Source: an uncultured Christensenella sp.
Lineage (GTDB): Bacteria > Bacillota > Clostridia > Christensenellales > Borkfalkiaceae
Reading direction: 5' to 3'
Assembly: GCA_910578765.1 (NCBI GenBank)
Contig: CAJTRW010000001.1
Location: 3,386 to 67,385 of the forward strand
DNA length: 64,000 nt
A program made the position numbers and the translations under genes. Shown here in pieces: positions 1-64,000 of this stretch (position 1 is the first letter of the stretch; every line of letters starts with the position of its first letter). The notes beneath the pieces were generated by a model. The model was not told where the DNA came from and did no database searches. It saw only the letters and a program-made list of their open reading frames with translations.

Positions 1-50
1 AGCACTGCCTGACCGCCGATATAAGTACAATTTTTTTTCTGTTTTGCCAT
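1..50 (-). CDS. DUF1385-family (YqhQ-like) protein, first 16 codons only; gene continues past the window start
   Basis: ATG at 50-48 (minus), translation MAKQKKNCTYIGGQAVL. The IGGQA-hydrophobic start and the position just downstream of rpmE match my memory of DUF1385 genes in Firmicutes. Too short to be sure. Confidence 0.35.
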   Translation of the reverse strand, partial: MAKQKKNCTYIGGQAV

Positions 51-156
51 TTTTACCTTTGATTTGTTTTCGGTCTGCAAGGAATACCCTCCTTACAATT
101 AATTTACGCAGCGGAATAAATAAATATAGCTCCAAAGAAATTTGGAGCCACATTGT

Positions 157-360
157 TTACAAACCGTATCTTTTGTTGAACTTGTCTACACGGCCGCCTG
201 TATCAACAAGCTTCTGCTTACCGGTGAAAAACGGATGACATTTGTTGCAGATATCAACCTTTAAGGTTTCGACGTTCTTTGTCGTACCGGTCTTGAAAGT
301 AGCTCCGCAAGCGCATACAACCGTTACTTCATGATAGTCGGGATGTATTTCGGGCTTCAT
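157..360 (-). CDS. rpmE: 50S ribosomal protein L31 (zinc-binding type A)
   Basis: 67 aa with the canonical L31 N-terminus [12 protein letters not shown]. Cys pairs CAC and CNKC are present. RBS agaggt lies upstream. Confidence 0.95.
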
Positions 361-507
361 AATGTTACCTCTTTTTAATGCTTAATTCTTTAAATCTTAA
401 TAATTATATACAATATAACAAGTTAAGTCAATTGATTTTACGGCTATTCGACAAAAAAACATATGTTTTAAAAAAGTTGCTTATTTTGCGTTTTTAGGTT
501 ATTTTAG

Positions 508-536
508 TTGCCAAAAAGGCGTTTTTATCGTATAAT
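508..536 (+). promoter_or_regulatory. sigma-A type promoter, TTGCCA-17 nt-TATAAT
   Basis: TTGCCA at 508-513, 17-nt spacer, TATAAT at 531-536. It sits only 11 nt upstream of the ATG at 548. Confidence 0.5.
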
Positions 537-547
537 ATAGGTAATTT

Positions 548-1570
548 ATGGATAACTGGATTTTAAACGGCGTGCGTAATTTGGTAAATACGCCTGCCGC
601 GTCGGCGGAAATTTCGCCCACGCAGGTAAAAGTTAAAGTTACGCATCTGCTACTCTCCAATTACGACGCCCTGTTATGGGGCGGGGAGATTACCGCAAAA
701 TATCCCAAGACGTTAGGCAGGTTCGCCGTCGGTATAGTTACCGAAGCGGGCGCGGACTGTTACGGCATAAAGAAGAATAAGCGCGTGTATCTTCATCCCG
801 CAAGGGGCTGCGGCAAATGTCTTGCCTGCAAAAGCGGTAAAAAAGAAAATTGCACTGATATAGCGCTTGCCGGCAGAGATTTCGACGGTTTTCTGCGCGA
901 TTTCGTCGTATGCGATTATACTGAGGTTACACCTCTGCCCGACAACCTTGACGATATGCTTGCGCTTTGCATAGAAATGACGGGAATTGCCGAAAATATT
1001 TATGACAAACTTAATCTTTCCGCGGGTCAGAGAGTTGCGGTAATCGGCGGCGACTTTATGGGCAACATAATAGCGCAGGTTCTGCAATATCATAAGTTGA
1101 TTCCCATTGTTATCGAAAACAATCCCAGCAATTTGGATAAAGCGAAAAAGTGCGGCATAAGTTACGCTTTCCCCGACGACGACGACCTTGAAGGCAACGT
1201 TACGGACGCGACAAGCGGCGAGCTGTGCGACGCGGCGATATATTCGGCAAGCTCGCGCCTGCCTATGAATTTGCCTGCAAGACTTATCGGCAAGGAAAAA
1301 AGCATAGTTCTTAGCGGTTACACGGCAATGCACAGCAATATAGACGTATGCGACGTGCTTGAGAAAAATTTGAAAATTTTCGGCGTGACCAACGCTTACG
1401 GCTACACCGACGGGGTTATTAATATGCTGTTGCGCGGCGCCGTCAGGACCGACGTGTTCGACATAGAAGTTAAAACCGAGTACGACCCCGCTGCATTGAT
1501 TGCGGAGCGCTACGAAAACATCGCTTCGTCCAACAAAGCCAAAATGACGGTGCTTAAAATGATTCTCTGA
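548..1570 (+). CDS. Medium-chain dehydrogenase/reductase (zinc-ADH-like) family protein, divergent
   Basis: 340 aa. Structural-zinc lobe CGKCLACKSGKKENC and Rossmann segment VAVIGGDFMGN are present. The usual catalytic GHE is replaced by GRF, and the N-terminal catalytic Cys region reads SNYD. Confidence 0.7.
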   Translation: MDNWILNGVRNLVNTPAASAEISPTQVKVKVTHLLLSNYDALLWGGEITAKYPKTLGRFAVGIVTEAGADCYGIKKNKRVYLHPARGCGKCLACKSGKKENCTDIALAGRDFDGFLRDFVVCDYTEVTPLPDNLDDMLALCIEMTGIAENIYDKLNLSAGQRVAVIGGDFMGNIIAQVLQYHKLIPIVIENNPSNLDKAKKCGISYAFPDDDDLEGNVTDATSGELCDAAIYSASSRLPMNLPARLIGKEKSIVLSGYTAMHSNIDVCDVLEKNLKIFGVTNAYGYTDGVINMLLRGAVRTDVFDIEVKTEYDPAALIAERYENIASSNKAKMTVLKMIL

Positions 1571-1596
1571 CGCATACCGCGGGTTTCGATACCCGT

Positions 1597-2988
1597 ATGC
1601 GCAATTTACCGAAATTTATTTTTTCTTTGAATTTTTTATATATTGTCACGATTGCGGTTCAGGCGACCGCAATTATTTTTTTGTGCTTTTATATCCCTTC
1701 CTTTCTGCCGTCCGCAATTGTGTATGCCGCAATCTGGATAGTGACTGCGGCTGCGGCGACGGCGCTTTTTGCGCGCGGCGGCGCTCCCGAAGCAAAGTGC
1801 GCCTGGTTTGTGCTTATCACCGCTTTGCCCATAGCGGGCGCTGTCATATACCTGCTTGCCACTGTAAAGCGGAAGCCGTGCGGACTGCTGAAAATTAAAA
1901 CGCCTGACGGTAAAAGCTGTTGCGGGGCATGCGTTGCCGGCTACGACAGGGCGGAATACTTCGACTGCGGAAGCAAATTCTTTGACGCGGTATTCGAAGA
2001 AATTTCAAAGGCGCGTAAAAGCGTTTATCTGGAATTTTTTATAATAAGCCGCGGCACGGTGTTTGAAAGACTTACGGAGGCCTTGAACTCCGCCGCGCGC
2101 AACGGTGCGGAAATAAAAATTATTTACGACGGAATAGGCTCGGCTTTCAGAATAGGCAAAAAACAGATAAAACGGCTTGAAAAGCTTGGTGCCGAAGTCA
2201 AAATTTTTCACAGGCTGACCCCCTTCCCCCGCGCCCGCCTCAACTTCCGCGACCACCGTAAAATTATATCCGTCGACGGCAAAGCCGCCTTCACCGGCGG
2301 GATAAACATTGCCGACGAGTATGCGAATATAGACAGCCCGCACGGCTACTGGAAGGACAGCGGCGTCGGCGTCTACGGCGCGGCGGCTAAGGCGCTGGAA
2401 GCGATGTTTTTATCGGTCTGGTTCAAAAGCTTCGAAACGGAGCTGCCGTCGGGCGGAAATTTTTCATGTATGCCTTTTTACGACAGTCCGCCTTACAGGG
2501 CGTTTTGCGAGGACGCGTATGTCTGCGCCTTAAACAGAGCCGCCGAGCGTATTCATATTCTCACGCCGTATTTCTGCACAGGCGAAAAAACCGCGGCGGC
2601 GCTCAGGTTTGCGGCTTTACGCGGCGTGGACGTAAAAATAATAATACCGCATATTCCCGATAAGAAATATGCGTTTGAAATTTCAAAGGCGTATGCTAAA
2701 CCGCTTGCCGAGGCGGGCGTGAAGTTTTACGAATACACGCCCGGGTTCATGCACGCCAAATGCCTTATCTGCGACGGCGACGTCTATCTGGGAAGCTACA
2801 ACTTCGACTTCCGTTCCATGCACTATAACTTTGAATGCGGAATAAAGTTCGACGGGCGAATGACCGGTCTTGCGGAAAAGGATTTCGACTCTTGTTTAAA
2901 ACTTTCTTCCCCGCTCGACGAAAAACGTATAAGCGCGCCGCGACGTTTTTGCAGATTTCTTCTGAAGCTGTTCTCTCCGCTGATTTAA
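1597..2988 (+). CDS. cls: Cardiolipin synthase (PLD superfamily)
   Basis: 463 aa with N-terminal TM helices. Two HKD motifs are present (HRKIISVDG and HAKCLICDG). Confidence 0.9.
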   Translation: MRNLPKFIFSLNFLYIVTIAVQATAIIFLCFYIPSFLPSAIVYAAIWIVTAAAATALFARGGAPEAKCAWFVLITALPIAGAVIYLLATVKRKPCGLLKIKTPDGKSCCGACVAGYDRAEYFDCGSKFFDAVFEEISKARKSVYLEFFIISRGTVFERLTEALNSAARNGAEIKIIYDGIGSAFRIGKKQIKRLEKLGAEVKIFHRLTPFPRARLNFRDHRKIISVDGKAAFTGGINIADEYANIDSPHGYWKDSGVGVYGAAAKALEAMFLSVWFKSFETELPSGGNFSCMPFYDSPPYRAFCEDAYVCALNRAAERIHILTPYFCTGEKTAAALRFAALRGVDVKIIIPHIPDKKYAFEISKAYAKPLAEAGVKFYEYTPGFMHAKCLICDGDVYLGSYNFDFRSMHYNFECGIKFDGRMTGLAEKDFDSCLKLSSPLDEKRISAPRRFCRFLLKLFSPLI

Positions 2989-3041
2989 AAATTGCGGCGG
3001 TCGGAGTTGACACTCCGCCGCCGCAGTGGTATTATATTTGT

Positions 3042-3572
3042 ATGAAATTTTTAATAGCAAGCGATATTCACGGCTCCGCCGAATACTGCCGTCTGACGGC
3101 GGAAGCGTTCGCACGGGAAAAGGCGGATAAGCTTCTTCTTTTAGGCGATATACTTTACCACGGGCCGAGAAACCCTTTGCCTGCGGAATATTCCCCGCAG
3201 GAGGTTGTGCGTATCCTGTCCGGCTTGAAGGACAAAATTATCTGCGTGCAGGGCAACTGTGACAGCGAAGTCGACCAAATGGTTTTGCCCTTCCCCGTTT
3301 TGTGCGGTTATGCCGCGGTTTTCGCCGACGGATTGGAAATGATACTTTCGCACGGACACAGGGAAACGCCGCCGCTGAAAACGGGAAGCGTATATATCAC
3401 CGGACATACCCACGTTCCGCTGAACGCGGTTGAAAACGGCTGTTACCACCTTAATCCCGGGTCGGTTTCTCTGCCTAAAGAGGGCAGCGGACACGGATAT
3501 ATTGTGTATGAAAACAGGACTTTTGCGTTTAAGACCTTCGACGGAAATATTTACGACAAACTGAGCATATAA
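3042..3572 (+). CDS. YfcE-type metallophosphoesterase
   Basis: Start moved to MKFLIASDIHGS (ATG at 3042) inside track ORF 2835-3572. Calcineurin-like motifs DIHG, GDILYHG, GNCD, SHGH and GHTH are all present. Confidence 0.85.
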   Translation: MKFLIASDIHGSAEYCRLTAEAFAREKADKLLLLGDILYHGPRNPLPAEYSPQEVVRILSGLKDKIICVQGNCDSEVDQMVLPFPVLCGYAAVFADGLEMILSHGHRETPPLKTGSVYITGHTHVPLNAVENGCYHLNPGSVSLPKEGSGHGYIVYENRTFAFKTFDGNIYDKLSI

Positions 3573-3606
3573 AAAATCCGTCCGTTTTACGGACGGATTT
3601 TTTTGT
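3571..3606. terminator. Bidirectional rho-independent terminator
   Basis: Stem atccgtccg / cggacggat with loop tttta, flanked by an A-run and a T-run. It lies between convergent genes. Confidence 0.75.
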
Positions 3607-3611
3607 TTAAG

Positions 3612-3836
3612 TTATACGGGAATAATGCGCATAATGTGCTTGCTGACAATCATAAGGATTAAGTCGATAAGCCAAATGATACCCCAGCCGAGCAACAGAC
3701 GCAGAAGTCCTGCTACGATTTTGCCTTCCTGGAATCTGGTAACCGCGCCGCAAATCCAAGATGTTACGGGGATGATAGCCAAAATGAGGCTGACAATGTA
3801 GCTGAGGCCAAAATAATCGCTCTTACTAGCTGCCAT
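3612..3836 (-). CDS. Small two-TM membrane protein, TM2-domain-like
   Basis: 74 aa with two hydrophobic helices. The pattern TRFQEGKIVAGLLRLLLGWGIIWLIDLIL resembles the TM2 domain signature. Confidence 0.5.
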   Translation of the reverse strand: MAASKSDYFGLSYIVSLILAIIPVTSWICGAVTRFQEGKIVAGLLRLLLGWGIIWLIDLILMIVSKHIMRIIPV

Positions 3837-3980
3837 TTTAATTCTCCTTGAATAAATGTTTTGTAGTTATATTATACCATATCTGAAAAATATGTCAACA
3901 ATTAGCCGAAAAATATTTTAAGTCAAATATGAATAAAATTAATACCCTATATAATGTATTGCGTAATTTGGCAAATTATG

Positions 3981-4009
3981 ACAAAATGCGGCGGATTTCA
4001 CCGCCGCAT
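3981..4009 (-). terminator. Terminator of the alpha operon (after rplQ)
   Basis: Stem atgcggcgg / ccgccgcat, followed on the minus strand by TTTTGT. It lies 12 nt after the rplQ stop. Confidence 0.65.
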
Positions 4010-4020
4010 TTCAGTTTGCG

Positions 4021-4527
4021 TTAAACAAGCTCTATTATAGCTTCTTCCGCGCCGTCGCCGCGGCGCGAGCCGAGCAGATATACGCGCGTGTATCCGCCGC
4101 CCTGACCGAGTTCTTCGGCACGCTGTGCGTATTTGGGCGCAATTTCGTTGAAAAGCTTTTCCATAAGGGGATGCTGAATATCCGCCGTTCTCTTTTTGAA
4201 GTCGGACTTCTTTTCGCTGAAAGCCTTTACTTCCTGCAAGTCGCGCAGCTTAGCCATGATAGCGCGGCGCGCCGCAAGCTTTTTGGGGCTGTCCTTTATG
4301 GATTTTACGGTAACTTCTTTACCTTTTTTATCGGCTTTTTTGGTCTGCGTTTCGACATTGTCGTCGTAGACCTTTACCGCTTTGGTTATGATTTTTTCAA
4401 CGTAGGGCTGCAAAGCCTTAGCTCTCGCTTTGGTCGTGGTTATTTTACCGTACCACAACAGTTCGGAAGCCTGGTTACGGAGCATTGCCTGTCTTTGCTC
4501 AGCCGTCATTCCTAATTTTGCGGGCAT
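4021..4527 (-). CDS. rplQ: 50S ribosomal protein L17 (with a lysine-rich internal insert)
   Basis: 168 aa. LRNQASELLWYGKITTT-ARAK and the C-terminal GGYTRV...RRGDGA are L17 hallmarks. It is the last gene after rpoA. Confidence 0.93.
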   Translation of the reverse strand: MPAKLGMTAEQRQAMLRNQASELLWYGKITTTKARAKALQPYVEKIITKAVKVYDDNVETQTKKADKKGKEVTVKSIKDSPKKLAARRAIMAKLRDLQEVKAFSEKKSDFKKRTADIQHPLMEKLFNEIAPKYAQRAEELGQGGGYTRVYLLGSRRGDGAEEAIIELV

Positions 4528-4530
4528 CTT

Positions 4531-5484
4531 TTAATCCTCCTTGTTAGAAAGTGTAAGACCGTAAGACTGAAGCTTCAAAATAACTTCGTCCAAAGACTTC
4601 CTGCCGAGGTTTCTTACCTTTAACATCTCGTCTTCCGTCTTTCTTGTAAGATCTTCCACCGTATGAATGTTTGCGCGCTTTAAGCAGTTGTAGGAACGGA
4701 CGGAAAGGTCCATTTCCTCTATTGCCATAGCGAGTATCTTCTGTTGCTTGTCGTCCTCGTTCTTGACGAGAATATCCATACCCCTTATCGTTTCCGAAAG
4801 GTCTACGAAAAGCGAAATATGATCCTGCATTATCTTCGCCGCGAGGGAAACTATTTCCTTTGCGCCGAACGCGCCGTTCGTCCAAACTTCCAGCGTAAGC
4901 TTGTCATAGTCGGTGTTCTGTCCGACGCGGGTATTTTCAACCGAATAGTTTACCTTTTTAACCGGCGTATAGATGGAATCCACGGGGATATAGTCGAGAA
5001 GCTCGGTACGGGTATGATCCGCGCCCTTATAGCCCCTGCCGCGGCCCACGGTTATTTCCATATCGATTTTGCCGCCGGCGTCGACGGTACAGATGTGCGC
5101 GTCGCCGTTTATTATTTCTATTTCGGCATCTTCCTGAATGTCGCTTGCCTTAACCTCGCAGGGACCTTCCTTGTACAGGCGGAGAACCTTTACATAGTCC
5201 TTGTCCGTTATGCGGGTTTTTATTGCAAGAGATTTGAGATTAAGTATAATTTCAGTTACGTCCTCTTTGACGCCCGCGACAGCGGAAAACTCGTGCTTGA
5301 CGCTTCCGTCGAGGAATCTTACGCCCTGCGCCGCCGCCCCGGGAAGCGCCGATAAGAGAATTCTTCTCAGACAGTTGCCTATCGTCAGACCGAAGCCTTT
5401 TTCAAGCGGCTCTACCACTACTTTCGCATAGGCTTGATCGTCGCTTTCTTCGACCTCGATTTTGGGCATATCCATTTCGATCAT
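4531..5484 (-). CDS. rpoA: DNA-directed RNA polymerase subunit alpha
   Basis: 317 aa. GNCLRRILLSALPG and the C-terminal helix-hairpin-helix LSVRSYNCLKRANI...NLGRKSLDE are present. Confidence 0.97.
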   Translation of the reverse strand: MIEMDMPKIEVEESDDQAYAKVVVEPLEKGFGLTIGNCLRRILLSALPGAAAQGVRFLDGSVKHEFSAVAGVKEDVTEIILNLKSLAIKTRITDKDYVKVLRLYKEGPCEVKASDIQEDAEIEIINGDAHICTVDAGGKIDMEITVGRGRGYKGADHTRTELLDYIPVDSIYTPVKKVNYSVENTRVGQNTDYDKLTLEVWTNGAFGAKEIVSLAAKIMQDHISLFVDLSETIRGMDILVKNEDDKQQKILAMAIEEMDLSVRSYNCLKRANIHTVEDLTRKTEDEMLKVRNLGRKSLDEVILKLQSYGLTLSNKED

Positions 5485-5509
5485 TTTGTTACCTCCTGAA
5501 ATTTAGATG

Positions 5510-6133
5510 TTATTTGGAGTATAATTCGACAATCATGTGTTCGGAAATCTGGCTGTCGATATCTTCTCTGGTGGGAAGCGCTAAGATTTTGCCTTCAAGC
5601 TTTTCGGGGTTGAACTCCAACCACTTGGGCATAACGCCCACTTTCATAGCCTTAATCGCTTCGAAATATTTATTTGAGGCTTTACTTTCTTTAACGGTTA
5701 TAACGTCGCCTGCCTTAATTACAAAGGAAGGAATATTGACTTTTTTGCCGTTGACAAGAAAATGACCGTGATTTACAAGCTGCCTTGCCTGCGAGCGGCT
5801 TGCGCCTATACCCATACGGTAAATAACGTTGTCGAGTCTGCGTTCCAAAAGCGAAAGCATGTTTTCGCCGGTTATGCCCTTCATTCTGTCGGCTTTCTCG
5901 TAATATGCGCGGAACTGACCTTCCTGAACGCCGTAAATACGTTTAACCTTCTGCTTTTCACGAAGCTGCTGACCGTATTCGGAAACCTTTTTTCTGCCTG
6001 CGCCGTGTACTCCGGGAGGGGTAGGTCTCTTTTCGAACGGACATTTGCCCGTATAACATTTATCGCCCTTTAAAAACAGTTTTCCGCCTTCCCTTCTGCA
6101 AAGACGGCATTTTGCTTCTCTGTAAGTTGCCAT
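5510..6133 (-). CDS. rpsD: 30S ribosomal protein S4
   Basis: 207 aa. N-terminal CRLCRREG...KGDKC zinc-finger type and the S4 RNA-binding domain RLDNVIYR are present. Confidence 0.96.
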
Positions 6134-6152
6134 ATCTTTCTTCTACCTCCGA

Positions 6153-6557
6153 TTATACTCTGCGACGCTTGGGCGGTCTGCAACCGTTGTGGGGAATGGG
6201 CGAAACGTCGGAAATCAAAGTAATTTCCAAATCGCATGCGCCGATTGCCCTTATAGCCGACTCTCTGCCCGCGCCGGGACCCTTTACGTAAACTTCCACA
6301 GAACGCAGTCCGTGGTCCTTAGCGGCTTTAAGCGCCGTTTCGCAAGCCATCTGCGCCGCGAACGGAGTGCCTTTTCTGGAACCCTTGAAGTTAAGGCTGC
6401 CGGCACTTGACCAGGATATTACGTTGCCCTGTAAATCGGTTACGGTAATAAGCGTATTGTTGAAAGTGGACTGGATATGAACCTGACCCTTATCTACTTT
6501 TTTAAGCTCTCTGCGTTTTCTGGAAACGGTTTGCTTTTTGTTGTTAGCTGATGCCAT
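6153..6557 (-). CDS. rpsK: 30S ribosomal protein S11
   Basis: 134 aa. [16 protein letters not shown] and the C-terminal [13 protein letters not shown] are present. Confidence 0.97.
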
Positions 6558-6569
6558 ACCTTATCCTCC

Positions 6570-6944
6570 TTACTTCGCTCCCTTCTTCTTTGCAACCGTG
6601 CGGCGGGGACCTTTTCTCGTCCTCGCGTTGGTTTTTGTGGACTGTCCGCGTACGGGCAGACCTTTTCTGTGACGAATGCCGCGATAGCATCCTATTTCCA
6701 TAAGTCTTTTTATATTGAGCGAAACCTCGCTTCTGAGTTCGCCCTCAACCCTGTAATTATGGTCGATATATTCTCTCAGTTTGGATACGGCGTTTTCGTC
6801 CAAATCTTTAACTCTCGTGTCGGGGTCTATGCCCGTCGCCGCAAGAATTTTTTGGGACGTCTTCAAACCGATACCGTAGATATAGGTAAGCCCTATTTCT
6901 ATTCTCTTTTCTCTGGGTAAATCTACACCGGCAATACGTGCCAT
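6570..6944 (-). CDS. rpsM: 30S ribosomal protein S13
   Basis: 124 aa. [14 protein letters not shown] and [15 protein letters not shown] are present. Confidence 0.97.
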
Positions 6945-7056
6945 AACGATTTAATTCCTCCGTTAAAATTTTAAAAAGTGTATTTTTGTATGTCAACCGC
7001 TCGGCGCGCCCGCCCGAAAATTCGGAATGAGGCGGAAAACGCAGACGGAATTGTTT

Positions 7057-7164
7057 TTAACCTTACGTTAACGATGTATCATTATTGCTTTTGCGGCAAT
7101 TCTTTTTGCCGCCCGTCAAGCATAACCTTACGTTAACGACGTATCTTTATTGCTTTGACTGCAA
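7057..7164. repeat. Two copies of a ~43-bp direct repeat (period 65 bp) inside the rpsM-rpmJ spacer
   Basis: 7057-7099 reads taaccttacgttaacgatgtatcattattgcttttgcggcaat. 7122-7164 reads taaccttacgttaacgacgtatctttattgctttgactgcaat. A gcggcaa/ttgccgc hairpin lies at 7092-7111. Confidence 0.8.
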
Positions 7165-7381
7165 TCTGCTTTATAATAAGCAACCGTCATACCGCGCGTT
7201 AGCAAAGTATCTTGCAAGATTCTTCACTTCGTTCAGAATGACACAAAGAGGCGTGCAAGGCGTCTTCACTGCGCACAAAATTACAAAACAGGCGTAGCGG
7301 TGACGAGGCATGCCTATAACTGCTCCTCATACGTGAAGCCGTGCCCTTTTGGGAAGGCAAAGCGCGTAAATTCGCCCGACG

Positions 7382-7498
7382 TTAGCCCTGACGCTGTTTA
7401 TGACTTTTGTTCTTGGAACAAATAATCATTACTTTACCGTTTCTTTTAATTACTTTGCATTTATCGCACATAGGCTTTACAGAAGGTCTTACTTTCAT
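7382..7498 (-). CDS. rpmJ: 50S ribosomal protein L36 (absent from the ORF track because it is under 60 aa)
   Basis: Hand translation gives [38 protein letters not shown], 38 aa. The CxxC...C..H zinc form is present, with ATG at 7498-7496. Confidence 0.95.
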
Positions 7499-7521
7499 TT
7501 TCCTTATCTCCTTAAAATGTA

Positions 7522-7743
7522 CTAATTCTTACTACGCCAGACTATCCTGCCTTTGGTCAAATCGTAGGGGCTCATTTCAAGCTTGACGTTATCGCCCTCT
7601 ATGATTCTTATATAATTCATGCGGAGCTTACCTGAAATGTAAGCCGTAATTATATAGCCGTTTGACAGTTTAACCTTGAAATTTGCGTTGGGCAGGCACT
7701 CTATTACCTTGCCTTCCGCTTCGATTACGTCGTCTTTGGACAT
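7522..7743 (-). CDS. infA: Translation initiation factor IF-1
   Basis: 73 aa. AKDDVIE-type start and the S1-like fold sequence [23 protein letters not shown] are present. Confidence 0.96.
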
Positions 7744-8079
7744 TTAAACCTCTTCATTTTTGCACGCCGGCGGCGTATTTATTTCTTGATTTTCCTGTTT
7801 TTTTGCGGGGTCGTTGTAAATTCTCAATGCGGAATAAATTTCCGTATCGAACACCTGCCTGCCGTCCTCGAATTTTGCGGCTATCGACTCCGCCTTTTCG
7901 GGAAGAAGCCTGAGGTGTTTGAGATTTTTCTTTTTAGGCGCGGCAAGCTTTTTAAAATTGCCGTCCACGACGCCCACGGAGCTTTCGTTATAAACGTAAC
8001 GTATTATATAGTATCTGTCTTTGTCTCTGCCCTGCGTACTTTGACATATTCCGCCGGGAACAGGGGTTTTAACTTTCAT
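7744..8079 (-). CDS. KOW-domain RNA-binding protein (the map-infA spacer gene typical of Clostridia)
   Basis: MKVKTPVPGGICQSTQGRDKDRYYII. Start set at ATG 8079 (GGTGAG RBS 5 nt upstream) rather than the GTG at 8085. Confidence 0.75.
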   Translation of the reverse strand: MKVKTPVPGGICQSTQGRDKDRYYIIRYVYNESSVGVVDGNFKKLAAPKKKNLKHLRLLPEKAESIAAKFEDGRQVFDTEIYSALRIYNDPAKKQENQEINTPPACKNEEV

Positions 8080-8092
8080 GAACACTCACCGT

Positions 8093-8839
8093 TTACAGCG
8101 TTAAAATTTCTACCCCGTCCTCTTTGATAAGAACGGTATTTTCATAGTGCGCGGCGGGCTTCGAATCCGCGGTGCGCACAGTCCAGCCGTCGCTTCTGTC
8201 GAACGTTACTTTATACGTCCCCATGTTTATCATCGGTTCTATACAAATGGTCATGCCCGCTTTCAGACGCATACCCGTGCCTTTTTTGCCGTAATTGGGA
8301 ACGGACGGATCCTCGTGCATTTCCTTACCTATACCGTGACCGGTAAGCGCGCGCACGACGCCGTAACCGTTCGCTTCCGCATGGGTCTGAACCGCGTATC
8401 CGATATCGAAAAGCGGCGTGCCTTCGCGTAAGCCTTCCACAGCCTTGAAAAAGCACTCCTCGGTGACCTTGACAAGTCTTTTTTTATCCTCCGAAACGTT
8501 GCCTATTAAAAACGTCCTGCATGCGTCGCCGTGATAACCGTTCTTTTCCGCGGTTATGTCGACGCTGACGATATCGCCGTCGAGAATTACTCTGTCGGAA
8601 GGTATTCCGTGAACCACGACTTCGTTTACCGAAACGCAGGAGCTTGCGGGATAACCCTGATAGCCCAGCTCGGACGGATACGCCCCGCAGGAGGTTATAT
8701 ATCTGTAAACAAGCTCGTCAACCTGCTTAGTGGTCATGCCTGCGCGGATATTTTTACCCACGAAATCAAGCGTTTCCTTTACGATGCGGCAACTTTCGCG
8801 CATCAGCTCTATTTGGTTTTCGCTTTTCAGAGTTACCAT
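8093..8839 (-). CDS. map: Type I methionine aminopeptidase
   Basis: 248 aa. Metal-ligand context is present: DIVSVDI, GYHGD, TGHGIG, ICIEP, YENT. Confidence 0.95.
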   Translation of the reverse strand: MVTLKSENQIELMRESCRIVKETLDFVGKNIRAGMTTKQVDELVYRYITSCGAYPSELGYQGYPASSCVSVNEVVVHGIPSDRVILDGDIVSVDITAEKNGYHGDACRTFLIGNVSEDKKRLVKVTEECFFKAVEGLREGTPLFDIGYAVQTHAEANGYGVVRALTGHGIGKEMHEDPSVPNYGKKGTGMRLKAGMTICIEPMINMGTYKVTFDRSDGWTVRTADSKPAAHYENTVLIKEDGVEILTL

Positions 8840-8840
8840 T

Positions 8841-9461
8841 TTAACCGAGCAATCCGCACACGGCGGCGAAAACCTCGTCCGGAGTTTTCGTACCGCACAT
8901 TACGGTTTTCAATTTATTCTGCGCGCCGTAATAGGAAATCAGCGGAGCGGTCTGAATATTGTAGGTCGCAAGTCTTGCCTTCACCGTTTCGGGATTGTCG
9001 TCCTCGCGCGCGTACAGCTTGCCGCCGCACTTTGCACAGGTATCTTTGCCGTTAAGCGTAGAAATATGATAACTTGCCCCGCATGAGCAGACGCGCCTGC
9101 CGCATATTCTTTCTAAAAGAAGCGCTTCGTCCACGTCTATATCGAGACACACGTCTATGCTTGCAAACTTATCAAGCTCGTGCGCCTGAATGAGATTGCG
9201 CGGAAACCCGTCGAGCACGTATCCCGCGGAAACGTCCTTCTTTTCAAGCCTTTGCCTGACAATTTCGCACGTTACCTCGTCAGGAACCAGCTTGCCGGCG
9301 TCTATATAAGATTTGGCAACCTGACCTATGGGCGTATTGTCTTTAATATTCGCGCGGAAAATATCTCCCGTCGATATATGGACAAGTCCGTACTTTTCGG
9401 CTATCCTTACAGCCTGCGTGCCTTTTCCCGCGCCCGGGGCGCCGAGTAAAACTATGTTCAT
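8841..9461 (-). CDS. adk: Adenylate kinase (zinc-lid type)
   Basis: 206 aa. P-loop GAPGAGKGTQ is present, and the lid carries CSCG...CAKCGG. Confidence 0.96.
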   Translation of the reverse strand: MNIVLLGAPGAGKGTQAVRIAEKYGLVHISTGDIFRANIKDNTPIGQVAKSYIDAGKLVPDEVTCEIVRQRLEKKDVSAGYVLDGFPRNLIQAHELDKFASIDVCLDIDVDEALLLERICGRRVCSCGASYHISTLNGKDTCAKCGGKLYAREDDNPETVKARLATYNIQTAPLISYYGAQNKLKTVMCGTKTPDEVFAAVCGLLG

Positions 9462-9463
9462 AA

Positions 9464-10831
9464 TTATTTAAGGAAACCCTTATAATTCTTCATCATCAGC
9501 TGCGATTCGAGCTGCTTGTCGAGTTCGAGCGCAACAGAAACCACTATCAATATACCGGTCGTAGAGAATACGGAAAGAAGCGCGGTATCCGTGCCGAGGT
9601 TCAAGCTTGTGACTATCATTGAAAGGATAGAGGGTATGAATGCAACCAGCGACAGATAAATCGCTCCGAAAAGCGTAATTCTGTTCGATATCTTTTTAAG
9701 ATAATCCGCAGTGGGCTTGCCGGGTCTGAAACCCTGTATAAAGCCGCCGTTTTGCTGAATTGTTTTTGAAACGTCCTCCGGATTGAACTGCATAGACTGG
9801 TAGAAGAACGCAAATGCAAATATCAAAGCGCACAGCACTACCATGTAAATTAGCTGTCCGTACCAATAGGGTGACGAGCCGGAGAACCAGTTTGTTATGC
9901 CGGTTGCCGCGCCGCTGTCGGGCCAGAACAGACTTATTATCATCTGGGGGAACGAAATTATCGCGAATGCGAAGATGAGAGGCATAACGCCGGAGCCGGA
10001 AATTCTTATGGGAATTACCGACGACTGACCGCCGTACATTCTTCTTCCCTTGACCTGCTTTGCGTATTGTACGGGTACCCTCCTTTCCGAAAGGTCGACC
10101 GCGACAATTGCAATAAACTCCAAAACAGTCAGTATTACGAAGCCCAAAACCTCCCAAAGAACCGAAGGGGTTCCGGTAAACGCCGTAACGAATTTATCAA
10201 CGATGGTAAGTCCCGCAGTGGAGAGAATACCTATGAAAATTATAAGCGAAATACCGTTGGAAATTCCGTACTCCGTAATTCTTTCGCCTATCCACATGAC
10301 GAGCATTGCGCCCGCGGTATACACAACCGTAAGGAAAATGCCCGCAAGCCACTTTGCGCCCGTATCGCTTATGGCGCCTATCGCGCCGCCGCCGAACAGT
10401 GCAAGCTTTAAAGAGCCGCTTTGGATACCGAAGTTTACGACTATACCGACAGCCTGCGCTACGGCAAGCACTATCGTTACGTAACGCGTAATCTGCGCTA
10501 TCTTCTTCCTGCCCTCCTCGCCCTGCTTGGAAAGCCTTTCAAGCGCGGGGATACCTACGGTCAGAAGCTGCAGAATAATCGAAGCGTTGATATAAGGGCT
10601 TATACCGAGGGCGAACAGCGTGGCGTTTTGCAACGAACCGCCGGTGATGTCCGACAGAATTTCAAGGAAGGAATAGCTTCCGTTGGTAATATAGTCTTTA
10701 AAAGTTTCGACGGTTATGCCGGGTACCGGAATATAACAACCCAGTCTGAAAACAAGGAGGAGAGCAAGGGTTATCCAGATCTTCTTTCTTATTTCCTTAA
10801 CCTTAAAACAATTTTTTATTGTTTGAAACAT
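9464..10831 (-). CDS. secY: Preprotein translocase subunit SecY
   Basis: 455 aa, multipass membrane protein. LFALGI.PYI.ASII.QLL and the operon position are consistent. Confidence 0.96.
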   Translation of the reverse strand: MFQTIKNCFKVKEIRKKIWITLALLLVFRLGCYIPVPGITVETFKDYITNGSYSFLEILSDITGGSLQNATLFALGISPYINASIILQLLTVGIPALERLSKQGEEGRKKIAQITRYVTIVLAVAQAVGIVVNFGIQSGSLKLALFGGGAIGAISDTGAKWLAGIFLTVVYTAGAMLVMWIGERITEYGISNGISLIIFIGILSTAGLTIVDKFVTAFTGTPSVLWEVLGFVILTVLEFIAIVAVDLSERRVPVQYAKQVKGRRMYGGQSSVIPIRISGSGVMPLIFAFAIISFPQMIISLFWPDSGAATGITNWFSGSSPYWYGQLIYMVVLCALIFAFAFFYQSMQFNPEDVSKTIQQNGGFIQGFRPGKPTADYLKKISNRITLFGAIYLSLVAFIPSILSMIVTSLNLGTDTALLSVFSTTGILIVVSVALELDKQLESQLMMKNYKGFLK

Positions 10832-10894
10832 AAATAATCTCCTCGCGCGGAAGCTTTATAAAAAGCGCCGCGGCGGTTTCGGGTTTTAATTGCG

Positions 10895-11344
10895 TTATCC
10901 GACTATTTCGCAGGTGCCGCCGGCTTTTTCTATCGCGGCCTTGGCACTTTCGGAAAATTTTGCCGCCTTTACGGTGAGAGCGACCTTTAACTCGCCCGTG
11001 CCGAGGACTTTAAGTCCCGCGGAATTTTTTACGTCTTTGGCGAGATTGTTTTCTTCAACGTAAGCGAAGTCGACAACGGTGCCCTTTGCAAGCTTTTCAA
11101 GCTGGCTGAGATTTATTATCGTATAGTGCGTAGCCCACTTGTTGTGGAATCCGCGTTTGGGTATACGCCTTGCGAGAGGCATCTGACCGCCTTCGAACCC
11201 GGGACGTACGCCGCCGCCGGAACGCGCCCACTGACCTTTATGTCCTTTACAGGACGTCTTGCCGTGACCGGAGCCTATGCCTCTGCCGAGTCTTTTTACG
11301 CGGGAGGTGGAGCCTTCCGCGGGCGATAAAGTATCTATTCTCAT
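10895..11344 (-). CDS. rplO: 50S ribosomal protein L15
   Basis: 149 aa. RVGRGIGSGHGKTS..GHKGQ.ARSGG is present. Confidence 0.96.
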   Translation of the reverse strand: MRIDTLSPAEGSTSRVKRLGRGIGSGHGKTSCKGHKGQWARSGGGVRPGFEGGQMPLARRIPKRGFHNKWATHYTIINLSQLEKLAKGTVVDFAYVEENNLAKDVKNSAGLKVLGTGELKVALTVKAAKFSESAKAAIEKAGGTCEIVG

Positions 11345-11348
11345 AACT

Positions 11349-11525
11349 TTACTCTCCCTTTTCTACTTTCAGAAGATATCCCGCTTTCTTGACCTGACCG
11401 AGAACGGCGGGTGATTCTTCAAAGGTTTTAGTCTGACCTATTTTTTTGAGACCCAATGCCTCAACGGTGGCCTTGACCGTTTTTGTTTCGTTAGAAACGC
11501 TTTTAATTAAAGTAACCTTAATCAT
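11349..11525 (-). CDS. rpmD: 50S ribosomal protein L30 (absent from the ORF track because it is under 60 aa)
   Basis: Hand translation gives MIKVTLIKSVSNETKTVKATVEALGLKKIGQTKTFEESPAVLGQVKKAGYLLKVEKGE, 58 aa. It lies between rpsE and rplO. Confidence 0.92.
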   Translation of the reverse strand: MIKVTLIKSVSNETKTVKATVEALGLKKIGQTKTFEESPAVLGQVKKAGYLLKVEKGE

Positions 11526-11537
11526 ACCCGTCCTCCG

Positions 11538-12074
11538 TTATACAGTCAAATCTTCCACGTTTTTGCCGCGCGCGTTCGCAACGTCCTCGGGGGACATAAG
11601 CTCGAACAGACCGCAAATAGCGGCTTTAACGCAGTTTATGGGATTGGAAGTACCGTGAGATTTCGTTCTTACGTCCTTAACGCCTGCCGCTTCCATAACC
11701 GCACGTACGGGGCCGCCGGCGATAACGCCGGTACCTTCGGACGCAGGCATCATGAGGACGGAGCCCCTGCCGAACGTGCCGAGCACGGTATGAGGAATGG
11801 AAGTGCCTTTAAGGCAAACCTTGCGCATGTTTTTCTTTGCCTGTGCGTTGGCTTTTTCGATAGCTTCGGGAACTTCCTTGGATTTACCCATTCCGTATCC
11901 TACCGAGCCTTTGCCGTCGCCGACAACCACAAGCGCCGCGAAGCGCATGTTTCTGCCGCCCTTTACGGTTTTGGTAACTCTGTTAACCTGAATGAGTTTT
12001 TTGATTAAGCCGTCGTCTTCCTGCTGTCTTCTTCTGTTATCTTTTCTTGCAGGTCTTTCTTTCTTTTCTTCCAT
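11538..12074 (-). CDS. rpsE: 30S ribosomal protein S5
   Basis: 178 aa. [27 protein letters not shown] is present. Confidence 0.97.
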
Positions 12075-12084
12075 AATAAGCTCC

Positions 12085-12453
12085 TTAGAAATTGAGTCCG
12101 GCTTCTCTCGCGCCGTCCGCTACCGCCTGAACACGACCCGTATAAAGGTATCCGCCCCTGTCGAAAACAACCTGTTTAACGCCGTTTTTGAGCGCCTTTT
12201 CCGCAACCGCCTTGCCTACAACCTTAGCCGCGTCGGTCTTGGTCATGTCCTTTACGGCAGACTTAACGTCCTTTTCCATTGTGGAAGCGGAACAAAGCGT
12301 TACGCCTTTCGTATCGTCGATAACCTGAACGTAAATATGGTTAAGACTTCTGTAAACGCTGAGTCTGGGCGTTTCCGCCGTTCCGAAAATCTTTTTCCTG
12401 ACTCTCGCGTGGCGGCGCTGCCTTTCCTTATTTTTATCTATCTTATTAATCAT
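12085..12453 (-). CDS. rplR: 50S ribosomal protein L18
   Basis: 122 aa. [11 protein letters not shown]...PRL.VYRS..HIY.Q.IDD and FDRGGY.Y.GR are present. Confidence 0.97.
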
Positions 12454-12466
12454 ATTTTTTTACCTC

Positions 12467-13015
12467 TTACTTCTTACCCTTGCCGCCGGTCTTGCCTTCC
12501 TTGCGCTCGATTACTTCGTCGCTGTAAGCGATGCCGTAGCCGTGGTAAGGTTCGGGTACTCTGAGTTCGCGGATATTCGCGGCGGTCTGACCGACAAGAT
12601 TTTTGTCTATGCCGGAAACCACTATTTCGTTGGGGCCGGGACATTCAAGCTTTACGCCGTTGGGCTCGGGGAAGTCTACGGGGTGCGAGAAGCCGATATT
12701 GAGAACGACTTTGTTGCCCTGTTTTGCAACCTTCCAGCCGACTCCGTTTACTTTAAGCGTTTTTTTGTATCCTTCCGTCACGCCCACAACCATGTTGTGT
12801 AAAAGCGCGCGGTAGAGTCCGTGTTTCGCGTCGGCGCCTTCTTTGTCTGCGGTTTTGATTACGTGCGCTTCCGCGCCCTCAACCTTAATATCTATATCGC
12901 CGACTACATTTTGCGTAAGCGTTCCCTTCGCACCTTTTACGGTCAGAAGTCCGTTTTCAAACGTTATCGTAACGCCTGCGGGAACCGCTACGGGTAATTT
13001 ACCTATTCTCGACAT
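12467..13015 (-). CDS. rplF: 50S ribosomal protein L6
   Basis: 182 aa. The MSRIGK.P start and PEPYKG-like VPEPYHGYGI are present. Confidence 0.97.
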   Translation of the reverse strand: MSRIGKLPVAVPAGVTITFENGLLTVKGAKGTLTQNVVGDIDIKVEGAEAHVIKTADKEGADAKHGLYRALLHNMVVGVTEGYKKTLKVNGVGWKVAKQGNKVVLNIGFSHPVDFPEPNGVKLECPGPNEIVVSGIDKNLVGQTAANIRELRVPEPYHGYGIAYSDEVIERKEGKTGGKGKK

Positions 13016-13030
13016 ATTTAAATTACCTCC

Positions 13031-13423
13031 TTACCAGACGTAGCAAAGCACTTCGCCGCCAACGTTTGCGGCTTTTGCCTGCCTGTCCGTCATTATTCCT
13101 TTGTTTGTGGAAAGTATTGCAACGCCAAGTCCGTTAAGAACCTTCGGCATATCTTCCACGCCGGAATAAGACCTGAGTCCGGGCTTGGATACCCGCTTTA
13201 ATCCGTTTATTACCGAACGTTTTTTGCCGATATATTTAAGCGTGATGACAAGCTTACCGTTGTAACCGTCTTCTTCGGTCTTTACGTCGGAAACGTATCC
13301 CTCGGCAAGCAATATGTCCGCAATTGCTTTCTTCATGTTGGATGAGGGAACCTCAACCGTGTCTTTATTTACCATTATCGCATTTCTGATGCGTGTGAGC
13401 ATATCCGCTATAGGGTCTGTCAT
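13031..13423 (-). CDS. rpsH: 30S ribosomal protein S8
   Basis: 130 aa. [15 protein letters not shown] and the GGE.LCYVW end are present. Confidence 0.97.
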
Positions 13424-13440
13424 AACTTATTACCTCCGTC

Positions 13441-13626
13441 TTACCAACTCGATTTCTTTACGCCGGGGATTTGTCCCTTGTAAGCAAGGTTTCTGAAACA
13501 GATACGGCATACTCCGTACTTTCTGAGAACCGCGTGCGGTCTGCCGCAAATGGAGCATCTCGTATACGCCCTCGTGGAGTATTTAGCAGGCTTTTGCTGC
13601 TTATTTATCATTGCTTTCTTTGCCAT
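13441..13626 (-). CDS. rpsN: 30S ribosomal protein S14 type Z (zinc form)
   Basis: 61 aa. [22 protein letters not shown] and the C-terminal KSSW are present. Confidence 0.96.
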
Positions 13627-13636
13627 AATTCTCTCC

Positions 13637-14200
13637 TTACTTCTTGAAGGGCATACCCAGCGCCCTTAAAAGCTCTCTCGCTTCTTCGTCCGTTTTAGCG
13701 GTAGTAACGAAGCAAATGTCCATACCTCTTATCTTTTCAACCTGATCGTACTGGATTTCGGGGAAGATAAGCTGTTCCTTGACGCCCATGCAATAATTGC
13801 CTTTGCCGTCGAACGCTTCGGGAGAAACGCCGCGGAAGTCGCGCACACGGGGCAAAGCGATTGAAACGAACTTGTCGTAGAATTCGTACATCATCTTGCC
13901 GCGAAGCGTAACTTTAAGTCCTATCGTCATGCCCTCGCGCAGTTTGAAGTTTGCTACGGATTTTTTCGCTTTGCAGAGGACGGGCTGCTGACCCGCAATC
14001 TGTTTAAGCTCGTTCTGCGCCATCTGAATGGATTTCGCGTTGTCCTTTATGTCGCCCAGTCCCGAGCTTATTACTATCTTGACAAGCTTGGGAACCTGCA
14101 TAGGGTTATTGTAACCGAATTTTTTGATAAGGGCGGGGACTGCTTCCTTTTCGTAAGCTTCGCATACTCTGGAATTATAAACTTTTTCTTTCTTAGCCAT
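13637..14200 (-). CDS. rplE: 50S ribosomal protein L5
   Basis: 187 aa. [11 protein letters not shown] and DGKGNY..G..EQ.IFPEI are present. Confidence 0.97.
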
Positions 14201-14211
14201 TTTTCCGCTCC

Positions 14212-14646
14212 TTACTCTGCCTTATCGCCGTCGGGTGTTTCCGGCGTCGTTTCGGCTTCTTCTTTCTTGGCGCGCTTTCTTACGCGCTTCTTGGGTTCTT
14301 CTTTCTTGGCGCTCTTTGCAGCCTTGCCGCCGTAAGCTTTATCGAGTACCGCGCCGCATTTGGGGCAGACCCTTACTTTCTTTTCGCCTTCCAAACCGTG
14401 CTTTACGCGGATTGCTTTATCGCAGGAGGGGCATACCACCATTACGTTGGAAACGTCAATGGGACCCTCAACGCTTACTATGGAAGAAACTTCGTTCGCC
14501 CTTCTCGCTTTCTTGGCTTTTTTGTGAATATTCACGCCTTCTACGGTTACCGTTGCGCTTTTGGGAGACGCGGCAATTACCTTGCCCTGCTTGCCCGCAT
14601 ACTTACCGGTGATAACCAAAACATTATCATTCAATTTTACGTTCAT
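14212..14646 (-). CDS. rplX: 50S ribosomal protein L24 with a CxxC-x18-CxxC ribbon and a ~40-aa K/E-rich C-terminal tail
   Basis: 144 aa. KOW core [13 protein letters not shown] is present. CPSC...CPKC is followed by [29 protein letters not shown]. Confidence 0.9.
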
Positions 14647-14662
14647 AGCTTTATCTCCTTAA

Positions 14663-15031
14663 TTACAGAACCTCGGGCGCGAGAGAAATTATCTTCATGT
14701 AGTTTTTCTCTCTCAGCTCTCTTGCAATCGGTCCGAAGATACGCGTTCCGCGCGGCTCCTGATTGTTGCCGATTATAACCGCGGCATTGTCGTCGAACCT
14801 GATGTATGTGCCGTCCTCGCGCCTGATTCCTTTGGCGCTGCGCACTATTACCGCCTTGACTACCTCGCCCTTCTTGACCGCGCCGCCGGGGTTTGCGGTC
14901 TTAACCGAGCATACGATAACGTCGCCTATGTTTGCGGTCTTTCTGAAAGACCCGCCTAACACCTTAATACACATAAGCTCTTTCGCGCCGCTGTTGTCCG
15001 CGGCTTTGAGCCTTGTCTGGGGTTGTATCAT
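14663..15031 (-). CDS. rplN: 50S ribosomal protein L14
   Basis: 122 aa. The MIQ..T.L..ADNSGAK start and the GPIARELR end are present. Confidence 0.97.
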
Positions 15032-15279
15032 AAAAACTCTCCTATTTTTGAACTTACAACTTTATTTACGCAGAGGATTGCGCCGCGTGCACATAAGCGA
15101 AGTGAGTGTTCCGCTCTCCATTACGCGCCGTCAAACAATCTTGCCGTTATTTGCCTATATTCGGTTTTGAATATACAAGCAAAACGGAGCGCGAGCAATT
15201 GCGCGGGGCGTACAAGACGTACGCGGCCCGATCAAAGCCCAAACACAACAACGTTTTGCGAAGTACGTACAAAGCCGGA

Positions 15280-15537
15280 TTATTTTGCCTTCTCGACGAC
15301 TTCCGCCACGCGCCAGTTTTTATCCTTAGACAGCTTGCGCGTTTCCACTATCCTTACCGTGTCGCCCTCGCCGCACTCGTTTTTCTCGTCGTGCGCCTTA
15401 AAACGCGTGGTCTTGGTTATGGTCTTTTTATAAAGAGGATGCTTTGCCTTTTCGGTTACGGCTACTACGACCGTTTTATCCATTTTGTCCGAAACGACTA
15501 TTCCTACTCTTTCCTTTCTGAGGTTTCTTTCTTCCAT
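15280..15537 (-). CDS. rpsQ: 30S ribosomal protein S17
   Basis: 85 aa. [13 protein letters not shown] and K.W.V...V.KA are present. Confidence 0.96.
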
Positions 15538-15547
15538 TAGATACTCC

Positions 15548-15751
15548 TTACGCCTTTAACTGTCTTGCGCGGATAACCGTATTGACGCGCGCGATATCCT
15601 TTTTTACAAGGTTTATCGACAGGGGGTTTTCAAGCTGTCCGCTTGCATGGCGGAAACGAAGATTGAAAAGCTCGGTCTTAAGCTCTTTGAGCTTTGCGTC
15701 GAGTTCTTCGTCGCTTAAATTGACTATTTCCTTAGCTTTCATTGGCTTCAC
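15548..15751 (-). CDS. rpmC: 50S ribosomal protein L29
   Basis: 67 aa. The sequence EL...L.ELK.ELFNLRF is present. Confidence 0.93.
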
Positions 15752-16166
15752 CGCCTTCGGTTTCTTTCTTTACGAATTTGCACTTAATGGGAAGCTTGTG
15801 GCTGGCAAGGCGCATAGCCTCTCTTGCCACGTCCTCAGCAACGCCCGCCATTTCGAACATTACTCTGCCGGGTTTTACTATAGCTACCCAATATTCAACC
15901 GCGCCTTTACCGGAACCCATACGGGATTCCGCGGGGTGCTTTGTTATAGGCTTGTGGGGGAAAATGTCTATCCAGACCTTTCCGCCTCTCTTTATGAATC
16001 TCGTCATTGCTACACGGGCGGCTTCTATCTGGCGGGAGGTAATCCTTGCGGGCTCCTCCGCGACAAGACCGTACTCGCCGTAAGCAATTTTATTGCCTTT
16101 CTGCGCGGAGCCTTTTATCTTGCCCCTGTGCTGTCTTCTTCTTTTAACTCTCTTGGGGATTAACAT
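15732..16166 (-). CDS. rplP: 50S ribosomal protein L16
   Basis: 144 aa. The [12 protein letters not shown] start is present. Confidence 0.97.
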
Positions 16167-16167
16167 T

Positions 16168-16839
16168 TTACTCTTCTCCTCCGTCCGAGATCGTCAGCTT
16201 CTTCGTAGCGTCAAGCACTTCGCCTTTGTAAATCCAGCACTTGATGCCGAGCACGCCGAAAGTGGTATGCGCTTCCGCGAAGCCGTAATCTATTTCCGCA
16301 CGTATGGTCTGAAGGGGAATGGAACCGTCGTGATAGCTTTCGCTTCCTGCGATTTCCCTGCCGTCAAGCCTGCCGCTGACGGTTATTTTAACGCCCTTTA
16401 CGCCGGTCTTTGCAACCTTTGCAATCTGCTGTTTTACAGCCCTTCTGTAAGATACGCGCTTTTCAAGCTGGGAAGCTACCGCCTCCGCAACAAGCTGTGC
16501 GTCCTGGTCGATTTTTTCGACCTTTCTGACGTTGATTATTATTGCCTTGCCTTTCGTAAGCTTGGAAAGGTCTTTCTTAATTACCTCTATCTCGGAGCCG
16601 GCTTTGCCGATAAGCACGCCGGGACGCCCCGTATAGATGCCTATTTCGACCTTGTTGGCCGCCCTTATGATAGTAATTTTGCTGATAGCTGCGTCATAAT
16701 ACTTTTTCTTGATAAAGGTACGGATATCGCTGTCCTCTTTGAGGTTGGTAGCGAAAGTTTTCTTATCCGCGTACCACTGGGTATCCCAAGGGGTTATTAT
16801 GCCGACTCTTAAACCGTGAGGATTAACTTTTTGTCCCAT
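16168..16839 (-). CDS. rpsC: 30S ribosomal protein S3
   Basis: 223 aa. MGQKVNP.GLR start, KH domain and GRL.G.EIA are present. Confidence 0.97.
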
Positions 16840-16849
16840 ATTCTTCTCC

Positions 16850-17239
16850 TTAAACCTTCTTCGCGTCGAGTATTACGGTAACGTGGCTCGTTCTCTTTAA
16901 AATCGCATGTCCGCGCCCCTTGGAAACGGGTTGCATTCTTTTTAAATGAGGTCCGCCGTTTGCGAACGCCTCCGCTACTATAAGATCGCTTCTGTCCATG
17001 CCCTTGTTATGCTCTGCATTGGCTGCCGCAGACAACAGCACTTTCTTTACTTCGTCGCTGCCGCCCTTGTTGCAATAAGTGAGTATCGCCTCGGCTTCGT
17101 CTACGGATTTACCGCGGATAAGCGCGAGCACCGTGCGCACTTTGTAAGGGGACAGTCTGAGATATTTTGCCGTTGCGTAAGGACGCTTATCCCCGTTGGC
17201 GGCAATTCTTTCTACCTTTTTATTCATATTGCTTGCCAT
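16850..17239 (-). CDS. rplV: 50S ribosomal protein L22
   Basis: 129 aa. R.SP.K.R.V..LIRGK.V.EA..IL is present. Confidence 0.95.
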   Translation of the reverse strand: MASNMNKKVERIAANGDKRPYATAKYLRLSPYKVRTVLALIRGKSVDEAEAILTYCNKGGSDEVKKVLLSAAANAEHNKGMDRSDLIVAEAFANGGPHLKRMQPVSKGRGHAILKRTSHVTVILDAKKV

Positions 17240-17250
17240 AATAGTACTCC

Positions 17251-17523
17251 TTACTTCTTGGCGGTTTTAGCCGCGTGCCCCTTGAACGTTCTGGTGGGGG
17301 CAAACTCGCCGAGCTTGCAACCTACCATATCTTCGGTTATATATACGGGAACGTGCTTTCTTCCGTCGTAAACCGCTATAGTGTGTCCGACCATCTGGGG
17401 GAATATCGTTGTCGCGCGCGACCAGGTTTTAACAACCTTCTTCTCGCCGGCAGCGTTCATCGCCTCGATTCTTGCCATAAGTCTACCTTCGGCATAAGGG
17501 CCTTTTTTAACGCTTCTTGACAT
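17251..17523 (-). CDS. rpsS: 30S ribosomal protein S19
   Basis: 90 aa. SRS.KKGP start, TWSR..TI.P..VGHTI.VY.G and [12 protein letters not shown] are present. Confidence 0.97.
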
Positions 17524-17536
17524 TGTCTATTCCTCC

Positions 17537-18364
17537 TTAATTGATTCTCTTTAATATGAATTTGGAAGTGGGGTTCTTCTTCTTTCTCGTCTTATAGCCG
17601 AGCGCAGGCTTGCCCCAAGGGGTCATAGGACCTGCATGGCCGACGGGCGATTTGCCCTCGCCGCCGCCGTGAGGGTGGTCGTTGGGGTTCATGACCGCGC
17701 CGCGGACGGTGGGCTTAATGCCGAGGTGACGGGTCTTGCCGGCTTTGCCGACGCGGATAATCTCATGCTCGAGATTGCCGACCTGACCTATCGTCGCTTT
17801 GCACGTTACGGGAATGAGTCTCATTTCACCGGAAGGCATTTTGATTGTGGCGTAAGCGCCTTCTTTTGCCATTATCTGCGCGGAGATGCCCGCAGACCTT
17901 GCAATCTGCGCGCCCCTGCCGGGCTTCATTTCTATCGCGTGGACGACCGTACCTACGGGGATATCCGCAAGAGCAAGCGCGTTGCCCGCTTTGATGTCCG
18001 CGCCGGAACCCGATACGACCTTATCGCCTACGTTAAGACCTACGGGAGCGAGAATGTATCTCTTTTCGCCGTCCGCATAAGCGAGGAGAGCTATGTGCGC
18101 AGACCTGTTGGGGTCGTACTGAATGCTCTTGACCGTCGCGGGGATACCGTCCTTATTGCGCTTGAAATCTATTATTCTGTATTTGATTCTGTTGCCGCCG
18201 CCGATGTGACGTACGGTTATTTTGCCCTGATTATTTCTTCCGCCCGACTTGCGCTTATCGTGAAGCAAGCTTCTTTCGGGTTTGTCGCCCGAAAGCTCCG
18301 TATACGCGCTGACCGTCATGAAACGGCGTGCGGGGGAGGTCGGTTTATACCTTTTTACTGCCAT
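17537..18364 (-). CDS. rplB: 50S ribosomal protein L2
   Basis: 275 aa. GGG....YR.IDFKR and [11 protein letters not shown] are present. Confidence 0.98.
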
Positions 18365-18376
18365 TTTCTTTTCTCC

Positions 18377-18667
18377 TTACGATAACGAGTTGAAGAATTC
18401 AATCGCCTTGGAATCGGCTGTAAGCTGGACGATTGCTTTCTTGTAGTCGGGTGTGTAACCTTCGTTTCTGCCCATGCGCTTCAACTTGCCTTTGCAGTTT
18501 ACCGTGTTGACGCTGTCTACTCTTACGTTGAAAAGCTTTTCAACCGCAAGCTTTATCTGGGTTTTGTTTGCCGATTTGGCTACTATGAAAGTATACTTTT
18601 TATCGGCTATGCCGTCGTATCCCTTTTCCGTGAGGAGGGGTTTTAAAATTATATCTTCGGCTACCAT
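18377..18667 (-). CDS. rplW: 50S ribosomal protein L23
   Basis: 96 aa. Y.F.V...ANK..IK.AVE..F.V.V..VNT is present. Confidence 0.95.
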
Positions 18668-19293
18668 TATTCTCCGTAGACCTCCTCTATTTTCTTGACC
18701 GCTTCTTTGGTAAGAACGACCTTATTGTTCGCAACCACTTCATACGCGGAAATCTGCGCTACGGGAAGCGTTCCGAAATTTTCTATGTTCTGCGCGGCGC
18801 GTATAACCTTTACGTCGTCGTTATCCATAAATACTATCGCGCTTTTGTCAAGCTTCAAGGCTTTTTGGAAAGCGACCATCTCTTTGGTCTTGCCGTCCTT
18901 AACCTCCAACTTGTCCACAACCAGAAGTTCTCCGTCCGCAACTTTTTTGGAAAGAGCGGAAACAAGCGCGGCGATTTTCGCCTTCTTGTTCATATCTTTG
19001 GAAAAATCGCGGCTTTTGGGTGCGAACACAACGCCGCCCTTATTCCACTGGGGCGCCCTTATAGAGCCCTGACGCGCGTTGCCCGTGCCCTTCTGTCTCC
19101 AAGGCTTTCTTCCGCCGCCGCGCACTTCCGTGCGGGTGAGAGTGGATTTGGTTCCCTGTCTTTCGTTTGCGAGACGGGTAACGACCGCCTGGTGTATGAG
19201 AGCTTCGTTGTATTCCGCGCCGAATACTTTTTCGCTTAAATCTATCGTGCCGGCCTCTTTGCCGTCCATCTTATAAACTTTTATATTAGGCAT
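18667..19293 (-). CDS. rplD: 50S ribosomal protein L4
   Basis: 208 aa. T..R.EV.GGG.KPW.QKGTG.AR.GS.R.P.W..GG..F.P is present. Confidence 0.97.
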
Positions 19294-19304
19294 CTTGATA
19301 CTCC

Positions 19305-19934
19305 TTATTTAACGGTGTCGTTTATGGTAACGACGCTGCCGTTCGCGCCGGGAACCGAGCCCTTTACGAGAATGCAGTTTCTTTCAACGTCGACGCGCAC
19401 GATTTCCAAATTCTGAACGGTGACGTTTTCAACGCCGTACTGTCCCGCGAGACGCTTATTCTTGAAAACCCTCGAAGGCGAGCTGTTCGCACCCATGGAG
19501 CCGGGCTCTCTGTGTACGGGGCCGACGCCGTGCGTTTCTTTCAGTCTGTGCTGGTTCCATCTTTTGATGACGCCCGTATAACCGTGACCCTTGGTCACCC
19601 CGTGTACGTCCACCCTGTCGCCCACGGTGAAAACGTCCGCCTTGATTTCTTTTCCGACTTCGTATGACGATAAATCGTCAAGCCTGAATTCCTTCAAGAC
19701 TTTGCAGGGCTTAACGCCCGCTTTTTTGAACTGACCGAGTTCGGGTTTCGTCAACGCTTTTTCCTTTGCCTCGTCGAAGCCGAGCTTCAAAGCGCAGTAA
19801 CCGTCTTTTTCCGCAGTCTTGATTTGGACAACGGGGCAGGGACCTGCCTCTATTACGGTTACGGGAATTACTTTTCCCTCCGGCGTAAATATCTGGGTCA
19901 TACCCGCTTTACGTCCGATGATTGCTTTATTCAT
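19305..19934 (-). CDS. rplC: 50S ribosomal protein L3
   Basis: 209 aa. G.K.GMTQIF and GKG..G..KRW are present. Confidence 0.97.
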
Positions 19935-20058
19935 TGATAAAGTTCTCCTTTCCTTATATTATATATTTCTCGGATACCGCGCGCCGCCGTCCCGCCGTTG
20001 CCGTCGTCTGCTTTACGTAGAGTATCCATAAATAAGCTTAATTACTTTGCTTTAACCG

Positions 20059-20358
20059 TTAAAGCTTTATCTTGATATCTACGCCCGCGGGAAGATGAAC
20101 GGTGTCCAAAAGCTTAGCGTTGGGGGTATAGATGTCTATAATCCTTTTATAAGTTCTCTGTTCGAACTGTTCGCGGCTGTCCTTGTATTTGTGGGGAGAG
20201 CGGAGAATAGTAACAATCTCCCTCTCGGTGGGAAGGGGAACGGGTCCCGAAATTTTAGCGCCGCTCTTTTTCATGGTTTCGACTATGCGCGAAGCCGCCA
20301 AGTCTACCAATTCGTGGTCGTATGCCGCAAGTTTAATTCTTATTTTCTGTCCTGCCAT
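20059..20358 (-). CDS. rpsJ: 30S ribosomal protein S10
   Basis: 99 aa. KIRIKL.AYDH..VD and GP.PLPT...V.T.LRSPH..K.SREQFE.RT.KR.I are present. Confidence 0.97.
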
Positions 20359-20600
20359 TTGTGTTGCTCCTTTTTATACTAACATTTTACGGCGTGTCAA
20401 CTTATCCGTGTGTATCGCGCTTTTTGAAATTAAAAAACACCGTTTTAAGGGCGTTTAAAAGGTAAAGCCGCGGTTAGTCGCAGAAGTCTTGCTTCTACAT
20501 TTGTCGGCGCAAATTATCTGTCGCTTCCGGCTTGAAAATCGGGCGTTTTACAGTAACTTTACGCTTCATCCCATACGCACATTATTTTACACGCTTGACT

Positions 20601-20629
20601 ATTATATTAAATAATGCAACAAAAGTCAA
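20601..20629 (-). promoter_or_regulatory. S10 superoperon promoter, TTGACT-17 nt-TATAAT, leaving a ~240-nt leader
   Basis: Minus-strand reading is ccgTTGACTtttgttgcattatttaaTATAATagtc. The -10 lies at 20606-20601 and the -35 at 20629-20624. Confidence 0.7.
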
Positions 20630-20731
20630 CGGATTTTTATTACTTTTTTTCATAAATTTGCATATTTTTTATAACCGCGGCATGACGGAAACAACAACGC
20701 CGCGCGTAAATCTACGCGCGGCGGCAAATTT

Positions 20732-20896
20732 TCAAGCCATTTCTTTTTTTTCTTTTAATAACTGTATGTGTTTTACTATGTCTTCAACCGTCCTCGAAGG
20801 GGTCTTTAAAACTTCCTCAACTTTTTCAAGTTCCTTTTCGATTCTGGCAAGGCAGATTACTTTGTCTATATAGTTTTGATCAAGCGAAATTTTCAT
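20732..20896 (-). CDS. Hypothetical 54-aa helical protein (absent from the ORF track)
   Basis: GGAGG RBS 7 nt before ATG 20896. Translation is MKISLDQNYIDKVICLARIEKELEKVEEVLKTPSRTVEDIVKHIQLLKEKKEMA. A gccgcgcgta/tacgcgcggc hairpin (20697-20725) follows. Confidence 0.45.
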   Translation of the reverse strand: MKISLDQNYIDKVICLARIEKELEKVEEVLKTPSRTVEDIVKHIQLLKEKKEMA

Positions 20897-21021
20897 GTGT
20901 TTTCCTCCGAAACCTTTGTATAGTTAAAGTTTAACACATAATTTTTCAAAAAACAAAAAATTTCGTCACAAAAACCGTCGGTCCTCAAAAGTAGTGTAAT
21001 TTCGTCAAAATACGACCGTTT

Positions 21022-21993
21022 TTAATAGTAGGTTGCGACAATTTCTGCGGGCGGCTCCGCAATTTCGAGCTTTTCCGCTATTAAAACGGGACCTTTAGCA
21101 CGATACGCGGCATTATATTCGTATACGATTTTTGCGGTTACGGTAAGCCAGTCGCGCGTTTTTATATCATTCAAAAGTCCGCAGGTCTTGACCGCAAAAC
21201 CGTCGTACGCGATATCCGCCTCGCAGCAGGTCATAATGTGCCTGCCCAGAATAACGCAACCCGACGGCGTTTTTTTGGAAACGGCCGCCATGCCCTTGTA
21301 CTTTACGGTTTTTCCTATATAGCTTTGAGTGTTTTCCGCCATGTCGCGGTAGAACCAGGCAAAATCCCTGTCCTCTATCTCTACTACGGGCGCGTCGACG
21401 TCGAAAGGCATAGGGTCCTCAATTTCGTCGAACTCCGGTTTTCCGCCCTGATACTCGTAAACGATATCGGGGCGGCGGGAAACACCGCGCACTGTTTTAT
21501 GGAACTGCATTTTATCGTATTCGCCCTTGAAGCGGTTGAATACAACCATCTGCGTCATTTGTATCTTATCGAAAACAAGCTGACGCATATTAGCATTATA
21601 ATTAAGGAAAGTGTTGCTGTCGAAAAAGGTCATCATCTGGTTAATGACCCAGCTTTCGGGCATGGCGTCGAAAAACTGCTGTAACAGCCAGGTGCCGTTA
21701 TACTCGACGATAACGCGCTGCGCCTTATGCTTTGCGGTTAAAGATTCCAGCGTCTGCACGGTAAGCTCGCTTGCGTTTTCCAAAGTAACCACAACCACGT
21801 TGTTTACCTGAAACTTGTCCGGCTCGTATTCCTCCACGCCCTCCTCGCAGACGAGAAGCATAGTCCGCTCCCCGTTTTCCATGCGGGGGTCTTCCAGCGT
21901 TTCCTGTATGAATTTGGTTTTACCCGATTCCAGAAAGCCCAGAAACAGGTATACGGATACGTCCTGCATTTTATACCCCGAAGTGTTTTTCAA
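21022..21993 (-). CDS. COG0523-like P-loop protein lacking CxCC, fused to a DUF1980-like C-terminal domain
   Basis: 323 aa. Walker A GFLESGKT is present, LLVCEEG replaces GCxCC, and the C-terminus has ILGRHIMTCCEADIAYDGF (the MTCC.AD motif I associate with DUF1980/YcgQ). It overlaps the upstream paralog by 23 nt. Confidence 0.6.
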   Translation of the reverse strand: MKNTSGYKMQDVSVYLFLGFLESGKTKFIQETLEDPRMENGERTMLLVCEEGVEEYEPDKFQVNNVVVVTLENASELTVQTLESLTAKHKAQRVIVEYNGTWLLQQFFDAMPESWVINQMMTFFDSNTFLNYNANMRQLVFDKIQMTQMVVFNRFKGEYDKMQFHKTVRGVSRRPDIVYEYQGGKPEFDEIEDPMPFDVDAPVVEIEDRDFAWFYRDMAENTQSYIGKTVKYKGMAAVSKKTPSGCVILGRHIMTCCEADIAYDGFAVKTCGLLNDIKTRDWLTVTAKIVYEYNAAYRAKGPVLIAEKLEIAEPPAEIVATYY

Positions 21994-23074
21994 GCGCGCC
22001 GCCGTCTATACCGGCGCCTATAACACACAGCCTGCCGGTAACAGCCGCCGCGCCCGTACGCACGTTGACCTCGCCCGGGATATAGTCGAAATGAATCCAT
22101 TCCGACCCGCTACCCGCAACAATTCCCTTTGCACGGAGCACTTCGCCGAAACGCGCCGCCTCGGAAAGAGAGGAAAGAAGTTTTTCCAGCTCCGCCTTAT
22201 CGAATTTTTTGCTTGTTTCAACGCCCCAGCTTGTAAATACTTCGTCGGCGTGATGGTGTCCGTGGTCATGGTGATGACCGTGACAGCACTCGTGCTCGTC
22301 TTCGTGGTGGTGACCGTGACAGCACTCGTGCTCGTCTTCGTGGTGGTGGTGTCCGTGGCAGCACTCGTGTTCTTCTTCGTGGTGGTGGTGACCGTGACAG
22401 CACTCGTGCTCTTCATGGTGGTGATGTCCGTGACAGCATTCGTGTGCTTCTTTTAAATCCGTAAGCTCGGTTTCAAGCGTAGTAGCATGCTCCATTGCGG
22501 CGAGAATCTCTTTACCGTCAAGCTGTTGCCAATCCGTGGTGACGAAGGTCGCCTTGCCGTTATGCCCGCGCACGAGCTTTACTGCCGCTTCAAGCTTGTC
22601 CGGGTCGGTTACGTCGGCATGACTGAAAATTATGCATGCCGCGGTTTCTATCTGGTCGTTGAAAAATTCGCCGAAGTTTTTCATGTACATTTTGCACTTG
22701 GACGCATCGACCACGGCGGTGTAAGCGTTTATTTTACAGTTGTCGAGCCCCGCGCTTTTGACCGCGCTTATTACGTCCGAAAGCTTGCCCACGCCAGAGG
22801 GCTCTATCAAAATTCTGTCGGGGCGGTATTCCGCGTAAACTTTTTTAAGCGCTTTTGCGAAGTCGCCTACAAGCGAACAGCATATACAGCCCGAATTAAG
22901 CTCGTTCACCTTTATGCCCGCGTCCTGCATAAAGCCGCCGTCGACGCCTATTTCACCGAATTCGTTTTCGATAAGCACAAGCTTTTCGCCCGCATAAGCT
23001 TCCTTGATAAGCTTTTTAATAAGCGTGGTTTTGCCCGCGCCCAAAAATCCCGAAAAAATATCTATCTTTGTCAT
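21971..23074 (-). CDS. CobW/COG0523-family metallochaperone GTPase with a His/Cys-rich repeat insert
   Basis: 367 aa. P-loop GFLGAGKTT, metal motif GCICCS and ExSG switch IEPSGVG are present, with five HECCHGHHH repeats before the CobW_C-like end. Confidence 0.88.
   Translation of the reverse strand: MTKIDIFSGFLGAGKTTLIKKLIKEAYAGEKLVLIENEFGEIGVDGGFMQDAGIKVNELNSGCICCSLVGDFAKALKKVYAEYRPDRILIEPSGVGKLSDVISAVKSAGLDNCKINAYTAVVDASKCKMYMKNFGEFFNDQIETAACIIFSHADVTDPDKLEAAVKLVRGHNGKATFVTTDWQQLDGKEILAAMEHATTLETELTDLKEAHECCHGHHHHEEHECCHGHHHHEEEHECCHGHHHHEDEHECCHGHHHEDEHECCHGHHHDHGHHHADEVFTSWGVETSKKFDKAELEKLLSSLSEAARFGEVLRAKGIVAGSGSEWIHFDYIPGEVNVRTGAAAVTGRLCVIGAGIDGGALEKHFGV
22247..22444 (-). repeat. In-frame tandem repeat (36-39 bp units, 5 copies) encoding HECCHGHHH(H)E(E/D)(E)
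   Basis: The repeated DNA unit gtgacagcactcgtgctc(g/t)tcttcgtggtggtg... is visible on the plus strand. It encodes aa 211-276 of the CobW-family protein. Confidence 0.9.
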
Positions 23075-23130
23075 AACACACTCCTTAAAATATTTTATAA
23101 ACTTAAATAAAGAATATCAAACTTTTAATA

Positions 23131-23157
23131 CGAAAACGCCCGCGCGACGCGCGGGCG
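23131..23157 (-). terminator. Rho-independent terminator after the DUF2188 gene
   Basis: GC stem cgcccgcgcg / cgcgcgggcg, followed on the minus strand by TTTTC. Confidence 0.65.
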
Positions 23158-23169
23158 CAATGCTTTATT

Positions 23170-24093
23170 TTACTTTCTGCTGCCGTAATTAAGACTTCTG
23201 AAAGAGCCGTCCATCTTATGCACTACAACGCGCGCGGGCTGGTTGTCGGCTATAGCCTTGGCGTAATCGATTGCTTCCTGCTGGGTATAGAAAAGCTTGA
23301 TTGCCTTTGCGCCGCCCTCCGCCTTTATCTGCCACTTTCCGTCGTCCTTGCGTTTGGAAATATGGTAAACCTTTTTATCGCTGTCGTCGTTTTTATTTGA
23401 AACGGCGGGCTTTTCTTCCTTTTTGGGCGCGGGCTTTGACGCGGGTTTTGCGGTCTTGCTCTCCGCCGCTTTTACCGCGGGCTTCGTCTCTTTTTTGGCA
23501 GTCGTTTTTGCCGCGGGTTTGGTTTCTTTCTTTTCCGCGGGTTTTGCCGCCGCCTTCGCCGCTTTTTCTTCCTTAGCCGCTACAAGCTTTGCGGTAGAAA
23601 CTCGCTTTGCCGCAGGCTTTTCTTCTTTCTTTTCGGTTGCGGGTTTTTTCGCAGGCTGCTTCGCCGCGGGTTTTGTTTCCTTCTTGACGGCGGGCTTTGA
23701 CGCAGGTTTTTTCGCCGCGGATTTTGCTGGCTTTTTCTCCTGCGTTTCTTCTGCGGGAACTTCTTCAACCACCACTTCTTCCACGACTTGTTTTACGGTA
23801 ACTTCTTCAAGTCCGTCGTCTGCCGCGGGCGCGGGGTCTGCGGGATTGTAAGTGTAAGTTTCGTAAGGCTCTGCCGCGACGTAACGTTCCTCCGTTACGG
23901 CGGTCTGCCCGGGGACGGAAACCGCTTCTTCTTCACGAGGCGCGGGCGAAGATTTTTCGCCTTTGCGCTTACGGTTCTTACCTACCACCGCTATAATAAT
24001 AATTAAGATTGCCAATACAACCAGAACCAACGCTATTGCAAGCCAGGCCCAGTTCGGTAAAAATAAAGGAGAATTTTGCAACCATTCTGACAT
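23170..24093 (-). CDS. Membrane-anchored protein with a P/A/K/E-rich linker and a C-terminal DUF2188-like domain
   Basis: 307 aa. N-terminal TM WLAIALVLVVLAILIIIIAVV, then ~200 aa of PAAK/KKETKPA low complexity. The C-terminus KVYHISKRKDDGKWQIKAEGGAKAIKLFYTQQEAIDYAKAIA resembles DUF2188. Confidence 0.55.
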   Translation of the reverse strand: MSEWLQNSPLFLPNWAWLAIALVLVVLAILIIIIAVVGKNRKRKGEKSSPAPREEEAVSVPGQTAVTEERYVAAEPYETYTYNPADPAPAADDGLEEVTVKQVVEEVVVEEVPAEETQEKKPAKSAAKKPASKPAVKKETKPAAKQPAKKPATEKKEEKPAAKRVSTAKLVAAKEEKAAKAAAKPAEKKETKPAAKTTAKKETKPAVKAAESKTAKPASKPAPKKEEKPAVSNKNDDSDKKVYHISKRKDDGKWQIKAEGGAKAIKLFYTQQEAIDYAKAIADNQPARVVVHKMDGSFRSLNYGSRK

Positions 24094-24257
24094 AATGCAT
24101 TACCTCTGTGAATACTTTATTAAATTGTATAACAAAATTTTTTCAAAATCAAGTAAATTCATTAACAAATATGGCGCTTAAAGCGCATTTGACGCATGTT
24201 TTTGCGTTAATACGCCGCAACGCGTTAAAAACACGTAAAACGCCGCATATGCGCCCG

Positions 24258-24992
24258 TCAGCGCCGCAAATCCGCTTTTCCGCTTTTTCCCGCGGCGACG
24301 TATTTTATCACCTCGCCGGCGATTATAAAACCTGCGACGGGAGGAACGAAAGAATTGCTGGCAGGCACGGTTTTTCCGTCTCCGTTTTCCGCGGCGGCGG
24401 CGCCCTGCGGAAGCTCTTTCGAATACACCGTTTTCAATTTTTCCACGCCGCGTTTTTTCAGTTCCCTGCGCATCACTCTCGCCAGCGGGCAGACCGAGGT
24501 GGAGTAAATATCCGCCACCTCGAACGCCGTGGAATCCAGCTTGTTGCCGGTGCCCATGCAGCTTATGGCGGGAACGCCGTTCTTCTTTGCGTTGACGGCT
24601 ATCGCAATTTTGCCGGACACCGTGTCTATGGCGTCGACGACATAGTCGAACGCGGAAAAATCCAACACGTCGGAATTTTTTTCCGTATAAAATATCATAT
24701 GCGTTTTGACGTCGCATTTGGGATTGATTTGTAAAACACGTTCCGCCGCGACCTCTGTTTTAGCCCGTCCGACGGTGCTTTGCAACGCAAAAATTTGACG
24801 GTTTATATTAGTTTCGTCAACGACGTCGCCGTCTATTAAATCAAGCGCGCCGATACCTGCGCGTGCAAGCGCTTCCGCCGCATAGCCGCCGACGCCGCCC
24901 AACCCGAATACCGCCACGCGCGCGGCGGCGAGTCTGCACATTGCTTCTGCGCCGAACAGCGCTTCCGTCCTTGAAAATGATTTTTCAGTCAT
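24258..24992 (-). CDS. tcdA: tRNA threonylcarbamoyladenosine dehydratase (ThiF/E1-like)
   Basis: 244 aa. The start FSR...LFG and the nucleotide loop VFGLGGVGGYAAEALARAG, IDGD.V..TN.NRQ are present. Confidence 0.82.
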   Translation of the reverse strand: MTEKSFSRTEALFGAEAMCRLAAARVAVFGLGGVGGYAAEALARAGIGALDLIDGDVVDETNINRQIFALQSTVGRAKTEVAAERVLQINPKCDVKTHMIFYTEKNSDVLDFSAFDYVVDAIDTVSGKIAIAVNAKKNGVPAISCMGTGNKLDSTAFEVADIYSTSVCPLARVMRRELKKRGVEKLKTVYSKELPQGAAAAENGDGKTVPASNSFVPPVAGFIIAGEVIKYVAAGKSGKADLRR

Positions 24993-25069
24993 GCTTAAAA
25001 TATAGCAGTTACGGCTTTTAAAGTCAACACTTTACGCCGTTTACCGTCAAGCGCGTTTAAGCAAAGTAA

Positions 25070-25103
25070 CCGCGGCGCGGACAATACATTGTCCGCGCCG
25101 CGG
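25070..25103. terminator. Strong GC hairpin downstream of the pot operon
   Basis: 16-bp arms ccgcggcgcggacaat / attgtccgcgccgcgg. The T-run (ttgttttatttg) is on the plus side, so orientation is ambiguous. Confidence 0.55.
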
Positions 25104-25131
25104 TTGTTTTATTTGCTTGGAAGCAAGCAAT

Positions 25132-26598
25132 TTATTTTTCTACTTTTTCGTATCCCTTTTTGGGTTTATACTTACCGAAAATTCTGTATCTGAAAACGTA
25201 AAGCAAAATGCCTGTGACGGCAACGGCGGCAACGGCGGCTGTTACGCCTATCGCGACGGGAGAAATATCCTTTAAATCCTGACAGCGCACGCTTATCCAC
25301 ATTGCGTTTATGTCCGAAAGCTTGTCGCCGAAATCCATCATAATTACGCTTCTGTCAATTACGTTCTGCGGGGGGTACTGCGCGAAAAGCTGTCTGCCGC
25401 GGTTTATATTTGTACCGTCGAAGCCGAAGTCCGCTTTATCCGCGATTATTTTGCAATCCCCGCCGAAAAAGTAACTTACGTCATATTCCAACGTTTCCTC
25501 CGCCCCGCCGGAGGCGTAGCTGTCGTTTATATATTCGTACACCTCGTCGCCCGCTATCGCCGAAGTGTAACCGATATACTCCATATTCCTGACGGCATTG
25601 TCCGGACGGGACAGGAAGTTTACGAACGCTTCCGCCGCGACACGCCTTTGTCCGTTTCCGTTTATGCCGCGTTTTAACATAAGCCAGCCGTCGAACCAGA
25701 GATTGGCGCACTCGTCGGGGACGGAATACCAAAGAGTTTTACCGTCGTTTTCCGCTTCGTCCATGATATAAACGGCGTCGCCCGACCACTGGTAATTTGC
25801 TATAACCTTGCCCGTCACCATATCGGATTTGCCAGCGTCCGTTTCAAAGGAATAAACGTTTTCCTTTATTTTCTTTAAAACGCGCTCCGCTTCTTCTATG
25901 GTCCGCGCGTCAACGTCGTTTAACAGGGCGCTTCGTTCCGCGGAAGTTATTTCACCGCCCAGTTTATCGCTGTTGATTATGCCGAGAGTCGCAAAATACG
26001 CGTCGCGCACGTTGTCCTTTACGGTGACCTGCCTTTTATAAGCTTCGTTTAAAAGTATTTTCCAGGTGGAAACGTCCTTCGTATTTTTTAACTTATCGGT
26101 ATTGTAAACCAGCCCCGTCGTACCCCACATGTAGCATGCGGCCTTTTTGTCCCAGCCGTTTGCTTTGAAAATTCCGTCTATATAGGGCGAAACGTTGTTG
26201 ACGTAATAATTTTCCTCCGCCGCGACGTCAAAGAATTCGTCCGAATAGTCCAGACATTCGTCCTCGGCAATAAGCTTCATAATCATATAATCGGACGGAC
26301 AAACGAGGTCGTAAACGTCGCCCAGACTTAAACTGTTGTACAAATCCTCGTTGGTGCCGAAAGTGGAATACTCTACTTTCACTTTATAGTCGTGCGAGGA
26401 ATTGAACCACTCCGTAAAGTCGTCGACCATGGGATTTATCCCTTCCTCCCTGTCGCCCTCGTCGATATATTCTTCCCAACTGCACACGCGCAGGGTGATT
26501 GCGGAGTCGCTTTTTTTACAGCCCGCAAAGCCGACAAAACACGGAAAAATAATTGCCGCCGCCGCAAAAGCGGAAAAAAATCTTTTAACGAGACTCAT
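25132..26598 (-). CDS. potD: Spermidine/putrescine ABC transporter substrate-binding lipoprotein with an extra C-terminal TM anchor
   Basis: 488 aa. Lipobox GFAGC is present, with a PotD-like fold sequence (WEEYID, YMWGTTGLVYN, WYSVP). The C-terminus is ISPVAIGVTAAVAAVAVTGILLYVF plus a basic tail. Confidence 0.8.
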   Translation of the reverse strand: MSLVKRFFSAFAAAAIIFPCFVGFAGCKKSDSAITLRVCSWEEYIDEGDREEGINPMVDDFTEWFNSSHDYKVKVEYSTFGTNEDLYNSLSLGDVYDLVCPSDYMIMKLIAEDECLDYSDEFFDVAAEENYYVNNVSPYIDGIFKANGWDKKAACYMWGTTGLVYNTDKLKNTKDVSTWKILLNEAYKRQVTVKDNVRDAYFATLGIINSDKLGGEITSAERSALLNDVDARTIEEAERVLKKIKENVYSFETDAGKSDMVTGKVIANYQWSGDAVYIMDEAENDGKTLWYSVPDECANLWFDGWLMLKRGINGNGQRRVAAEAFVNFLSRPDNAVRNMEYIGYTSAIAGDEVYEYINDSYASGGAEETLEYDVSYFFGGDCKIIADKADFGFDGTNINRGRQLFAQYPPQNVIDRSVIMMDFGDKLSDINAMWISVRCQDLKDISPVAIGVTAAVAAVAVTGILLYVFRYRIFGKYKPKKGYEKVEK

Positions 26599-27391
26599 TT
26601 TTTTTCTCCTTTTTTCTGCCGGACAGCACGTTCATGAGCACGACCGCAACTATCACAACAATGAAAATCAAAGTGGAAAGCGCCCAAAGCGCGGTTTTCG
26701 CTTCCGTCTGGCTGCCCTTCGTCGCGTTTACGACGTAAGTGCTTATCGTGTCGAACGTGGAAGGCTTTGTGTACGTTGTCACGAAATAATCGTCCAAAGA
26801 AAGAGTTACCGCCAGCATAAAGCCCGAAAGTATACCAGGAATAAGCTGGGGAATAACCACCTTGAACAGCGCCTGCGCGGGGGTTGCGCCCAAATCGAGC
26901 GCGGCTTCGTACAGACTGTTATCCATTTGTTTAAGCTTGGGAAGTATGGAAAGATATACAAAGGGCGCGGTGAGAACTATATGTCCCAGACCGAGCGGAA
27001 TATACGTGTCCTTGCTTACCTGCATTATAACTATGAGAAGCACGCATATGGAAAAGCCGGTAACTATGTCCGCGTTTACGACGGGTATCTGATTGACGGC
27101 GTTCAAAAGCGATTTGGTGACCTTTTTTGAATAAAACGCGCCTATCGCCCCGAAAGTTGCAAGCACGGTTGAAACAGCCGCGCAGACAACGGCAAGCACA
27201 ATCGTGCCGAAAATCATATTCCTCAGACCCTCGTCGGCAAAAAGATTTACGTAGTTTTTAAAGGAAAATCCGTTTGCCGACGCGCCGACCATAGAAGCGT
27301 CCGTAAAGCTGTACACGGCAAGCACGACCACGGGCACGTATATGAACGCAAGCACAAGAACCAACCATATTATGCCTAAATACTTTTTCAC
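26585..27391 (-). CDS. potC: Spermidine/putrescine ABC transporter permease
   Basis: 268 aa, 6 TM. EAA loop YEAALDLGATPAQALFKV is present. Confidence 0.88.
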   Translation of the reverse strand: MKKYLGIIWLVLVLAFIYVPVVVLAVYSFTDASMVGASANGFSFKNYVNLFADEGLRNMIFGTIVLAVVCAAVSTVLATFGAIGAFYSKKVTKSLLNAVNQIPVVNADIVTGFSICVLLIVIMQVSKDTYIPLGLGHIVLTAPFVYLSILPKLKQMDNSLYEAALDLGATPAQALFKVVIPQLIPGILSGFMLAVTLSLDDYFVTTYTKPSTFDTISTYVVNATKGSQTEAKTALWALSTLIFIVVIVAVVLMNVLSGRKKEKKNESR

Positions 27392-28182
27392 AGCAGCGTC
27401 CCCCTGTTGCCCGAATCCTTTTCACTGAAACGGTTTGTGGCTAACGTAACTATAAAAATTATGACAAGCAGCACGAGAGATATAAGCGCGCCGTTATTCC
27501 AGTCGTACGCGCTGAAATAACTGCCGATAAGGCTGCCCATAATGTATGTGCTGTTGTACAGCATATCCAGAACCACGTAGTTGGTCATGGAAGGGAGAAA
27601 CACCATAGTCACGCCCGAAATTATGCCCGGGACCGAAAGCGGCAGGGTTACGCGCATGAACGTCGTAAATTTACCCGCGCCCAAATCCGCCGCGGCTTCC
27701 AGATAGCTTTTGTCAAGCTTGGAAAGCGACGTGTACAGCGGCAGTATCATAAAGGGCAGAAAGTCGTACGTCATACCCGTTACGGAATTAAAAAACTGAT
27801 ATTTCGAAATGTTTCCTTCGATAAGCGTAAGTATTTCTTTAAGCGCGGTTACCCTGAGCGTGAAGTTAATCCACATGGGAAGTATGAAAAGCAGAAGCAG
27901 TGCGTACTTCTTTTTAAAGTTGCTTCTTGCAAGTATGTACGCCGTGGGATAAGCTATCGCAAGGCAGACAAGCGTTGTGACGGCGGCAACCGCAAACGAA
28001 TATAAAAGCGTGCCGAGTGTGTTTGTGCTTGAAAAAAAGGCGGTAAAATTGGAAAAAGTAAATTTACCCTGTCCGTTTGTAAACGCGTGATACACAAGCA
28101 CTAACAGCGGAAATATTACAAACAGTATCAAAAACACAGCGTACGGGATACAAAGCTGTTTTCTGTTGAATCTCAGCTTCAT
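27388..28182 (-). CDS. potB: Spermidine/putrescine ABC transporter permease
   Basis: 264 aa, 6 TM. EAA loop LEAAADLGAGKFTTFMRVTLP is present. It overlaps potC and potA by 4 nt each. Confidence 0.88.
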   Translation of the reverse strand: MKLRFNRKQLCIPYAVFLILFVIFPLLVLVYHAFTNGQGKFTFSNFTAFFSSTNTLGTLLYSFAVAAVTTLVCLAIAYPTAYILARSNFKKKYALLLLFILPMWINFTLRVTALKEILTLIEGNISKYQFFNSVTGMTYDFLPFMILPLYTSLSKLDKSYLEAAADLGAGKFTTFMRVTLPLSVPGIISGVTMVFLPSMTNYVVLDMLYNSTYIMGSLIGSYFSAYDWNNGALISLVLLVIIFIVTLATNRFSEKDSGNRGTLL

Positions 28183-29693
28183 TTAACGTCTTCCCCCGTA
28201 ACTTTTAAGGTAAGCTTTATTTTTTCTTTGGGGATTATCACGCCGACCAAGTCGCCGGTGTTCCACAGGTCGGGACAGGACAGAACGTAGTCCTCCTCGT
28301 TTTCTTCTGTTCTGACAATATAGCGGTAATGGTCGCCCTTGTATATCATGGAAATGATATTTCCCTGAGCCCCGCCCGAGGATATGTCGTCCGTCATGGT
28401 TATGGCGTGCGTGTCTACCTCAACGCAAACTTCCGTGCCGGTCAAATCTATTTTTTCGCCCTGAGCGGTGATAAGGTAACCTTCTTCGTCCAGATGTGAA
28501 CCTTTGTAAAGCTGAGTGACGTCGCAGTCGAAAACGCCGTCGCCGAACTCCACCGCGTTGTTTTTTGTAACGACTCCGTCGTATTTGTTGACGGTGTAGA
28601 CCTTACGCATAAGATGTATACCGTCAGGCTCTATGCGCATGCCTATGGTTGTGCCCGCCTCCGCATTGGACGTGCTTTGTATTATAATTTCAAACTTGCC
28701 TATACCTACCGTTATTTCGTAATGGACGCCCTTAAAAACGGTTGACAGCACCTTGCCTTTAAGCTGCCCTTCCCCGGGCGAACAAATTTTAATATCCTCG
28801 GGACGCACGACGACGTCCACAAGCTGGTTTATCTCGTAATCGTCAAGGCAGTCGAACGTCGCGCCGCAAAATTTTACTTTCAGTTTGCCGACGACAGCCC
28901 CGTTGAAAATGTTGCTTTCGCCTATGAAGTCCGCAACGAAGGTGTTTACGGGCTCGTTATAGATTTCCGTGGGCGTGCCCGTCTGCTGTATTTCGCCGTC
29001 GTTTATGACGACTACTTTGTCCGACATGGTAAGCGCTTCTTCCTGGTCGTGCGTGACGTAGATAAAGGTTATGCCCAGCCTTTTGTGCATATTTTTAAGC
29101 TCGATCTGCATTTCCTTGCGCATTTTAAGGTCAAGCGCGCCCAAAGGCTCGTCCAGAAGAAGAATTTCCGGTTCGTTTACTATTGCACGCGCTATTGCTA
29201 TACGCTGCTGCTGTCCGCCCGATAAAGTGGAAACGCTTCTCTTTTCAAAGCCTTCCAAGTCGACTATTTCAAGCGCTTTTTTGACTTTTTTGTCTATTTC
29301 CGCACGGGAAAGTTTCTGCTTTTTGGTATATTCGTCGCCGTCTTTATTGCGGTATGTATTTATCACCCTTTTCAGCCGCAGACCGAACGCAATGTTTTCG
29401 TAAACGTTTAAATGCGGAAAGAGCGCGTATTTCTGGAACACGGTGTTTACGGGTCTTTTATTGGGCGGCAGGCGGCTTATGTCCTCTCCGTCCAAAAGTA
29501 TTTGCCCCGACGTGGGAAGCTCGAAGCCCGCAATCATTCTTAGCGTTGTGGTCTTACCGCAACCCGACGGACCGAGAAAGGTAACAAACTCGCCCTTTTT
29601 TACCTGTAAATTGAAATTTTCCACGGCAACGGTGTCGCCGTCGTATACTTTTTTTACGTCTATCAATTCGATTATGTTTTCGCTTTTGCCCAT
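28179..29693 (-). CDS. potA: Spermidine/putrescine ABC transporter ATPase with an additional ~130-aa C-terminal domain
   Basis: Start set at MGKSENIIELIDVKK (ATG 29693). The track ORF reaching 29930 would overlap the regulator. GPSGCGKTT, LSGGQQQR and LLLDEP are present. It is 505 aa versus ~370 typical. Confidence 0.88.
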   Translation of the reverse strand: MGKSENIIELIDVKKVYDGDTVAVENFNLQVKKGEFVTFLGPSGCGKTTTLRMIAGFELPTSGQILLDGEDISRLPPNKRPVNTVFQKYALFPHLNVYENIAFGLRLKRVINTYRNKDGDEYTKKQKLSRAEIDKKVKKALEIVDLEGFEKRSVSTLSGGQQQRIAIARAIVNEPEILLLDEPLGALDLKMRKEMQIELKNMHKRLGITFIYVTHDQEEALTMSDKVVVINDGEIQQTGTPTEIYNEPVNTFVADFIGESNIFNGAVVGKLKVKFCGATFDCLDDYEINQLVDVVVRPEDIKICSPGEGQLKGKVLSTVFKGVHYEITVGIGKFEIIIQSTSNAEAGTTIGMRIEPDGIHLMRKVYTVNKYDGVVTKNNAVEFGDGVFDCDVTQLYKGSHLDEEGYLITAQGEKIDLTGTEVCVEVDTHAITMTDDISSGGAQGNIISMIYKGDHYRYIVRTEENEEDYVLSCPDLWNTGDLVGVIIPKEKIKLTLKVTGEDVK

Positions 29694-29703
29694 GTCAGTC
29701 TCC

Positions 29704-30237
29704 TTAAAAATTAGGCGGTGTGGAAATCCACAGAAATTTCGCCGTTCCGTTTCCGTTGTTTGAAATATTGTGCGACTTGTCCGCCGCATAGTAAAAGGTT
29801 TCGCCCTTTTTGCAAATATATTTCTTTTTGCCCAGCTCCAGACATATCCTGCCTTCCAAAACGTATCCGAACTCCTCTCCCTCGTGAGGGAAATCGACCG
29901 AGGTGGACGCGCCCGCCAACAGCTCAACAAGGACGGGTTCCATTTCGTTTTTCTGCGCGTTGGGTATTATCCATTTCAAAAGCATGCCGTTTTCATGCTT
30001 TTCTATGAAATCATCGGCGGAGAAAACTATGCGCGCGTCGTCCTCTTTTTTGAAAAACTCGGCAAGGTCGGTACCCAAAGCCGAAAGAATGTCGCGCAAG
30101 GTCGAGATAGACGGCTCCGTCAAATCGTTTTCAAGCTGCGATATGTAGCCCTTGGTCAGCTCGCACCGGTCGGCAAGCTCCGCCTGCGAAAGGTTTAGCT
30201 GCAGCCTCAACCGTTTTATTTTATTGCCTATATCCAT
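29704..30237 (-). CDS. XRE-family HTH plus cupin transcriptional regulator (PuuR-like)
   Basis: 177 aa. N-terminal IKRLRLQLNLSQAELADRCELTKGYISQLEN and a C-terminal cupin (HEGEEFGYVLEG) are present. Confidence 0.82.
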   Translation of the reverse strand: MDIGNKIKRLRLQLNLSQAELADRCELTKGYISQLENDLTEPSISTLRDILSALGTDLAEFFKKEDDARIVFSADDFIEKHENGMLLKWIIPNAQKNEMEPVLVELLAGASTSVDFPHEGEEFGYVLEGRICLELGKKKYICKKGETFYYAADKSHNISNNGNGTAKFLWISTPPNF

Positions 30238-30353
30238 AATAATCCTCGGGATTAGAGATTTTAAACAAAAAGTTTAATAAAAATAAACCCAAACAAGAAG
30301 ATTATATATATACAGCCCCCCTATGTCAAATATTTTTGTATAGTAATAAAAAA

Positions 30354-30375
30354 ATTCCCCGTCGAAACGGGGAAT
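30354..30375. terminator. Bidirectional terminator after the SGNH esterase gene
   Basis: Stem attccccg / cggggaat with loop tcgaaa, flanked by an A-run and a T-run. Confidence 0.7.
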
Positions 30376-30392
30376 TTTTATTTACTGATGAA

Positions 30393-32195
30393 TTATGCGT
30401 TTACCCATTCGCCCGAAGCAAATGTAATATTGCTGAAACTTGCCCTGGTTCCTCTTACTACCCACAAACAAACATAAACGTATTTATTATCCGAAGCGCC
30501 GAGATCAAAATCTTTTACCGCGCTGTACGGCGCTTTATCGTTAAATGTAGCGACAACGGACTGGCTTGTTCTTGCAATTGACAAGCTATATTTCGTGCCT
30601 GTGGTTATACCGCTGTCCTTAACGCCCGAAGTGAATAACGTTCCGTTAAGTCTACCGGAATAAACATTGGCGTCAGCCCCCTTATTAGTCACGATACAAC
30701 CGGTATTTACGTAATTACTTTTCGCTGTATTTAAAGAATCTACCATTATGTCATCCCTGAGCATCATACCAAAGCCCGACTGATTATTAGAGCTATCGAA
30801 AGTTTCCAAAGTTACGTCCGCCGTCACTGTGAACGCGGTAGCAAACGGTATTTGTATAAATATACCGACAAGACTGTCGTCGCCGCTTTGTATCTTACCT
30901 TTACCTGCGTCGGCATTGACCGTAAACGTTACTCCGTCCTCGTCCGTTCCCTGTGTAATAGAATATTGACTTGTTGTAGCAATATTGGTAATACCCAGAT
31001 TTGCGCCGAACGCAGTGCCGTACCAGTTGTAAACCTTTTCGGAATTTGCGTCCTTAGTGGAACCGTTTACTGCCCATTTCGAGGATTTATCGGTATCGGG
31101 ATTGAAAGGTTCTTGCGAGGGCACTTCATAATCGTGATTAACCATAGCCGTCGCATTTTCGGCATAAGTCGGTTTTTTTGCGTTTGTCTTTACGCTTGCC
31201 GAAAGCGGTAAAGTTGTAGATTTAATAGCGTCAGCTATATAATAGCTGTTCATTTTAGCACCGAAAAGGTTTGTATGTGTTCCGTCATACGAAGCCAAAT
31301 CGGGAACGATTGACGATTTGGATTCATCACTCCATTTACCGCCTTTAATAGAATGATATTTAATGGCTTCGTCATAACCGATAGCCTTATAATCATTTTT
31401 GGTAAGCGTGGTTAAATCCACAAGCGTTAAATTCTGTTCAGTCGCCAAATCGCGTATTGCCTGCGCATAGTTGCCACCGTTCCAGTCGGTAGTAATATTT
31501 TTGTTGGTAGAATCGGTATAATTAGTTTTCGATTCCGTAATATGATCGGAATCATACTTTGCAGAGTCGGAAGCAAGTCTTACTATAGGCGTACAAAGAA
31601 TTGGCGTCGCTCCTTTGCTTACCGCAAGATCGATATAATAATGTTTCAATATGTACTTGAACGAAACAGGGCGTTGCGCGTCATAAGTCCCTATCATAGT
31701 CGAGGTATCCGAGGAAGAAAGCGTCGGGTCGGAATATCTGTCCGCTTCATACTTCTCGTCATTATGTCCGAAGCCGATAATAAGATAATCACCGTTCGTT
31801 ATATTCGAAAGCTGTGAATAGTTATTCTCTTTTGTAAAGCTGTAAGAGCTCCTTCCGGAAAGCGCAATGTTTATGACGTTTGCTTTATCTATGTTTATAT
31901 ATTCTTGAATCTGCGTACCGTAACCGTAGCGCGGTATGTACAACGCTTTGTCGGTACTGCCGAAGTCGCAGACCGTGCTGTCGCCGACAAGGTAAATTTT
32001 ACCCGTGAATTTTACGGAAGTATCTTGTTCGGGCGTCCCGCCTTCGGGAGGGTTGGTTGTGCCGCCCGGGGGATTAGTCGTTCCGCCGTTTTCCTTATCC
32101 TTGCCCTTGCAGGCGGTCATGCCAACGCAGGCGAACGCCGTGCCGATACACAGTGCGGACGCCAGAACCGCGCTTAAAATTTTTTTGCTTTTCAT
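30393..32195 (-). CDS. Lipoprotein with an SGNH/GDSL esterase domain (rhamnogalacturonan acetylesterase RhgT-like) and a C-terminal beta-sandwich domain
   Basis: Start set at MKSKKILS (ATG 32195, AAGGAG RBS). Lipobox MTAC is present. SGNH blocks are IYLVGDSTV, GFGHND and DGTHTN. Confidence 0.75.
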   Translation of the reverse strand: MKSKKILSAVLASALCIGTAFACVGMTACKGKDKENGGTTNPPGGTTNPPEGGTPEQDTSVKFTGKIYLVGDSTVCDFGSTDKALYIPRYGYGTQIQEYINIDKANVINIALSGRSSYSFTKENNYSQLSNITNGDYLIIGFGHNDEKYEADRYSDPTLSSSDTSTMIGTYDAQRPVSFKYILKHYYIDLAVSKGATPILCTPIVRLASDSAKYDSDHITESKTNYTDSTNKNITTDWNGGNYAQAIRDLATEQNLTLVDLTTLTKNDYKAIGYDEAIKYHSIKGGKWSDESKSSIVPDLASYDGTHTNLFGAKMNSYYIADAIKSTTLPLSASVKTNAKKPTYAENATAMVNHDYEVPSQEPFNPDTDKSSKWAVNGSTKDANSEKVYNWYGTAFGANLGITNIATTSQYSITQGTDEDGVTFTVNADAGKGKIQSGDDSLVGIFIQIPFATAFTVTADVTLETFDSSNNQSGFGMMLRDDIMVDSLNTAKSNYVNTGCIVTNKGADANVYSGRLNGTLFTSGVKDSGITTGTKYSLSIARTSQSVVATFNDKAPYSAVKDFDLGASDNKYVYVCLWVVRGTRASFSNITFASGEWVNA

Positions 32196-32236
32196 ATAAT
32201 TCTCCTTAAAAAATATTTCAAACTGATAAGGATATT

Positions 32237-32276
32237 TGTGCGTTAATTCATTAACGCACAAGAGGGTACCCTCTTG
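32237..32276 (-). terminator. Two abutting hairpins right after the TIR gene stop (probable end of the island operon)
   Basis: Stems tgtgcgttaa / ttaacgcaca (32237-32260) and caagaggg / ccctcttg (32259-32276). There is no strong T-run. Confidence 0.45.
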
Positions 32277-32291
32277 CATTTCGACTTTTAA

Positions 32292-33431
32292 TTATAAATT
32301 TTTACCGAGCAGATATTTTTTGTATTTATTGTAATCTATGTCGATAACCGGTATTATGCTTGCGCAGGCGTCCACGTTTATTTGACGGTAAACGTCGTCG
32401 CTGCCCCTGTCCGCAAAAAGTATGTTGCCCTGACTGTCGCCGACAAAGAAATAACCGTCGTCTATCGAATCTGTCAGCGGCGCTTTTTCAAGCACTTCTT
32501 TCAGTTGCGGATAATTATTTTCATGCTCGGCAGCGCGCAGAAACCTGATTGCTTTGCCGTTGCCGTCCTTTTTCAGACACTCCGCAAAAGACGGTTCTAA
32601 CTCAATATGTTTTTCTTTCAGTCGCACGTCCCCTTTGTCAAGGAAAAGACCGTCGTTTATATAATCCATGACGCTTACCGCCAAGGAACGGCAAGCCGCG
32701 CCGTACAGCTCGTCTGAAACGAAAATTGCGCTAATCGTATCACCGTTATAGGCAAACACCTTCCACTCCGCATCCTGACCGTTGACCACGTTTTCAACTA
32801 TGCGGCAGGAAGTTTTTATGCGGTAATTCGCGTCTGTAAGCCCGTCCTCCGCAAGCGCGTCTATCTTGCCGCTTTCCTGCGACAGACACCCCCAGGTGGC
32901 AAACACGTCCTTTATAAGGGAATTGACAAGACCGTCGTCGTCCGTGCGCCCGAAAGCCGCCGTCTTATATATCCTGTCTTTATCGAACTTTTTTGAAAAG
33001 TGTCCCGTGCGCTCTAAAATTTTATCGAAATCCGCGGGATGCGCGCCGAGGAGCTTCTGTGTGGAAACGCTGAGAAAATTCTGCAAATTCATAGGGTCGC
33101 CGTCGCCCATAAGTACGTACGCCGTACCGAATTTTTTATGCGATTTTTCAAGACTTTCCGCCATATCGAACTCTTTGAGGCACGCCTCGCTGAAAATGAA
33201 ATCCGGACTGACAAGATATAAAATACCGCAGCAGTTTTTATTTGCCGTGACTTCCTCTACCTTTTTAAGCCAGTTCTGACCCGTTTTAAGCTCCGCGTCG
33301 TACCAAAAGTCCGCGCCATAATCGTTAAGCGCGGAAAGAAGCTTTGACACCGCTTCGCCATCCGCATGAGAATAGCTTACGAAAACGTATTTGCCGGAGG
33401 GGTTTTTTCTGCCGAGATATGTGTTGATCAT
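32292..33431 (-). CDS. TIR-domain protein with a ~230-aa uncharacterised C-terminal domain
   Basis: 379 aa. N-terminal KYVFVSYSHADGEAV...FWYDAEL..G.NW...V......CCGILYLVSPDFIFSEACLKEFDMA is a bacterial TIR pattern. The start overlaps the upstream stop (ATGA). Confidence 0.8.
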   Translation of the reverse strand: MINTYLGRKNPSGKYVFVSYSHADGEAVSKLLSALNDYGADFWYDAELKTGQNWLKKVEEVTANKNCCGILYLVSPDFIFSEACLKEFDMAESLEKSHKKFGTAYVLMGDGDPMNLQNFLSVSTQKLLGAHPADFDKILERTGHFSKKFDKDRIYKTAAFGRTDDDGLVNSLIKDVFATWGCLSQESGKIDALAEDGLTDANYRIKTSCRIVENVVNGQDAEWKVFAYNGDTISAIFVSDELYGAACRSLAVSVMDYINDGLFLDKGDVRLKEKHIELEPSFAECLKKDGNGKAIRFLRAAEHENNYPQLKEVLEKAPLTDSIDDGYFFVGDSQGNILFADRGSDDVYRQINVDACASIIPVIDIDYNKYKKYLLGKNL

Positions 33432-35857
33432 TGCTTTTCACCCTCCTTTATCACGGTCTCGTAAAATTTGGAGCACCTTATCAGTATAGGATAAGTTATC
33501 CAGCGCGTTTTTTCGAATTTCTTCGGCGCGATGTAATAATATCTTTTACTTATCTCGTACGAAAAATATGTAATGACGTTGTATTCCTTTTTTGGAAGAT
33601 ATTGCTCGCTTTCGTATACGGTGAAGGCGTTTATAGTGGTTTTATCTACGTTTACCCGACTTGAAGTATGCGTAAGAACCTGCGGGTAACAGGCAAACCT
33701 TGTACCGCCCGCGTCGTCGCCCTTGAAAAATTTCAAAAGCTCTATAACCCTGCCGATGAATTTGTCTCGTTCGCCGCGACACTGCTCCTCGTCGTCGAGG
33801 TCGCAACGGTATACGTATTCGAATCCGCCGCCGGATTTTCTTCTGCGTTCTACCAGATAGCACTTGCCGTTTTTATCGTCCATGCTTATAAACGCGCCGA
33901 GGGGTGTAAGACTTACCATCTCCCTGCCGAGCATAATGGATATTTCGGACTTCTGCTCCTCGGTGTCGTCGATAAGATTTCTGAAAAGAGTATAAAAAGT
34001 AGGCGACTGCCCCAAAACTTTAAGCTTACCGCGCACCCCCTGCATGAAAGCGAAATCTATCGCCTCCCTGCATTCCTTTACCGCCTGCGCGTTCAGCGAC
34101 GAGGTTTGTTCCGCCTTTATTTCGTAATCGAGCTGCTGGCTTGTGCAATTGGCAAGTCCCGCGTAGTAAGTTAAAATAATTTTTAAGGTGTCTCGCAACG
34201 CCGAGCGGACGTCCATAATACCGCTCATGCCGCTTATCAAATCTATTTTGTTTTGTATGCTGTAAACGTTTTCGCTGGGGCTTACGCTGTGGTCGGTCTT
34301 GTCCCTGTCCAAATTTTCGAGGCTGTACACAAGCGCGTCGGTATACGCCCTGATTTTAAAGGGCTTCAACGTCTGCGCAACCACGCCGTCATCACCGTCT
34401 ACCTCGCCGAGATTAAGGGAAAGATACTTAATAGACTCACCGTAAAACTCTTTTCTGAGTTCTTCCACTTCGACCGAGTCGAAATCCGCAAATCTTTTTT
34501 CCAGCTGACGGTTCACCTGTGAAAACAGCTCGTCATAGCTTTGGGTACCTATATATTCGAACTTAGCGAAAAGCTGAGGAAGAATTTCCTTACAGCCGAC
34601 GACAGAAAACAGAATTGTCAAAATGGATACTATATCCATATTGCTTACGCAGTCTGCTTTAAGCCTGTCCTTCGACTCGATAACCCTGTCTTCGTTACAA
34701 AGTCTGTTCCGCGCGCCGAATTTACAGCCCGCGCCGGAGCATACGCAGTCCTCTTTGCATATATTGAAGTTGTTTTTGATAACGGGCAGAATATAATTTT
34801 CCACTACGGCAAATTGCTTGTCCTTGGCAACGACGAGAATTTCAAGCGCGTCCATAACGGAGGCAGCAAGCTCGCCGTAATATTTATAGCTAGAAAGTCC
34901 GTTACAGAATGACATTCTGTGTCTTTTCCGCAACAGGTCTCCCGTTATGTAAGAGTAAATCTTACCAGTGCTGGGCGCAAGAATTATCAGTCCCCTGTCC
35001 GCCTGCGGATTTATTTCCGGAGAAAAGAAAATTTTCACCGCCTCGCTTGTGTCGTTGTCGCTAAGCCCCGTATAGTTAAGGCGCAGAACCTTGGGACCTT
35101 TTTTATTTGATAATTCTTCAATGTTTCTTAAAAGCAGAAATTTATCGCAATATTCGTTCGGCGAATATCTGACAAGCGCATATTTCGACGGATAGAAATT
35201 GTCGCCGACCTTGAAGCAGCACGGAACAACCTTTGCGTCCGCGTCCGCATATTCGCCGTCGTCGGTAATTTCAATGTCGCAGATAAACCCGAATTTTTTG
35301 AAAAGAGTATATAAAATATCGTTCGACTCCGTCATGTGCCCCTTCTTTTTGAAGGATGACTGGCGCAGCTTTTGGATATGCCTGAAAACGGAAATATATT
35401 CCTTCGTTTCGCTGTAAAAAGCGCCGCCCTTTTTTAAAACGTCGAATTTGTCGCGGAAGCTTTCGCTTGCGTCAAGCCCCAGCGCGATATTCAAAAGCAC
35501 GAAGCGCACCACGTCGTCGGTCACGTTATACGTGCTGTATAAATTGTCTGCGGCGTGCTTTATACGCGCTTCGCAATTGGATTCCGCACGGAAATCAACT
35601 GTCTTGTATAGCGCCTTGTATTTTGAAACGATGTACGCGAAAACGAGGTTGACTATACGGTTGAACATTTCCTCGCGGTAAATGGAAGCCGTTCTTAAAT
35701 TTTTTTCCAGCTTTTTCAGCTCTTTTTCGTAGTCCGAAACGAAATCCAAACCGAGTACTATCTGTCTGACGTACTTATCCTTTATCCCGCGACATAAATC
35801 AATAATTTTATCTGTGGCGTCTTTTTCTTCAAAGACGTCTGCACTTTCTAACGGCAT
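33428..35857 (-). CDS. Hypothetical 809-aa protein (no family recognised)
   Basis: Long uninterrupted ORF in operon context. The only motif noticed is the Cys cluster CKEDCVCSGAGCKFGARNRLC (about 34697-34765). Confidence 0.7.
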   Translation of the reverse strand: MPLESADVFEEKDATDKIIDLCRGIKDKYVRQIVLGLDFVSDYEKELKKLEKNLRTASIYREEMFNRIVNLVFAYIVSKYKALYKTVDFRAESNCEARIKHAADNLYSTYNVTDDVVRFVLLNIALGLDASESFRDKFDVLKKGGAFYSETKEYISVFRHIQKLRQSSFKKKGHMTESNDILYTLFKKFGFICDIEITDDGEYADADAKVVPCCFKVGDNFYPSKYALVRYSPNEYCDKFLLLRNIEELSNKKGPKVLRLNYTGLSDNDTSEAVKIFFSPEINPQADRGLIILAPSTGKIYSYITGDLLRKRHRMSFCNGLSSYKYYGELAASVMDALEILVVAKDKQFAVVENYILPVIKNNFNICKEDCVCSGAGCKFGARNRLCNEDRVIESKDRLKADCVSNMDIVSILTILFSVVGCKEILPQLFAKFEYIGTQSYDELFSQVNRQLEKRFADFDSVEVEELRKEFYGESIKYLSLNLGEVDGDDGVVAQTLKPFKIRAYTDALVYSLENLDRDKTDHSVSPSENVYSIQNKIDLISGMSGIMDVRSALRDTLKIILTYYAGLANCTSQQLDYEIKAEQTSSLNAQAVKECREAIDFAFMQGVRGKLKVLGQSPTFYTLFRNLIDDTEEQKSEISIMLGREMVSLTPLGAFISMDDKNGKCYLVERRRKSGGGFEYVYRCDLDDEEQCRGERDKFIGRVIELLKFFKGDDAGGTRFACYPQVLTHTSSRVNVDKTTINAFTVYESEQYLPKKEYNVITYFSYEISKRYYYIAPKKFEKTRWITYPILIRCSKFYETVIKEGEKQ

Positions 35858-35873
35858 AATATTTCCCTTTAAA

Positions 35874-36827
35874 TCAATTGCGTCTTATAAGCAGATTTGC
35901 AAGCTGCCTGTACTTTTCCTTTGCCATTACCTCGTCGGGGGCATCGGTGGCAAGCTTTGCAAGACAGCACTCCTGCCATTTGAACCTGTCCACCTCGGGA
36001 ATGCCGGGCACCGCGCCCTCCTGCATACCCCACGCCAGTCTGATAACTCCGCGCGTGTCGTGTGCCTTTGTATCCATTTCCTCACGGAAGCCCGCAAACA
36101 GATTGTCCTTGTAATATGCAGGATATACGTGCGTATCGATCTGCATTTCCCTGAAAGGAACCGCCGAGGGACAGAAGATTATCTTTTTCTCGTTTTTGAC
36201 CGCCGCCCATTTTGCCATAAGCTTTTCGAAGCACAGCCTTGTGCCCTTTTCGAACTGTACGGACGGGCGCATGCAGCACACTATGGTGTCCGACCTGTCA
36301 AGCGAGAAGGTAGCCATGTCCTGCGTGCCCGACGGAGTATCGAAAACGACGGTACAGTCGCATCTGTCCATGACGTCGAACGCGGCGGTTAAATTTTTGT
36401 TTTCCGGCCCCTGACCGTTCATTGCGAAAACCGTTTCCCAAAGAGCGTCCTGCTCTGCGGGGGTAACGTCGGAGCGAAGAAGAAGAACCGCCTCGTTTTC
36501 CACGTCGCGCGTAAAATAATTGCCAATGGGGATAAAATACTCGTTCAGTTTTTTATACGAGCCCCAGTCCGTCGGGTCGCCGTTATAATTGAATGTGTCG
36601 GATTTGGCGCGGACGCCGAGACCCTGCAAGGATTGCTCCGCGTCGTACTTGGCGCCGGAATCCTTTATAAGCATGGACATGCCGTAGCTTTCCGTATCAG
36701 CGTCCACTATGATAAGCGGAGATTTGCGGGTGGGCTTTTGCTCCTGAATAAGATAATAAAGGGTATTAAGCGTTGCGGTCGTTCTGCCGGAACCGCCTTT
36801 ATATGAAAAGAATGAAATAACCGACAT
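35874..36827 (-). CDS. ParA/MinD-like (SIMIBI) ATPase with a KGGSGR variant Walker A
   Basis: 317 aa. ISFFSYKGGSGRTTATLN is a deviant Walker A with Arg in place of the GK[ST] lysine. IVDADTES and a Walker B-like VVFDTPSG are present. Confidence 0.75.
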   Translation of the reverse strand: MSVISFFSYKGGSGRTTATLNTLYYLIQEQKPTRKSPLIIVDADTESYGMSMLIKDSGAKYDAEQSLQGLGVRAKSDTFNYNGDPTDWGSYKKLNEYFIPIGNYFTRDVENEAVLLLRSDVTPAEQDALWETVFAMNGQGPENKNLTAAFDVMDRCDCTVVFDTPSGTQDMATFSLDRSDTIVCCMRPSVQFEKGTRLCFEKLMAKWAAVKNEKKIIFCPSAVPFREMQIDTHVYPAYYKDNLFAGFREEMDTKAHDTRGVIRLAWGMQEGAVPGIPEVDRFKWQECCLAKLATDAPDEVMAKEKYRQLANLLIRRN

Positions 36828-36855
36828 AAAAAATTTTTCTCCTTGGTTTCCCCGT

Positions 36856-39201
36856 TTACTCCTTGTTCGACGGCACCTTTGCCGTGAGATAAGTTATAAG
36901 ATTGCGCATGAATTTAGAGCTGTCTCCCTCCGCGCCGAAAACGTTTCTGATTATTGTGCTGTGCGCGTCCTTTCTGTCCTCGGGGTCGCCGTTTTTCAAA
37001 AAAGCCACAAGCTGGGGATTGTATTCCATAGAAAGTAAGGACAAAAGCTGTAATTTTTCCGTAAGGTGCACAAGCTTGGTAAGCTTAACCGCGTCGGTAT
37101 CCTTGTCGAAGGAATTCAACTTGTCTATAACCTTTTCGCGGTTGCTTCTTTCGCCCGCTTCCAGATTGGCAAGCAGATTGTCCGCCGTAAGCTGGTCGTC
37201 TATAAGGTCTATAAGCCCGTTAGCGACGAAACCCGCTATGTCTCTGAAAAGCTTCCTTGTACGTCCGATATATTCGTCGCGCCAGGCAATTTCCTCCGCG
37301 TGCTTTTTATGCGCGGCGGAAAGCACGTTTTCGTACTTTTCGCGCTCTGCCTGCGCTGCTTTCTTTTCCTGTCTGCGCCTGTTTCTTTCGCTGTCGATAA
37401 AGGGCTCCTCATACTGCTCGTAATAGCGGTAGAAGGATATAAGCGCGTCAATGTAATAGTAGTTGGTAATTGCGTTGAAGCCGTCCTTATCCCATACCCA
37501 GCTCGACTCTCCGCCCTTGCGCTTTTTGTTGCGGATGATATCTTTTAAAGACTCCTTCATCTGCTTCTGAGGATACTGCACAACATACTGACTCATCAGG
37601 TTGTTGTTTTTAAGCATAAGGGGCAGAAGCGGAACCGCCGCTATATTGACTTTTCTGAGCTGTTTGGCAAGCTCGGAATTGGTGTCGTCCACCTTGTCGG
37701 AAAAGTCAAGTATATAGCTGTCTATTTTATATAAAAGTCCTTCGTTCTCGATCTCGTTATAACAGCGCTGCGTATTCTGTATAGCTATCTGGAAGGTGTT
37801 CAGCATTTTTTCGTATTCTTCGGGGTCGTTTACGGAAAGCTCATAATCGTACGCCGAATTCAATATTATGCCTATTACGAAAAGATTGTTGAAAAACGCG
37901 TTGTTGTGGCTGGAAAGCCTTACCGTATCCATGTCGACGAGAGTACCGTCCTCGTAACAGGGGCCCTTGGACATATTGACCTTAAAAGGCGTTTTTGTTT
38001 TCAGGTTGCCGAAGCCCTCGTTCCACAGACTTTCCGCAAGAGAGACGGAGGCTTCTTTCAATACAGTGAAAGCGCCGTCTGCGCCGTCCTCGTCCGCCCT
38101 GTACGTCAGCGGCTGCCCGGCGTTGATTGCGTTATAAAGCAGGTCAAGCTCTTTTAAAGAGTCCGCGGAAAGGTTGGAAAGGAAGTCCGCAAATTCGTCG
38201 AACCCGTCGCGTTTAAGGCGCTGCACCGTCTTTTCAAGCGAGGCCGGGTTGGTCAGCCCATGATAAAATTTAAAGTGCGCGACGGTGTCGCCCGAGGCCG
38301 AAAGCTGCTTTTCGAAGCGTCTTAATTTGCCGACAATATCAGCGCCGCAATCGAACCGTTTAAAAAGCCCCAGATAGACCGTCGACGCAACGTAAGAGAA
38401 ATATAACGAAGGCTCTGCCCCGCTCATCTTCCTGAACGACCAGCCCGCCACTTTTCCATCGCGACGGACTATGCAGTCGCACGTGATTCTGATACATTCG
38501 AGATACAGCGCGCGGACAGCCTTTTCCACTTCCTCAGCGGAAAGTGTTTCGTCCGCGGTATAAACCCTGTCGCCCTTTATTTCCCATTTGATTTTAGCGT
38601 ATTCTTCGGGGGCTACCCTTTTCATGCGGGCAAGGAAGCTTTCAACCGAGTCCGCGGCAAGGAACACCCAGCTTGCGCTGTCCAAATAGCCGCCCGTATC
38701 CCAACGAAGCCCTTCCGTCGCGGTGGTGTCGTCGTAAAAAGGCATACTGGAAAGAAGTATTCTTCCGCCCGACTTAACGCCCGAAGGGAAGCACTCGGCA
38801 AGCAGCTTGCAGACCGAATTTACAATTACGTTCAGTGTAGAGGGCTTGCCTTCCGTAAGCATTTCGGCAAAAGTTACACCTTCCGCCCCCTCCTCCTTTT
38901 CGTCCTCCAATAAGGAAATCTCTAACAGAAGCGCGGAGAGCGACGGGGCTATGGAAAGCACCCCCACCTCCTGCATTTCGTCGGAAAGGAAAAGTCCCTC
39001 GTCTGCGAGAGCGCGGCGCGTTCTTCTGTCGCCCGAACGGTATCCGTTAGCTATAAGGTCTTTAATCCACTCCCTTGCCGCAACTCTTTTGCTTTTGAAT
39101 TTTCTGAATATGCCGCTCTCTCCGCCGGCTTCCGCAAGACCGTCGAACTCGTCCGCGGCATTATAATTCTTTTCGCTCAATTTCTCTCTCTCCTTTATCA
39201 T
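36856..39201 (-). CDS. Hypothetical 781-aa, largely alpha-helical protein (no family recognised)
   Basis: Long ORF 11 nt after the radical SAM stop. It is rich in helix-like W/Y segments (ASWVFLAADS, SLYFSYVASTVYLGL, WVWDKDGFNAITNYYYIDALISFY) and has a coiled-coil tail. Confidence 0.7.
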   Translation of the reverse strand: MIKEREKLSEKNYNAADEFDGLAEAGGESGIFRKFKSKRVAAREWIKDLIANGYRSGDRRTRRALADEGLFLSDEMQEVGVLSIAPSLSALLLEISLLEDEKEEGAEGVTFAEMLTEGKPSTLNVIVNSVCKLLAECFPSGVKSGGRILLSSMPFYDDTTATEGLRWDTGGYLDSASWVFLAADSVESFLARMKRVAPEEYAKIKWEIKGDRVYTADETLSAEEVEKAVRALYLECIRITCDCIVRRDGKVAGWSFRKMSGAEPSLYFSYVASTVYLGLFKRFDCGADIVGKLRRFEKQLSASGDTVAHFKFYHGLTNPASLEKTVQRLKRDGFDEFADFLSNLSADSLKELDLLYNAINAGQPLTYRADEDGADGAFTVLKEASVSLAESLWNEGFGNLKTKTPFKVNMSKGPCYEDGTLVDMDTVRLSSHNNAFFNNLFVIGIILNSAYDYELSVNDPEEYEKMLNTFQIAIQNTQRCYNEIENEGLLYKIDSYILDFSDKVDDTNSELAKQLRKVNIAAVPLLPLMLKNNNLMSQYVVQYPQKQMKESLKDIIRNKKRKGGESSWVWDKDGFNAITNYYYIDALISFYRYYEQYEEPFIDSERNRRRQEKKAAQAEREKYENVLSAAHKKHAEEIAWRDEYIGRTRKLFRDIAGFVANGLIDLIDDQLTADNLLANLEAGERSNREKVIDKLNSFDKDTDAVKLTKLVHLTEKLQLLSLLSMEYNPQLVAFLKNGDPEDRKDAHSTIIRNVFGAEGDSSKFMRNLITYLTAKVPSNKE

Positions 39202-39212
39202 TTGTTACTTTA

Positions 39213-40313
39213 TTAAGGGTGTTTGTATTTGAATTCGCCGCCGAAACGGGCATAGTCGCCGCCTATTTTAGCGTATATGTATCTAAGCGGCTCGCACACG
39301 GTTTTTTTGATAGTAAACAAATCGCCGCGTTCGTTCAAAGTTTCGCCAAGACAAAAGCCCGCGCAATGCTCCCGCGCGATACAGTCTCGACATTCGGGAA
39401 GATTGTCCAGCGTCCTGCTCTGTAAAACGTCTATCTTCTTTTTATCGTAAATTATACGGTTGTTTTCTTTATCGTACTTGCCGTAGATAAACGCATCCAT
39501 CTGTGCGGCGTTTTCGCCGCTTGTACACATTTCGCAGGCGGAAACGTAACCGTCCATGGTCAGGTGCGGCATAGGCAGGCAAGAGCGGCAATTATAACAC
39601 GTTGGACCGTCGAAGTTGGTGGTGAAGTTGCTTTCGTAAAAAACCCCGCGCGTTTTGCCGTATTCCCTCGCCTCTATAAACCTGCGCGCAAAATGCATAT
39701 TGTCTATCGGCTCGAAAGTCTTATCCTCCGTCTCGCTGACGGGCGCGAAAATGGGGTCGACCCAGATATGCTTTATACCCAGCGACAAAAGATAGTCAAT
39801 GCCCTCCTTTTGCCTGTCTATATTGTACGGCGTAATAGTACTGCGCACGCCGACCATGGCGCGCTTGTTTTCGAGGTTTTTGAAATATTTCAGGTTGCGC
39901 TCTATAACGGCGGACGTAGGTTTTCCGCTGACCGTCACGCGGAACATGTCGTGCGTTTCGGGAAGCAAGTCCATGGACACCCAGATTTCGTCCATGTTAT
40001 AAGCCAGCCACTCCGCAAGGCGGGGGTTGAAAAACCCGTTAGTCTGTATTTCGCAGTTTACATCCGGTTTGAATTTCCTTGCGTACGCGCATATTTGTTT
40101 TATAAGCTCCGGCTCGGTCGTGGGTTCGCCGTCGCCGAAAAATCTTATTCCGTTCACTACGCCCGTGGCGACGTACTCGTCTATCCCGCACTTCGCAAAG
40201 TCCAAATCCAAAACGGTATATTTGGCTTTGCGCGCGCCGTAACAGTATTTGCACGCCATATTGCAACGCGACGTAAGCAGAAACGATATTATTCTTTTGT
40301 TACAGTAAGGCAA
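39213..40313 (-). CDS. Radical SAM enzyme with a C-terminal SPASM domain
   Basis: 366 aa. CNMACKYC is the CxxxCxxC cluster. The C-terminus has CYNCRSC...ACEMC and CRDCIAREHCAGFC (CxxCx5Cx3C). The apparent start is TTG at 40313, after GGGAGGA. Confidence 0.85.
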   Translation of the reverse strand: MPYCNKRIISFLLTSRCNMACKYCYGARKAKYTVLDLDFAKCGIDEYVATGVVNGIRFFGDGEPTTEPELIKQICAYARKFKPDVNCEIQTNGFFNPRLAEWLAYNMDEIWVSMDLLPETHDMFRVTVSGKPTSAVIERNLKYFKNLENKRAMVGVRSTITPYNIDRQKEGIDYLLSLGIKHIWVDPIFAPVSETEDKTFEPIDNMHFARRFIEAREYGKTRGVFYESNFTTNFDGPTCYNCRSCLPMPHLTMDGYVSACEMCTSGENAAQMDAFIYGKYDKENNRIIYDKKKIDVLQSRTLDNLPECRDCIAREHCAGFCLGETLNERGDLFTIKKTVCEPLRYIYAKIGGDYARFGGEFKYKHP

Positions 40314-40359
40314 ACAATCCTCCCGCGCGGCGTAAAGCCGAGTTAAAGTTACGAAAAAA

Positions 40360-40388
40360 ATTATACAACAAATTTATACGCAAGTCAA
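40360..40388 (-). promoter_or_regulatory. Promoter of the radical-SAM-to-TIR operon, TTGACT-17 nt-TATAAT
   Basis: Minus-strand reading is ccgTTGACTtgcgtataaatttgttgTATAATttttttcg, about 40 nt upstream of the start codon. Confidence 0.7.
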
Positions 40389-40420
40389 CGGTTACGGCAA
40401 ATAATCGGGGCATAAAAACG

Positions 40421-42601
40421 TCATACGCGCTTAACTATTTTAAACCCGCAGCGCGTTAACAGCCAATAGGCGTCGTCCATTAACTGATAGTCGTATTTTA
40501 TAACGTCGGTTTCGTTTTCGTCAAGGTTATCCCTTTCGGCAATAATGCGCCTGAACTCCGCCAGCCCGTCGAAGGTGGTGATATTCCCGTGGCGGCGCAG
40601 GTTATAGTTTTTGCCGTCGGTGAAAACGGTCCTGCCGTTCTTTACGGTCGTTTCGTTGAGTATTTGCTGTTTATCGGCGGGTATTACGCCCTTCGACAGC
40701 ATGAAAGCGTTCCACCTGTAATGCTCGGATACTGCCAGATTTTTTCTCTTGGATTCGGGAAAATCCAGCGTGTAATTAATAATTTTTTTGCCGTCCGCCG
40801 TGACGGAATCATATCGCGCGTCGGGCGCGTCTCCGTCGGCGTAGACCTGCATATATTCGCTTTCGGAAAGTGCGGGCAGCGCACTGTCCTCCGCGTCGCA
40901 ATAGTCCAACCCCAGCATATTCAACTTGGAACGCAGACTGAGACAGCAATACAGACTCGACTCCCTTTCGAGACTGGATTTTTCCGTAAACCACTTTTTC
41001 TCGGCAACCAGGCGGCACTCCGCAAGGCTTTGCTCGGTCGGGGTGAAAGCCGCGTCCGTCGTAATTCTTTTTTCCAGCTCGTATATATAATCGCGCAGCT
41101 TTGCCATGCGTGAAATTTTGTCGTCCGTAATCTGCTCTATGTCGTAAACGTCGGATTTCTCGTCGCCTATCGGGTAACAGTTTTCCCCCGTGACAAGCTT
41201 GCCGTATCTCTCCGCATCGCGCACCTTGACGAATATCGCGACGTCGCTCAAGCCCCACTCCGCGCGCTTTTCCGTAAGCTTGCAGGCAAGGTCTATGTTT
41301 TCGAGATCGGTACCGAAAGATATTATTATGAAGCCGACGCCGTTTTTACACGACGCCGCCTTTCTTATATCGCTGTAAAAGTCGGGGCTGTTGACGTCAA
41401 GATGCCTGTATTCCTCTATTGCGGGCAGAGGCGGCAACGGCAGATAATCCACCGCGTCCGCGTCCGGAAATTCGTTTTTAAAACGGTAATAAGTATGATT
41501 GAGGTTTTTGTTTTCTTCGGACGAATTTTTATCGAATATAAAGTATTTGACGGGCTTTACGGAAAGACACTTCCCGTCGCGGCAGAGGAACTGGTTGTTT
41601 GCCACAGAAGCGAGGAATATCCTGCGGTTGGCGTTGCCGAAGCCTATCAGACAGACGTTTATTTCCGTTTGCTTTTTGACAAGCGCGGTTTCGTAATCGA
41701 TGTGCCGCCCGTCCATAAAAGAAGATAAAGGATATCTGTCGGTAAAGCGCGCCGCAAGCATGAGATACTTGTTTTTGTATTGAATACAGCCCGCCGACTG
41801 CGCAACCGCCTGACCGTAAACAGCCTCATGTGCGGGATCGCCGAAAACGTAGACGCGCAGGCGGCACCGTTCTTTGCCTGACGTAACGGCTTTGTTCGTT
41901 TGCTCGTTGAAAAGGCGGCATATATTCAGGTTTTTTCCGTCGTCGCCGGTATTTATCACAATCGTACTATCAGCGCCGTCTCCGCCTATCCGCCGCATTA
42001 TGCCGCACACGGCGGCTTCGTAATTTTTAAGATTTATGTAATTAATCTTCTTGCGGTAAAGGAAAAGTCTGTCCTCCGCCGAAAGACCGTCTACTATCAA
42101 TGCCGCGTAGCGCCCCGCGCTTTTGTAAACGTTGATGTTGTCTTTGTTATAACCGAAGATATACAGTTTGGGTTTGCGGCTGAAACGCAGATAAATCGAG
42201 CTTGCAAAACGCCGTATCTGCTGGCTTGTAAGCGAAAACGTAAACAGCAGCGCGTTTAACAGGACGAGTATACAGCAGTAGTAAACCGTTATTTTATAGA
42301 ACAGGTCCGCTTTCATCAGGGCGGATATATCCGACAGACTGTATTTAAGTACGACAAGGTTTACGGTGTTGCCCACCGCTTTGAAAAACGCCGTTAAAAA
42401 ATCCGCGCCGCCGTACATGAAGCCTATGCAGAAAAGAGGTATGGCCAGTACAAGCACTACGGCGCACTTGCCTTTTTTAAAGCTTCTCAGATAAGCTATC
42501 CTGTCCTCCCTGTTCTTTACCGCGAAGCTGACCGCCGTATAAATAACCGCGACGGTCAGTAAAGTAAAGCATATTGCCGTGACAACGTTGTAAGCCGCCA
42601 T
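40421..42601 (-). CDS. Membrane protein: N-terminal TM helices, two Rossmann-like segments and a C-terminal EHxRW (RyR-like) module
   Basis: 726 aa with about 4 TM helices in the first 130 aa. KLYIFGYNKDN and INVCLIGFGNANRR are beta-Gly-rich starts. The C-terminus has LAVSEHYRWNAFMLSKG. Confidence 0.6.
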   Translation of the reverse strand: MAAYNVVTAICFTLLTVAVIYTAVSFAVKNREDRIAYLRSFKKGKCAVVLVLAIPLFCIGFMYGGADFLTAFFKAVGNTVNLVVLKYSLSDISALMKADLFYKITVYYCCILVLLNALLFTFSLTSQQIRRFASSIYLRFSRKPKLYIFGYNKDNINVYKSAGRYAALIVDGLSAEDRLFLYRKKINYINLKNYEAAVCGIMRRIGGDGADSTIVINTGDDGKNLNICRLFNEQTNKAVTSGKERCRLRVYVFGDPAHEAVYGQAVAQSAGCIQYKNKYLMLAARFTDRYPLSSFMDGRHIDYETALVKKQTEINVCLIGFGNANRRIFLASVANNQFLCRDGKCLSVKPVKYFIFDKNSSEENKNLNHTYYRFKNEFPDADAVDYLPLPPLPAIEEYRHLDVNSPDFYSDIRKAASCKNGVGFIIISFGTDLENIDLACKLTEKRAEWGLSDVAIFVKVRDAERYGKLVTGENCYPIGDEKSDVYDIEQITDDKISRMAKLRDYIYELEKRITTDAAFTPTEQSLAECRLVAEKKWFTEKSSLERESSLYCCLSLRSKLNMLGLDYCDAEDSALPALSESEYMQVYADGDAPDARYDSVTADGKKIINYTLDFPESKRKNLAVSEHYRWNAFMLSKGVIPADKQQILNETTVKNGRTVFTDGKNYNLRRHGNITTFDGLAEFRRIIAERDNLDENETDVIKYDYQLMDDAYWLLTRCGFKIVKRV

Positions 42602-42620
42602 TTTTTACCTCTGTGAAAAT

Positions 42621-44903
42621 TTATCTGAAACAGTCTATAAAGTGAATTGTTTCGTTATCCTTTAAGCCGCGCTTGCGGGCAATATCTATGCAGTGATACG
42701 TGCCGCCGCGGTTTATGGGATTGTTGTCCCTGTCGTGAAGGGGAAGCTCTTTGCCGTCCCATACGGCGATTAGCCTGTCGCATTTTTCTATAAGATATTT
42801 TCCCGACTCGTAGTAAGTATAAACGGGGTCCGGCACGACCTTGCACACTACGGCAAGGGCTAAAAGATGCCTCAGGTGCAACACCTCATTTTCCGTCATA
42901 GGGTTGCCGTGCGTTTGCCTGTCGCCGATAACGTCCCTTATGTGCTGTTCGTACTCCATTGGCAGGACGGCTTTGGTTGTAAGGTTAAGCTCGTCGGCGC
43001 ACTCGGCTATGAGTATATCCGCCCCGTTAGCGTAACACGTCCTGACTATGACGCGGTATTCCTCGGCATATTTTTTCAAAATAGCTTTTATTTTTTCTTT
43101 AATCAAATTTCTCGTAGCGGGGTCGGTGTCCTCGGTAAAGTATCTGTGACCCGTACCCGCAATTACCAAATCCTCCTTCCTGCCGGAGCGGTAATTATAT
43201 ATCTTTATGCCGCTGTTGAATTTTTTCAAAAGCGGTATTATGTTGCGAATCATTAAAACGTCCTTGCTTTTTTCGCTTTCGGAAAGCGCTTCGTACGGCA
43301 CTATGGACTTGTGGATTTTTTTACAGTTTCTCTCCTCCGCGGTTTTGTAATCGGTTCCGTAGCGCCAGCCGAGGTTAAGCTTTTCCCTGACCCAGCGCAA
43401 ATGCTCCTCGCGCGCGAGAAACTCCACGTTTCTCGCCCCCCGGTTCCCGAGGCGGCAGTCGTTAAAGTCGTCCACAACGGGATAGTCTAAATTTTTACTG
43501 CTGTAAAAGCAGTTTATAAGCTCCAGCTTGTAAGAGTAAGATTTTGCCTGTTCGATATTGGATACCTTATATTCCAGCGGCAATTCCGCAAAGGAACAAT
43601 TCAGATGGTCGATATTATAGTCCAGACAGTGCTTTATGTAACTTGCGTGTATCGCCTTGGCGAAGTCGCAAAGATTTATGAAGTTATCCTCTGAAGCGTA
43701 TAAATAGGATTTCTTTTTCTTCGTCCTTTCCGCCGCCGAAGCGTCCAGCCGCAAATCGGATTTTATAAAGCTTTTTATCGCTTTGACGAAATCTCCGTCC
43801 TGTATATCGTTAAAGCTTTTATTGGGACGCTTCTTTAAAAACCCGTCGGAATAATCGTCTACGGAATAACTTTCGAATATATACCGCGCGGAAATATAAT
43901 CGTCGGAAACCGTAAGCTCTACGTCCCAGGCTATGGGGTCGCATTTGCTCGCCTTGCCGTAAGCAAGCCTGTCCCAGTTCTGCAATTCGTCGCAGAGAAT
44001 GAGAAGGTACGCAAGGGGATGCTCGTTTAATTCAATCGGATGTGCATTTTCTATTTCGTATTTATTCAGACTGTTGTGAAGAAGTATCGCCGTCAGTACA
44101 TCCAGCCTTTCCGCGTCTAAAACAAGCCCGTCGTTTTCAAACAGGCTTTTCGCAAGAATGACCGCACTGAAATAGCCGTGGTCCATAAATTTCGGCTGGC
44201 GTTCCACGCGCGTTTTCAACTTTCCGCAAACATAGTCGAAGTCGTACCCCTCGCGCTTTTGCAGCCCGTAAGATAAAAGCTCGTTAACGGACGAAAAGGT
44301 CCTGTCGGCTTTCAAACTTTCTCTTATGCGCTTACCCGTTGCGTCGTCTAATTTTAAAAACCCGTCCATATTGCCGAACGAAACGTAGGGTTTTTCGCCG
44401 CCTTCCCACAGCTCGCCCGCGTAGACTTTAAGTTGCTCGTGCGCAAGTTGGAAGGGATAACCCACGTCGTGGAAAAGCGAAACGGTACCCCATAGACGCA
44501 AAAATTTTTCCGCCGCCTCGCCGCCCGTAACTTTATAAAAATTATCGAACGCGGAACGCAGCTTCCCGTCGTGCGCGTACATCGCCAGACCCAAAGCGAA
44601 AACGTAAACCGAATGCGAATAATGGTCGCGGTGTTTGGACAGCAGCTCGCCGGAATGATATTCGTGGTCGGAAAGAGTTTCCAATAGCTTTTGCGTGTTC
44701 TCGTAACCGCTGCCGAAAAGCTTGAAAATCTCACTGAAACAAAAATAGACGACGAATGCGTCCGCCTTTTTGCCGCTTTTTAAAAACGCTTCCGTAGCTT
44801 TGCGAAAACAGGTCATTTCGTTTTTCGGGATTTCGCCGCCGTTGCCGCAACGGTTTTCCATCATATCGAAATAGCCGCCGCATAGTTGTAACAATGTGTT
44901 CAT
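42621..44903 (-). CDS. HD-domain / RyR-domain / SLOG-like three-domain protein
   Basis: Start set at MNTLLQL (ATG 44903, AAAGGTGA RBS). HD: HRDHYSHS...LFHDVGYP. RyR: LAREEHLRWVREKLNLGWRYG...HKSIVPYEALSESEKSKD. C-terminus: VIAGTGHR...YANGADILIAECA...IAVWDG...NRGGTYHCI (LOG/SLOG-like). Confidence 0.7.
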   Translation of the reverse strand: MNTLLQLCGGYFDMMENRCGNGGEIPKNEMTCFRKATEAFLKSGKKADAFVVYFCFSEIFKLFGSGYENTQKLLETLSDHEYHSGELLSKHRDHYSHSVYVFALGLAMYAHDGKLRSAFDNFYKVTGGEAAEKFLRLWGTVSLFHDVGYPFQLAHEQLKVYAGELWEGGEKPYVSFGNMDGFLKLDDATGKRIRESLKADRTFSSVNELLSYGLQKREGYDFDYVCGKLKTRVERQPKFMDHGYFSAVILAKSLFENDGLVLDAERLDVLTAILLHNSLNKYEIENAHPIELNEHPLAYLLILCDELQNWDRLAYGKASKCDPIAWDVELTVSDDYISARYIFESYSVDDYSDGFLKKRPNKSFNDIQDGDFVKAIKSFIKSDLRLDASAAERTKKKKSYLYASEDNFINLCDFAKAIHASYIKHCLDYNIDHLNCSFAELPLEYKVSNIEQAKSYSYKLELINCFYSSKNLDYPVVDDFNDCRLGNRGARNVEFLAREEHLRWVREKLNLGWRYGTDYKTAEERNCKKIHKSIVPYEALSESEKSKDVLMIRNIIPLLKKFNSGIKIYNYRSGRKEDLVIAGTGHRYFTEDTDPATRNLIKEKIKAILKKYAEEYRVIVRTCYANGADILIAECADELNLTTKAVLPMEYEQHIRDVIGDRQTHGNPMTENEVLHLRHLLALAVVCKVVPDPVYTYYESGKYLIEKCDRLIAVWDGKELPLHDRDNNPINRGGTYHCIDIARKRGLKDNETIHFIDCFR

Positions 44904-44943
44904 AAATTCACCTTTTCTCTTACGGCAAAAAACCGCTTTGTTT

Positions 44944-44972
44944 ATTATATCACTAAAAACGCGCGCCGTCAA
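44944..44972 (-). promoter_or_regulatory. Promoter of the HD-RyR-SLOG transcription unit, TTGACG-17 nt-TATAAT
   Basis: Minus-strand reading is aatatTGACGgcgcgcgtttttagtgaTATAATaaac. The -10 lies at 44949-44944 and the -35 at 44972-44967. Confidence 0.7.
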
Positions 44973-44998
44973 TATTCGCCGCGGAATATCTTGCGGCA

Positions 44999-45027
44999 TT
45001 GACATTAATTGCGTTTAGTGTTATAAA
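44999..45027 (+). promoter_or_regulatory. Divergent promoter of the 550-aa membrane protein gene, TTGACA-17 nt-TATAAA
   Basis: TTGACA at 44999-45004, 17-nt spacer, TATAAA at 45022-45027. RBS ggagag precedes ATG 45060. Confidence 0.65.
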
Positions 45028-45059
45028 ATAAGCATATCAAAAATAACGGAGAGAATATT

Positions 45060-46712
45060 ATGATTTACGAGCTGGAATATGTAAACAAAAGGTACGACGA
45101 AATTATAAAAGAAGTCGACTTCGTAAACAATAAGGGCACAGACCCGCAATCCTTATTTATCTATATAAAAGGTTGCGGTTTGCTGTCGAATATAAAGACT
45201 TATTTTGTTTATGCAAAATTGTTAAAAAAACTAAAAAAGTTAATGACTTTAAGCGGATATATGCTTGATTATCATGAAAGTTATAAAAGCAACTCCGTCG
45301 GCAAAAAGCAATTGAAACAAAGAAAAAAAGCAGGAAAATATTTTTCAAAGAAAAAAGATAATATAGACGCCGACTACTCGCAAGAAAAAGACGAAAGAGA
45401 TCCCGACGAAATCATTGCGGACCTGAAAGAAATCAGAGAAAATATAGCGCAGCTTATAGTTAAAATAGAGCCTCTGTTAAAGAGCCTTAGGGAATATTTA
45501 TTCAACACGGTCATTATTGCGTTTATGCCGTTTACCGTTGTAGGCTATGCTTTGCTGACAAGCTTTTTAAAAAACAACGCCGTAGACGTTACGGCAACCG
45601 TCACGGCATTCGTATGCTGGTCGGGATATTTAGCCGCAAGAGCGGTATACCTTATAAAATTTACGCGTTACTACAAGTTGGACGGGAAAGCCGCTTGCAT
45701 TAAATTGATGTATCACCTGTCCGCAATTTTTACATATTTTTCGATAGACCTGCTGTTCTGCCTTACTTGCTTCGGTTGCGGCGATTTGCCTGCCGCCGTG
45801 TTGTTGCTGATATTATGCGGCGTTTTCATTTTTACATTTTTATACGATATTTTCTGCTCGTCGAAATTTTTTATAGGCGAACTCGGGTACTGTTCGTTTG
45901 TCGTTTTGGCGGGCGCGGTACTGTGCGTTATTCTTTTCGCCGTCGAAAACGTTATAATTTCCCGAATAGTTTCGGGGTTTTTGATTTCGGTTGAAATAGG
46001 ACTTCTGCTGATAATATTCAAGGCGTTTATTATAGAGCAAAGGAAAATCGAAACCTTAGTGCAAATAATATGTATAATAATAATCGTGCTTATGAGTATC
46101 TGCATAGGCGCGGTGTTGATTTACCGCTTTACCTGGGTTTCCCCCACGGAAGGAAAACCTGCCGACAATACTCTTTTCAGCGCCGTAATGGGCATATATG
46201 CCGCGCTTATCGGCGGAGTTCTTACTTTCACGGGCGTGGCCTGGACTATACGGCACAACGAACAACAGCGTAAAGCAGACGAAAAAATGCGAGTAAGACC
46301 TTATTTGGTCAATAGCAGTTATAGCAACAATCACCCTATTTATCCCTTGCTGTTCAAAAATTTTTCGAATGAAAACGAGGAACCGCTCATAATTAAAAAA
46401 ATATACGTTTATGTAACCGATGCGGCGGACTGTATCTTTCTCGGACTTATGACGAAAGAAAAATTTTTCCCTATGGACGGAGAGATTTATACAAAACGCA
46501 ATTCTTACCATGCTACCGTAGAATTGCGTTTACCGCAAAATACACGTTTGGATAAAACTTACCTGATAGTAAAAGATTTGCTTGATAATTTGTATAAATT
46601 CGAATGTAAGCTTGAAGCTTGCGAGGACGGCAAATATCAATGCGTCGACATAGGAATACCCGAAGAACTTGACAAAAACCGGCTTCAACTAATAAATTCC
46701 GATAAACAATAA
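45060..46712 (+). CDS. Hypothetical multipass membrane protein (soluble N-terminus, ~8 TM, soluble C-terminal domain)
   Basis: 550 aa and the only plus-strand gene in the region. It is visibly AT-rich and I recognise no family. Confidence 0.65.
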   Translation: MIYELEYVNKRYDEIIKEVDFVNNKGTDPQSLFIYIKGCGLLSNIKTYFVYAKLLKKLKKLMTLSGYMLDYHESYKSNSVGKKQLKQRKKAGKYFSKKKDNIDADYSQEKDERDPDEIIADLKEIRENIAQLIVKIEPLLKSLREYLFNTVIIAFMPFTVVGYALLTSFLKNNAVDVTATVTAFVCWSGYLAARAVYLIKFTRYYKLDGKAACIKLMYHLSAIFTYFSIDLLFCLTCFGCGDLPAAVLLLILCGVFIFTFLYDIFCSSKFFIGELGYCSFVVLAGAVLCVILFAVENVIISRIVSGFLISVEIGLLLIIFKAFIIEQRKIETLVQIICIIIIVLMSICIGAVLIYRFTWVSPTEGKPADNTLFSAVMGIYAALIGGVLTFTGVAWTIRHNEQQRKADEKMRVRPYLVNSSYSNNHPIYPLLFKNFSNENEEPLIIKKIYVYVTDAADCIFLGLMTKEKFFPMDGEIYTKRNSYHATVELRLPQNTRLDKTYLIVKDLLDNLYKFECKLEACEDGKYQCVDIGIPEELDKNRLQLINSDKQ

Positions 46713-46716
46713 ATTA

Positions 46717-46747
46717 CGCCCGTCCGCTTTTACGGACGGGCGTTTTT
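46717..46747. terminator. Bidirectional terminator between convergent genes
   Basis: Stem cgcccgtccg / cggacgggcg with loop ctttta, followed by TTTTT. Confidence 0.8.
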
Positions 46748-46757
46748 AAATTGTAAA

Positions 46758-48293
46758 TTAATTTATTTCCGTTTCTCCGACGCATTCCGTAAGCACTTTC
46801 TCGCCGCTTACTCCGCAAAACGTTACGTCTTTAAGACGCACACATTCCGTAAAGCGGAAATCCAACCCGATATTTTTAACCGCCTCGTTTTTTTCGCGCA
46901 TGTCGGGAAAGCCCGCTTCGCAGGCCGAGTTGTAGGTAAAGCTTACCCTTTCCAGCTCCACCCGCTTTATAGGCGATTCGGGCAAGCCGTAAAACGCGCC
47001 CGCGGCGTATTCGACACCCGTACATAAGACGTCTTTAAAACAGAAGCTGCCCACCTCCGGCGTGCGGTTATCGACGGGAAGCTTTTTTGTGCTCCACACG
47101 TATTCGGTATGTCCGTTTTCGTCGCCCATGTTATAGTACATGTTTATGACAAACGGCACCTTTACGTTTTTCATTACCACATTTGAAAAATTTACGCCGT
47201 CGCACTTGCCTATACGCCCGCGCCCGCGCCGCGTCTTGATACGGAAGCCCCTGTCCGTTCCGTCGAATATACACCGCTCGACAAGCACGTTTTCTATTCC
47301 GCCCGACAGCTCGCTGCCGAACACGACGCCGCCGTGCCCCTCGCGCATAAGACAGTTTCTTATTGTTATGTTTTTACAGGCGGTCCTGTACTTTTCGGCC
47401 GCCTCCAACGTACAGGATTTTACCGCAATGCAGTCGTCGCCGACGGATATGTCCGCCCCTATAATTTCCACGCCGTCGCAACAGTCGGGGTCCACCCCGT
47501 CGGTCGTGGGCATTTCGGGCGGGTTTTGCAAGCTTAAACCGTAAAGCTTTACGTCTTTACAGAAGTACGGGTGTATATTCCAGCTTGCTGTATTCTTGAC
47601 CGTCACGCCCTGAACAAGCACGTTTTCGCAGCGGTTGAAAAACATCCCTCTCGGTCTCCACGCGCCCCTTTTTACGCGGTGGTTCACATACCAGTCGCCG
47701 TCCGCCGCGTTGCAGTCTATTTCGCCCTCGCCGATAACGGCGATATTTTTTTGCCCGTAGGAATACAGCGGCGAAGCAAAGCAGTCCGCCTCCTCGCCCT
47801 GCCAGGTGCCGAAGTTAAGCGTTCCGTCCGCGCAGTTTATAACAGCGGGCAAAACGGGATATTTCTCCCTGTCCGTGCGGAACGAAAGGCGCGCGCCCTT
47901 TTCAAGATAAATCGTTATACCGCTTTTGAGAAATAGCGGTCCGACGGCATATATCCCCGCGGGAACGGTCACAACGCTTCCCGCAGGCATACAGTTTATC
48001 GCCGCGGCAAACGCGTCCGTATCGTCGTGCTTTCCGTCGCCCCTTGCGCCGAACAACTTCACGTCCGCCTCGGCATACGGCGCGGGCAATACAAACTCCG
48101 CGCGCTCGCCGCTCGCTTCCACTGTATAGCCTTTCCCGCTTCCCAACCCGAAAAGCGAAAACACGTTTTTGCCGGTTTTCTTAACGGCTTTGCCGTTCAG
48201 GGTTACAGTAAATTCCGCGGGCGCAAAATATGCGGTTTTATTGTTTTCAAGCTCTAACGTCACGCTTTTGTAAGTAAGGCATAAAATTTTCAT
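46758..48293 (-). CDS. Glycoside hydrolase family 28 (polygalacturonase-type, right-handed beta-helix)
   Basis: Start set at MKILCLTYK (ATG 48293). GH28 motifs are present: PTTDGVDP, GDDCIAVKS, GHGGVVFGSE, RGFRIKTRRGRG. Confidence 0.85.
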   Translation of the reverse strand: MKILCLTYKSVTLELENNKTAYFAPAEFTVTLNGKAVKKTGKNVFSLFGLGSGKGYTVEASGERAEFVLPAPYAEADVKLFGARGDGKHDDTDAFAAAINCMPAGSVVTVPAGIYAVGPLFLKSGITIYLEKGARLSFRTDREKYPVLPAVINCADGTLNFGTWQGEEADCFASPLYSYGQKNIAVIGEGEIDCNAADGDWYVNHRVKRGAWRPRGMFFNRCENVLVQGVTVKNTASWNIHPYFCKDVKLYGLSLQNPPEMPTTDGVDPDCCDGVEIIGADISVGDDCIAVKSCTLEAAEKYRTACKNITIRNCLMREGHGGVVFGSELSGGIENVLVERCIFDGTDRGFRIKTRRGRGRIGKCDGVNFSNVVMKNVKVPFVINMYYNMGDENGHTEYVWSTKKLPVDNRTPEVGSFCFKDVLCTGVEYAAGAFYGLPESPIKRVELERVSFTYNSACEAGFPDMREKNEAVKNIGLDFRFTECVRLKDVTFCGVSGEKVLTECVGETEIN

Positions 48294-48295
48294 GG

Positions 48296-49381
48296 CTACA
48301 CCGTCATAAGACCGCAACCCATAAGTATAAGCACGGTCGCGAATATTGTTATTATTGAGCCCAAACTCGTCCACACGACGTATTGGGTCGCAAGCTGTTC
48401 GTCGTTTTTCATTGCCCCAGCCATAATGGCGCTGGAAACGGCCACGGGCGTGCCGAACAGCGCGATAAGCGTGGGATATACCGCGTCCAAATCGTTCAAG
48501 ACCGGCGTAAGCTTACTGAACAGAACAGCAAGCCCTATGCCTATAAGCGGGGCGAGAACTATCCTCCACACCGTGCCGACAATTATCTCCTTAGTCATGC
48601 CCTTTACGGCGGAAAACTCGAACTGCCCCCCAAGTATCACGAGGGCAAGCGGCGTGGCGACGGACTTTATATCCTTTACCGCGGTATACAAAAATTTCAA
48701 TTGATTGTTCAGCGCGAACGGAACTTCCCCACCGCAGCAAGCGCGCTCTATCTCCCTTATGCCGACGAAAAGCAGCCCCACGGCAACGCCTATTATAAGC
48801 GGATTTTTTATTATGTTAAGCAATATATCCTTTGCGCTTTTACCGAATTTTTTAGCTTTAGATACGGGCGGCGCTTCGACGGCAACCCCGTCCATGCTCT
48901 CCGCAACCTCGGGAGAAGGTTCCTTAACGAATACGGAAAGAGCTATAACGGCAAGTATATTGAACACCGGTATGGAAAACGCGGATATAACGCTTGCGAT
49001 ACCGACGTCACCGCCAAGCCTTTCCACCAGCGCAAGCCCTATAATTGCGAAGTTACTGCGGAACGAGCATTGAAGAATTACCCCGCGTCTGTCCGCGCGC
49101 TTTGTTGTGAGTATCGCCGTGACAAGACCAAGCCCGAATATAAGGCAGATAACTATTACGGCATATAAAACTATGTCCCAGCGGATATCCGCAAAGCTGT
49201 CCATTTTGTCGTATATATTGATGAACAGCATGCACGGAAGGCACACTTTAAAAACGAATCCGTTGCCGACCTTTAAAAAATTCCCGTTCAGAATTTTAAT
49301 GCGTTTTAAAAAATAACCCAGCAATATAAGCAAAATAATAGGCAGTATCGCGTTTATGCAGGTTAAAACAATTTCACCCAT
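48296..49381 (-). CDS. AEC (auxin efflux carrier) family transporter
   Basis: 361 aa with ~10 TM helices in two halves. The N-terminus ILPIILLILLGYFLKR is typical of AEC permeases. Confidence 0.75.
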   Translation of the reverse strand: MGEIVLTCINAILPIILLILLGYFLKRIKILNGNFLKVGNGFVFKVCLPCMLFINIYDKMDSFADIRWDIVLYAVIVICLIFGLGLVTAILTTKRADRRGVILQCSFRSNFAIIGLALVERLGGDVGIASVISAFSIPVFNILAVIALSVFVKEPSPEVAESMDGVAVEAPPVSKAKKFGKSAKDILLNIIKNPLIIGVAVGLLFVGIREIERACCGGEVPFALNNQLKFLYTAVKDIKSVATPLALVILGGQFEFSAVKGMTKEIIVGTVWRIVLAPLIGIGLAVLFSKLTPVLNDLDAVYPTLIALFGTPVAVSSAIMAGAMKNDEQLATQYVVWTSLGSIITIFATVLILMGCGLMTV

Positions 49382-49411
49382 AACCTATCCCCTTGGTACG
49401 TTTACGCGGAC

Positions 49412-49440
49412 AGTATATCAAAAAAAATTTGCGTTGTCAA
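49412..49440 (-). promoter_or_regulatory. Promoter of the AEC-GH28 unit, TTGACA-17 nt-TATACT
   Basis: Minus-strand reading is aaaaTTGACAacgcaaattttttttgaTATACTgtcc. Confidence 0.6.
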
Positions 49441-49576
49441 TTTTAGATGATCGGCGTTTTACGTATTGATTTCCGCTTACACGAAAAAAGCGGCGCACTT
49501 TGGCATGCAGTGGATTGCCGTAAGAAGATAAGCTACGTAATAGCGGCGGCACAACAAAAAATATAAGCGGTTAAAA

Positions 49577-49745
49577 CTAACCGCTTATTATTTTAATAAA
49601 ATATGATTTTATCCTGAAATGATTTAAATTGCCGATATGCTGCATATTGACTATGTCTTGTCCGTTTGCATCAAGCACAGCATGATTACCCCAACAATCG
49701 TAAATATATTTTACCACAATGTTACCTGTATTGTCAATATTAGTT
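49577..49745 (-). pseudogene. Orphan RHS core fragment (relic, no start codon and no toxin tip)
   Basis: It reads NIDNTGNIVVKYIYDCWGNHAVLDANGQDIVNMQHIGNLNHFRIKSYF... It is about 85-90% identical at DNA level to 51169-51297 of the intact RHS gene, including a 49-nt perfect run. Hairpins flank it at 49563-49588 and 49753-49779. Confidence 0.8.
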
Positions 49746-49752
49746 AAACAAA

Positions 49753-49779
49753 GAAGGGGACGGCATGCGTCCCCTTCTT
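49753..49779 (-). terminator. Terminator after the RHS immunity candidate
   Basis: Stem gaaggggacg / cgtccccttc, followed on the minus strand by TTTGTTT. Confidence 0.7.
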
Positions 49780-49782
49780 CGT

Positions 49783-50301
49783 TTAAGGATTATTGATTTT
49801 TTCTTTAACAAAATTTATTACATTTGTATAGCCCGTTTCAAAATCAAGATATGTTTTACCGTTAATATCTACCGCAAATACAGGATAGCGCCAACCGTCC
49901 CACCCGATATAATCGTTTGTCGTAAATGTAATTACCGTATCTTCATTAATATCGTCGAAAAATCCTGATTCCTCTAAGATAACAATGCTCTCATCAACAA
50001 AATAAAATCTTTGCCTTTGATATGCAGTAACCGCCGCTTGCGCATTAGGATAATCCTTATATTTTTCAAAAAAGTCGTCGGAATCAATTAAGATTTTAAA
50101 CTCTGTCTTTATTTCAGCAAAAGTCTTTTGGGTAATGGTTGCATTAAAAGTTTGAAATACAAATCTTTCTGTTTTATTTGTATAAGCGTCATAAACTTGT
50201 TTCCACTGAGTACGCGCGCACGCTTTACAGCCGCTAAAAGAAAATAAAACGGTAAATATAAAAACTATTATCGCAAAAAGTTTAACGCTTTTATTTTTCA
50301 T
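49783..50301 (-). CDS. Lipoprotein, candidate cognate immunity protein of the RHS toxin
   Basis: 172 aa. A signal peptide with lipobox FSFSGC is present. It lies 19 nt downstream of the RHS stop and I recognise no family. Confidence 0.55.
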   Translation of the reverse strand: MKNKSVKLFAIIVFIFTVLFSFSGCKACARTQWKQVYDAYTNKTERFVFQTFNATITQKTFAEIKTEFKILIDSDDFFEKYKDYPNAQAAVTAYQRQRFYFVDESIVILEESGFFDDINEDTVITFTTNDYIGWDGWRYPVFAVDINGKTYLDFETGYTNVINFVKEKINNP

Positions 50302-50320
50302 AATATCACCTTAATTAATT

Positions 50321-53300
50321 TTAAAGTTTTTTATAGAAAGAATGTACTATAGGTCCTAAAAAATAAGAATATACTAAATACTTTAATGCTCGTTTATAAT
50401 CTGCATTAGAATGTCCGCTTGAAATGCCACCAAAGAGATCGGCTCCAGCGTCCCACGGCGTTTCATAATAATCCCATGATGTTCTGTTATACCAGTTTTT
50501 ATATGAAGGTATTCCTATACAAACTCCATACCTAAAAATCCCTAACATCATAAGCTGAGGGACATGCCCAAACTCGTGTCTTACTGTGTCCGCATCCGTA
50601 TCAGACCTATCAAGTAGTATAATACCGAAAGAACCTGACCGCCCACTACCTATATTTGCCCTAATTACCGGAACTCCTTTGTAAAAGGACATTACTTGAG
50701 CTTTTGCCGCATTGTCCGCATTGGTGTTGTAAGGATTCCAACTTATTGCCGACATATCACTTTCTATGGCGCTATTAAAAACCGAGCCGACCAGCGCCGC
50801 GCCGTAAAGGCTTAGCGTCAAACCGAATTCAGCCGCAACGGCAAATAAGGGGCTTGCCATTGCAGGCAACAGCGTTGACGAAGTAATTGCCACGCCGACG
50901 GCGGCTAAAACTATACCGCCGACAACTTTGCCCGCCTGCACCCACCAGTCTTTTTTCCAAATCTCATACCACTTTGCTTTCATTCCGCTCGGGTCAACGT
51001 ACATCACGGGATTATTGCCGCAGTATGCAAACAAATTTAAGCCGTTTACGCTTTCATAGTCGGCGTATTCAATGCTGTCCTGTGAGATAAATCTGCCAAG
51101 CTCGGGGTCGTAATACCGCGTTTGTAAATAATACAAGCCTGTTTCGGTATCGTAATAGTAACTGCGGTATCTGAACGGATTTAAATTGCCGATATGCTGC
51201 ATATTGACTATGTCTTGTCCGTTTGCGTCTATAACCGCATGATTGCCCCAACAATCGTATACATATTTTACCACAATGTTACCGTCACGGTCAAGTATTG
51301 CTACAATATTCCCCTGCGCGTCCTTACGGTAAAAATACTGTTTATCCGCATATATCACACCCGCAACGCCGCTATTGTCATAGATAAACTGTAACCCGTT
51401 GCTTTGCGCTATTAAGTTGCCTGCGCTGTCGTAAACATAACTTATGGTGTTTTTATTTACGCGCCTGCCCGTACCGTCGTAAACGAAGCTTACTCCGTCA
51501 CAGTTAGTAAGTACTTTGCCGTAGCTCCACTGCAACGCTTTGCCGCGGTATACCGTGGGACTGCCGAAGTTGTTATATGTGAACAATTCCCCGTTATAAT
51601 TTTTAAGCCTGTCGCCGTCGTAGTCGTAAGTGAAGTGATTACAAATTTTTTCGGAAAGCTCCTCTCTGCTTTTCGAGGAATACTCGTACTCGCAACGCTC
51701 GGTTATGTTACCGTTTGTATCGTAAGTATACAGTACGGTTTTGTTTAAAGGTTTGTTGTCCTCTCTTACAATTCTGCCCAGAGTATCATATGAATACTTT
51801 GCAAAAACATGACCGTTTTCAATTATCTCGCAGATATTGCCGCGGTTGTCGTATTTGTACTTTATGCTGTCCTTGATATTTGCGCCGTTGCCGTACCAGA
51901 CCGTGGCGGGCATATTTGTTGCATGGTCGCCGACTTTGCGGTAACTGATATATTCACAAGAAATTTTGTTGGAACCGTTTAAAATCTCCTTGCCCGTATT
52001 CCTGCCGTTTATGTCAGTTAAAGGTTTAAACGAATATTCTTTGAATTTAATTTCGCTTAGCTTTTGCGCCGCAGTGTTGTCGTAGTAATAAGCATAAGTC
52101 TGCGAAACCGCGCCCGATATTGCTTTGCGTTTTAAAGCGTTCAATTCGTCATATGTATAGCTTTCCGTCACCTGCGCGGAGGAGTTTTTAAGCGTCGTCG
52201 CGGAAGTTAAATTGCCGTAACCGTCGTAAACGAACGAAGCGTTGTATTTGTCGGCGGAACCGATACATTTACTTTCCACACTTTCCAACTGCTGTTTGGC
52301 GTTGTACTTTTTCTCGCTCAGTTTAGTTCCGTCAACGGAAGCGGTTTGCGTCCTTATAACTCCGTCCGCGGTATCTACGCCCGTGTCGCTTTGCGTGACA
52401 GTACATATAATTTCGCCGTCGATAATCGAGGTTTGCTTTTCGCCGAAAACATACTTGCCGGTTGCGGCGGCGTAAGTATAATCTTTATAAGAATATTCGG
52501 CATAGTCGCTATTGTTTACCGACGCGAAAATTTTTCGGCGGGTATGGTCGTAGGTATTAGATATGACCGTGCTGCCGCTTTTTATTTCAACCGGTAAACC
52601 GCAGTTGTAAAAAACGTCGGTTGTGTTTGCTTCGCCGTTTGCGTCGCTTGCGGTTACGGAAGTTATCATGTCGTTATACGCATCGCGTCCGTATGCGATT
52701 TTACCGCCGTCGGGATAGGTAACGGAATTAATTACGTTAGTACCGTTCTTATACCCGTATTCCGCAACGCGCGCGCCGGTTTCGTCGACGTCGGCGATTA
52801 TCTGACCGTTTTCCGCCGTAACGCTTTCGCTATAAAACTTGGTGGAACTGTCCAGCGTGTTGTAGCTGACCGTTTTTACTGCGTTACCGTTTTTATCGTA
52901 AAAGCGCTCCTCGATATTTTTACCCGTAACAAGCTCCTCTCCCTCGACGTAGCTTTCGGTGAGCGTAAGACTGCCGTGCGAATTATAACGGTAATTCGTC
53001 ACGTAGTTTTTTTGCGTTATTTCGCCGTTAACCTCGGTATATTCGCAGGTTATTGCGGAAATTAAATTTTCATCATTGTCGTAGGAATAATTGATTTCCG
53101 TCTTAACGCGCGCGGTGTCGGATATGTTTTGCCAGTCTGAAACCGACGAAGTAAGCAAATTGAAATTGTCGTATTTTTCAACCGTGGTTACCGTTTTGTT
53201 GTCGGGCTTTGTCACGGTTACCGCCGTTACCGTTTTGCCGTCGGTGTAGTCGTAAACGTAATTTGTGACCGCCTCAGCGCCCGCCCCGTCCCTTTGCGTA

Positions 53301-56056
53301 AATTTTTTCACTTTTTTGCCGGAGTCGAAAACGTAGCTTTCGCTGTGACCGTTTTTTTCCGAAATTTCCGCGGTATTCTCGCCGTAAATAAAAGTTGTTT
53401 TCGCAAGAGTTTTATTAAACGAGTCTTTTTCGGTAATTACGTTTCGTGATATAGTTACGGGTTTCGAATTGGTGTTAATTTCCGTTATGCGGCTGTCTGC
53501 GTCGAATGAAAATTTATACTGCAAGCCGTCTTCCGTCTCAATACTGCGTATCTGATTACTCTGATATTTTAATTTCAAAAATCCGCCGTCCGCAAATTTT
53601 ACCGACTGCAAATTTAAGCCGCTGTATGCGTATTCGGTCTTTCTGCCGAGGCTGTCGGTTATGCTTGTAAGCAGCCCGTTTTCATAACCGAAGCGCAAAG
53701 TTTTACCCTCGTTGTCGTATACGGAAATTATTTTATTAGCCGAATCGTACTCTAAGGATATAGTGTTTCCGTGCGCGTCGAACATACATACGAGATTGCC
53801 GTTCTTGTTGAAACCGCTTATTACTCCGTTTTCGTCTTTGAGGTAATTAACCGGCGTATGTTTAAGCAGTAATTCCAGCTCTGCTTTTTTGGCAAAATAG
53901 TTTATAAAGCTTTGCTTTACCGCTTCGAAATTTTTCCTTGCCTGGGAAATAATGCTGTCCGATTGCCCTTTTACGGCACTTTTTTGACTTCTTAACAGCT
54001 CTGTGTCGGACGTTATACCGCTCTGCGTTTCCTGTTCACTAATTTCTTTTTCCAGCTGCTTTATACTTACCGATAACGATTGCAACTGATAAGCCGAGCC
54101 CGCGGGCAAGAGGATATAATTTGAATTTTCGCTTACGCCCTCGAACAATCTTTCGCAACTATTTTCATCAAGATCCGAAGCCCGGTAACTTATATTTAAA
54201 TCCGGCAAAATAAGTTTGACGTATTCCGACAGTGACGCTTTATAAGCTTTAACGGTTTCTTCAAGCTGAATTTGCTCCTGACGGCGCTGTTCGATAAGCT
54301 GGTAGTTTTTGAAATCGTCTATCACGGGTATCAGTGTAAAATTATCGCAAACCTGATGCCTGATTATTTGTTTTCCGTTGTAAGTCAAATTACCGCTGAC
54401 GTCTATCGCCACGTCGTTTTTATAAACGAAATGTCTTTCGCCGTTTTCGACGTAATAATAAACCTCTTTAAAAGTATGTTCGTCGCCAAGTTCATCGGTA
54501 TATGTATAAATTGTTTTATTTGCCATATCTTCTTGAGCAAGTTTCAGCTTGCTCCATAAATTCAGCTTCCAGTTTTCGCCGACGTAATTGCGCCCGTTAC
54601 CTTTCCTGTAAGAATTAACGATATTCAACGGAAAAACAAACCCGTCGCCGTCAAAGCTGTTTATTTCGCAAGTTACCGCGCCGGTGTTTACATCAACCGA
54701 CGCCACAACGTTTTTGCCGAGTTTAAACCGTTTGATATTCGCTTTATCCGCAGGGACTTTATCGGCTTCGGATTCCTTTTCTTCCCCGCCAGATTCGGGT
54801 TTGTTAGGGACGTAATCAATAATAAGCTGAGGCGCGTTTTGTCCATTTGCATAAAATTCAACATTTGAATTCTGTACTTCGGGATAATATGTTTTACCCT
54901 CGAAAATTATGAGGACATTACCGTTTGTATTGACATAATCTTCGGTTATATCGAAAATAAACGCACCGCTTTGATAAGTATATACCGTACTTTCTTTGCC
55001 GTTTATAAAAAAATAGCCGCTTCCGCCCTCCATAGCCGTAACTTTTAATTTTACGCTGTTTATCGCTCCGTCTACTTTTACTTTATCTTTATAAATCGTA
55101 ATTTCCGCAGTTTCTTGTGTTTGATTGTTAGTACTGCTGTATAAAAAAAGCTGGTTTTCAAAATAGCTCAATTCCGGATCGCTGGGATTATAATAACAGG
55201 TCTCAAACTTAAATGCCGTACTCGCGTTCACTATTATCTGCGGGTCGATTGTGACGGGTAAGGCGGTGGTTTCGGCGTTGATAAACTCCGCGTCGGCGAC
55301 AACTTTTATATTAAGCATACCGCTGTTCGCGTTTATTTCGTAGCTTACCTTATCGGAAAATTTATTGTTTGCGTCGTACATAAAAGGCGCAGGAATTATA
55401 AACTGTATCTTTCCGTTTTCATCGCTTAAACGCAGAGTATTATTTTCACCCTTTTCCGCTTTTAAGCCGCCTATATCCAGCGTGAAAAAGTACTCGTATA
55501 AGTCCTTCCTTTGCGTAATTTTAATATTTTCCTTTACCCTGTCGGCAAGCGGTAGATACTCTATTTCCGTACCGTCGTCAAGCGTCGCAAGGACTGTGGA
55601 ATTCCCATCGCAAAGGCGGCATGCGCAACCGCAGGAGCACCTTGCCCTCAAGCCTCCCGCCGAAAGAGTAATAACCTTTTCCCCCTTGGTAAGAGAGAAT
55701 ATTTTACCGTTGTTTGCGTCTTTGTCGAATTTCACCTTATAGCCGTTTTCGGCGTTTTCTATAATTTTTCCGTTATCGTAAAGACGGGTGTCGATTGGTT
55801 TTAATTTTCCGTCATCGCCGCAAAAATGCAGCGGCGCGGCGGATATTACTTTGCGCAAAAGATTATTGTTGCGCATGTAGGTATAAGAGTTTTGCGTGCG
55901 GAGATCTACGCTTTCATTTATGTATCCCCCGTCCTTTTCCGAAGCTGCGCAAGTATTTTTTACCGCCGCGTGACGGTTGTCACGCGGCGCTTCGTTTGCG
56001 CAGGAGGTGTTTTTTTCGCTTTCGCAAAAAACCGAATTGAATTTTAAAGTTCCCAT
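50321..56056 (-). CDS. RHS/YD-repeat polymorphic toxin, 1911 aa
   Basis: Many YD repeats (for example YDSANKIISVYDNEGKTLRFGYENGLLTSITDSLGRKTEYAY). RHS core end YYDPELGRFISQDS...NLFAYCGNNPVMYVDPSG is present. AAGGAG RBS lies upstream and there is no N-terminal signal peptide. Confidence 0.92.
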   Translation of the reverse strand: MGTLKFNSVFCESEKNTSCANEAPRDNRHAAVKNTCAASEKDGGYINESVDLRTQNSYTYMRNNNLLRKVISAAPLHFCGDDGKLKPIDTRLYDNGKIIENAENGYKVKFDKDANNGKIFSLTKGEKVITLSAGGLRARCSCGCACRLCDGNSTVLATLDDGTEIEYLPLADRVKENIKITQRKDLYEYFFTLDIGGLKAEKGENNTLRLSDENGKIQFIIPAPFMYDANNKFSDKVSYEINANSGMLNIKVVADAEFINAETTALPVTIDPQIIVNASTAFKFETCYYNPSDPELSYFENQLFLYSSTNNQTQETAEITIYKDKVKVDGAINSVKLKVTAMEGGSGYFFINGKESTVYTYQSGAFIFDITEDYVNTNGNVLIIFEGKTYYPEVQNSNVEFYANGQNAPQLIIDYVPNKPESGGEEKESEADKVPADKANIKRFKLGKNVVASVDVNTGAVTCEINSFDGDGFVFPLNIVNSYRKGNGRNYVGENWKLNLWSKLKLAQEDMANKTIYTYTDELGDEHTFKEVYYYVENGERHFVYKNDVAIDVSGNLTYNGKQIIRHQVCDNFTLIPVIDDFKNYQLIEQRRQEQIQLEETVKAYKASLSEYVKLILPDLNISYRASDLDENSCERLFEGVSENSNYILLPAGSAYQLQSLSVSIKQLEKEISEQETQSGITSDTELLRSQKSAVKGQSDSIISQARKNFEAVKQSFINYFAKKAELELLLKHTPVNYLKDENGVISGFNKNGNLVCMFDAHGNTISLEYDSANKIISVYDNEGKTLRFGYENGLLTSITDSLGRKTEYAYSGLNLQSVKFADGGFLKLKYQSNQIRSIETEDGLQYKFSFDADSRITEINTNSKPVTISRNVITEKDSFNKTLAKTTFIYGENTAEISEKNGHSESYVFDSGKKVKKFTQRDGAGAEAVTNYVYDYTDGKTVTAVTVTKPDNKTVTTVEKYDNFNLLTSSVSDWQNISDTARVKTEINYSYDNDENLISAITCEYTEVNGEITQKNYVTNYRYNSHGSLTLTESYVEGEELVTGKNIEERFYDKNGNAVKTVSYNTLDSSTKFYSESVTAENGQIIADVDETGARVAEYGYKNGTNVINSVTYPDGGKIAYGRDAYNDMITSVTASDANGEANTTDVFYNCGLPVEIKSGSTVISNTYDHTRRKIFASVNNSDYAEYSYKDYTYAAATGKYVFGEKQTSIIDGEIICTVTQSDTGVDTADGVIRTQTASVDGTKLSEKKYNAKQQLESVESKCIGSADKYNASFVYDGYGNLTSATTLKNSSAQVTESYTYDELNALKRKAISGAVSQTYAYYYDNTAAQKLSEIKFKEYSFKPLTDINGRNTGKEILNGSNKISCEYISYRKVGDHATNMPATVWYGNGANIKDSIKYKYDNRGNICEIIENGHVFAKYSYDTLGRIVREDNKPLNKTVLYTYDTNGNITERCEYEYSSKSREELSEKICNHFTYDYDGDRLKNYNGELFTYNNFGSPTVYRGKALQWSYGKVLTNCDGVSFVYDGTGRRVNKNTISYVYDSAGNLIAQSNGLQFIYDNSGVAGVIYADKQYFYRKDAQGNIVAILDRDGNIVVKYVYDCWGNHAVIDANGQDIVNMQHIGNLNPFRYRSYYYDTETGLYYLQTRYYDPELGRFISQDSIEYADYESVNGLNLFAYCGNNPVMYVDPSGMKAKWYEIWKKDWWVQAGKVVGGIVLAAVGVAITSSTLLPAMASPLFAVAAEFGLTLSLYGAALVGSVFNSAIESDMSAISWNPYNTNADNAAKAQVMSFYKGVPVIRANIGSGRSGSFGIILLDRSDTDADTVRHEFGHVPQLMMLGIFRYGVCIGIPSYKNWYNRTSWDYYETPWDAGADLFGGISSGHSNADYKRALKYLVYSYFLGPIVHSFYKKL
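50324..50980 (-). other. C-terminal toxin tip of the RHS protein: 2 TM helices plus an HExxH domain
   Basis: 219 aa follow DPSGM. VVGGIVLAAVGVAITSSTLLPAM and PLFAVAAEFGLTLSLYGAALVGSVF are hydrophobic helices, followed by DTVRHEFGHVPQ. Confidence 0.7.
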
Positions 56057-56068
56057 TTTATTCTCCTT

Positions 56069-56524
56069 TTAGTCTTTTTTGCGGTTTGTCAGAATTATTG
56101 TTTCACTTTCCGGCGTCTGCTTATCCGTGTTTTGAGACTCTTCCAGACTTTCCTTGATTTTTTCAACCGCTTCCTTGTTTGCCTGAATTTCCGTTTCCGT
56201 TAAAAACTTTTTCTCTGACGGAACAAATTTTTCCCAAAACGCGTAAATCGCAAGGCTGAGACTTACCGCAGACAGCCATTTCATGAAAAACTGCGCGTCG
56301 AAATGGGATTGTCCTGTCAGTAAAAAGTTTATAAGGGTCGTCATTCCGAAGCCTGTAACCAACGGCAGAAAAACTATGAAGCGCGTAATTTTTTTCGCGC
56401 AAGTAAATTTTTCCGCCAGCTTTTTTAAGGGCAGTTTTATAATGCCCGTCAGGATAACCGTCGCCAGGGCCGCAATTGCGGTTATCCCGCCGTCATCCGA
56501 TAAAAGCGCGATTAACTTATCCAT
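56069..56524 (-). CDS. Small 3-TM membrane protein with an acidic/basic tail (holin-like topology)
   Basis: 151 aa, ending 12 nt before the RHS start. Three hydrophobic helices are followed by the charged tail KKFLTETEIQANKEAVEKIKESLEESQNTDKQ. Confidence 0.5.
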   Translation of the reverse strand: MDKLIALLSDDGGITAIAALATVILTGIIKLPLKKLAEKFTCAKKITRFIVFLPLVTGFGMTTLINFLLTGQSHFDAQFFMKWLSAVSLSLAIYAFWEKFVPSEKKFLTETEIQANKEAVEKIKESLEESQNTDKQTPESETIILTNRKKD

Positions 56525-56659
56525 ACTTCCTCCTTTTTATTATTTTTTTAAACATATGTCTGCTATCTGTATAACCCTTAAAGATGACAGCCTGCGTGTA
56601 CATTAAAAAATTTTTTTCGTTTTTTTTATTAATTTTTGCATGGATTTTAAGCAACTAAT

Positions 56660-57095
56660 AAAAATCCACCCGCATAGTGGGTGGTATTTCATTTTCGGGC
56701 ATAGCCCTAATCAATATTGGCTGCGCACAAGTGCGCCGGAGAATTGACCTGTCAGTCATGCATCTTTTACTTGCTACCCTTAAAAGGGTCGTTCGGGTCG
56801 AACACGCTTAATTGGTCTGCTTCTTTATCTTGCTTTAATTGCTTTGCAAATTTCATATTGCCCCACTTTTGGTATATCATTAGACTGCTCTTGCCTTTAT
56901 ACTTGCAATTCCATTTCGTATGTGCTAAACTGTTTGTGATATTATTTTGCTCTGGCATTTCAATTATCCTCCGTTTGATTTTCTTCTTCTGCAACTGGCA
57001 GGTCGCAGTTTTATTATAATTCAAACGGAGTTTTTTGTCTTATTTATTAGCAATAGCCTCATTAGAACCCCGCCACTATGGCGGGGTTTTCGTTT
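56660..57095 (-). mobile_element. Decayed IS200/IS605-family element
   Basis: It contains the truncated tnpA, bracketed by hairpins ccaccc/gggtgg (56666-56684) and aaccccgcc/ggcggggtt (57066-57088). Confidence 0.55.
56767..57024 (-). pseudogene. tnpA: IS200-type Y1 transposase (TnpA) with an internal deletion
   Basis: 85 aa. The N-terminal SLAHTKWNCKY is joined directly to the C-terminal KGKSSLMIYQ...DQLSVFDPNDPFKGSK. The HUH and catalytic-Tyr region is missing. Confidence 0.7.
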
Positions 57096-57102
57096 ACACA
57101 AT

Positions 57103-57130
57103 AAAAAACAGTCAATTAAGACTGTTTTTT
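57103..57130. terminator. Bidirectional terminator after the InlB-repeat lipoprotein gene
   Basis: The sequence aaaaaacagtc-aattaa-gactgttttttt forms the hairpin. Confidence 0.7.
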
Positions 57131-57136
57131 TATTGT

Positions 57137-59356
57137 TTAAACTATTTTTTCAAAAATCGCAGACGCTCCTAAAAAGGATATAATATTTGTTTCACACCGT
57201 TCTGCAGTAGTTACGCCGTCAGACCACCTTACAAACCGGTATCCTTCATAGGGTATTGCTTTTACCATCAACGAACTGCCGTATTCTATACGTTTTGAAA
57301 CATATAATTCGGAACTCGGCACCTCTGTACCGTTATTAATCTCAACTATTTTCCCTACACGATATAAATTTAACGGTTCATCCACAAAATTAACTGCTAC
57401 GGTTACTTTATGTTTCCAAAATTCCCAAGGTATTCCGCATTCCTTTCCGTCTATTTCCGCTTCTCTCAATAAATAATCTTTAATACTGTCAAACTCTTTT
57501 AATTTCAATTTATAAATATAATACGTCAATACGTCATGAAATCCCTTACCGACAACTTCGTTCTCAAGCCATCCATAAGACATTTCGCAAGTGTGTATAA
57601 ATTCGTGCAAAAACGTTCCTATTATAGATGTATTATCGTCGGATATAACTTTGCTGTCTATTTGTTTCTGCAAAAATTTATGTAAGGGTATATTATTTCT
57701 CTTTGGAGAAGATATTATATCTTCAATATAGATACAGCCATACTTATTCCCTGCCACACCGCTGCAAAAATGCAATAGGTCTTGGTAATCGTTCATACAA
57801 AACGCTGTCAATACACTGTGGTACAAATTGTTTAACGTTGCCAATTCGGGTATATCGTTACCATATAGAGTATAATCTACATTATCTCCGCTTGTTCCCG
57901 AACTGAAACTATCCGTTCCAACGGGAATTAAAGTGAAATATGAATCTATTTCAAATTTAACTTTGCCTTCAAACCATTGGTTAAGACAGATTTGCATTTT
58001 ATCTGTTACCGCAGTACAAAGCACGCGTTCAAAACCTGACATTTTGTAATCAACTTCTATTTCCGTATTAGTTTTCGACGATTTAAGCGTTGCATGTACT
58101 TCGTCTACGTATGTTATCAGAATTTTATAAACAGGAACTTCGGGGTCCTCTTCACCTTCCCACCTTGCATACAACGTATTCGCATCCAACGTTAAGCCGT
58201 TATAACCTAACATATATAAGCCGTTTTCATTTACGACTTTAATTTTATATTCTTTATCCGCATACCAACCGCCGAATTTATATCCGCTTAATTCCGGTAT
58301 TACGAATTTTAAATTTTGTACGTTGTTTCTGTTTATTTTAACTTCGGATGCCGCAGGCGTTTTATAATTTGTGCCGTAATCATATTTAAACACTCTTTCT
58401 ATCGGTTCGAAGTATGCCATATATTCGAAATTTTTTTTTGCGGATAAATCACGCCTTATCGGATTCATACTCAAATCCGACCAGCCGCTAAACACGTAGC
58501 CATCGTCCGCTACGGCTTCTATTTTACTGCAATTTTGTTCGGGCATTACCTCCTGATATGTTTCGCCTTTTAATTTCCCGCCAACGTTATCGTTAACTTT
58601 ATATTCTATGCGACATCCGAAATACGCTATTATATGTAAATCTTCGGAAATTCCTGTATCCCGACGGGTGGGCGTCGTTACTCCGTCAGACCACTTCAAA
58701 AAGATATAGTTATTAAAGGCTACCGCCGTTACGCTTTGCGCATCTTCACCGTATAGTACTTTCTGATCGTACCATCCCTCTATTTTGCCCATACCGAATA
58801 CATTGACATCATAACGTAACGTATACTTTACTTTTTTAAATATTGCAGTATACGTCTTATCTTGGTTTGTTCCAGTATCCTGTCTTTCAGAAGTTACTTT
58901 TCCGTCCGACCATTTCTCAAATTCATATCCGTAGTTCGCAACAGCAATTACCGTTTCTCCAACGTCGCCCGCTTTAATATTTTGTTCGTTTTTTCCGCTT
59001 ATTGTACCGTTCCCGTCCGTTTCATACCGCAATGCAAATTTTACTTTTTTAAATTGCGCCGTAACACTTATATCGCTTGTTACGTTTTTATCTTGTCTTG
59101 TCACTTCAGTTAATCCGTCCGACCATTTTACAAATTGATAGCCGTCATTGGGTACAGCAGTAACCTCGGTTCCGTCTTCACCCTCTTTTACGGATTGATT
59201 GGCGGTGCCGTTTATTGCTCCGCCCGCACTTACAGAATAAGTTACGGTAAAATACTGCTCTTCATTTTCTGTATGAGCAGGGGTTGCGCAACCGCATATT
59301 AATATTCCGCAAGCCAGCGAAAGAATAAAAATCAAAACAGGAAGTATTTTCTTCAT
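57137..59356 (-). CDS. Lipoprotein with at least 5 InlB-B/Listeria-Bacteroides-type repeats and an HExxH domain
   Basis: 739 aa. Lipobox LICGC is present. The repeat ...DGYQFVKWSDG / YGYEFEKWSDG / NNYIFLKWSDG / DGYVFSGWSD / EGYRFVRWSDG recurs. The central domain carries FLHEFIHTCE. Confidence 0.7.
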   Translation of the reverse strand: MKKILPVLIFILSLACGILICGCATPAHTENEEQYFTVTYSVSAGGAINGTANQSVKEGEDGTEVTAVPNDGYQFVKWSDGLTEVTRQDKNVTSDISVTAQFKKVKFALRYETDGNGTISGKNEQNIKAGDVGETVIAVANYGYEFEKWSDGKVTSERQDTGTNQDKTYTAIFKKVKYTLRYDVNVFGMGKIEGWYDQKVLYGEDAQSVTAVAFNNYIFLKWSDGVTTPTRRDTGISEDLHIIAYFGCRIEYKVNDNVGGKLKGETYQEVMPEQNCSKIEAVADDGYVFSGWSDLSMNPIRRDLSAKKNFEYMAYFEPIERVFKYDYGTNYKTPAASEVKINRNNVQNLKFVIPELSGYKFGGWYADKEYKIKVVNENGLYMLGYNGLTLDANTLYARWEGEEDPEVPVYKILITYVDEVHATLKSSKTNTEIEVDYKMSGFERVLCTAVTDKMQICLNQWFEGKVKFEIDSYFTLIPVGTDSFSSGTSGDNVDYTLYGNDIPELATLNNLYHSVLTAFCMNDYQDLLHFCSGVAGNKYGCIYIEDIISSPKRNNIPLHKFLQKQIDSKVISDDNTSIIGTFLHEFIHTCEMSYGWLENEVVGKGFHDVLTYYIYKLKLKEFDSIKDYLLREAEIDGKECGIPWEFWKHKVTVAVNFVDEPLNLYRVGKIVEINNGTEVPSSELYVSKRIEYGSSLMVKAIPYEGYRFVRWSDGVTTAERCETNIISFLGASAIFEKIV

Positions 59357-59405
59357 ATTTAATATTTTATATTATTTATTATTCATTGTCAAATATTAAA
59401 AAAAA

Positions 59406-59435
59406 CCCGATGCGGGGCGGCTGCCCCGCATCGGG
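59406..59435. terminator. Bidirectional terminator
   Basis: Stem cccgatgcgggg / ccccgcatcggg, flanked by an A-run and a T-run. Confidence 0.8.
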
Positions 59436-59458
59436 TTTTAAATTTATTGATAGTTTTT

Positions 59459-61810
59459 TTACGGTTGCACGCGCGTCAGGTGGAACGTTCTGCCGTACCG
59501 GTCCTCCAAAAGCAATTGACCCGCGTCGTCGACAAATAAATCTATACCGAGATTTTCACCCGAAACATGCGTAAGGACGATTGAAACGCCGTCCGTATCC
59601 ACACTGAAATTCAAGGTCTGCGTTTTTGCCTGTTCAGGCAAAAGCGTGCCGTCCTCATTGGTGGGCGTAACGGTTATTTTAACCGTACCGCTTACCCCCT
59701 CACCCGCGGAGGAGGGCGTAAATACCAGATTGAAAATATTTCCCTCGCGTTCGTCGACCGTCGTGTATTCGCCGCCGAGCAACGATTCGAAATCCGGTAA
59801 ATCGCTGACGGTAAACGTGAACAGGCACCTTATGGGCGAACCGGATAAAGAAGTTACCGTAACGTTGTACGTGCCTGCCGCCGCAGCTTTGAATTTAAAG
59901 CACTTCACGCCGCCCAGCGTAACCTGCTCTACCGTCGCCGACGACGAGTTGGAGGAAGTGACTTCCGCCTTCTGGTCGGCGTTTGCATATTCGTTTACCG
60001 CGCCGCGGAAATATACGTCACCGCCGATTGCAACCGTCTTTTTATCTCCGTTGCCGAACTTGCCCGTCACGGGGTTGCCTATCTGGGAAACCATCTGCGT
60101 GGGGTCTACACCCTTTACGTTAAACGTAATAGTCTTTTCTGTCAGCGAAGTCCTGATTTTAAGCTTCCACACCCCGCCGTTTCTAAGCTTTATTTTTAAA
60201 ACGTTGCCGCTGCGGTAAGCAGTAAAGCCGGTTGAAACCAGTACGGACGAGCTGTTGACTTCTCCGCTATGGTTGCCCTCATAGTCCAAATACATGGGGT
60301 CGTGCGTAAAGTCCGCGGTCGAGGGCATTATATCCTCTATATTTATGGTCAGCGAAGGATTTTTCACGTCGCACTCTATTTCGCCGTTATCGCCTAAATC
60401 GACGTCGTTGTGCATTAATTTATACGATTTCAGCTTGAACATATCGGGCGAATAAGGCATATTTTCCGTTCTTTCACCGACGCTCTGGTCGACAACCGTA
60501 AAATTTCTCTGCGTGTACGGCGACGCCGGCGTCGTTATTCCGTTCACTGTAACGAAGCTTGGCGTATACCAATCGGCTCCCGCCGCGCTGTCGTTGTTTT
60601 CGTAATAATCCTGCGTAAATTCCACGTGCTCTACGTTGTATTTTTCGCCGAGGGTAAAGGTAACCGTGGTCTCGTAATAATCCGCATTATTTGAACGGAA
60701 TTCCAATCCGGAAAAGGAGAAAGAATATTTCCTGTTCTGCTCGTCTGCGGTTTCCTTCAAATCACCGTTTGAGCAAACCTTTGCATGCTTATAGAGGCTT
60801 GCCAAGGTATTTTCTATGCCGTACTGCGTATCGCTGCTGTACCAAAGGAAGTTGGGCGAGCCGCCCATTGCGTCCGCGGACAGCTGATTGTTGGCGACGG
60901 TTTTCCCGTCCTGAAGCTGCACGCCGAAGATGCCGTCGCTTTCCATGCTGTAATGATACTCGTAAACAACGTAACGGAGAATTTCGTTTGTGGCTTCGTC
61001 CTTAACCGGCGTACTTGCATCTTCTTTGACATAAGTGTAATTGTCGCCGAATTTATAGTCGTAGTCGAAGATTTTAACGCCGTCTTTGATGTCGCCGCCC
61101 TTCTTGGCCGACCAAACCGTCTGCGAGCCGGAAACAACCTCCGATTTGAACGCGGAACCGACCGCTATCGCGCCCTGAACCGTGGAAACGTCCACACCCG
61201 CCACCTTTACGGTGTACGAAGCCTGAACAGCCCCCTGCGAAACGGTTATGACGTAATCGTCCAGCGCAGAAAAGACCGTGCCTGAAATATTCCCCGAGGA
61301 GTCCTTTATTTCCAGCTTGAAATTTTTCAAATCCTCGGTAACGCGTTCGACAAGCTGTCCCTGCGCGTTCTCGTAAGTGCATTTAAGTTTCAAACCGCTG
61401 TAAGAAATTTCTTCGCCGAGTTTGTAGTCCTTTTTTACCGCCGCGGTATCCAACTCTATCTTGCGCAGAATATTGTCGAAGCTTCCGACGTAAACGGTAT
61501 ATACAACCTTTTTGCCGCCGTAACCGACGGTTATCATGTAATCTCCCGCAACGCTCATATCGAAGCCCTTTTCCTGCGTGATTTTCGCCTCGTCGGTAAC
61601 GTCGACGGTCTTACCGTCGCTGTAATGCGCCGTAACCGTAAAATCCTCGCCCAGCACAAACTCGTCCCCGACTTTGAAATCCGTCCTTGCGTTTTCAACG
61701 GTAATGCTTTCCAGCTTGGAGCCGCCGCACGCGGAAAGCCCTGCGACGGTGCATACAGCCGCGGTAACGGCAAGCAAAACCGTCAGGAATATTTTTAAAG
61801 TTTTTTTCAT
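59459..61810 (-). CDS. Surface lipoprotein with bacterial Ig-like domains
   Basis: 783 aa. Lipobox LSACGG is present. N-terminal modules ITVENARTDFKVGDEF...VTAHYSDGKTVDVT fit the Big-type pattern. Confidence 0.6.
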   Translation of the reverse strand: MKKTLKIFLTVLLAVTAAVCTVAGLSACGGSKLESITVENARTDFKVGDEFVLGEDFTVTAHYSDGKTVDVTDEAKITQEKGFDMSVAGDYMITVGYGGKKVVYTVYVGSFDNILRKIELDTAAVKKDYKLGEEISYSGLKLKCTYENAQGQLVERVTEDLKNFKLEIKDSSGNISGTVFSALDDYVITVSQGAVQASYTVKVAGVDVSTVQGAIAVGSAFKSEVVSGSQTVWSAKKGGDIKDGVKIFDYDYKFGDNYTYVKEDASTPVKDEATNEILRYVVYEYHYSMESDGIFGVQLQDGKTVANNQLSADAMGGSPNFLWYSSDTQYGIENTLASLYKHAKVCSNGDLKETADEQNRKYSFSFSGLEFRSNNADYYETTVTFTLGEKYNVEHVEFTQDYYENNDSAAGADWYTPSFVTVNGITTPASPYTQRNFTVVDQSVGERTENMPYSPDMFKLKSYKLMHNDVDLGDNGEIECDVKNPSLTINIEDIMPSTADFTHDPMYLDYEGNHSGEVNSSSVLVSTGFTAYRSGNVLKIKLRNGGVWKLKIRTSLTEKTITFNVKGVDPTQMVSQIGNPVTGKFGNGDKKTVAIGGDVYFRGAVNEYANADQKAEVTSSNSSSATVEQVTLGGVKCFKFKAAAAGTYNVTVTSLSGSPIRCLFTFTVSDLPDFESLLGGEYTTVDEREGNIFNLVFTPSSAGEGVSGTVKITVTPTNEDGTLLPEQAKTQTLNFSVDTDGVSIVLTHVSGENLGIDLFVDDAGQLLLEDRYGRTFHLTRVQP

Positions 61811-61862
61811 GTTTCAACCTCCCGTTAAACGGTTATTACTATTTACAGGTATTATCCTTTGA

Positions 61863-63320
61863 TTATTTGTAGAAACCGCACGCGAACAGCCACAGCGCGT
61901 CCTGGTTAGCAGAGTATCCCTTTTCTTCGGGAGTTCCTTCCGACGTTCCCGCGCCGTCGGTATACAGCGAATGACTTTCGGCAAACTTCTGTAAGAAATC
62001 TTTAAGCTCCTTGGTGACGTAGCACACGCCGTCGGAATTGCTAACCCTGTTATAGTCCTCGCGTATGAAATCCGTATAATTCAGAACGACGTACTTGTGC
62101 TCTTCTTCAAGCCACATGTTGTAAAGCCTTAAAAAGTTTTGACCCAGCCCGACAAAGTGCGCGTCGTACAGCGTGGTTACGGAATAAGACTCGATAGGCA
62201 TCGATATTGCGCAGCAAAGTATAGGTCCGTAATTTTTGCCGTAACCGTACGGGTCGTCCGCGTAATCTTTGTTATAGTAATGGAAAAAGCCCGTGTCCTC
62301 GTTATACTTGTAATTGTATTCGGTAGTTTTCGTCGTTTCGTCATAATACGTATAGATAAATTGCTTCTTCCCCAAATCGGCGAACGTAAACTTTTCCCCG
62401 GGCTTCTTTTCCGCCGCTTTTATCTTGGCTTCCTTTGCGCGGTATATCCTTTCGTCGGAGTTGCCGCTGACGTATTCGCCCTCGTATGTTATAGCAAAAT
62501 CAACCGTCAACGGGTAGTCCGTATTTTTACCCTGCGCGCTTACCGCGAAGGTGAAGGAGTGCCCGACCTCGCTTTTGTCTATCTTATATTCGTAACGGAA
62601 ATTTCTTGTAAACCCGCCTTCGAGCGAAACTCCGCCGCCGTTGGCGTCCTTGGGGTTAAACTTATAGCTGCCCGAGCCGCTGTACGTCCTGAGAAGGGGA
62701 TTTATCTCGTCCGCGTAAACGCTGACGCAGGATTCTACCGAGTAAAACCCCGCCGCGGTGGGCGTATACTGGTAATAAAGATATTCGCCCTCGTAAGAAA
62801 TTTGCGCGCGGTAATTGCCGTCGTATCTGACTACATAGCAACCGCCGTCCACATAAAGCCCCTTGCCGTCACCCCTTTCCGGCTGTTTTACGTCGGTAAG
62901 AAGAATGGTTATTTTACGGTTTTCCGCCGTGGCGGTGTTTGCGTTGGGATTGTATGCGTAGTGAGAGGGAAGCCCCTCCAAATATACTCCGTAATCGCCG
63001 TCCAGCTCGCCCGCGTCCGCCTTGCCGTCCGCGCCGAGAGCGACTCTTTTCACGTTTAAGTCGTTTTTCCAGACGACGGTTATATCTTCACCCGCGGGGT
63101 CGAAAAGCTTATTGTTATAAAATACGGAGACCGTATAATGCGTTTCGGGCACGGAGGGGTCTACGGGTTCGTCGGGCTTCACGGGATTATCGGGGTCGGT
63201 CGGGACGGTAGGCTTGTTATTTCCGCCGTTATTGTCTATATAACTGCCGAGACCGCAACCCGCAAAGCACGAAACCGCGCATGCGAAAACGAGCATCAGG
63301 GATAAAATTTTCTTTTTCAT
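61863..63320 (-). CDS. Hypothetical lipoprotein
   Basis: Start set at MKKKILSLMLVFACAVSCFAGCG (ATG 63320). A Pro-rich linker follows and I recognise no family. Confidence 0.6.
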   Translation of the reverse strand: MKKKILSLMLVFACAVSCFAGCGLGSYIDNNGGNNKPTVPTDPDNPVKPDEPVDPSVPETHYTVSVFYNNKLFDPAGEDITVVWKNDLNVKRVALGADGKADAGELDGDYGVYLEGLPSHYAYNPNANTATAENRKITILLTDVKQPERGDGKGLYVDGGCYVVRYDGNYRAQISYEGEYLYYQYTPTAAGFYSVESCVSVYADEINPLLRTYSGSGSYKFNPKDANGGGVSLEGGFTRNFRYEYKIDKSEVGHSFTFAVSAQGKNTDYPLTVDFAITYEGEYVSGNSDERIYRAKEAKIKAAEKKPGEKFTFADLGKKQFIYTYYDETTKTTEYNYKYNEDTGFFHYYNKDYADDPYGYGKNYGPILCCAISMPIESYSVTTLYDAHFVGLGQNFLRLYNMWLEEEHKYVVLNYTDFIREDYNRVSNSDGVCYVTKELKDFLQKFAESHSLYTDGAGTSEGTPEEKGYSANQDALWLFACGFYK

Positions 63321-64000
63321 CTGCGCCTCCCGACAATTCCCGAGAAGAACGAAGTCACGTCCTTCCACTTCAACTGTCTTATTACTATATCTGTTATGAA
63401 CAACACCGCGCAGACTATCATAAGCGGCATTGTAAAGTCGAATACGTAAGACGTATACGCCGAATCGGAATTTTCAAGCTTGGTTATCTCGTCCGGCTCG
63501 AAAATCGTTCCGTTTTCACTCACAAGTCTGTACAGCGAAGATTTGCTGTAAGAAGTGAAGCTGTCGTATTCCGCATAATACGAAACGCAGAACTCCGCCT
63601 CCGCTTCGTAATGCAGTCCGTTGAAATTATAGTCCAGCTTAAAGCGGTAGGTACCGGGCGCGTCCGTCGCAAACGTTGCGAAATATTCGCTTGAATCGAA
63701 TGTAAGCGCCTTTTCCGAAACCAAACCCGTAGGTCCTGTCAGCGCAGCCGTAAAAGCCGTACTGTTTTGCAACGACTGCGAAGTTTTTACTTTAAGCGTA
63801 GTCGAGTTACCGTTACCTTCGACGTCTATAATAAACGGCACGTTTATTCTTACGTCGGGAAGGGTTGCCGCGGGAATGTTTTTAAGAAATTTGCCGCCCT
63901 CGGTTCCGTCCGTCCAGCCGCCCGCCCATGAGGTGATGTCCGAAAGAAAACTTACTACTTTGCCGTTGCCTCCGCTCCAATAAGCGTATAAAGGAACGTC
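63317..64000 (-). CDS. Hypothetical protein with a C-terminal TM anchor; the 5' end lies outside the window
   Basis: The frame stays open from 63841 to the window edge (…YAYWSGGNGKVVSFLSDITSWAGGWTDG…). The C-terminus has MPLMIVCAVLFITDIV. The stop overlaps the next start by 4 nt. Confidence 0.55.
   Translation of the reverse strand, partial: DVPLYAYWSGGNGKVVSFLSDITSWAGGWTDGTEGGKFLKNIPAATLPDVRINVPFIIDVEGNGNSTTLKVKTSQSLQNSTAFTAALTGPTGLVSEKALTFDSSEYFATFATDAPGTYRFKLDYNFNGLHYEAEAEFCVSYYAEYDSFTSYSKSSLYRLVSENGTIFEPDEITKLENSDSAYTSYVFDFTMPLMIVCAVLFITDIVIRQLKWKDVTSFFSGIVGRRR

What the first reader, a model, noticed from the sequence alone, without database searches (positions are those of the whole stretch)
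50321..50980. RHS toxin tip made of two TM helices plus an HExxH metallopeptidase-like domain
After the canonical core end (PVMYVDPSG) the last 219 aa contain two strongly hydrophobic helices and then DTVRHEFGHVPQ. Most characterised RHS or LXG tips are soluble nucleases, deaminases or ADP-ribosyltransferases. A membrane-inserting zinc-peptidase-like tip paired with a lipoprotein immunity candidate (acting outside the cytoplasm) would point to an envelope target.
Basis: partly seen in the sequence, partly recalled or inferred. Interest (0 to 1): 0.6.

Follow-up and report, generated by a model that had tools for sequence, protein, structure and literature searches.

The report
Membrane-anchored zinc-protease-like RHS toxin tip
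The end of this giant RHS toxin gene encodes an unnamed but widespread zinc-protease-like killing domain with its own greasy membrane anchor, always followed by a small lipoprotein antidote gene. It therefore most likely attacks rival bacteria at the outer face of their cell membrane, a new family within a familiar kind of bacterial weapon.

Summary
The 1911-aa RHS ORF (50321-56056, minus) ends its core at PVMYVDPSG. Its last ~220 aa hold a two-helix hydrophobic hairpin, then HEFGHVPQ. A 172-aa lipoprotein gene follows 19 nt downstream.

The tip matches no Pfam, NCBIfam, PHROG or PDB entry, but it is not an orphan. There are 737 clusters at 50% identity, and in the members examined the domain lies at the C-terminal end of an RHS protein or RHS fragment. 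In 188 members H136, E137, H140 and S160 are invariant, Q143 is in 184, and residue 178 is always acidic. That gives HExGHxxQ...PW[E/D]xxAD, a gluzincin-type signature. AlphaFold models are confident (pLDDT 93) but match no solved fold.

In 37 loci the downstream gene is a lipoprotein 36 times, in three families that track the tip clades. A strain of the same species has swapped only the catalytic half plus the lipoprotein gene. Six carrier genomes lack penicillin-binding proteins, which argues against a peptidoglycan target.

Best reading: an envelope-acting zincin-like toxin working at the membrane's outer face. This is a new variant of a known kind; the closest analogue is VgrG2b/Tpe1-Tpi1. 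The scan met this tip type before on other DNA (e1-3886607; e1-1350796 describes a similar one).

The parts
50321..56056 (-). RHS/YD-repeat polymorphic toxin gene, 1911 aa, with no N-terminal signal peptide visible
   Evidence: One open frame. PF05593 RHS_repeat 2.9e-17. TIGR01643 and TIGR03696 also match. Close full-length relatives are P0003-P0013.
50981..51259 (-). RHS-associated core end (residues 1600-1692), ending ...PVMYVDPSG(M). This is the junction between the conserved shell and the variable tip.
   Evidence: TIGR03696 Rhs_assc_core matches 1-76 of 76 model positions, E 4.1e-22.
50777..50947 (-). Hydrophobic helical hairpin (tip residues 13-69): WWVQAGKVVGGIVLAAVGVAITSSTLL-PAMASP-LFAVAAEFGLTLSLYGAALVGSVF
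   Evidence: Sequence and hydropathy are. AlphaFold gives helices at 2-41 and 45-69 with pLDDT above 93. Members of other clades keep a helix-2-like pattern with Q in place of E, as read from the printed sequences.
50324..50776 (-). Conserved ~145-aa catalytic-type core (tip residues 70-220). It has three beta-strands, an HExGHxxQ helix, a hydrophobic helix ending GIPS, a PW[E/D]xxAD helix and a C-terminal helix.
   Evidence: 737 clusters have E<=1e-3. Alignments A1, A3 and A4 were built. The core model has pLDDT 93.2 and pTM 0.87.
50555..50578 (-). HEFGHVPQ, the HExGHxxQ motif (tip H136, E137, G139, H140, Q143)
   Evidence: Translation is. H, E and H are present in 188 of 188 domains, G in 187 and Q in 184.
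50438..50458 (-). PWDAGAD, the candidate third metal ligand helix (acidic residue 178, then D182)
   Evidence: Translation is. Position 178 is E in 176 and D in 12 of 188 domains. A181 is in 186. Position 182 is D or E in 157.
49597..50663 (-). Swappable cassette: the catalytic half of the tip (from just after SFYKGVPV), the lipoprotein gene and an RHS relic. A strain of the same species carries an alternative HERGH half plus a 255-aa lipoprotein here.
   Evidence: blastn of the window against L019 gives 96.9% identity down to 50664 and 99.3% from 49596. Nothing between aligns except the relic's 84% match to the RHS core. The alternative proteins are P0008 and P0229.
49783..50301 (-). Immunity candidate: a 172-aa lipoprotein (signal peptide, lipobox FSGC, Cys25), 19 nt after the RHS stop codon with an AAGGTGA ribosome-binding site
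   Evidence: Sequence is. Homologues sit directly downstream of related tips in L001, L002 and L004. It belongs to family 1 of three lipoprotein families.
49751..49780 (-). GC-rich hairpin (GAAGAAGGGGAC...GTCCCCTTCTT) directly after the lipoprotein stop codon
   Evidence: Read directly from the sequence. The terminator scan did not call it, because the T-run is short.

Best explanation
The last ~220 residues of this RHS protein are a polymorphic toxin domain from a large, unnamed family. The family consists of a compact gluzincin-like metal hydrolase core (HExGHxxQ ... PW[E/D]xxAD) built onto a hydrophobic helical hairpin.

Proposed mechanism (inferred): the RHS shell carries the greasy tip. 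After release at the DPSG core end, the hairpin inserts from outside into the target cell's cytoplasmic membrane. Both ends of a hairpin stay on the entry side, so the catalytic site is held at the outer membrane surface. There it cleaves a membrane-anchored or membrane-proximal component that walled and wall-less Firmicutes share. That component is more likely a surface lipoprotein or membrane protein than peptidoglycan.

The co-transcribed lipoprotein, tethered to the outer leaflet of the producer's membrane, binds the catalytic half and blocks it.

Shown here: the anatomy, residue conservation, family size, partner linkage and cassette exchange. Inferred: metal binding, proteolysis, topology, target and protection.
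For: - RHS architecture with an intact core end.
- Family size and position. The tip family has 737 clusters at 50% identity. In the 211 members analysed the domain ends within 20 residues of the C-terminus in 196, and 9 of 10 mid-length proteins scanned had an RHS-repeat hit, some below Pfam's cut-off.
- Residue conservation. H136, E137, H140 and S160 are present in 188 of 188 domains, Q143 in 184, and residue 178 is acidic in all 188.
- Structure. AlphaFold gives pLDDT 93.5 and pTM 0.89. Three beta-strands directly precede the HExxH helix, and the acidic residue lies on a later helix. This is the zincin layout.
- Exported partners. In 37 loci, 36 downstream genes are lipoproteins and one is a polytopic membrane protein.
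- Co-variation. The three lipoprotein families cluster on the tip tree: 6 changes against a shuffled mean of 15.1, with 0 of 200 shuffles as low.
- Within-locus control. Two genes that follow other RHS-type ORFs in L021, one of them a weak Ntox37 match, have no signal peptide.
- Cassette exchange. A same-species strain keeps an identical hairpin but has exchanged the catalytic half together with the lipoprotein gene. The partner therefore tracks the HExxH half.
- Wall-less carriers. Six genomes with the tip and a lipoprotein gene beside it have no PBP transpeptidase match, and the four of them tested have no SEDS match. The own genome has both.
- Precedents. HExxH toxins with an envelope-located immunity protein are described in PMC6899460. 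Membrane or lipoprotein immunity is used as a marker of extracellular action in PMC12419801.
Against: - No significant similarity to any solved zincin or any other structure. Foldseek against PDB gives a best E of 0.9 for the full tip and 4.6 for the core.
- No profile hit in PDB sequences.
- hhalign against an eCIS_core/DUF4157 alignment gives only 19% probability and covers only the motif.
- The zincin assignment therefore rests on motif, spacing and predicted topology.
- About 37% of members lack a strongly hydrophobic pre-domain, so membrane insertion may not be obligatory.
- The RHS protein has no recognisable export signal, so the delivery route is unknown.
- Completeness of the PBP-less genomes is not given, and their taxon labels come from MAG records.
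- No toxicity, immunity or metal-binding data exist.
Confidence: 0.58

Rival explanations
1. The hydrophobic hairpin is the killing part. It would be a pore-forming or depolarising peptide of the Tse5-CT or glycine-zipper type. The HExxH domain would be only an accessory or processing peptidase.
For: The two helices are rich in Gly, Ala and Ser. RHS tips that insert into membranes and depolarise cells are known (PMC10684867, PMC9637101). Zhang et al. describe HExxHxxQ-E peptidases that act as releasing peptidases (PMC3482391).
Against: About 37% of family members have no strongly hydrophobic segment, yet they keep the HExxH core. The hairpin-less members examined still have a lipoprotein partner. 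The same-species variant keeps an identical hairpin but swaps the catalytic half and the lipoprotein gene. The invariant residues lie in the HExxH core, not in the hairpin.
Confidence: 0.12
2. The core is a metal-dependent hydrolase or binder that is not a protease. It might act on a lipid-linked or other non-protein envelope molecule at the membrane surface.
For: No detectable homology to any characterised peptidase. The helices around the active-site motif are hydrophobic, and rare stand-alone membrane-protein homologues exist. Together these suggest an interfacial active site. Lipid-directed polymorphic toxins with lipoprotein immunity are known (TelC and Lipocone toxins, PMC12419801).
Against: HExxH plus a downstream acidic ligand preceded by a beta-sheet is the signature of zincin peptidases (established knowledge; Zhang et al., PMC3482391). 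Genomes without PBP or SEDS genes carry the system, which argues against a lipid II or peptidoglycan target.
Confidence: 0.2
3. The toxin acts in the cytoplasm, and the hydrophobic helices serve only to carry the catalytic domain across the target membrane.
For: Some delivered toxins use hydrophobic segments for membrane translocation (general knowledge; not tested here).
Against: All 37 immunity-position proteins examined are exported lipoproteins or membrane proteins. A cytoplasmic toxin would need a cytoplasmic antidote. A two-helix hairpin leaves both ends on the side of entry.
Confidence: 0.05
4. The tip is not a toxin. It would be a cis-acting membrane anchor or maturation protease for the RHS protein, with the lipoprotein as a structural partner.
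For: The RHS protein lacks a signal peptide. Rare stand-alone homologues are small membrane proteins outside RHS contexts.
Against: The locus shows the hallmarks of toxin-immunity polymorphism. These are cassette replacement between strains, an RHS core relic next to the cassette, arrays of orphan tip-lipoprotein pairs, patchy distribution and three unrelated partner families that co-vary with tip clades.
Confidence: 0.05

Closest known systems
VgrG2b C-terminal domain / Tpe1-Tpi1 type VI metallopeptidase effector-immunity pairs (PMC6899460)
   Same: Both are antibacterial HExxH toxin domains at the C-terminus of a delivery protein. In the known family, toxicity occurs only outside the cytoplasm and needs the HExxH residues. 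Immunity proteins there are periplasmic, lipoprotein or membrane-anchored, and the proposed targets are membrane-tethered lipoproteins. The logic here is the same: HExxH plus an exported lipoprotein partner.
   Different: No solved structure of any kind matched the models by sequence or fold. The carrier here is an RHS protein in Bacillota and wall-less Mycoplasmatota-labelled genomes, not a VgrG spike of Gram-negative bacteria. This family also has a built-in hydrophobic hairpin.
Zincin-like toxin tips of polymorphic toxins (Tox-MPTase1-5, Tox-HopH1/M91) and the PVC-metallopeptidase (DUF4157/eCIS_core), Zhang et al. 2012 (PMC3482391)
   Same: These are small alpha+beta HExxH domains, typically after RHS repeats. 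The PVC-metallopeptidase has the same HExxHxxQ-E signature and the same layout of three strands plus helices.
   Different: The Pfam models of these families do not match the tip. Among 53 members only one hit each is seen, at E 0.18 (eCIS_core) and 0.21 (Tox-MPTase4). Neither model matches the own genome. hhalign against an eCIS_core alignment gives 19% probability. Zhang et al.'s table lists no immunity protein for Tox-MPTase1-5.
Tse5-CT, the membrane-inserting RHS tip of P. aeruginosa (PMC10684867, PMC9637101)
   Same: Both are hydrophobic toxin fragments carried as the C-terminal tip of an RHS protein and directed at a membrane.
   Different: Tse5-CT is described as a pore-forming toxin (PMC10684867, PMC9637101). 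Here the conserved, partner-specifying part is an HExxH enzyme-like core, and the hairpin is dispensable in about a third of members.
TelC-TipC and Lipocone polymorphic toxins (PMC6193138, PMC12419801)
   Same: These are toxins of Gram-positive bacteria that act outside the cytoplasmic membrane. They are neutralised by membrane-tethered or lipoprotein immunity proteins.
   Different: The fold and chemistry are unrelated: those are lipid-head-group enzymes without HExxH. Delivery is by T7SS/LXG rather than RHS.

Membership tests
RHS/YD polymorphic toxin system | YD/RHS repeats forming the shell | tested here: met
   PF05593 2.9e-17. TIGR01643 5.3e-18. Relatives carry PF25023 TEN_YD-shell.
RHS/YD polymorphic toxin system | RHS-associated core ending in DPxG directly before a variable C-terminal tip | tested here: met
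   TIGR03696 matches residues 1600-1692 over the full model, E 4.1e-22. The sequence reads ...PVMYVDPSG.
RHS/YD polymorphic toxin system | The tip and the adjacent small gene are exchanged as a cassette between strains; relics or orphan cassettes are present | tested here: met
   The cassette 49597-50663 is replaced in L019. An RHS relic lies at 49610-49717. Orphan tip-lipoprotein arrays occur in L002, L004, L005 and L007.
RHS/YD polymorphic toxin system | Toxicity of the tip and protection by the adjacent gene product | not testable with these tools
   This needs expression experiments.
Zincin (HExxH) metallopeptidases, gluzincin type | HExxH on an alpha-helix, conserved across the family | tested here: met
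   H136, E137 and H140 are in 188 of 188 domains. They lie in helix 131-147 of the model.
Zincin (HExxH) metallopeptidases, gluzincin type | A third metal ligand (Glu or Asp) on a helix C-terminal to HExxH | tested here: inconclusive
   Residue 178 is acidic in 188 of 188 domains and is followed by D/E182 in 157 (an ExxxD-like pattern). It lies on helix 176-185. The geometry could not be inspected because no coordinates were available.
Zincin (HExxH) metallopeptidases, gluzincin type | A beta-sheet directly N-terminal to the active-site helix | tested here: met
   Strands at 98-101, 104-109 and 122-125 come before helix 131-147. The core-only model shows the same.
Zincin (HExxH) metallopeptidases, gluzincin type | Detectable sequence or structural similarity to a characterised zincin | tested here: not met
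   phmmer and a family profile against PDB sequences found nothing. Foldseek against PDB gave a best E of 0.9 and 4.6. Pfam hits to zincin families were only marginal, E 0.015 to 0.2, in single members.
Zincin (HExxH) metallopeptidases, gluzincin type | Zinc binding and peptide-bond hydrolysis | not testable with these tools
   This needs biochemistry.
PVC-metallopeptidase / DUF4157 / eCIS_core (PF13699) | HExxHxxQ ... E signature | tested here: met
   The motif is HEFGHVPQ. Q143 is in 184 of 188 domains and residue 178 is acidic in all 188. The signature is as described in PMC3482391.
PVC-metallopeptidase / DUF4157 / eCIS_core (PF13699) | A match to the family model or profile | tested here: not met
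   The tip gets no Pfam hit at E<=1. PF13699 finds nothing in the own genome. hhalign against an alignment of 9 eCIS_core domains gives 19% probability, covering only 15 motif columns.
PVC-metallopeptidase / DUF4157 / eCIS_core (PF13699) | Typically lies N-terminal to a separate toxin domain as a releasing peptidase in PVC/eCIS cargo (C-terminal toxin versions exist) | tested here: not met
   Here the domain is at the extreme C-terminus of an RHS protein. Zhang et al. note that some C-terminal versions may act as toxins.
Tox-MPTase4 (PF15640) | A match to the family model | tested here: not met
   The tip gets no hit. One of 53 members hits at E 0.21. The own genome has no match, and no match exceeds the cut-off in 401 genomes.
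Tpe1-Tpi1 / VgrG2b-Cter family | HExxH effector with an envelope-located immunity protein | tested here: met
   36 of 37 partners are lipoproteins. This is a functional analogy only.
Tpe1-Tpi1 / VgrG2b-Cter family | Homology to the VgrG2b C-terminal metallopeptidase fold | tested here: not met
   No PDB chain reached E<=1e-3 with either model.
Tpe1-Tpi1 / VgrG2b-Cter family | Delivery by a type VI secretion system | not tested
   T6SS genes were not searched for. The hosts are Bacillota and genomes labelled Mycoplasmatota.

The most novel reading that the evidence does not exclude
The family is a membrane-embedded, interfacial zinc protease toxin. The hairpin and the hydrophobic helices around the active site would sink the catalytic centre into the outer leaflet of the target membrane. 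There it would cut a lipid-anchored or juxtamembrane target shared by walled Clostridia and wall-less Acholeplasma-like bacteria, for example lipoprotein tethers or an outer loop of an essential membrane protein. The lipoprotein antidotes could then act at the same interface, possibly as pseudo-substrates. I know of no described monoderm toxin of this kind.
Probability: 0.3. Interest if true: 0.7.

Novelty: new variant of a known kind. Interest (0 to 1): 0.5.

Why it matters
RHS and other polymorphic toxins of gut Firmicutes are almost unstudied. Few described antibacterial toxins act on the outside of the Gram-positive membrane; TelC is the example cited here.

This family is large (737 clusters at 50% identity), unnamed, and confidently folded with no match among solved structures. 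It has an unambiguous active-site signature and a clean genetic handle on its antidote. It also occurs in genomes without peptidoglycan-synthesis genes, which points to a conserved and so far unknown membrane-surface target. Identifying that target would reveal a vulnerability of the monoderm envelope and a new protease fold.

It does not overturn any concept. The logic of a zincin tip plus an exported immunity protein is established for Gram-negative T6SS effectors.

Tried and rejected
- Library scans. Pfam, NCBIfam and PHROG scans of the tip and the lipoprotein gave nothing. Scanning all 53 aligned members against Pfam gave only marginal single-member hits to HExxH families.
- PDB by sequence. 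The single sequence hit only noise. The first profile (A3) hit only the RHS core, because the alignment rows carried core residues. A core-only profile (A4) hit nothing.
- Foldseek. The full tip model against PDB gave only membrane-protein noise. The core-only model against PDB gave nothing, apart from ACE2 chains at E 5-9, which is not significant. BFVD gave one uncharacterised phage-labelled protein at E 7e-3 and weak PolyVal/IrrE-type hits above E 0.4.
- Membership in DUF4157/eCIS_core. I built an alignment from 9 genomic hits and ran hhalign. The probability was 3.7% in global mode and 19% in local mode, so I rejected membership.
- Membership in Tox-MPTase4. Rejected.
- Lipocone superfamily. 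Considered because of its TM helices and lipoprotein immunity. Rejected because those domains are all-helical lipid enzymes and the paper describes no HExxH.
- Phage and plasmid collections. tblastn found no match.
- Immunity families. Pfam scans of the three lipoprotein families found no family, only the lipid-attachment site.
- Stand-alone homologues. Gene neighbourhoods gave no consistent clue to function.
- Model geometry.
Full report
**1. The observation**

The minus strand of the window carries one 1911-aa open frame at 50321-56056. It has RHS/YD repeats (PF05593 2.9e-17; TIGR01643). The RHS-associated core model TIGR03696 matches residues 1600-1692 end to end (4.1e-22), finishing in ...NNPVMYVDPSG.

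Two hydrophobic stretches lie at tip residues ~13-42 and ~45-69 (window 50777-50947). Their Kyte-Doolittle 19-residue means reach 2.04 and 1.64. After them comes DTVRHEFGHVPQ, with HEFGHVPQ at 50555-50578.

Nineteen nucleotides after the stop codon, behind an AAGGTGA ribosome-binding site, a 172-aa ORF starts (49783-50301). Its N-terminus is a signal peptide plus lipobox (…LFSFSGC, Cys25). A GC-rich hairpin follows its stop codon.

**2. The tip belongs to no named family, but to a large unnamed one**

Pfam-A, NCBIfam, PHROGs and PDB sequences give nothing for the tip or the lipoprotein.

A full HMMER scan of 1.84 billion representative proteins finds 737 clusters at E<=1e-3, and 309 at E<=1e-10. 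In the 211 members analysed the domain ends within 20 residues of the C-terminus in 196. The proteins are of three sizes: full-length RHS proteins of 1500-2400 aa, RHS fragments, and ~200-aa orphan cassettes.

The conserved core spans tip residues ~76-220. In 188 non-redundant domains:
- H136, E137, H140 and S160 are invariant.
- G139 is present in 187, A181 in 186, Y101 in 186, G103 in 185 and Q143 in 184.
- Position 178 is always acidic (E in 176, D in 12).
- Position 182 is D or E in 157.

The signature is therefore S-F-Y-K-G-V-P-V ... HExGHxxQ ... GIPS ... PW[E/D]xxAD. An HExxH followed by an acidic residue and a second acid four residues later is the gluzincin pattern. This comparison rests on established knowledge of thermolysin-type enzymes; it is an inference, not a test.

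**3. Structure**

AlphaFold2 with a 53-sequence alignment gives confident models. The full tip has pLDDT 93.5 and pTM 0.89. The core alone has pLDDT 93.2 and pTM 0.87.

The order of elements is:
- two long helices (the hairpin);
- three beta-strands at 98-101, 104-109 and 122-125;
- the HExxH helix at 131-147;
- a hydrophobic helix ending in GIPS;
- the PW[E/D] helix at 176-185;
- a hydrophobic C-terminal helix.

This is a zincin-like layout. However, Foldseek finds no solved structure at E<=1e-3 with either model. A core-only family profile finds no PDB sequence. BFVD gives only an uncharacterised phage-labelled protein (E 7e-3) and insignificant PolyVal/IrrE-type hits.

I tested the two closest catalogued families. 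The PVC-metallopeptidase/DUF4157/eCIS_core has the same HExxHxxQ-E signature according to Zhang et al. (PMC3482391). It does not match by HMM. It reaches only 19% hhalign probability, over the motif alone. Tox-MPTase4 does not match either.

So the domain works like a zincin by every feature visible in sequence, but it is not a member of any described family.

**4. The hydrophobic hairpin**

Among 211 family members, 133 have at least one strongly hydrophobic segment in the 90 residues before the core, and 78 have none.

In species-representative genomes the commonest form follows the DPxG core end directly. It reads FPWLILAAVLLFTPVGGTALQVATSVVSYAGMAVASIF: a short first helix, a TPxGG turn, and a second helix. 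As read from the printed sequences, members of several clades have a similar second helix, with Q where this tip has E52. AlphaFold packs both helices against the core with high confidence.

One clade, mostly Oscillospiraceae, replaces the hairpin with an amphipathic segment (WVNDKIVQP..FVKDIAEDIKNFD). It still has lipoprotein partners.

I read the hairpin as a membrane-anchoring part of the fold, not as an independent pore-forming module.

**5. The partner gene**

Homologues of the 172-aa lipoprotein sit directly downstream of related tips in other assemblies.

I then made a systematic survey. It covered 42 loci from one-genome-per-species contigs plus six earlier loci, and asked what follows the tip. 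Of 37 loci with a downstream ORF:
- 36 encode proteins with a signal peptide ending in a lipobox-type cysteine. They fall into three unrelated families of 19, 9 and 8 members.
- One encodes a polytopic membrane protein.

None of these families is in Pfam. On a maximum-likelihood tree of the tips, the three partner families are strongly clustered: 6 changes against a shuffled mean of 15.1, with 0 of 200 shuffles as low. Related sequences share labels, so this shows clustering, not independent co-evolution events.

As a within-locus control, two genes that follow other RHS-type ORFs in L021, one of them a weak Ntox37 match, have no signal peptide.

An exported or tethered antidote implies that the toxin acts outside the cytoplasm. 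The same reasoning has been applied, and tested experimentally, for VgrG2b/PA0261 (PMC6899460). It is also used for TelC/TipC and Lipocone toxins (PMC12419801).

**6. Cassette exchange inside the domain**

A metagenomic contig from the same species (L019) has the same flanking genes. Its DNA is 96.9% identical to the window down to position 50664 and 99.3% identical from 49596 onward. Nothing between those points aligns except the relic's 84% match to the RHS core.

The break falls just after SFYKGVPV. The hairpin and the first 37 core residues are therefore shared. Two things are exchanged together:
- the catalytic half, which is HERGHTNQ... in the other strain (P0008);
- the partner gene, which is a 255-aa lipoprotein of family 3 (P0229).

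The partner therefore tracks the HExxH half, not the hairpin. This is the main argument against the reading that the hairpin is the toxin.

A 108-nt relic of the RHS core lies next to the cassette (49610-49717, 84% identical to the core).

**7. Hosts and the likely target**

The tip is single-copy in this 1.77-Mb genome, which is 95.7% complete. Its closest species-level relatives are labelled Christensenella or Christensenellaceae. The profile matches only 12 of 300 genomes sampled from the class at E<=1e-3, some of them weakly. It was not found in two species of the same genus. It has no match in the phage or plasmid collections.

The family also occurs, with lipoprotein partners, in genomes labelled Acholeplasmataceae, Acholeplasmatales and Bacilli. 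Six such genomes (holding L027, L037, L043, L040, L042 and L028) have no PBP transpeptidase match. The four of them tested have no SEDS (FtsW/RodA) match. The own genome and three other carriers have PBP matches, and the own genome also has SEDS. The three of them tested keep only 1-3 Mur-ligase-domain hits, against 6 in the own genome.

If the antidote is kept because the producer itself is sensitive, the target must exist in wall-less cells. That favours a membrane protein or lipoprotein over peptidoglycan or lipid II. This is an inference: the completeness of those genomes is not given.

**8. Distant stand-alone relatives**

The tip profile also detects small membrane proteins of 132-159 aa that are not linked to RHS genes. 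They have an N-terminal TM helix, then FYKGAVV, SVSLG, HEYGHTxQS, GIPS and TExWAN. They share every core motif but are in neither Pfam nor NCBIfam. They are rare, at roughly 6-8 of 300 genomes.

They show that the fold is natively membrane-associated. Their gene neighbourhoods gave no consistent clue to function.

**9. Mechanism, comparison and verdict**

Most likely (about 0.6), this is an RHS-delivered, zincin-like toxin that anchors in the target membrane from outside. It would hydrolyse a membrane-proximal substrate and be neutralised in the producer by a co-transcribed, outer-leaflet lipoprotein that binds the catalytic half.

The closest known system in logic is VgrG2b-Cter/Tpe1-Tpi1. 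The closest in signature is the PVC-metallopeptidase. Tse5 is the precedent for a hydrophobic RHS tip. Membership in each was tested and is not supported.

Delivery is unresolved, because the RHS protein has no signal peptide. A 151-aa holin-like membrane protein is encoded 12 nt upstream and is conserved in the same-species contigs.

This scan has seen the tip type before on other DNA. Note e1-3886607 shares sequence words with it. Note e1-1350796 describes a gut or rumen Clostridia RHS tip with the same logic. Those are unverified notes, and my conclusions rest on the calls cited above.

Novelty: a new variant of a known kind. Interest is moderate at 0.5. The family is large, has no named relatives, is cleanly defined and is directly testable, but its concept is established.

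Noticed in passing
window 49610-49717 (minus), between the lipoprotein gene and a terminator-like hairpin at 49563-49588: An orphan relic of the RHS core (…NIVVKYIYDCWGNHAVLDANGQDIVNMQHIGNLNHF…), 84% identical to the intact core region. It has no start codon and no tip. It looks like a scar of an earlier tip replacement.
   Followed up: partly
window 56069-56524 (minus): A 151-aa protein with about three TM helices and a charged tail is encoded 12 nt upstream of the signal-less RHS gene. A 151-aa gene lies in the same position in the same-species contigs L019 and L020. It has only weak PHROG hits (E 0.005) and no Pfam hit. It may be a holin-like export helper.
   Followed up: partly
L067-L071 (and L075-L080), genomes G538, G507, G600, G587, G652: A rare family of stand-alone 132-159-aa membrane proteins shares all the core motifs of the toxin tip (TM helix, FYKGAVV, SVSLG, HEYGHTxQS, GIPS, TExWAN). 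It is absent from Pfam and NCBIfam. Gene contexts differ: one lies next to two membrane-protein genes, another next to unrelated genes.
   Followed up: partly
L006 3626-4102: In one locus, a 158-aa polytopic membrane protein with about four TM helices follows the tip (P0177) instead of a lipoprotein. This would be a fourth kind of candidate immunity protein.
   Followed up: no
L002, L004, L005, L007: Tandem arrays of orphan cassettes of this same tip family, each followed by its own lipoprotein gene, lie downstream of a full-length RHS gene. They form a reservoir for tip switching.
   Followed up: partly
window 57137-59356 (minus): A 739-aa lipoprotein with four InlB-type B-repeat domains (PF18998, 2.4e-39) carries its own HExxH motif (FLHEFIHTCE) in an unannotated C-terminal region.
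   Followed up: no
L057/L021 and L006 (MAGs labelled Prevotella sp.), L051 (Endomicrobium), L060 (Paludibacter), L063 (Alistipes): Some tip copies sit in MAGs labelled as Bacteroidota or Elusimicrobiota. This could be mis-binning or horizontal transfer. The Endomicrobium copy has no lipoprotein downstream.
   Followed up: no
L046, L047, L048: Three rumen or gut MAG copies are stop-bounded short ORFs. An extra, very hydrophobic N-terminal segment (KD 3.08) precedes the usual hairpin, and no ORF of 70 aa or more lies within 300 nt downstream.
   Followed up: no
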